A stretch of 63,164 nt of DNA, filler included, from Collodictyon triciliatum (taxonomy: Eukaryota), in assembly GCA_043381765.1 (NCBI GenBank). It is 27 parts of 27 records of this genome, joined end to end, with 100 filler letters (N's around TTAATTAATTAA, not from the genome) between each part and the next. Parts side by side here need not be neighbours in the genome. Positions count along the whole stretch, not along the records: positions 9,393 to 11,638 come from JBHJMP010009215.1; 26 more parts are not named here. One strand, written 5' to 3'. The notes beneath the pieces were generated by a model. That model ran no database searches, was not told where the DNA came from, and saw only the letters and a list, made by a program, of their open reading frames with translations. Each line of letters opens with the position of its first letter. The first letter of the stretch is position 1. Made by a program: the position numbers and the translations under genes. Below, piece after piece: positions 1 to 63,164 of the stretch.

Positions 1-10083: not shown

Positions 10084-11638
10084 TTAAGCTGTGGCTTTCT
10101 GTCTCCACTCAGCTGCTTTCTCGGTGTCCTTTCCAATACCCCATCCATTCTCATAGCATTCAGCAACAATAATCACAGCCTGTGGATATTTGTGTTTTTC
10201 ACCAATTTTGTCTCCCCATCCGCCCAGGATATCTTCCTTCATTTCAACCATTTCTTTCAAAACATTGAATGCCTCCTTTGAGCCTTGTTGTGCTAGTTGC
10301 TTCAGTTTTTCAAAGTTTTCAGCTTTTCCAAACCACTCAGCTGCTTTCTCGGTGTCCTTCCCAACACCCCATCCATTCTCATAGCACTCAGCAACAATAG
10401 AAACAGCCTGTGGATATTTGTATTTTTCACCAATTTTACTTCCATATGTCTTGTTTGCCCATTTGCTAAGAATGTTTTCCTTAATTTCAGCCATTTCTTT
10501 CAAAACATTGAATGCATCCTTTGAGCCTTGTTGAGCTAGTTGCTTCAGTTTTTCAAAGTTTTTATATGCTTTTAGAGCCAATAGATTCCACCCAGCTGCT
10601 TTCTCGGTGTCCTTCTCAACACCCCATCCATTTTTGTAACATTCAGCAACGATAGAGACAACCTGTGTATATATGTATCCGCCATATTTATACTTCATTT
10701 CAGCCATTTCCTTCAAGACATTGAATGCCACCTTTGAGCCTTGTTGTGCTAGTTGCTTAAATTTGTCAAAATCTAATGATAATTTTGGAAAGGCGACATA
10801 TCTCCAATAATAGGCCTTCTCAGTGTCCTTCTCAACACCCCATGCATTCTCATAGCACTCAGCCATCATTTGAGCCTGGAACTTGGTGAACTTACCCTGC
10901 TCACAATAGGCAGCAAAGTCCGCATCAAAAGAAAAAGCACCCATAGAAAGTAAGAGGGATTTGTTGAATCGACTCAATCTTGCGACATTTCTGATTAGGA
11001 TGTTACCACCTTGTAGCTTTCTTGGGCCGATAATCTGGACTGTCTTTGCATCTTGGATTCTGTTGGTGTCAATCATGTTCATCGCATCGCTTGTTCTGTT
11101 AAATACTGCGATGACTTCGTCTGGCTTTTCTTTCTTGACGAGGTATTTTCCTTGGGTGTAGGTCACTTCTGACTTTTGAAGGCTGTGTGTTTGGTTTCCT
11201 GTGGCTACATCCCAAATACGTATAGTTTTATCCCAACTTCCAGAAGCCAACCACTTTTCTCCATTCGGTCCTTGAATGCTGCAAACACTATTGACACATT
11301 CTGTATGACCTTCTAATGTTTTGATTTGGTTTCCTGTGGCCACATCCCAAATACGTAATGTTTTATCCCAACTTCCAGAAGCCAGCCAGTTCTCACCATT
11401 CGGCCCTTGAATACTGCAAACACTGTCAACTACCCTTATATGACCTTCTAATGTTTTGATTTGGTTTCCTGTGGCTACATCCCAAATACGTATTGTTTTA
11501 TCACCACTTCCAGAAGCCAACCAACTTTCACCATTCGGTCCTTGAATACTGCAAACACTCCTGACATCTCTTGTATGGCCTTCTAATATTTTGATTTGGT
11601 TTCCTGTGGCTACATCCCAAATACGTATTGTTTTATCA
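10084..11638 (-). CDS. WD40 tandem-repeat protein (45-aa, 135-bp near-identical units) with C-terminal Sel1-like repeats; 5' end missing
   Basis: The frame is open to the contig edge. Repeat unit: LASGSxDKTIRIWDVATGNQIKTLEGHxxxVxSVCSIQGPNGExW. A linker ends in NILIRNVARLSRFNKSLLLSMGA, followed by four AECYENGWGVEKDTEKAAEW-type units. No introns. Confidence 0.9.
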
Positions 11639-11964
11639 NNNNNNNNNNNNNNNNNNNNNNNNNNNNNNNNNNNNNNNNNNNNTTAATTAATTAANNNNNN
11701 NNNNNNNNNNNNNNNNNNNNNNNNNNNNNNNNNNNNNNCTTTCTCTTTCTCTTTCTCTTTCTCTTTCTCTTTCTCTTTCTCTTTCTCTTTCTCTTTCTCT
11801 TTCTCTTTCTCTTTCTCTTTCTCTTTCTCTTTCTCTTTCAACAGATTAAAACATTAAGACACTTATAAAGCTAGGAATCACGATTTTATTTGGCCAGCGG
11901 ATATTAGTTTGAATCATCAATCAGGAATGGCTTCCATTAAATCTATCATAAATATTATCAGATT

Positions 11965-13866
11965 TTATTCTTGCATAAATATATATATTGAAGATAGTAC
12001 CTGTCTTTTCTCCTTTTGGCCGAATGGTCCGATTCAGAGAATCCTGAAGTGGAGAAGTACTTGCTGGGTGTCTATTTGGAGCAATCATTTATTTATCATC
12101 GTTAAAGTACCATTGCTAATATACATAAATTTGTAGAATTAGAATAGTGTCGAGCTTCATATTCTGCAAAGTACTCACATCCCCTCTCTTCTCTGAATTT
12201 AGGTCGAATCCAAGGGACTGGTTTTGGATATATCTTCCTTGGAACGCCCGATTTAAAGGAAACATCGCTGGATTTCTAACTACCACAGGAGAACGCACTG
12301 AATTCGTAGGATAGACTTGTTCCGTCTGGCTGACGGGACTTTGATATCCTTTTTCACTTTTACTGTTTGATGAACCCGTTCGAGAAGGCGTTGGTGAAGA
12401 CGATTCACTTTTGGCTGGGGTGTGCACATTTGTTTTGGATAATTCAGAAAATCTAAATTCAAGATTTGCAGCTGCTAAAGATGTTGTTCTCGAATTTCTT
12501 GCGGACTTATTCCTATCAGGGACAGGGATTAGCTATTGTTAAACATCTTCCAAGCAAAATTGCTTTAATCACAACCACTACATTCTTTCATAGAGTTTGC
12601 CTTACGTGCTCCAGGGACTTGTCTGCGATAATGGATTTTGGTTGTCTCCGGAGTAGATGAGGGGTTTTTGAGACATGTTATGCTGAGATATTTTTGGAGG
12701 TGAAGTCTTTTGTGCTTTTCTTTAAAAAAAAAAAAAAAAGAAATGTTGGTTAATTTGCATAATTTAAAAAAAATAGAAAATGAGCTAAAAACTTGCATGG
12801 TGGATATTTTAGCGGAATCCTGCAATCTTCTTAACTCCTCTTTCAATTTTTTGTTTTCCATAGTCAAGGCTGCCACATCTTCTTGTTGTCTGCGACTCGT
12901 TTCTAGGAGGGTTCCGCGTTCCCTATCCGTAATTTTTTAACGTAATTTTTTTGTAACCAAACTATCGATATGCATATCAATTATTTTTTTTCAGAAGTCA
13001 CCCAACTTTTGGTATTCTTTTAATAATTCTGTAGCATGTATTCCTGACTCCCTTGCTTGTTGTAGTAGTTTTGATTGGTCTTGATAGTGCATTAACAAAG
13101 AGGACATGTGGGCTACCTGGAACTGAAATAAAAAAATCCGAAAACAAATTGATCTTTAGATAAATCTTCATATTTAAAAAATTACGTAAAATAATTTCGA
13201 CCAAGACTTATGAATACATTAAAGTTAATATAAAAATTCTCGTAAATGAAAAAATCGTGTCTATTGACATCTACTCCAATGAATTATACTTACCTTTACC
13301 ACGTCAACGCACTTTTGTAAAAGATTAACAGGATCGCCGAAGTAGTCTTTGACAGATGTTTTGAGAGCTTTCTATTGAATGGTCAAGTGATGCCATTTGT
13401 CTTTTTGTCGTGATGTTATCGACTGGTATTATGAAATAAGGACGAATAAATGAATTTGGCTCCTTTTGTCCATGGAGAGGGACTATGAAACCAAAAAGAC
13501 CCAAAGTTTTATCTAAAACGCACCTGAATAGATATTGCACTGCAAGGAGTTAAACAAACCCTGCAAGTCGAATATCCATCACCACACTGCTCACAAACAA
13601 AGTGGCCTATTTGTTTTGAAATAAAGTAGGATTGTGTCTCGATGCAGATAAAACATGCAAGGTAGCTTGTATTTCTATCTTTAAAGCATTAAATATCGAT
13701 GGATATTTGAATAGTTCTCTTTAAATGTGCACATTAAAAGAGAAAGGCTCTTCAAAACATTATACTTACCGCAACTTGTAAATAATACTTTCGTATCGTC
13801 TGTGCACCAGCAGATATTGCAATGCACCCATGCAGCCCACGGGGCACCCTTGTGCTCTTGCGCCAT
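11965..13866 (-). CDS. RNF212: RNF212/Zip3/ZHP-3-like meiotic RING-finger E3 ligase, multi-exon
   Basis: Spliced: MAQEHKGAPWAAWVHCNICWCTDDTKVLFTSC|GHFVCEQCGDGYSTCRVCLTPCSAISIQ|EPNSFIRPYF...|FQVAHMSSLLMHYQDQSK..., then a coiled coil (ENKKLKEELRRLQ) and an S/T/P-rich tail. WVHCNxC..TxCGH..C..C..C..C is the RNF212 zf-RING_5 signature. The 3' end is approximate. Confidence 0.75.
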
Positions 13867-14165
13867 ACCAACTGGTTGCTTTATTAGTATTCTGAAAATC
13901 ACCTTTTCTCTTTAGCTGTCTGCGATTCCCTCTTTTTTTTTTTTTCTTTTTTTTTTTCCCCTTTCTCAAAATAATTGCAGACCCNNNNNNNNNNNNNNNN
14001 NNNNNNNNNNNNNNNNNNNNNNNNNNNNTTAATTAATTAANNNNNNNNNNNNNNNNNNNNNNNNNNNNNNNNNNNNNNNNNNNNTTTTTTTTAACTTTTA
14101 ATTATTTTTTTTTTTTTTTTTTGTACCCGTCGACCAAACAACTGCTGAAACTGTATTTATGAAAG

Positions 14166-14324
14166 GTGGATGAAAACAAAGGAATAGCTTTGCGATTTCC
14201 CAGATTTGTACGAATCCGCACAGACAAGAATCCAGAGGATGCAACCCGGAATTCCCAAGTAGTAGAGATGTATCGCAAGCAAGCATCTGCTAGCCATGCC
14301 TTGGTCGATGATGATGACGATTAA
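14166..14324 (+). CDS. LIG1: DNA ligase I, last exon
   Basis: [39 protein letters not shown]...*, containing ATP-dependent ligase motif VI (LRFPRF.R.R.DK). Confidence 0.85.
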
Positions 14325-14728
14325 ACACCAACTAATAGGATGATGGCCACTATTTTTTTTTATTTTTTTTTTACAGTCGATGTGCTTTCTATCTAAGCAG
14401 AAAAGGCTTTTTGGAAATAAAAAATGACCAATCGTCCCCTCACTCATAACTCGACAACATCGCTTTGTGACTAAACCATGTAAATGAAAGAGAGAAGAAA
14501 AAAATCTCACTGCAGGAGCAGTATGTTTCGATTTCGCTTCACCTCGGCAAACCAAACATCGATTTTTCAAGCTGGGGATATTTTTTTTTTTAATATTTTT
14601 TTTTGGATTGGCTTGGCAGTCGGTATCTGGTTCATGTAGTTTCTTTAACCATCCCAACGACATTACGCTGGGGGTGGCCAGCAAGTTGACAGAGTCAATT
14701 GTGCATCATTTACTCCCAGAAGTCTCAA

Positions 14729-16330
14729 CTAAACGTTTTTCTTACCACTACGATTCAGGAGTACGTAGGCCATGACATTGAAGACGACTCCGATGGAACA
14801 CACGATCGAAATGTCTGTAAACTTCGAGTAACCATCCATAGCATATTCAGTCAGCACATCTTCTCCAGTCTCATATGGGCATGCACCTGTTAGATGTATA
14901 GATCATTTTTAAATCCTGGCCAAAAATTAAATTATATTTTGTGACGACTTCTGCATCATTATTTTCGTTTTGTTTTGTTTTGTTTAATACATATATTGCT
15001 TAATCTTCTCAATTCATTTATGATTCGTAAATAAATATAGCTTCCATACAGTTGTAGATAGTTTTCTCCTCATCTGTGCACGTTATGTTAACACCAGAAA
15101 ATTCATTATTCACTATGGCTCGCAGGCTGTGGATTTTTATTTCAGTAAAACTAACCAACCATTAAAAACATAATCCAATCACAAATAAGTAATTGGATGA
15201 ATCATTCGTAAACATCTAAATCCAAACATCCGAATACATCTACACGACTAAAAATGGAGGACTAACATAGAGTAAGGATGAAAAGTATCGTGAATGTCTA
15301 AATTGAATTTCACAAGTGGTCAAAAGAAAATCATACCCATATTTCATAAAACTAACATGTTGTAGCCTATAACAATATTTCATTTAGGAAAAAAAAGAGA
15401 CTTCAAATGATTGAATTATACATGTTTTTTGTATTAATTTTTCGGATTCTCGTAACATTCGTGTGCTTAATACTTATATAGCTTTATGGAGTGCATAAGT
15501 ATATCCATTTAAAAAATACCATGAGAGAATCGGCGATATAGAGTCCAAATTGACCAAGAAACCAGATGTGACGAGGGTGGGAATGAAAATCATCGGCATA
15601 ATAGCTAAAACAGCAGCAACCTCTGAAATTCCTGACGACAGCATTAATGCTAAAGTGCAACCAGCGACGAGAAATTACGAGGAATGAAAAAATTTTTTTT
15701 TAGAAAGTTGAGTTTTTTTTTAAATATCACACTAAGTGATAATTCGTTTGTCTTTTCTTAATGCTATGAATATGAGCCTTTATATTTCATAGATGCGTCA
15801 TCGTCAATATGGAAGATACCGACCTAAAGAGTAAACACAATACGAGATAGAAAATAATCCGAAGATATGCGTGAAGAATCTCGAAGGCTATCGAGGTATC
15901 AAAAATATTATGGTCATATTTTTTAGTGAGCAGCTACCAAACCCAAGGTACTAATAATAATAAAATATCTAACATGTTTACATATTGAGATAAATTTTCA
16001 CATCATTATTGAGGTTAACTAGCCAGTACGAGCACGATGCAAAAAGGAAAGGCTTTAAAATAATCTGGGCAACCTACACAAAAACGAGCATATTTCATCA
16101 TATACAAAACGACGGATACACAAAGTGTATAGGAAGGCGATACTATTCCCTGAATAAATGCTGAATAAACTATCGCGGAACAAAAGAACGCTTCTTTTCC
16201 AAAGTTGAGTCCAAAATACCTCTGTAGTAAGCTTGGCGAGAAAATAGGGGAGAGTGTCATATAATCCTTGTCGAAACTCATGAAGGAAGATGGCCCGTTC
16301 CGCAGGAACTAACATCGTCGAGTATTTCTT
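14729..16330 (-). CDS. ABCG/white-family transporter, C-terminal transmembrane domain exons
   Basis: PAERAIFLHEFRQGLYDTLPYFLAKLTTE...MIFIPTLVTSGFLVNLDSISPILSW...HVSFMKYGYD...CPYETGEDVLTEYAM...MAYVLLNRSGKKNV*. Confidence 0.85.
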
Positions 16331-16433
16331 NNNNNNNNNNNNNNNNNNNNNNNNNNNNNNNNNNNNNNNNNNNNTTAATTAATTAANNNNNNNNNNNNNN
16401 NNNNNNNNNNNNNNNNNNNNNNNNNNNNNNATC

Positions 16434-16468
<35 letters not shown>

Positions 16469-16779
16469 CATTATCATTATCATTATCATTATCATTATCA
16501 TTATCATTATCATTATCATTATCATTATCATTATCATTATCATTATCATTACCATTATCATTATCACAATCATCATTATTATTATAATTATTTTTATCAT
16601 TATTATTATCTCAATCATCATTATTATTACTTTCACGATAACCTTGTAAAGTAGGTTTAGCTACTGATGAAACGGCTTTGTAATCATGAAGATTATTTTC
16701 ACTGGATTTTCCAAAATAAAGCATGTAAAACATGCTTCATTCCATCTGAATTTTGGCTTTAAAATATAACCATAATTAG

Positions 16780-18444
16780 ATATTCGCGATTTGATTACTC
16801 TGGATGATGTCATGGATGAGCTGGAGTACGGACCAAACGGGGGATTGGTTTATTGCATGGAGTAATATTTTATTGGATGGGCTGTTCTTTCGTCTATCAA
16901 ATTCAATATTGCGGTTTGAGAGGGCCATATATTCTTTCGTATTTACGAACGAAAGCAAGACATGAAAACACACACTCTGATAATTATTAACAACAATAAA
17001 TTACATCTATTCAGAGAAAATAATGCTTGTTATTTATTTGTAGCTTCTATTTTTCTCCCGAATATTATTACTGTCTAAAATCAATATATTCTCCTCAATT
17101 ATCTCAGATATCTCATGGAGAATTTTGAGTGGATGGAGGATGTTTTGGGTGATTATGACGAAGACTACATTATTTTTGACTGCCCTGGTTTGCATCCATA
17201 TAGCACACGAATATAACATAAGCATTTCAGTCGGATAACTTATACACATATACATTTATTCCATGAAAAATCATTATTTATCTATATATTATTTATGTAT
17301 TCATCTGTTTATTTATCAGCCCATTCAAAGACATCTTTGATTTCAATTTTACAATCGTCCAGGTCAGGTAGAATTGTACACGCACATACCCATCATGCGA
17401 GAGTTTGCCAGAAGGTTGCAGGACATGGGATATTTTCTCTGCGCTGTATATGTCCTTGACTCCCACTTTATTTGTGAGCCCGCGAAGTTTATGGCTGGGG
17501 CACTCTCTTGCTTGTCCACGATGACCCAGCTTGAAGTCCCACACATAAGCGTTCTATCCAAGATTGATATTCTCGGAAAAAGCGGCTCGAGGAGCAAACT
17601 AAAAAGGTTTTTTTTCTATTCTTTCTCGACTTTCAGCTTCAGTTAGAATATGTGAAAGCTGATAATGATGTGCAAACAAAGCCTTGTTGTAAGTTTTCAA
17701 AAAAAAAGTGAATAAAAATAATGAAACAGCTCTGTGCTGGGTGATGAATGTGCAAAATACAAATACTGTAATATATTTTCTTGAGCACATATCTCCATTT
17801 TCAAAACCAATTCGCAGATTCAAACCAAAATTTAAAATTACTAATGAATGCAAGAATATAGATTTCTGAAAGCCGATACGGAGGCACTCCTGAATGAGCT
17901 CAACGAAGACATCGGAGAAAACTTTTTTCTCTTGAATCGTGCAATGGCAGACCTGGTAAATCCTTCAAAATAGAATCGAACACTACGTTTCCTTTTCCCT
18001 TCTTCCTTTTTTCTCTTTTCTTTTTTCTTTTTTCTCTTTTCTTTTTTCCTTTTCCTTTTTCCTTTTTCCTTTTTCCTTTTGCTTTCCTTTTTTCCTTTTG
18101 CTTTCCTTTTTTCCTTTTTTCTTTTTAATTTTCATTTTCCTCATGCATAATGCGACAATAAATGCGGACAGATTCAAGAATACAGCCTCGTTGGTTTCAT
18201 CCCCTTCAATATCGACAACCCAAACTCCATCAGCATCGTATCGCAACACATCGACACAGCGCTGCAGTACGGAGAGGACGTGGAGGTGCGAGAGAAGGAA
18301 AGCTTTGGTGATGATGACGCTGATGAAGATGGAGACGGCGATGGCAATGACGATGACGATGGCGATGGCTTTGAACGGGGCTTTGGTGCAGCCTTTCACC
18401 GCGGCGAATCGGAGGGCAATGTGGATTGGGAGGGTCTCGACTGA
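16780..18444 (+). CDS. GPN3: GPN-loop GTPase 3, 5' end missing
   Basis: DIRDLITLDDVMDELEYGPNGGLVYCME|YLMENFEW...IIFDCPG|QVELYTHIPIM...LEVPHISVLSKIDIL...|IQEYSLVGFIPFNI...IDTALQYGEDVEV, followed by an acidic tail. Confidence 0.92.
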
Positions 18445-18776
18445 GTCTGCACCGACGTCTGCTCTTGTGCCGCACAGCTGCAGAGAATAAATCGAGGCGA
18501 TGCGTGTCGCACCAGAGAGCTGAAAAGGATGAGAAATGCGGAACGGTTGGAATCGGATGCTTAACGACGGGGCGGAGAACAAAAAACAAAAAACAAAAAA
18601 CAAAAAACAAAAAACAAAAAACAAAAAACAAAAAACAAAAAAAAAAAAACAAAAAACAAAAAAAAAAAAACAAAAANNNNNNNNNNNNNNNNNNNNNNNN
18701 NNNNNNNNNNNNNNNNNNNNTTAATTAATTAANNNNNNNNNNNNNNNNNNNNNNNNNNNNNNNNNNNNNNNNNNNN

Positions 18777-18874
<98 letters not shown>

Positions 18875-18962
18875 ACAGGGAAGAGGGAGAGAAAGAGGTA
18901 GATAGAAAAGAAAACAAACACAAAAACAAAAGAGAGTTTAAAAGTGAAACAACTCATCTAAC

Positions 18963-19810
18963 CTGTCCCTGGATCTGATGAGACTGAAGAGGGTGTGGGC
19001 ACTTCATCTTTCGAACTCCATTCACAATGCTTTCACCAATCTTACTATGAGTGTTATTGGGGTTATGGAATAAAATAAATACAATCTACTTGCACTAATT
19101 GGGCCCCCTTTTGCCAGGATTTCACTGAGACACAAGTATGCAACATAAAATAAATACATTTTTTGTCCGATCGTAGAGTTTTCTTGGAAAACCACGTCAA
19201 CGTCCAAATCAACACTGCTGGATGAAATGCACCAAGCCATTCCTCCAATAACCTGTAAATATCAAGAGTTTAAGAGCAGCAAAAAAAAAAAAAGTTATCA
19301 GGACTTGTTGAGTAAGGCAACACTAAAGATTCTTTGAGAAGGTATCGGTGGAGACAAACCTTATCAAAAGCTGACAGTGCCGAAATACGAGCGCGAAAGT
19401 AACTGTGTTAATTTTCTCATTATTTCCTTAAAATACAATACATTTTTTTGGCTATATTCAACTTAATTCAATCACGGGACGATTCGCCCCAACGATGAGT
19501 CAAAATGAGATACTAATGAAGGAAATATGAAAAAAAAACTGAGCGAGAAAGAATAGGATATAAGGAGAGACAAGGAATACATAGAATAGGTGATGTAAAG
19601 GGAGTTACGACCGAGAAGCAGGTAGATGATCGGTGAGACTGTAAGTATGACAAACCCTGCAGCAAGAAGCAGATCAATAGTTTCCTCGTATTTCTTTTGT
19701 TGCTCTTCGTCCAACTCGCCAGGCGCAGCGTTCTCCACAACAACCTTTGATAGGGTGGGCATTTTGCTGAATGCCTTAGTTCCGCGCTTTGCTGCGGCCG
19801 TAGTACTCAT
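18963..19810 (-). CDS. CCDC93: Coiled-coil domain-containing protein 93 (CCC/Commander complex), 5' exons
   Basis: [89 protein letters not shown]. Confidence 0.9.
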
Positions 19811-21297
19811 TTGCAAGGCTCCTTCAAGCAGGTTTGAAGTAACAAAAACAAAAACAAAAACAAAAACAAAAACAAAAACAAAAACAAAAACAAAAACAAA
19901 AACAAAAACAAAGGAAAGCGTCATTAGTCACTAAACCTGATTGTAATGAGAGCAAACAAGTCATAACTGCCAGCAGTTTTGCTGGGTGGCCCAAGCACCT
20001 TGCCTCGTGGATTGTTGTTGTTCTGTTTCGACCTTTACTTCTTTCTCGACGGTCTATGTGGGGTTGGCCGCCCCAGTTCTTTTCGAAATGTGCCGACAAC
20101 GCATCAATTCTGCCAGAGAAACCTGATTCATCTGTCAAGACCCAAAGCAAACATAATATAAATGTGGAAATTATTGCACAGAACTTTTGCCAATTTTCCT
20201 TTTTCCGCTGCCAACCAAAGTACACACAACACCGCGTATCCCGACAAACCACGAATCTTGCGCCCCAACTCGAAGGCACGGAGCCACTCACATGTGGGCA
20301 AATGAGCGCCAAAAGAATTGCCGGTGGTACACCGATGAGTAACCGAGATTCTTTTCGTGGTGAAGAGGAACACACGCAAGCATCTGAGCTGTTTCAGCCC
20401 AAAGCAGGAACCAACGACTCGTTCTGAAATTTCCATAAATGTACTATCAACATCCTCTCACCCACAGTATAGCATGTTGTAATAGCAGAGACAAGACTTA
20501 GAAATTTCAATAAAATTGACTGAAAATGTGCTGGGTATGTAAATTCCGCATATAGTGATACCCATTGAATGTTCTGAGCTAGGCTTGCGAGGAATGCGTC
20601 CGAAAAAAAGGAAAAAGAAAACCAACCGAACCCATGGCGAAAAAACAGGAAATGAGATTCCGGCGGGTGACGTTTTCGGAATAAACAATTTATGAGCTCC
20701 GTTCGCGGGTGGCGTTTGCCTGAAAACCGCCCGGTTGATCAGGGAATAGGATTTTTTTTTTCCTTCGATGCGACAAAGTTCATTTTACTATTGCACTCTG
20801 TGAAGTGACTCCATAAGAAAGAAAAAGAGAAAGAATAGAAAAAGAGAAAGAAAAAGAGAAAGAGAAAGAATAGAAAAAGAGAAAGAATAGAAAAAGAGAA
20901 AGAATAGAAAAAGAGAAAGAATAGAAAAAGAGAAAGAGAAAGAGAAAGAGAAAGAGAAAGAGAAAGAGAAAGAGAAAGAGAAAGAGAAAGAGAAAGAGAA
21001 AGAGAAAGAGAAAGAGAAAGANNNNNNNNNNNNNNNNNNNNNNNNNNNNNNNNNNNNNNNNNNNNTTAATTAATTAANNNNNNNNNNNNNNNNNNNNNNN
21101 NNNNNNNNNNNNNNNNNNNNNGTTTTTGAAAAGTAAAAAAAAAATATATTTTTAATATTTGAGTGTTTTAATGGGGGGTTAAATTCTTTTTTTTTTTTTT
21201 TTTTTTTTTTTGGTCTTGTCTTGTTGTGGTTTGTCGCTTCTGAACTGAAATGGTTATGGATATTCAAGTACATGCATTTATGTTGGATTGTTTTCAC

Positions 21298-22474
21298 CTT
21301 GCCACATACAGGCGACCCGGCGTAAAGCTTAGTAGCAGCCAATATATGAGCATGAACAGCATTATCGATGTAAGTAAAATCCACCAGGTTCGTTCCGTCC
21401 CCAATGATGTGAGAAAACTGGCCTTTCTTTGCCTGGTTGATAAAACGTGGGAGAAAGCTTTTGTCACCAGGCCCAAAAATAAGGTGGGGCCGGAGAGCGC
21501 ATGTCAGAAGATTATTTCTCCCGTTAGCGGAGAGCACGCACTGTTCCGCCAAAGCCTTACTAGCCGAGTATCCATCGAGATTTCTTTCAGGGTAGGGCAA
21601 AGACTCATCCCCGTTGATGATGTCCTCACCTGTAAAGACAACAGCTGCAGAGCTCGTATACACCACTGCTGAAACCCGCTGCAACACACATGACGACAGC
21701 AGAATCTCTGTTCCTTTCACATTTGTGCTGTGAAAGTCGCCATACTCAGCCCACGGTCTGGTAAGAGCAGCCGTATGGAAGACTATGTTGACGCTGTGCA
21801 GAGCAGCAAACAGTCTGCTTTGGTCTCGAATGTCTCCCTCGAAGCAGACTACCCCGTGCATCTCCTGCAGCTCTCTGTCCTTGGCACGGTCATATATTCG
21901 CACCTTTGCGTTGTACACAACCGAGAAAGAAAGAAAAAGGAGGGCGCATATTGAATATATATATATCGAGCTTGTGGGAAACACATAACAGTCTCAACTT
22001 AATGGCACATGTTGAAAGAAATGGAAGCTATTATAGAAACAGTCATAGGAGATACAGCAGGAAGAAGTGATGTCCACATTAATAGAAAAAGGAGCGCAGT
22101 AATGTTTGTGGTTAGGGATACATGATGAATGACCACGCATAAAGGATCATAGAAACCTGTGCTCCGCGCTTTGTCAGCGCAATAGCGATGCTTCGCCCAA
22201 GAAAGCCGCAGCCGCCGGTCACGAGACAGACTTTGCCGCACAGCGGATCCTGGGAAGCAGTTTGGTCGGCCTCGCTCTCTGCATCTGCATCTGCATCTGC
22301 GTCTTGGTCGGTCTCTGCATCCGTGTCTGTGCCATAAGCAGGCGTCACCGTCCCTGTTCCTGTCCCTGTCTCAGTTGCGTCCGACTCTGCCTCGCTCTCT
22401 GTGCTGAAAAAGCTGGACGCGGCTAACGCGAGAGTCGTGCTTGTGCTTTGAGTTCGCGGCAGGGGATCGGACAT
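21298..22474 (-). CDS. NSDHL: Sterol-4-alpha-carboxylate 3-dehydrogenase (NSDHL/ERG26-like 3-beta-HSD), 3' end missing
   Basis: KVCLVTGGCGFLGRSIA (Rossmann fold), VFHTAA, NVKGT, VVYTSSAAVVFTGEDIINGDESLPYP, YSASKALAEQ (YxxxK), CALRPHLIFGPGD, VDFTYIDNAVHAHILAA. Has an acidic N-terminal extension; start Met uncertain. Confidence 0.85.
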
Positions 22475-22759
22475 GCCTTGCTTCTGGCCTGGCTTGTCTT
22501 TGCTCGGCGTCTCGTACTGTGGATAGTGTTTTGCTGTCTTGTTTGACAGATGGTTTGGGTGCCCTGTTGTTGTTTCACTTTGATTTACATTTGGTTTGCA
22601 TGTGGCTTGCGAGCTCATAGGTAGCGCCGGAAGGCAAATACGCGTTTTTTCTACACGCCCGGCGTGCTTAGAAGGGTTTGTTTTGATTTGCGAGCCTTCG
22701 TTTGTATGGACGCTACATGGGAAGCAGGTGGCTGAGAGCCCGGCCATTGAGGGATTATG

Positions 22760-35393: not shown

Positions 35394-37019
35394 GGCAACT
35401 CGATTTGGTTATGCATCCCTTCTCACTGACATCATCCGAGAGTTTTTCACATGCATGTTTTTGGTTGTCATACTTGATCCAATCCGACAAATGTCAGCAC
35501 TTATTGTTCTTTATGCGGTACATATGTGCTTATTCGTCTTCATTAGTCCTCGCCTTTCAAAATTCGACAATGTGGTTAGTAGTAAATTCCACTATTGCTA
35601 TTTGTCCTTATAGTATGTCTTTGTATTGAAATTTGAAAGATATTTATTGAATGTAAAGTCCTTTTCTCTTGAAACGAAATCAACTCTATTACTCTACGTT
35701 CAGATCGAATCCATTACGTTACTTGCTGAAACGGCATCCATCGTCGCGTCGGGATTAACTGTGTTTATTTCGGATCCAGACCCAGCTGTCGGCGAATCCA
35801 TCTTTATCATGAATATTGGAGCAACATTTGTACTAATAGTTGTATGCATGTATGACCAGTTGAGCACAGTGATTGCTATTTTGACGGTTTGTAGTTTGTC
35901 TCCAATTGGGTCAACGTAGTCTTCCAAAATATCATTTCATCATCTAACCCTAAAATATAAAACTGAAATCAATCTAGATTGTTTATGAAATGGCTTGCTT
36001 CATGGCCGATTATTTAAGTATGTTGTTGTCTTACAGTTGGGCACAATTAATCCAAGAAAAAAAATGAAAGAAAATGGGACATATAACTAAACCCGCCAAA
36101 AATCTGTATCTGATTTGACGTATCAATCGAATATCTTCATACGAAGCGTTTTTCGTTGGTGTATGTATTAATGTAGATCATTCTCGCTGTTCAAACCACA
36201 GGGAAGAAGAGATTAAACTCCGATGTAGAGGGAATAAGTCCTCAACCATCTGAGGTTGCAGACACCACCGAAACAGAAATCAGCTTCAAGGCACCCATCA
36301 GCACTATAGCAACAGTTGAGAAATCAAAGGAACGTGTTGATTGGTACACTAGAAACGATGATATTGAATCGCAACCTAAACTTCGACATTTTGACATAGG
36401 TAATCATCTCAGTTCGTTTGTTTGTTTTGTTTTGTTTTGTTTTGTTTCGTTTTGTTTTGTTTTGTTTTGTTTTGTTTTGTTTTGTTTTGTTTTGTTTTGT
36501 TTTGTTTTGTTTTGTTTTGTTTTGTTTTCGTTTGTTTTCGTTTGTTTTCGTTTGTTTTCGTTTGTTTTCGTTTGTTTTCGTTTGTTTTCGTTTGTTTTCG
36601 TTTGTTTTTTGTTTTGTTTTCGTTTGTTTTCGTTTGTTTATTCGTTCATTCGTTCGTTCAACCTGTTTGCTTGCTTGCTTTGTCCCTTTTCCTTATCCCT
36701 TTGACCGTGGACTGCACTACCGCACCCATATCCAACCATGTTCTGGCTAACAACAATCGATTACAACGCAGATAACCCGATCGACGACGCTTCTCACGAG
36801 GAGGTCAAAATCTTTCTGCAAGGCCACGGGGTGGTCATCACCAGAGATATGCTGGCGAACAAAAGCATATTCAATGGCGCTTTCATACAGTCGCAAGATT
36901 ACTGGTCGCTGGTCCATCTTTTCGGGCCTGAACCCGCCCTCCGAGTATTCTACTCGCTGCACCCTTTCGACGAAGTCAACGCCACGTCCGAGCCTCGACT
37001 CGACGACACGATACTGTGA
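35394..37019 (+). CDS. C-terminal exons of a multi-pass membrane protein of unknown function
   Basis: ATRFGYASLLTDIIREFFTCMFLVVILDPIRQMSALIVLYAVHMCLFVFISPRLSKFDNV|IESITLLAETASIVASGLTVFI...|, then cytosolic exons. The ORF at 36738-37019 may be the last exon; joins are uncertain. Confidence 0.45.
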
Positions 37020-37358
37020 CCCATCGGGCCAGAATAAAGCGGCCTACCAGCAACTTGATTCCTCACCTGCTCGCCGCTTCTGGGGGAGTCACGGGCCCTT
37101 GCAAAGGGGAAAAAGAAGAGCCGAACCGCCTCGGGCGGATTACGTCATGTGTAGCGCGCAATATGTGCATCGCCAGCGGATGTGTTTTGCTGCAATATGC
37201 CACTGCGCGCAGCTTGGGTTTGCGAGAGGCGATTGGAATGAATGGGTATTCTCATGTCATTGGAAGGGACTTTTTGACGTGCTGTGGTAGTTGCGTTTAT
37301 GCTTTTTCTGCGGAGTTTCTTTGTTTTGTTGTTTTGTTGTTTTTTTTTTGTTTTTTTT

Positions 37359-37416
<58 letters not shown>

Positions 37417-39305
37417 NNNNNNNNNNNNNNNNNNNNNNNNNNNNNNNNNNNNNNNNNNNNTTAATTAATTAANNNNNNNNNNNNNNNNNNNNNNNNNNNN
37501 NNNNNNNNNNNNNNNNCGAGTAAATTGCAATAATACATTAAAAATTACAATTATGATTGAGCCGCACATATAGAGACACAATTCATCCCATTTTGATGAT
37601 TTTCTGCATTTTTTTATTCGTTATGCATGCAGTATGATTTTTCACTAATACTTTTGATTCGACTTTATTGTGTTTTTATTGTGTTTACATATAGCCGAGG
37701 ACTTCATCAGCCTTTGTAATTTCCTTGAAAAGCCAGCCGGATGTTCTGTGAACCGGACAAAAACTTTGGCTCATATGAATCTAAATAGGATATTTCTGAT
37801 CTCCGAATTTGAGATTGATATTTCCTTGGATTCTTTTGTAAAAATGGAAAGGATTCCATCATATTTGTACGGAATCGAAATATATGGCATCAAAGAGCAC
37901 AGCTATTTCTGTATTGCCTTCATGCGGAAAGGATTCTTGAAATTATGGTGAAAGAGAACTACTGACTTGCATGCATTTGTATGACATTATATATTATGAT
38001 GGACAATTACGCAAATATAAGGCATTATAAAATCATGCACTGGCGTAATAAGAACATCGTTTATATATTCCACAAACAAATAAGATGAAAGGGTATTAGA
38101 CCTCATTTTAAATCGTTCTTTTCCCCTTCATTTCGACGGACTGGACTCTACTTTCATTTTCGGTTTAATTTATTAAAACTGGCAGTATTTTTGCAAAGAC
38201 ACTCGCATTGATACTAATTCATTTGAGCATCTTAATAGATCTATTTTGAAATGCGTGTGTTAGGAAGGAGTATCCAAGTGAATTTCACTCTTCTGTGGAA
38301 CCCAAACAATCGCTTTTTCAAGCTCTATCGCATTTAAAGAAGAACCCTCGAAAATACTATCCCAAAAATCCAACGTATGTTTTACGGAGTTTTAGAATTA
38401 GACTTATGCGTGGATTTTGTTGCAATCTTAGCTTTAAGTTTGCGATGTGCGGTAAATGGAAATCTTGCTCTACTCTCGACATTTTTTTCTATGACAAACA
38501 TTTCAATAGAGCCAATATAAGAAGGTGAGATTATATGATTTGTAAAAACAATTTTCCGATTTGTTTTGATTAATTCTTTTCATATTTCATTACCATCATT
38601 AATTAATTCACTTGAAAAAAGAAAAAGAAGAAATGACAACCATCGATATTGATGAATTTTTTCCCCTAAAAGCCCAACACAATCGCCCATGAACATGGAG
38701 AACAAATGGCAATAAATTTACGTTGATAGCTCCTCTTAATAAGCATCAAATATATTTGAATAATCCAACCTATCTATATCAAAGTTATAATTCGCAGAAA
38801 TTCTGTTTGCTGCGTGGGCATAACCCGGGCCTCAGGTCTCCCTTCCATAGCTACGGCATTTCAGTGTGGTTATGGAATAATATTCGCCTCATGGCTGAGT
38901 ATCCACCGACCGCATGGTTAATGAGCCCCGCAGATCGTTGCTTGAATGTTCTATTAGCTGGTGCTGTTTTTTTTTTTTTGTCGCCATATAACAACATTCA
39001 CAGTTCTATTTATCTTGCGCAACTGGTTTTAAATTACAGATAAATTATGACAACAAGAGGACAAGGAGAAAAGAGAAAAAAAAATCTCTGGATACTAGCA
39101 TTTGGGAAAAACCCAATACTTTGAAAGAGATGGTACAATTTTTCAGACTCTTACAAAAAAACCTGTCGAAATTCCGTGGCAGAATATCAGATATGAATCA
39201 AGCATCACGTTTGTTTATTTGCCTCAGCAGCGAGAGAGAAGGAGCAGTGTCCAAGTAAACTAAACTGCATCTCGGCGTATATTTCCTACAACGTGGGCAA
39301 CGTCC

Positions 39306-39761
39306 TTAGGCGGTGGTCTCTGTCGTGCCAGCAGCGGCCGTCCGCACGACTTTGCTGAAGTTGCTGTACTTCTGGATGCGCTCCTCGTACGGCTCACGGT
39401 TTTCGCAGAAGACATTCACACCGTTGCTTGGGCGGTACGTGATATGCATGGCAATCTTTTTGTGAGCAGAAAAAAAAAGAAGGGTTAAAAATGATTAAAA
39501 GAAAAAAGAAAAAGAAAAGAAAACACAAACAAAAACAAAAACAAAAACAAAAATGGGTTAAAATGATCAAAAATAAAAGAAAAACAAAAAAGGGTTAAAA
39601 TGATGGCGAGTGATAAATGATTGATTCCAAGAGTTGTGGTGCGGAGTAGTGTCGAAGGATGTTGGAGTTGGCTGGCTGCATCAGCTACCTTGAGCTTGTG
39701 GTTGGGGTCTTTGCGGAATCGGAAGTTTTGCAGCAGTCGAACCATCACAATCGTCGCCTCC
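39306..39761 (-). CDS. Cytochrome P450, last two exons
   Basis: EATIVMVRLLQNFRFRKDPNHKLK|IAMHITYRPSNGVNVF...*, the typical post-heme L-helix and terminal beta pattern (E...LL..F.F...T..P..G). The heme Cys motif lies outside the contig. Confidence 0.65.
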
Positions 39762-40084
39762 NNNNNNNNNNNNNNNNNNNNNNNNNNNNNNNNNNNNNNN
39801 NNNNNTTAATTAATTAANNNNNNNNNNNNNNNNNNNNNNNNNNNNNNNNNNNNNNNNNNNNGAGTGAGTGAGTGAGTGAGTGAGTGAGTGAGTGAGTGAG
39901 TGAGTGAGTGAGTGAGTGAGTGAGTGAGTGAGTGAGTGAGTGAGTGAGGGAGTGAGTGAGTGAGAGAGTGAGGGAGTGAGTGAGTGAGTGAGTGAGTGAG
40001 TGAGTGAGTGAGTGAGTGAGTGAGTGAGTGAGTGAGTGAGTGAGTGAGTGAGTGAGTGAGTGAGTGAGTGAGTGAGTTTCTCAG

Positions 40085-41794
40085 CATTATTATGAGAATC
40101 GAACTTGATTGTATGAAATGTCCAAGGATTTCATGTTGGACATGTATGAGATGTAGTCTGGTAACACGGAAATCTAAGATAAAATAGTCAAATTAATGAT
40201 AGATTCGTTGTTGTTTTTCCCCCTCAAGAGCGTCGGCATTGGTCATGTCTTAGTTAGTTAGTTAGTTAGTTATTTAGTTAGTAAGCTAGCTAGCTAGTTG
40301 CGAGATGAAAATGTACTAATAGGCAATAACATTTACTTTGTTGTTGGAAATGTCCAACATTTCTAAAGATGCAGTGGAAGTGAAGTAAGTCGGGATTTCC
40401 GATAGCTAGGTAAGACGTTACAGTTGAAACGTATTCTTAAATTGATTCGAAAAACACAAAAGTATGGCCATGTTTAATATTTGTTTTGCAAAGAAAACCT
40501 GGTTAGCTTTAACGCATATTTGTCGCAAAGACCATGCTTGTTTTCCAACCAAGTGGCCAATTTTTGTAATCTTAATATTTGTGTGTACTTTTGAATACTT
40601 GTCTCTTCTTCATTTTGGGAATATAATCGACTTCAAAGTATATTTTCAAAAAAAAAAAAAGTACGCAGTTATTCGATGCATTGAGAACTTGAAGTTTCTC
40701 CAGGTGGACTATTTCAGATCTCAGTTCGGTTAGCTTTCGAAAAGAAAAGAAAATTCAGTAAATTATAACGAGATAAAATGGAACTGCTCAAGTAAAGATG
40801 AAAAATGTATCACAATACCTTGTTGAATGAGAATGAAATGTATTCAAGTGAAGTGATATTTGAAATACTTTCGTGCAGTTCCTCCAACTTAAAAATCAAT
40901 CAAATTAGACAAACATGTATGAATTATATTATTTGATTAAGTGTGATGCACCTAAGATTGATGAAAGAATTTGATAAAAGAAAAGATAAATGAGATATTC
41001 ACCAAGTTGTGGCTGACGAACATAGACTGGAGATTCCTAGCCTTGTGCGAGAATCGTGGAATTCTGGAAATCTGTCCAAAGGAGACATTAAAAAAATGGG
41101 TAGAGGTAATGAGAGTCGAACTATAGATGTTCACAATACGTCGTCGTCCACATGGCTTGAAACAAATATATGAGAGACAATGAAATATTTATATTCGTAA
41201 ATAACCTTATTATGGCTCAAATGCAATTCCTGTAGGCACTCAAGATAAAATAAAGAGACAGGAACAGAACTTATCTATTACATAAGGTGGATGTTAAGGA
41301 AAGACAAAATAAAAGGTTGTATTAGGATGATCACTCTTTTCTAATGTTAACCTCGTTGTGTGACAAATTAACTAATCTCAGGGACACCATTAGGTCTATG
41401 TCTTCCGGTATGGATGATATCTGTTAATGGTTGTGCATGCTTTTAAAACATATTTTGTCAGCAGCGAAGTAAGAGTATGACCTCTTCAAGTTCCTTTCAA
41501 AGAAAAAAAATCATGAAAATGTGAGAAGTCTCCACCCTTCAAGACTAGAAAGTCAGGATACTTTAACAAGCTAATCAAAGCGGGTATTGACAGCACCAGC
41601 GTTCTTTTTACAAAGCATACACAGACCTTGCAGCTAACGAGTCTCAAGACTCGCAGCCTTGTAAGAAGCTGGTAGCCGACTGGAAAGGCTTCCAGACACG
41701 CTTCCTCGGTCACGTTCCATTCCTCCTGGAGAGCGAATTCGTCGGCGTCACAGCCGAGTGAGGCGATCAACTCAGACAAGACACAAACGTCCAT
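40085..41794 (-). CDS. Leucine-rich repeat protein, 5' exons
   Basis: LEAFPVGYQLLTRLRVLRLVSCK|ISSIPEDIDLMVSLR|ISSVPVSLFYLECLQELHLSHN|ISRIPRFSHKARNLQSMFVSHNL|LTELRSEIVHLEKLQVLNASNNC. LxxLxLxxN repeats at roughly one repeat per exon. Confidence 0.75.
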
Positions 41795-42322
41795 CGCTTT
41801 GTCTGCTATAACGATAGAGTTATGTGGTGAGCCTCTTCTGGATACAAAAAAAACCCACTAAGCTTCGTTTTCGAATTAAATCGAAAAAACTCGAGAAAAC
41901 AACACCCAAGGCGATCCATTCCATTGTGTTCGGGTTTTTCTGGCCGATCGAAGGCGGTGTTGATTTAATCGGACTTATATTTGTCTTGCGTGCGTGCGTG
42001 CGTGTTTATGTATGTATGTATGTATGTATGTATGTATGTATGTATGTATGTATGTATGTATGTATGTATGTATGTATGTATGTATGTATGTATGTATGTA
42101 NNNNNNNNNNNNNNNNNNNNNNNNNNNNNNNNNNNNNNNNNNNNTTAATTAATTAANNNNNNNNNNNNNNNNNNNNNNNNNNNNNNNNNNNNNNNNNNNN
42201 CTTTTTTCTTTTTTCTTTTTTCTTTTTTCTTTTTTCTTTTTTCTTTTTTCTTTTTTCTTTTTTCTTTTTTCTTATTTTTTTTCTTTTGCGACCCTTTGGA
42301 AGGGAGGGGAGGGATTCAGAGA

Positions 42323-44241
42323 CCTGCGAGAATGCGGTGAAGTGGTATGTGGTATGAGAAAGCACATGGAGACGTTGCTTCTCCAATAACCTAAGAAATA
42401 GATAAATTTTAAAAAAAAAACCTGTATATAATACTGGAAAAGTAGAAATTAAATTGGACGGGTTCATGTCAGAAAAAAATCCACTCTAACCGGAAATCCA
42501 TCTACGTCTTCCCATTTAACATGGCTAAGAAGAGGAACTGCCCCCTTTGCGAGTTCTGATAGTGTTTTGGCGATCATTTTGTGAAGCAGAGTAATTTTTT
42601 CACTTTGCACCTAATTATTTATTAAGATAACTAAGAAAGTAATCAGAAAATGACCAATTTGATAGAATTCGCTCACCAGTTCAGGTCGTCGGAAAGTTCG
42701 AAGGAAGAGAGGGAGGCAATACATCAGCTCGATATTACAATTGTAGGTATTGACCCAACCTTCATCATCCATTTCTGTATGAGGCTGCCCTCTGGTAAGG
42801 ATTGAATATCTTACAACACGTAGTGTCTTCGAGACGATAAAAAAAATCATTCGGTACGATAAAACAGTATGTTTGAATAAGATAATACAAACTTCGGAAC
42901 ATAGACATTAGTCCCAGATAACTGACACAAAGATATCATTGTTATCCAGTCCTCAATAATATTGAAATGGTGTCTAAATATTGCAATATTCGCCTCATCA
43001 TGTGATATAACCGTGCGAAAATCTCTCAATATCTATTATGAGGTAGATCAATGAAATATAAAAAGGAATAATACTATTGTATGAAAAATTATGATGCACA
43101 GGAAAAGAGGCTTACAGGGGCATAACGAGCCTTCACGACAAAGTCCGAGCTCATGTCCAACATAATCGGGTGATTCGTAAAGATATCATGGGGTTTGGAG
43201 TTTTCAGCAAACATTTTCTTTGTGGTTTGCATGATAGTATTTGCTATTGGATTTGTTGCTGACATCCTATTTACTAAGGTTGATACTAGGGACAATCAGA
43301 ATTAAATCAGTTTAGTTTGAATTGTAAGAGAGTGAAAAGGAAAGAGAAAGAAAAAAAAGAAAGAAAAAGTGAGAGAGAGAGAGGAAAGGGAAATATAGAG
43401 GAAATAATAGAGAAACTCCAGATAAGGTACATCATCGACACGTACCAGTAAATATCTGAACACAGAATGTTAGCAGATTATCTTGATCTGTGTTTTCTCC
43501 GTCCAAGGTAAGTTTTTCCTAGTTTCACAAGTCAAAATTAGTTCGTATAAGTGGTCGTTAACTGTGGGGATTAGATAAAAAAAATTCTCTGTATTGTAGC
43601 AATGCGCGAAGAACATAATATAGAAGAAAAAAACTACTCACCACCCAATGCCCGTATAGTGGCATTATTGCTTTGAGAAACAACTCCTTGAATTTCGTAT
43701 CCATCAGCAACTGTTTTGTATATGGCATTAAATTTGAGGTGATGGCAAGCGTAAACGCGGGTATTTATTTGAAAAATACTTATGGCAAGCGAAATCTAAA
43801 TAAATGAAATAAGTGATCATTCGTCTTTCAATAATTAAGTATATACTGATGTGTAAAAATCATATATAGCGTCCTTTGCAACTTTTGATATGTCAGAGTC
43901 AAGTCTAAAAAGGGTTTCCAATAGCCTTTCTTCTGGTTTGATACCCGGCACGTCCCCAACTATATATTGTATTCAAGGAAATTTATGGTCGCCTGGCTGG
44001 GGTGATGAAAATCAAAATAAGATAACCACGCGTAACCATCACAAGTTAAAAAAAAAAAAAAAAGAATGGATATTTAAAATTTTATAGCAACATACAAGCC
44101 TCTGCAATTATTCTCCTCACAGCGTCACCATATGAGCAGAGAGTGGTTAAGTATTTCACAAGCTCCACTATTTCTTCAATAGTAAATCTTTTGACTGAAT
44201 AAGAGGGGTCTATAAGCCTCCTAATCTCATTCAGGAAAACC
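42323..44241 (-). CDS. UBR1/UBR2/PRT6-like N-recognin E3 ligase, internal exons
   Basis: LLETLFRLDSDISK..., DNLLTFCVQIFT, ILRDFRTVISH and RYSILTRGQPHTEMDDEGWVNTYN resemble the UBR1-family LSVQxFT, DLxYxLSH and R..G.H.E.E..W motifs. Confidence 0.65.
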
Positions 44242-44896
44242 TATGAACGAAAAAAGGGAAAATTATTCTTAAGGACAGTTATGTTGCTTACATACTAATC
44301 GAATATTCATAGTCATAGTCATAGTGTTATTGCCATTTTCATTGTTATTATTGTTATTATTGTTATTATTGTTATTATTGTTATTATTGTTATTATTGTT
44401 ATTATTGTTATTATTGTTATTATTGTTATTATTGTTATTNNNNNNNNNNNNNNNNNNNNNNNNNNNNNNNNNNNNNNNNNNNNTTAATTAATTAANNNNN
44501 NNNNNNNNNNNNNNNNNNNNNNNNNNNNNNNNNNNNNNNCAAACAAACAAACAAACAAACAAACAAACAAACAAACAAACAAACAAACAAACAAACAAAC
44601 AAACAAACAAACAAACAAACAAACAAACAAACAAAAGACAGTCAAAAGATGAACCAGAACCCCGGGACTGTTGTGATAGAAACCCATCGCCGTCTTCAGG
44701 AAGTATGGCGTATACACATAAAGCGCTGTGAAGGCATTGTTGCAAAGATGAACCTTTTTTAAGAGGAGAAAACACAAAGAAAGAAAAGAAAAAAGAAAAG
44801 AAAAAAGAAAAGAAAAAAGAAAAGAAAAAGAAAAGAAAAGTAAAACAGGGCTTGTGGACACTTTAACATTCCTGCTTACCCACGTGTTCTCTGCAG

Positions 44897-46672
44897 ATGG
44901 CTGCTATGCCCAGCTCATCTTGGGGTCCTGATCCAGGCATCTTCAAGCCCAACCTGCTGATCCGGGCTCTGCTGCAAATGTCTCCTCAAGAGAACAACTC
45001 GCTTTGTTCCGCCTCCCTTGCGTCAGAAACAGGCAACGACAACGCGACCCAGCGAACACCAGCGCAGTTGATTTATGCAACCATGCCTGTTGTGAGCCTC
45101 TCTTACTCAATCTGCTATGGCCTTGGCCTCACCGTTCCGTCTTGCCCACTTCTTATTCTCAGCGAGCCACAGGGACTTGGTACGAAGCCCACTAGCGATC
45201 TTCCCCTCCCTCATAACTCCTCCCTCTTTTATGTCTTATTCCGCAGATGTCACTTTTATTGTCATATATGTGTTGTGATATGTGTTGTGATATGTGTTGT
45301 GATATGTATTGTATTGTATTGTATTGTATCGTATTGTATTGTATTGTATTGTATTGTATTGTATTGTATTGTATCGTATTGTATTGTATTGTATTGTATT
45401 GTATTGTATTGTATTGTATTGTATTGTATTGTATTGTATTGTATTGTATTGTATTGTATTGCATTGTATTGCATTGTATTGCATTGTATCGTATTGTATT
45501 GTATTGTATTGTATTGTATTGTATTGTATTGTATTGTATTGTATTGTATTGTATTGTATTGTATTGTATTGTATTGTATTGTATTGTATTGTATTGTATT
45601 GTATTGTATTGTATTGTATTGTATTGTATTACATTGCATTGTATTGCATTGCATTGCATTGTATTGTATTGTATTACTTGTATGAGTGCAAATGCGCATA
45701 GATCTCATATACTAATGATCTTAGATGACCTTACATCCCCTTTCTGTCTGTGGCAAAAAGATAAACCCTCATTGGAAGAACTAGTATTAGTTCCCTTATT
45801 GTGATATCTATCTGAGTTTTTTTTTTAATACACATATTTGAAATTTTCTTTACATTTTTTTTGAAAATATTGCTGTTACTTTGATATTTTATCTTACTTT
45901 ATCACATAATGGGACTATTTATTTGGAAATAGACCCGGAGTTTCCCTATCGGAAAATCGGACTTTACAACAGCTTTTGCCAAAGAAAGATTGAAAATCTT
46001 AAAAGGTACACTAGCATATTTTTCTTACTTTTTTTTTTTATTATATCATGCGGATGAATTTTTTTACTACAAAAATATATATATTGATTCTTATTTTATT
46101 ATTTATACTATGCATTCAGGTCTGGGGAAAACTTACGGCCCTAATTCAGAAATATTTGATGCACCTGTATTTACTTATTATTTTCAAAATTTGACTTAAT
46201 TGCACATCTTTAGTAGACAATTCCACGTTTAATTTACTTTAATAACTCAACAAAAAAATTAGATTTAATTTTGAACTGGTTATTTTGTTTTTAGAAGATT
46301 GCAGTGTTAGAGTTTTTTTCTTTTGTTCTAATTGGTTGCTTATGAACTCAGGATGAAGCAGCCGCATTCATCATGGACAACCATTTAGAGTCTCTTAAGG
46401 ACTCGATTGATAACTTAAGATGTAAATCAATCATTCGATTTTCTTAACGACCTGAATTCATGCGAAAAACAAGTAAATTTATGTACACTATATTAACTTT
46501 AAATCACTGTGTCAAAATAGATGGGGCTGGTTTGCCTTGTGACAACCTAATTTCTCGTCTATTTTACTCTGATTTGTTCACGAATCCATATGGTTCTAAT
46601 GATAAATCAGATATGTTGATATCACTTGCACCAGTCTTAGCCAGTTCTCTGTCAAACGCCGCCCCATCCCCA
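44897..46672 (+). CDS. Possible multi-exon gene of unknown function
   Basis: AG/GT-bounded, more GC-rich blocks at about 44897-45091, 45932-46005, 46120-46166, 46352-46421 and 46521-46672. No recognisable domain, and the strand of the first block is ambiguous. Confidence 0.3.
45300..45676 (+). repeat. (GTATT)n microsatellite, about 75 units
   Basis: Directly visible. It is the source of the spurious CIVLY/QYNTI ORFs. Confidence 0.95.
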
Positions 46673-46927
46673 GTACCTCCTTTTCTTTTTCTTTTTCTTT
46701 TTCTTTTTCTTTTTCTTTTTCTTTTTCTTTTTCTTTTTCTTTTTCTTTTTCTTTTTCTTTTTCTTTTTCTTTTTCTTNNNNNNNNNNNNNNNNNNNNNNN
46801 NNNNNNNNNNNNNNNNNNNNNTTAATTAATTAANNNNNNNNNNNNNNNNNNNNNNNNNNNNNNNNNNNNNNNNNNNNACAGCTTCACGCTGCGGATTATT
46901 CCAGACTTTTAATTTCTTGCCTAGAAT

Positions 46928-49135
46928 ATGGGTTTTTTCATTACAGAAGAAAAGGAACTACCGGAATTTTCCAATCAAGACGCAAACAAAATTTTGAAAG
47001 TAGATTCAAGCGGGCTTTATTTACAGTGGCTGCAGGAGACGACAGCACCGGCAGAGTTGCCTCCGCAAACAGTCAGCGCCCTTCTTACAACAAACGGATC
47101 AGTAGCTAGCTGGCTGCCATATACTAATAACACCAGCGCTTGGTTACGAAGCGATGGTACTTGGGTAAATGTCAGACAGGTTCCCACTAGTGGCGCAGCA
47201 AATGAAAATAGAGTGTTGGTAGCTAGCGGGGGTAGTTCAGTTTGGACACCCAATTTATTAGTTGATAGCACAAATGGTTTTGTGACTTGCCCTCTTACAT
47301 TTAATCTTTCACGGGTTTGCACAGCAGCAGAACCAAATTTATTATTTGGAGACAATACAACAACTCCGGCTGCTAGCCGAACAGGTATTTGGGGAACAGA
47401 TAATACTATTCGTTTTGGAACAGATGGAGCGCAAAGAGTTGTTATACAAAATGACGGGGTCACAATACCTGATGGAACACTAAGCATCCCAGGCATTCAT
47501 TTTGCCGGTGACACAGGGCCTTTAAATTCGGGTATCGTAAAAGCAACAGTCGGGTCTGATGTTGGTATCGGTTTCGTAGCAGCGGGTACACAAGTTTGCT
47601 CTGTAGTAGGTGGTAATATTAGATTGAGTGGTGCAAGCACAATTCGTAATAATGTCAGCAATCCATCGGCAAATATCCAATTCGTTGGCGGTACGGGCGG
47701 GGCGACCGGTTATATACAGTCGACATTTAGTGATTCTAGTACAGGAACAGTAGCAACTTACAGGTTGGGTAATGGCACAAACTGGACAGCTACTGAAACG
47801 GTTATGAGTAGATTAGTCGGAGGCACTGGAACGAATGAAATATTTGTAACAGAGCATGGAAACACATACTTTCGATTTTTAGGGGCAACAGGCACGGGGG
47901 CAACTTTGCCGACACGAGTTCAAAGGGTTGAAATTAATAATTCAGGTATGAGCATAACAGGCAATCTAGTTATGGCCGGAACTAGCGGCGGCATTGGTGT
48001 TTTACAAAATGCAATAGGTAATAATCCTAATTCAGGGTTGTATTCAACAACAAGCACTAATTCAGGCATTCGATTTTCAGACACTAATTCCAATGTTCGT
48101 GTTTTATGCAAAATATGAATGTGTTAGACTGTACCCAGCAATCTAATGAAGGTATTGTAAGTATAGAAGAGGGCCTATTATTGAAAAAAAACTTTCCGAA
48201 CGCCATTTTCGACCCAAGGTCACACAGCCAGTTCTATAACAACAACGACCCCTATGATGATAAGAGTTGATATAAACAATAATCAACCAGGCGCTATCAC
48301 TTTACCCTTTTTACAAAATAGATCAAATGGCCAACAACATATCATTATTCCTTTCAAAAGTTCTACTAATACAGGCACGTTCTTTATGTGGACTAGTAAT
48401 GCAGTAGGAGTTGAAATTCACATAATGAATAATTCAACGAGAACTGTTGTCTCAGGAACTTCACAATTTCAATTATTTGAAGGTGGGGTATACACTTGTG
48501 TATGGCATTGGATTTCTTCAACTACTGGAATTTGGTATGTTTGGATTGACGGAATACCACCTACTAGTGTTTCTGATCCGTTTGTAGTTGGTACAACTAT
48601 AGATTTTGTCTCCCAAAATTCAGGTGCTAGAATACAGGGAGTAAATTCAGGAGCAGCCTCTACTGTGGGTATGGTTATTAATCAGACATTAATTGCTAAC
48701 TTTACCGTGAATGATACCGAAGTTCAAAATACGCTACGATTGTTTAAAGCGCCGATTACCGATTTTATAATACACGACAGCGGAACGCACAATGTGAGTC
48801 GAAATTCACCAAATAAAATCGTATTGACAAAACAGTCATCGGGATCTTCAAATGCAGTAATTGTATTTCCAGTAAGTACTGATGTCCCGAATGGACTAGA
48901 AATTCAAGTATTTGTCTGGATGTTGCCAGGTAGAAATGGAACAGGTGTTCAGCAAATCAGATTTGATTCAGCCAGTCCAACAAATAACGCCTTTGTGCTC
49001 GGGTCTAGCGGCACAGGTATCGCACTTGGAGGCACAACGTACACTGTCACAGAAGGTACGATGTTTAAAGCTACTAATTTCCGTACAACGATAGGACGAT
49101 GGATGGTTGATTCAACTCGATTTAACTGTATTCAA
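46928..49135 (+). CDS. Virus/phage tail-fibre-like protein, intronless, split by two compensating frameshifts; 3' end missing
   Basis: G/T/S/N-rich beta-repeat sequence with fibre motifs: LPEFSNQDANKILKVDSSG..W, PNLLFGDN...TGIWGTDNTIRFGTDGAQRVVI and PDGTLSIPGIHFAGDT..NSGI...IGFVAAGTQV. ORFs 46928-48118 and 48254-49135 are in the same frame. Confidence 0.65.
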
Positions 49136-50221
49136 NNNNNNNNNNNNNNNNNNNNNNNNNNNNNNNNNNNNNNNNNNNNTTAATTAATTAANNNNNNNNN
49201 NNNNNNNNNNNNNNNNNNNNNNNNNNNNNNNNNNNTGGTTGCGGGCTTCGTGGTTCTGGGGCAGTTTGTGCTTACCTCGAAGGCGGACGTAGCAGCCGGC
49301 TCCGTGCAGGTTCTGCTCCTGGGCTCTCTTTGATTGGCGGATCGGTGTGGCCGAGGGGTCTTGGTCGAGTTGTGTACTCCATTCTTGCGCGTTTGACTGT
49401 GTGTTGTTCCCGACAAGATCGAAGAGCTTTTATTTTAGTATCCTTTAGTATCCTTTAATATAAAGTCACTCCAATCAAATCAATCTGCACACCGCCTCGG
49501 CCTCTCCTGTCTGCCTCCCTTACCTACTCCGCACGTCTCTGCAGTTATTACCACACTGTTAATTGTTTGCCGAATATTTTTCGCCAAAAAAAGAAATAAA
49601 AAGGGATTCTGCGTAGTCATGACAAATAAATTGTCGGTTATCCCCATTTGGTATGATAGAACAAACGGAGGCAAGAAGCGAGTCAACTACTTTTGTCGCC
49701 TTCCACAATGCGATCCATAGCCTCCAAACCACCAAGTCAAACACACGCTATCCAGAGTTAGTATGGGTGGAGCCGCGTCGAANNNNNNNNNNNNNNNNNN
49801 NNNNNNNNNNNNNNNNNNNNNNNNNNNNNNNNNNNNNNNNNNNNNNNNNNNNNNNNNNNNNNNNNNNNNNNNNNNNNNNNNNNNNNNNNNNNNNNNNNNN
49901 NNNNNNNNNNNNNNNNNNNNNNNNNNNNNNNNNNNNNNNNNNNNNNNNNNNNNNNNNNNNNNNNNNNNNNNNNNNNNNNNNNNNNNNNNNNNNNNNNNNN
50001 NNNNNNNNNNNNNNNNNNNNNNNNNNNNNNNNNNNNNNNNNNNNNNNNNNNNNNNNNNNNNNNNNNNNNNNNNNNNNNNNNNNNNNNNNNNNNNNNNNNN
50101 NNNNNNNNNNNNNNNNNNNNNNNNNNNNNNNNNNNNNNNNNNNNNNNNNNNNNNNNNNNNNNNNNNNNNNNNNNNNNNNNNNNNNNNNNNNNNNNNNNNN
50201 NNGGTTTCGCGACGACGTTAA

Positions 50222-51041
50222 TTGTATTGCTTCTCTCTCTTTCTACTTTATTTCTGTGGGATTTGCGACACGCAGGTCCGTCGCCCTCGGGCAGGATCTG
50301 CTCAAAAGGTCCAGACGAGCAAATCCACCTCAATCCCAACACAGAAACCCACACCGGACTTACCTGGCCCGATAGCGAAAAAGATACAGCCCGCCCCACA
50401 TGAAACTGATCGAGGCAACCAAACTGCCGCCAAACAGGACACAGGAAAGACTCCTCCAAAATCTTTGATTGCAGAAACTAAAGACTACAGCCAGGAAACC
50501 AGGAAACAAGAGCTTGACGCCAAAGTATCGACCGAATCAAATATCACAGAGACTAAAGTGCCGGGCCTGGTTATAACACAGGAAAAGCCATCCAGCGAAG
50601 ACGACCGTGCTAACGAGGCGAGAAATGCACGGGAAGAAACTATCGCAACAGAGCCTGAAAATCAACAACTTGACTATGGAATTGATGGAGTTATCTCACC
50701 TAAGGGCAAGTTAAGGCTGGTTGCTTCGGTCTCACAATCCAGAGGAATGGAAGAAGATAGGAATATACGCATATTCATATCTTCTACGTTCGCCGATATG
50801 CAAGGAGATAGAAATGCTTTGTTCTTGCATACATTCCCGCTCATACGCGATATGTGTTTGAGAAGAGGTGTAACGGTTACTGAGGTGTTATATATATATA
50901 TATCTAAATAACTCAGAAATTTTATCAAAATTCAAATGTCCCTACCCATGTCGAAAATGTATGTATTCATCTGATCTAATCGAATGCTCTCAGGTAGATT
51001 TACGCTGGGGAATAACTTTGGAAGAATCCGAGAACGGAAAG
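50222..51041 (+). CDS. DUF4062-domain protein (NPHP3/TEP1/NWD-type STAND NTPase N-terminus), partial
   Basis: RNIRIFISSTFADMQGDRNALFLHTFPLIRDMCLRRGVTVTE|VDLRWGITLEESENGK. It is preceded by a long disordered region and an internal N-gap (49783-50202). Confidence 0.85.
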
Positions 51042-51096
51042 GTGATTGCATCTATTCAAAAGCTATGAATCGTTCTGAGCACAAATTCAATGGTCA

Positions 51097-51472
51097 AAAT
51101 GTAAAAAATGTAAAAAAAAATGTAAAAAAAATAATGTAAAAAAATAATGTAAAAAAATAATGTAAAAAAATAATGTAAAAAAATAATGTAAAAAAATAAT
51201 GTAAAAAAATGTAAAAAAAATGTAAAAAAAATGTAAAAAAAATGTAAAAAAAATGTAAAAAAATGTAAAAAAAATGTAAAAAAAATGTAAAAAAAATGTA
51301 AAAAAAATGTAAAAAAATGTAAAAAAATGTAAAAATGTCACCATCCTGCACAAAATTGAAAGGAAGAATAAAAAAAATGTAAAAATGTAAAAATGTAAAA
51401 ATGTAAAAATGTAAAAATGTAAAAATGTAAAAATGTAAAAATGTAAAAATGTAAAAATGTAAAAATGTAAAA
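51097..51472 (+). repeat. Degenerate (A)nTGT microsatellite
   Basis: AAAAATGT, AAAAAAATGT and AAAAAATAATGT units; intronic. Confidence 0.9.
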
Positions 51473-52597
51473 NNNNNNNNNNNNNNNNNNNNNNNNNNNN
51501 NNNNNNNNNNNNNNNNTTAATTAATTAANNNNNNNNNNNNNNNNNNNNNNNNNNNNNNNNNNNNNNNNNNNNTTTCTTTTTCTTCTTTTCTTTTTCTTCT
51601 TTTCTTTTTCTTCTTTTCTTTTTCTTCTTTTCTTTTTCTTCTTTTCTTTTTCTTCTTTTCTTTTTCTTTTTTTCTTTTTCTTTTTTTCTTTTTCTTTTTT
51701 TCTTTTTCTTTTTCTTTTTTTCTTTTTCTTTTTTTCTTTTTCTTTTTTCTTTTTCTTTTTTTCTTTTTCTTTTTCTTTTTCTTTTTTCTTTTTCTTTTTT
51801 CTTTTTCTTTTCTTTTTCTCTTTTTCTTTTCTTTTTTCTTTTTTTCTTTTTTCCTTCCTTTTCTTTTTTCTTTTCTTTTCTTTTTTTTTTCCTTTTAAAA
51901 GCAGCAAAGCATCACTCCTTCCTTGTTCAATTGTCAGTATGTCTAACGTCAAAGAGCGATTATCTAAACCAGAGGAGTCATCTTACACACATACCTACAC
52001 GTTACATATCAGCTGTACTTCAGTTATCGCCTTGGTCTTCACACATTTTTTCTTAGCATAGAAATGAATCTTAATTTTGTTGCTACCACTTGAAGCATCA
52101 TGATTTCTGCCGCTTACATATGAATCATACAGAACTCATGACCTTCTCGTATCCGATGATATCAAAACACAAGCATAAAAAAGCCTCCTTATGATGCAAA
52201 TCTGCACTTCCTTCGCAATAAAAAAAAAAAAGGCAGTGTATAAAGGAATGTCCATGACTGCAGAAGCACACAATTTAAATTCACAACAAATGAACGGCAA
52301 CCGATGCGACAATATCTCCTCACTCAACATGCCTATCATCACAACGATGCCGCATCGCAAGAAAATTGAGCCAGAACTGGGTAAAGCTGTGTGTGCGGCT
52401 GCTAATTGTGTAATGCCATATGATAAATGAAAATAATAAACATGCAAAGTGACCATAAATATTATCTGAACTCGGAAATATTCCATTTGTTGGTAACGCT
52501 ACTTGTTTGTAATGATTCATACATCAGCAGACTTCTGGCTATTAAATGAAACGCTTTGCGACGGGCCTGCATGCAAGATTGTCTGTTTGCCAATTTC

Positions 52598-53472
52598 ATA
52601 ATTTATTTTATTTTCTATTTTTGCAAAATGGTGGAGATGTTGACTTTGGTTCGCTAGTCATCGTTTGCATGAACGCTACTTAGTGGCCGGGTGGCAGAGA
52701 AGTAGTCGGTAATCGGGAATTGCATCCTGCGGTTTGGCCTGTAGCCTGGGTCTTGTGCCTGCGTGAGAGATACAAGGCGAGGTTTAACATCTTTCTCAGC
52801 TTCTTTCCACATGTCTCTTCTCACGGGGTCTGAGTAGTAGAGAACGTGCAGGTGGCGAAGAAAGCTATTGAGGAAAGAGATTTGTATGATGTCATTCAGC
52901 CTGTTATCAGGAATGGGTGACTGGTTGTTGAGTCTTGCTTTGCGTGAGTATATGCGCGCTATCCACATAGTCCATAGCAAATGGCCTCGCGTCACTGCCC
53001 AGAATTTTTTTGCATCTGGATGCAGCTGTTGTAGAGGCCCAAATATCGCCTGGATTGGGCAAACATCCGCAGCCGTCTTGAGTGTCAGTCAAAGAATCTC
53101 ACTGGCTGTTTCGCGCAGATTTCGAGAGAAGGGACATTGCACAAATGTGTGCTCAATGGATTCATCACGGTTGCTGCAAAGTGTGGATTGTTGGGAGACT
53201 TTGCCAGCTTTTGCCAAGCGTGTGCCTATCCATAGCTCCTATTGGTGATATTAAGCATTAGAGCGGTGACTTGGAAGGACTTGCGGGATTTGTGCTTGTC
53301 TCCAGCTCGCGGTGAGCGGGGTGTGGGTGATGCCCAGTGTTTCTCCCCACCGTTGATATTTTGACATTTTGTAAGGATTCGGGCTGATGATTTTATATCG
53401 AAAGAATTTGGAGTAGGCCATAGCCATCGAGAACTGAGTAGACTGCGCACCGTTAGACGAGCATGCGTTCAT
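52598..53472 (-). mobile_element. 5'-truncated, degenerate L1/Tx1-like LINE: zf-RVT zinc knuckle, C-terminus and A-rich 3' tail
   Basis: ELWIGTRLAKAGKVSQQSTLCSNRDESIEHTFVQCPFS...GHLLWTMWIARIYSRK, matching the CxxC..ES.EH.F..CP and W..W..R motifs. In-frame stops upstream. Stop at 52654-52656 is followed by AAAAATAGAAAAATAAAATAAA. Confidence 0.8.
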
Positions 53473-54343
53473 GAGGCGAAAAAAGAAAGAGACTGGATGT
53501 CGTAAGGGGTTAAAGCGTCCTCTATCTTTTGCTTTCTATCTTGTTTTGTTACCCACATTCCATACAATTCTCAATCACCAACGAAAATCCAAAATTAATG
53601 AATTTACTCCGCCCTCCCCTTTGTTGTCCGCTGATTCCTTCAAATTATTTTAAACGTTGCCAACACTTTTTATCCAGACTTTGAATAGAAGGATGAAAAA
53701 GAACTTTGTTGCTCTGTAAAAAACCTGCGGAACGAGTCAAATTTTTGACAACATAATTATATATTCCACATTTGAACAAAACATCTGCAAAGTGTCACCG
53801 CTATATCGGNNNNNNNNNNNNNNNNNNNNNNNNNNNNNNNNNNNNNNNNNNNNTTAATTAATTAANNNNNNNNNNNNNNNNNNNNNNNNNNNNNNNNNNN
53901 NNNNNNNNNATTTGTATTCTCATTTGTATTCTCATTTGTATTCTCATTTGTATTCTCATTTGTATTCTCATTTGTATTCTCATTTGTATTCTCATTTGTA
54001 TTCTCATTTGTATTCTCATTTATATTCTCATTTATATTCTCATTTATATTCTCATTTATATTCTCATTTATATTCTCATTTATATTCTCATTTGCTTTCT
54101 TATTTGTAATTTTTAATTCACCATAATATCACTTCATTAAAGTCAAATATTTGCCTGTATGTCCATTATCCTGGAATCCTTTTCCATATGGCTTTATATA
54201 TACTCTAGAATGTTTCTTTCTCTTATTGCTTATCATACTAATATTATTTCGTCAGTGTTTTGCTGTTTATCATTGTGCATCACTCTGTTATAATGCATGA
54301 TTTTTTTTGCACCCTTTCTTACAATATTTTATATTTTTTTCAA

Positions 54344-55893
54344 GGCCAAATTGGGATTTTCTCTATCGCAATGACATATTCGGCCCATCACGACTCTTCA
54401 ACGCTTTAGTAAATACTTTATGTATTCGCATGTACTTCTTTTGTAGCTGTGTATTATATTCACATATCTATCATCTCTTCTTTTTTACGGGGAATGAATC
54501 AACACTACAGTAATTGAATTTTTGATATCTCCATCACTGTAGTCATGTACCTGGATTGGCCATGCGTCATTATACTGCACAATCGATGGGACTGCTTTTC
54601 TCACCGACCCCGTCTGGAGCGAGAGATGCAGTCCAGTTCAGTTTGCTGGGCCTGCAAGGTTTAATCATATAGTATTTCCTTTCTACTTCTGATTTTTACT
54701 GTTTATATGAATTCGAAACAGAGTCCTGTATTATTTTTTAATTTTTTAATTTTTATTACCAGTGTCGTTGTTCTTACATATACCAAAATTTTGTTTCGAT
54801 CGATATATAAAGGTATGTACGTACTCCGTGCGAAATCTCAGAAATTCGGCAACTTGACTTTGTGCTTGTGAGTCACAACCATTATGACCACCTGGATTTA
54901 AGTACTGTCAAAGCTATTGGAAATAGATCTAAATGGGTTGTACCTCTTGGACTCAAGGTTCTTCTATTACTCAAATAAAAGCACTCATAAATTAGATTAT
55001 TCTACTGATTCAATATTTTTGCAAAGGCGACTGAATGTAGTAAAATTGTATTTGAACTGTCTCTCATTTAATTTGGTTTTTTTATATTTCAGTCATGGTT
55101 TCATGCTTCCGGCGTTGAAAATGTTGTAGAATTGGATTGGTGGGAGTCCTGCAAGATTAACGAAGAAGTTACGGTAAAAGACTATTATTGGAAAGATAAC
55201 TAACTATAAAAGCACTGGATGATAATATCTTTAAAATCTCGCATTACTTTAATGTCAATAATTAATTTACCTACTTTTTTCTTCCGTCATCTATATCGAT
55301 GATTTTAAGATGATTTTTATGGTAGTTTCTGAGAAACGGTGTATGAATCTTTTTAAAGAACTCAATCATTTTTGATGAAGTTTTCATCAAGTATGCAACA
55401 CTTCCAGTGAAAGCATCATCATTATTATTATTATTTGAATAAAGAGAACTATCAACCAATTTAATTATTTTTGAAGGTCACCGCTGTTCCGTGCCAGCAT
55501 TGGTCCAGACGGTCCGCGCTGGATAAAAATACAACTTTATGGTTTGTTGCTCCCTTGTACCATGATCGAATCTCCTTGTTTAAATTTAATGTAAGATATA
55601 TAATCACCTGCAAATCGTTTTCTTTTTTATTAGTATTATTTTTCCTTTCAATTTGTGCAAGATGGTGGAGGTTTTGGCTTTGATTTGGTGGCCACAGTCC
55701 CGCAACTCTTCTTTTTATATATTATTCAAATAGATTTTAATTTCTAAAGGGCGAGCTACGTTGTCACAGGACCGCAGCACAAAGCTTACTTCTCTGGAGA
55801 CACAGGATACTGTGAGGTATTTAGCGAAGTTGGTTCACTGTATGGTCCATTCGACCTTGCTATGCTCCCTATAGGTGCATATGAACCGAGATG
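54344..55893 (+). CDS. NAPEPLD: N-acyl-phosphatidylethanolamine phospholipase D (MBL-fold), internal exons
   Basis: TWIGHASLY...[20 protein letters not shown]|...[16 protein letters not shown]...[11 protein letters not shown]...[21 protein letters not shown]...LW|ASYVV...YFSGDTGYC...[16 protein letters not shown]. Confidence 0.93.
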
Positions 55894-56051
55894 GTCAGTC
55901 AGAACCAATTATGTTTATTGCCTTTTCAAATCTTTCAATTTTACCTGAACAGTCTTCATGCCTATATGATTTTATGAAAGTATACAGGATACTTTTGTGG
56001 TTTACTCGAGAATTTACATTAAACTTTCATCACGTGCCCTACTACTACTAC

Positions 56052-56145
<94 letters not shown>

Positions 56146-56413
56146 NNNNNNNNNNNNNNNNNNNNNNNNNNNNNNNNNNNNNNNNNNNNTTAATTAATTA
56201 ANNNNNNNNNNNNNNNNNNNNNNNNNNNNNNNNNNNNNNNNNNNNATCATTCATTCACAGGAAAAGTTAGTTCCATGAATAACAGACAAAAAAAAAAAAA
56301 AAAAAAGAATTTTCAAGCAAGAGGAAGAAAGGAAAGGAAAGGAAAGGATGCTGTTGGTTTCAGGGTACAAGGAGGCTGCTTCTTTTCCCTTCTTGTTTTC
56401 TGTCAAAGAGAAC

Positions 56414-56662
56414 CTGTGAACCAGCTCTCAAAAAGTCGGCAATCTTGGACATGGGCACAAAGTAGGCGATGTGGGGCTTCCCTGTGGGCGCGGTTCCCCA
56501 GTAGATGCGCAGATCGCGCTGGGCAAGGATTTCCTTCATCTTTTCCTCGCCAATGACCTCTGCAAGGTTCCTCGTGATGAAGGTGTGCTTTTGCTCAGGG
56601 GTGAGGTTGGAGTCGGTGGAAAGGGAGACAGCTTCAAGGCTTTGCGCAACTTGGTCGGCCAT
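56414..56662 (-). CDS. YARS1: Cytosolic tyrosyl-tRNA synthetase, first exon
   Basis: [65 protein letters not shown]. Confidence 0.92.
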
Positions 56663-57344
56663 GGCTTCAAGATTGGGTTCTGTACGACTTTTTATACAAG
56701 TAAGGTTAAGTACAGAAATAACAACTCGACGAAAAAAAAAAAAAGGAGCGATCTTCTTTCCGAGCGCCTATCCACTTCCTTATATCCGCAGGTTCAGTTG
56801 TGCTTCTTTCCCCCTGATCAGAGAACCCCTTGCCTCATGCGTTTTATGAAAGTACTGAGCTGGTCTCTATGAATAAAACCTATTTGGAGACGATTTCGAC
56901 GGTTCCTGTTTGTGTCTATTACATGTCTGACTGGCTTCTGCATGATACAGAGAGGCCAGGAAAGGTTTCAGTTCACTGGGCCACTGGACTCCTCTTATGA
57001 AGAATCTGCCAGCCTCTGGCACAGCATCCGCTTCCGATCTCATCCTCAGAAATGAACTAGCAGACTTGATCAAGCCGCGCAAGCTATGAAAAAAAAATAT
57101 TGGCCACAAAGACGCATTAAATAATGCGTTTTTATATATGTGGGATTTATGAATAAATATATTATATACGAGTATATAGATGATAAATTAGACGTAATAA
57201 CATATTTTTATGTAAATAAATCTGTAATACACATATTCAAGTTACAGCTCCCTCAACTGAATACAGACAGGAAGCTTCTGGATGATTCCGGAAGGTACGA
57301 GAATTGCTGCGATTTATACAGGGAACACCGAGCCCCACACGGGC

Positions 57345-58133
57345 GATGGCTGTGCCGCTCAGAAGCAAGACCCACATCCCAAACGCCTCCCGCGTCAGAG
57401 TGCATGATATCTCACATCCTTCATCCCACAGACAACAAAGCGCACCTTTAGGCTGGAGGCGCAGAGAGATGTCTGTCGACAAGCAGGAGAGACCTGGCGC
57501 AACTGAGGTAGTAACGAAGGACATACATGCTTTATATTACAAGGATAGATATGAGATGAAGAAAAAAAATATCTTGCCTCGTAGGGAGGTTACCTTCCTT
57601 GAGACACTCTTGCAAAAAAAAAAAAAAATAAGGGGGTTGGGAGAATTCATCCATTTAGCATTCTGTACGCCCCTCTACACCTCTGTGTGTTTTGAATGAC
57701 GACTTCGTAGGATGATGGTGGCTCGTCCCCCTGCTTGCCATCCTATGAATTGTGTCAACCAAATGATAGATGGGATCCAGCTGAAGAGCTCTTTTGACTT
57801 TCACTTAATCCTCTCACTCTCTTTTTTCCCCTACCTTGGAAATCCAAGCACCAAGGAGACGACTTGGAGGCTGAGCTCACTAGTTTTCTGCGAGACATCG
57901 ACCATGTTTCTATTGAACCCGTGCCTGCCACTGCATCAGAAGCATTCATTGGTCCAATTATCAAACCGCACGGCAATGAGATAGCACTGGACCCCAATAT
58001 CAGACAAAAAGCAAAATCGGCATTGATTGTGAAGGAGCTGGCTCGTGCACAGCCCGTTAGAGATGTTCAGACGGAGAAACCAAAAGAGGCAGCAACACTT
58101 CAGGAGGAGCCTGTGTTGTATGATAATCCTCCA
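57345..58133 (+). CDS. Hypothetical protein, 5' exons, divergent from TyrRS
   Basis: Open blocks MSVDKQERPGATE|...LEAELTSFLRDIDHVSIEPVP...VLYDNPP| bounded by GT donors. No domain recognised. Confidence 0.35.
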
Positions 58134-58587
58134 GTAAGTTTGCATTGATAATCTTATGTGTGCTTCAGAAAGGGGGTATTGGATTTTAAGTCCACAATTT
58201 AAAATCTACGCCACACCCCAATTCAAAACTAGGCTTTTACCCCCATCAATAATTGACTGAGAGATGTAATCCATGAATAAGATAAATAAATAAGTTAACT
58301 TGACACATAGGCTACTCAAAATCACCCCACCAGCCAATCAATAGGTAGTTGTATATTTCAATACTATAACAATACTATAACAATACTATAACAATAATAA
58401 TAACAATAATAATAACAATAATAATAACAATAATAATAACAATAATAATAACAATAATAATAACAATAATAATAACAATAATAATANNNNNNNNNNNNNN
58501 NNNNNNNNNNNNNNNNNNNNNNNNNNNNNNTTAATTAATTAANNNNNNNNNNNNNNNNNNNNNNNNNNNNNNNNNNNNNNNNNNNNA

Positions 58588-58647
<60 letters not shown>

Positions 58648-58667
58648 AAAAAAGAAAGAAAGAAAAA

Positions 58668-58743
<76 letters not shown>

Positions 58744-58788
58744 AAAAAAGAAAGAAAGAAAGAAAGAGATAGAAAGAGAGAAAGAGTA

Positions 58789-63164: not shown

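Follow-up and report, generated by a model that had tools for sequence, protein, structure and literature searches.

Variable WD40 units joined to Sel1 repeats: a probable sensor part of a NACHT-type protein in a Diphylleia-related protist

Does the array of very similar WD40 units found at the end of a short contig belong to an NLR-like receptor, whose binding surface is diversified by repeat shuffling, as in the fungal HET-E proteins? In the literature consulted, arrays of highly similar repeats, with hypervariable residues at the binding surface, are documented as a source of recognition diversity in fungal NLR-like proteins; a sea-urchin LRR NLR is also mentioned in PMC12222747. The encoded fragment, indicated here as P0001, is probably the C-terminal sensor part (the C-terminal third) of one large NACHT-type STAND NTPase protein, member of a multi-copy family in a Diphylleia-related freshwater protist, with a HET-E-like WD40 array.

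The window, i.e. the whole 63-kb stretch of DNA analysed (63,164 nucleotides), is composed of 27 unrelated segments, 2234–2258 bp each, joined by N44-TTAATTAATTAA-N44 linkers; neighbouring segments are, therefore, uninformative on the WD40-Sel1 gene. The coordinates of the relevant features are reported in Table 1. The array is located at the high-coordinate end of segment 9393–11638 and, as already proposed in the preliminary description, the contig breaks inside it: position 11638 is the last base of the 2246-bp contig, and is followed by a linker. The start of a TeTIR-like domain (an exon) is found on a separate contig of the window, and cannot be connected to the WD40-Sel1 gene.

Table 1. 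Features of the WD40-Sel1 contig, in window coordinates; aa numbers refer to P0001.
Feature	Positions	Strand	Remarks
Contig holding the WD40 array	9393..11638	.	2246 bp, linkers on both sides
Open reading frame P0001	10087..11637	-	517 codons without stop; 5' end open at contig end
Stop codon TAA	10084..10086	-	closes the 517-codon frame
WD40 unit 1	11503..11637	-	aa 1-45; array runs on past contig end
WD40 unit 2	11368..11502	-	aa 46-90
WD40 unit 3	11233..11367	-	aa 91-135
WD40 unit 4	11098..11232	-	aa 136-180; first 14 codons unit-like, then diverges into short beta-strands
Variable block, unit 1 (codons 22-26, directly after GH)	11560..11574	-	d-a loop and start of strand a
Variable block, unit 2 (codons 22-26)	11425..11439	-	
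Variable block, unit 3 (codons 22-26)	11290..11304	-	
Codon 45, unit 1	11503..11505	-	G; precedes Asp of the b-c turn
Codon 45, unit 2	11368..11370	-	W; precedes Asp of the b-c turn
Codon 45, unit 3	11233..11235	-	W; precedes Asp of the b-c turn
Codon 38, unit 1	11524..11526	-	S; not HET-E-type
Codon 38, unit 2	11389..11391	-	N; not HET-E-type
Codon 38, unit 3	11254..11256	-	K; not HET-E-type
Conserved post-propeller region	10795..11217	-	aa 141-281; common only to Diphylleia rotans proteins among the matches listed
Sel1-like helical repeats	10087..10863	-	aa 259-517; 4 AECY-anchored units, the last shortened by the stop
Probable intron	10024..10079	-	56 nt, GTAAGT...TTTTAG; begins 4 nt past the stop

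Three full 45-aa WD40 units and a truncated one are encoded by the open frame, followed by a putative degenerate blade, a linker and about four Sel1-like repeats. Both repeat types score well above the Pfam cut-offs: 104.4 bits versus 27 for WD40 (PF00400, three stretches), and 73.3 bits versus 30.7 for Sel1 (PF08238). The array, taken in the preliminary description for the C-terminal end of the protein, is followed by about 370 further residues. A ciliate-type code, where TAA would be read as Gln, was considered and ruled out, since the sole in-frame TAA is located at the end of the frame, versus 28 CAA/CAG Gln codons.

The repeats are reported by Tandem Repeats Finder with a period of 135, in 3.3 copies with 88% matches, at 11190–11637. 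A 29-nt core of the unit is present in four copies, all within the array; none is found in the other 26 contigs, and none is expected (100 shuffles). When units are framed from DKT, each is composed of 45 codons. They had been described as almost identical: the repeat is real, but DNA identity is 87–88%, with 16–18 differences per 135 nt. Between any two units, 10–11 differences fall within six codons (18 nt), and 6–8 within the other 117 nt. The amino acid varies, among the three full units, at eight of the 45 codons (4, 17, 22, 23, 24, 26, 38 and 45), while eight further codons, scattered along the unit, differ synonymously only. At codons 24 and 26, two or three nucleotides differ in every unit pair, the synonymous sites differing at 14–30%. 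The strings originally given (GH-TRD-V-R-S, GH-IRV-V-D-S and GH-TEC-V-N-S, with G or W after SGS) are exact, and the variable sites listed after GH and after SGS are right, but codons 38 (S/N/K), 17 (I/T) and 4 (I/L) had been missed. These three codons, the minus strand and the degree of identity are the amendments to be made to an otherwise right description of the array.

Mean pairwise identity of the units is 81% at the protein level. High internal conservation is defined, in the available part of Dyrka 2014 (PMC4986451), as at least 85% identity over at least 100 aa between repeats of one protein: the visible 3.3 units lie above this threshold by a narrow margin, with 91 of 104 aa identical at offset 45, and 87 of 100 in the best 100-aa stretch.

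The preliminary description had related the variable sites to those setting specificity in HET-E. For the HET-E family, four codons under positive selection are reported, two of them within the d-a loop and two within the b-c turn (accessible text of Paoletti 2007, PMC1805685); for HET-D/E, positions 10, 11, 12, 14, 30, 32 and 39, in a register starting with strand d, are indicated as having high dN/dS (available part of PMC12222747). If GH is taken as positions 8 and 9, they correspond to codons 22, 23, 24, 26, 45, 2 and 9 of the present unit. With the register so presumed, the eight variable codons include five of the seven mapped sites (hypergeometric p=8.4e-4), in agreement with the proposed relation. 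HET-type positions 32 and 39 (codons 2 and 9) are invariant in the array, and codon 38, which is not HET-type, varies. The clustering of the changes, also claimed earlier, holds against the preset HET-D/E positions (p=8.4e-4), but is weaker (p=0.06) when any window of five codons is considered, without preset positions.

According to the Nei-Gojobori method, dN is 0.49–0.68 at the seven a-priori codons, and dS is 0.14–0.30 at the other 38 codons; the one-sided Fisher test of dN versus dS gives p = 0.22, 0.018 and 0.36 for the three unit pairs, which are not independent. Higher dN values (0.75–1.44) are obtained on six codons picked after the data had been seen: this set is biased, and the a-priori one was used instead. 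The direction dN > dS fits with diversifying selection, which three units are insufficient to show. The preliminary description, too, had regarded selection as not demonstrable from about 3.5 visible repeats; the Fisher test is significant in just one of three non-independent pairs.

The location of the variable codons on the propeller was evaluated on an AlphaFold2 model, generated from a six-sequence alignment (mean pLDDT 78.3; 85–96 in the WD40 part). In the modelled unit, strand c spans residues 3–8, strand d 13–19, the GH-containing d-a loop 20–24, strand a 25–32, the a-b loop GPNGE 33–37, strand b 38–44 and the b-c turn 45–47. Of the variable sites, codons 22–24 belong to the d-a loop in the model, codon 26 is placed at the top end of its strand a, and codon 45 falls within the b-c turn. 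Strand b starts at codon 38, on the bottom side. The face made of d-a loops and b-c turns is the partner-binding face in WD40 proteins.

Positional constraint was evaluated on 35 units of the 45-aa form, taken from five Diphylleia rotans proteins, by regarding as unconstrained the positions with an entropy of at least 2.6. Fifteen positions are unconstrained, a-b and c-d loop positions among them. All five of those on the top face vary in the present array, versus two of the ten others (Fisher p=0.007): as judged from sequence, the variation pattern does not seem to be simply one of relaxed constraint.

Downstream of the three full units, strands are predicted by AlphaFold2 in unit 4 at residues 139–143, 149–153, 157–161, 164–168 and 175–179, with pLDDT about 55–86; the short strands at 149–179 (pLDDT about 55) may form, in the model, a degenerate, or cryptic, closing blade. 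Residues 181–221 are disordered in the same model (pLDDT <50), and helices extend from 223 to 516, up to the protein end. The AECY-anchored Sel1 units are 72–85 aa long, and their DNA copies are 70–93% alike. No usable match was found by an ESM Atlas search with residues 146–262. Past the stop codon, contigs from two public runs (X1 and X2, see below) join 10006/10018 to 10080, skipping 10024–10079: this segment is probably a spliced 3'-UTR intron, although the gap may also come from intron-less paralogues.

Relatives were looked for by an exhaustive HMMER search with residues 140–517, which gives 2995 matches at E<=1e-3, the best 150 of which were examined. The best match is the post-propeller region (query residues 2–143) in P0135, P0143, P0193 and P0257, among the matches listed; P0124 also aligns across this region. 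Six of the ten proteins looked up are D. rotans EukProt transcripts (P0135, P0143, P0193, P0257, P0124 and P0127), and it is through this gene family that the source of P0001 is placed near Diphylleia. The post-propeller domain or the Sel1 double unit is common to only six protein clusters, all from D. rotans, among the matches listed. Other searches were less informative. Whole P0001 retrieves generic WD40 proteins only, at best with 56% identity over 32% of the query, when compared to protein sequences, and generic propellers only, when compared to PDB; residues 1–150, compared to shorter proteins, reach 57% at best, with no near-identical fragments. A metagenome scan with the C-terminal 378 aa gives only a 28% Sel1 match (L001), and no longer contig.

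Two of the relatives are full-length. P0135 (2619 aa) features CH, DUF4062, NACHT, nSTAND1 and NPHP3_N matches, followed by TPR, by about 14–20 WD40 units of the 45-aa form and by the same tail as P0001. Its NACHT match (25.6 bits, E 1.3e-5) is just under the Pfam cut-off of 26.7; the DUF4062 part corresponds to the TeTIR domain of TEP1, solved as PDB 11gz (E 2.4e-14). TeTIR is described, in the accessible part of a preprint (bioRxiv 10.64898/2026.09.21.753143), as a TIR-like NADase effector located directly before NACHT domains. P0124 (2169 aa) is composed of NACHT, pentapeptide repeats, WD40, post-propeller region and Sel1, its C-terminal layout being that of P0001. Its NACHT match, also under the cut-off of 26.7, scores 24.6 bits and covers model positions 1–165 of 167; its N-terminal region differs from that of P0135 and has no Pfam match. 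As both contain a NACHT-like domain, both are regarded as STAND NTPase proteins. No NTPase is seen in P0193 and P0143, whose transcripts may be truncated: P0143 (302 aa) is composed of WD40 units and tail only and, since it begins inside a unit, is probably incomplete. P0257 looks truncated as well, as it begins just past the NTPase region of a P0135-like protein. In P0275, a Sel1 protein from D. rotans, units are identical at 96 of 100 residues at offset 66. WD40 units in D. rotans are far less alike than those of the present array, indicating that these proteins are relatives, not the product of the same gene or species.

Similar contigs were found in four public freshwater/protist runs: X1, X2, X3 (a freshwater metagenome) and X5 (a freshwater metatranscriptome). 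Contigs at least 85% alike on the stretch are 418, 373, 77 and 130, respectively; 58, 63, 10 and 24 are at least 99% alike. No run covers half the stretch. Position 11525 is overlapped by 43 different contigs in X1 and 41 in X2; N is found at codon 38 in most of the relatives' contigs, through C>T at this position (43 contigs in X1). In two joints the step back equals the length of one unit, 135 nt (122+13 and 128+7), as fits with copies having an extra unit. All nine array indel rows, among those listed, fall in or beside the variable blocks: 11566 and 11571 in unit 1; 11424, 11429, 11431, 11436 and 11438 in unit 2; 11297 and 11299 in unit 3. In these samples dozens of distinct unit variants are present, which fits with a large family of units, featuring a conserved framework and a divergent block; in the short contigs, units are pooled with paralogues, alleles and perhaps different organisms.

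The same observations may be read in other ways. P0001 could be an ordinary WD40-Sel1 scaffold, devoid of an NTPase, where units were recently duplicated and the surface drifts under purifying selection on the fold. The contig, which ends inside the array, indeed carries no NTPase, the short relative P0143 (302 aa) contains nothing else than WD40 units and tail, and dN/dS > 1 is non-significant with three units; moreover, WD40 surfaces vary in every family, and entropies of 2.6–3.5 are reached at many positions of the D. rotans units. Such a scaffold is nonetheless unlikely: positions equally free, but located off the top face, are mostly invariant (2 of 10 vary, versus 5 of 5 on the top face, p=0.007), and codons 24 and 26 differ at 2–3 nt in every pair, versus 14–30% at synonymous sites. 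A NACHT-like domain, in addition, is present in both full-length relatives, and P0143, beginning inside a unit, is a probable truncation. If a STAND NTPase is present, it could still play a housekeeping or ciliary signalling role, as for animal NPHP3 and NWD1, the similar units being due to a recent expansion of the array and constituting no recognition repertoire. Diphylleids are flagellates, which counts for a role of this kind. P0135 also shares the DUF4062/TeTIR, NACHT and TPR layout of the TEP1/NWD/NPHP3 group, as given in the available text of 10.64898/2026.09.21.753143. The dozens of variant units and the apparent differences in unit number, found in four runs, and the location of the variable codons at HET-type positions make this role distinctly improbable.

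A chimeric contig, assembled from many paralogous arrays, could also simulate variation through collapsed or mis-joined units. The contig is only 2.2 kb long and ends inside the array, and hundreds of similar contigs are found in other runs; short-read (Illumina) contigs of such arrays are unreliable, and the arrays cannot be rebuilt from them, according to the accessible part of PMC12222747, so that the order and number of units given here may be wrong. Mis-joining, however, alters the order or number of units, and cannot generate top-face codons that vary within a conserved framework; the 517-codon frame is unbroken, and independent runs diverge and carry indels at the same blocks. As the origin of the variation, an assembly artefact is very improbable indeed.

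The reading of P0001 as the sensor part of a NACHT-type protein, HET-E-like in its array, draws on the conservation of the units, on the variable sites, on the NACHT-bearing relatives and on the variant copies; in these respects the receptor proposed in the preliminary description is supported, but dN/dS > 1 is non-significant and the architecture is unlike that of HET-E. No NTPase is visible for P0001, because the contig ends inside the array, and no N-terminal effector domain is encoded on the contig. Repeat domains of superstructure type (the WD40 and Sel1 arrays) are present, their placement C-terminal to an NTPase being known from the relatives only. There, an N-terminal domain (TeTIR/DUF4062 in one) is followed by a NACHT-like NTPase and by TPR and/or pentapeptide repeats; next comes a long series of WD40 units (45 aa each) with a degenerate blade at its close, and finally a linker and Sel1. 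An NTPase in this gene, concerted evolution of its units, diversifying selection and a ligand-sensing or immune role are what we infer for P0001; non-self recognition by the gene product would be pure conjecture.

A mechanism may be proposed along these lines. The WD40 units would fold into a beta-propeller, and a ligand would be bound on its top face, where the d-a loops and b-c turns are located. The units would be kept near-identical by gene conversion, or by unequal crossing-over, both inside one copy and from copy to copy, with the top-face codons 22, 23, 24, 26 and 45 staying unlike between units; since these codons are unlike, reshuffled units could give new binding surfaces. As in other receptors of the NLR-like type, the NTPase switch would be released upon ligand binding, and the N-terminal effector would be activated. 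On a wider scale, it is conceivable, and is suggested here tentatively, that diphylleids (CRuMs), a deep-branching lineage of freshwater protists, possess a large family of NACHT-type receptors, whose WD40 sensors diversify by unit shuffling and top-face selection. The HET-E/HNWD solution might have been reached independently, in combination with Sel1 repeats and, for part of the family, with a NADase effector of the TIR-like type (TeTIR); the family might represent the innate repertoire of a single-celled predator against viruses, symbionts, prey or kin.

In the literature search, such arrays were found reported neither for diphylleids nor for any other CRuMs protist; no paper linking Diphylleia rotans with NACHT, and none on NACHT-WD40 NLRs in unicellular eukaryotes, was returned. 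Such arrays may be named once in a preprint on amyloid motifs associated with NLRs, in filamentous bacteria. The layout with NACHT, pentapeptide/TPR, 45-aa WD40 units, cryptic blade and Sel1 is undescribed in the literature searched. As arrays of this kind break short-read assemblies, such families are probably under-counted in protist genomes. If the proposed reading is true, finding this pattern in a CRuMs-type protist would point to a mechanism that recurs wherever STAND receptors expand, and would offer a first starting point for the study of innate recognition in a supergroup of eukaryotes that has received very little attention.

When P0001 is compared to generic propellers (WDR5, PkwA and the designed Tako8), fold and repeat signature are alike (E 1e-67 to 1e-70, for the WD40 part only), and no common architecture is found beyond the propeller. 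The TeTIR-NACHT family (TEP1, NWD1, NWD2, TTC41 and NPHP3; bioRxiv 10.64898/2026.09.21.753143, as far as its available text goes) resembles P0135, where DUF4062/TeTIR immediately precedes a NACHT-like domain, followed by TPR and WD40. P0124, the closest architectural relative, differs from this family by its other N-terminal region, and the highly similar units and Sel1 tail of P0001 are not described for TeTIR-NACHT members in the accessible part of the same source. The D. rotans proteins (P0124, P0135, P0257, P0193, P0143 and P0275; EukProt EP00002) feature the same 45-aa form, GHxxxVxSVCxxxGPNGExWLASGSxDKTIRIWD, the same post-propeller region (34–52% identity by tblastn) and the same Sel1 double unit (46–48%). 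Their WD40 units show a mean pairwise identity of 27–45% in four proteins and 67% in P0143 (two units), versus 81% in P0001.

[quoted passage not shown] Host apart, a protist versus a fungus, P0001 differs in unit length, 45 aa versus 42, as the a-b loop GPNGE is three residues longer. Past its WD40 units lie a cryptic blade, a linker and the Sel1 repeats, while the HNWD array ends the protein; its relatives, unlike HNWD, feature TPR and/or pentapeptide repeats after the NTPase, and no HET domain is seen. Both, on the other hand, contain WD40 units whose internal identity is about 85% or higher, with variable residues on the propeller's top face, both immediately past GH and just ahead of the Asp in the b-c turn, and in both a cryptic or degenerate blade lies past the conserved units. 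Both belong to multi-copy families, with differences in unit number that for P0001 are suggested by short contigs of other runs, and both are associated with a NACHT-type NTPase, in P0001's case in its relatives.

The start of a domain resembling the effector-type domain of P0135, a Diphylleia rotans relative of the WD40 gene (DUF4062/TeTIR, NACHT-like NTPase, TPR, WD40), is recognizable elsewhere in the window, on contig 49236-51472. Two exon pieces, separated by an apparent intron, encode RIFISSTFADMQGDR ... VDLRWGIT, which includes the RWG motif. The sole PDB match of the first piece is 11gz, the structure of TeTIR, the TIR-like domain of TEP1 described as an NADase effector preceding NACHT (E 8.9e-4); in tblastn, residues 378-413 of P0135 are matched with E 8.9e-4, and the Pfam DUF4062 score is 17.3 bits, under the Pfam cut-off. 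On these matches, the assembly also encodes the effector-type domain of the D. rotans relative, in a piece not linkable to the WD40 gene. The localization of the identified features is reported in the table.

Features identified in the window, in order of position
Feature	Position	Strand	Remarks
Long purine-rich microsatellites	9395-9900 and 11739-11839		contig-terminal; repeats (AAGAA)n-like and (CTTTCT)n
Intron-like stretch	10024-10079	-	56 nt, GTAAGT...TTTTAG; begins 4 nt past the TAA stop of the WD40 gene
Sel1 part of the WD40 gene	10087-10863	-	arrayed double units that resemble each other, with 70-93% likeness between their DNA copies
3-beta-hydroxysteroid dehydrogenase/isomerase family ORF	21070-21984	-	PF01073, E 2.3e-53
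tRNA gene	31880-31951	-	Rfam RF00005, 62.9 bits
Internal run of N	49783-50202		420 N within one contig
DUF4062/TeTIR-like domain start, two exon pieces	50741-50885 and 50994-51041	+	contig 49236-51472
Apparent intron between the TeTIR-like pieces	50886-50993	+	GT...AG
SAP-domain ORF	59798-60679	-	PF02037, E 2.4e-15

The window is composed of 27 contigs of near-uniform size (2234-2258 bp), chained by N44-TTAATTAATTAA-N44 linkers, with a contig GC content ranging from 31 to 48%.

Sequences very similar to the WD40-gene stretch are found in X1 and X2, two public sequencing runs from one study that carry the labels of two distinct organisms, A and B: in each of them, about 60 contigs are at least 99% alike to it. 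These near-identical contigs may derive from the same or very close organisms, from a shared contaminant, or from prey. Contigs from both runs lack the intron-like stretch located beyond the stop codon: either it is spliced out as a 3' UTR intron, or these contigs come from paralogues that are intron-less.

Within the Sel1 part of the WD40 gene, one loop of the double units differs in length, and the joints of contigs from X1, X2 and X3, the last a freshwater metagenome, omit or duplicate about 171-274 nt. This part may be another array that is homogenised in the family of the WD40 gene; in D. rotans, the Sel1 protein P0275 features units identical at 96 of 100 positions.
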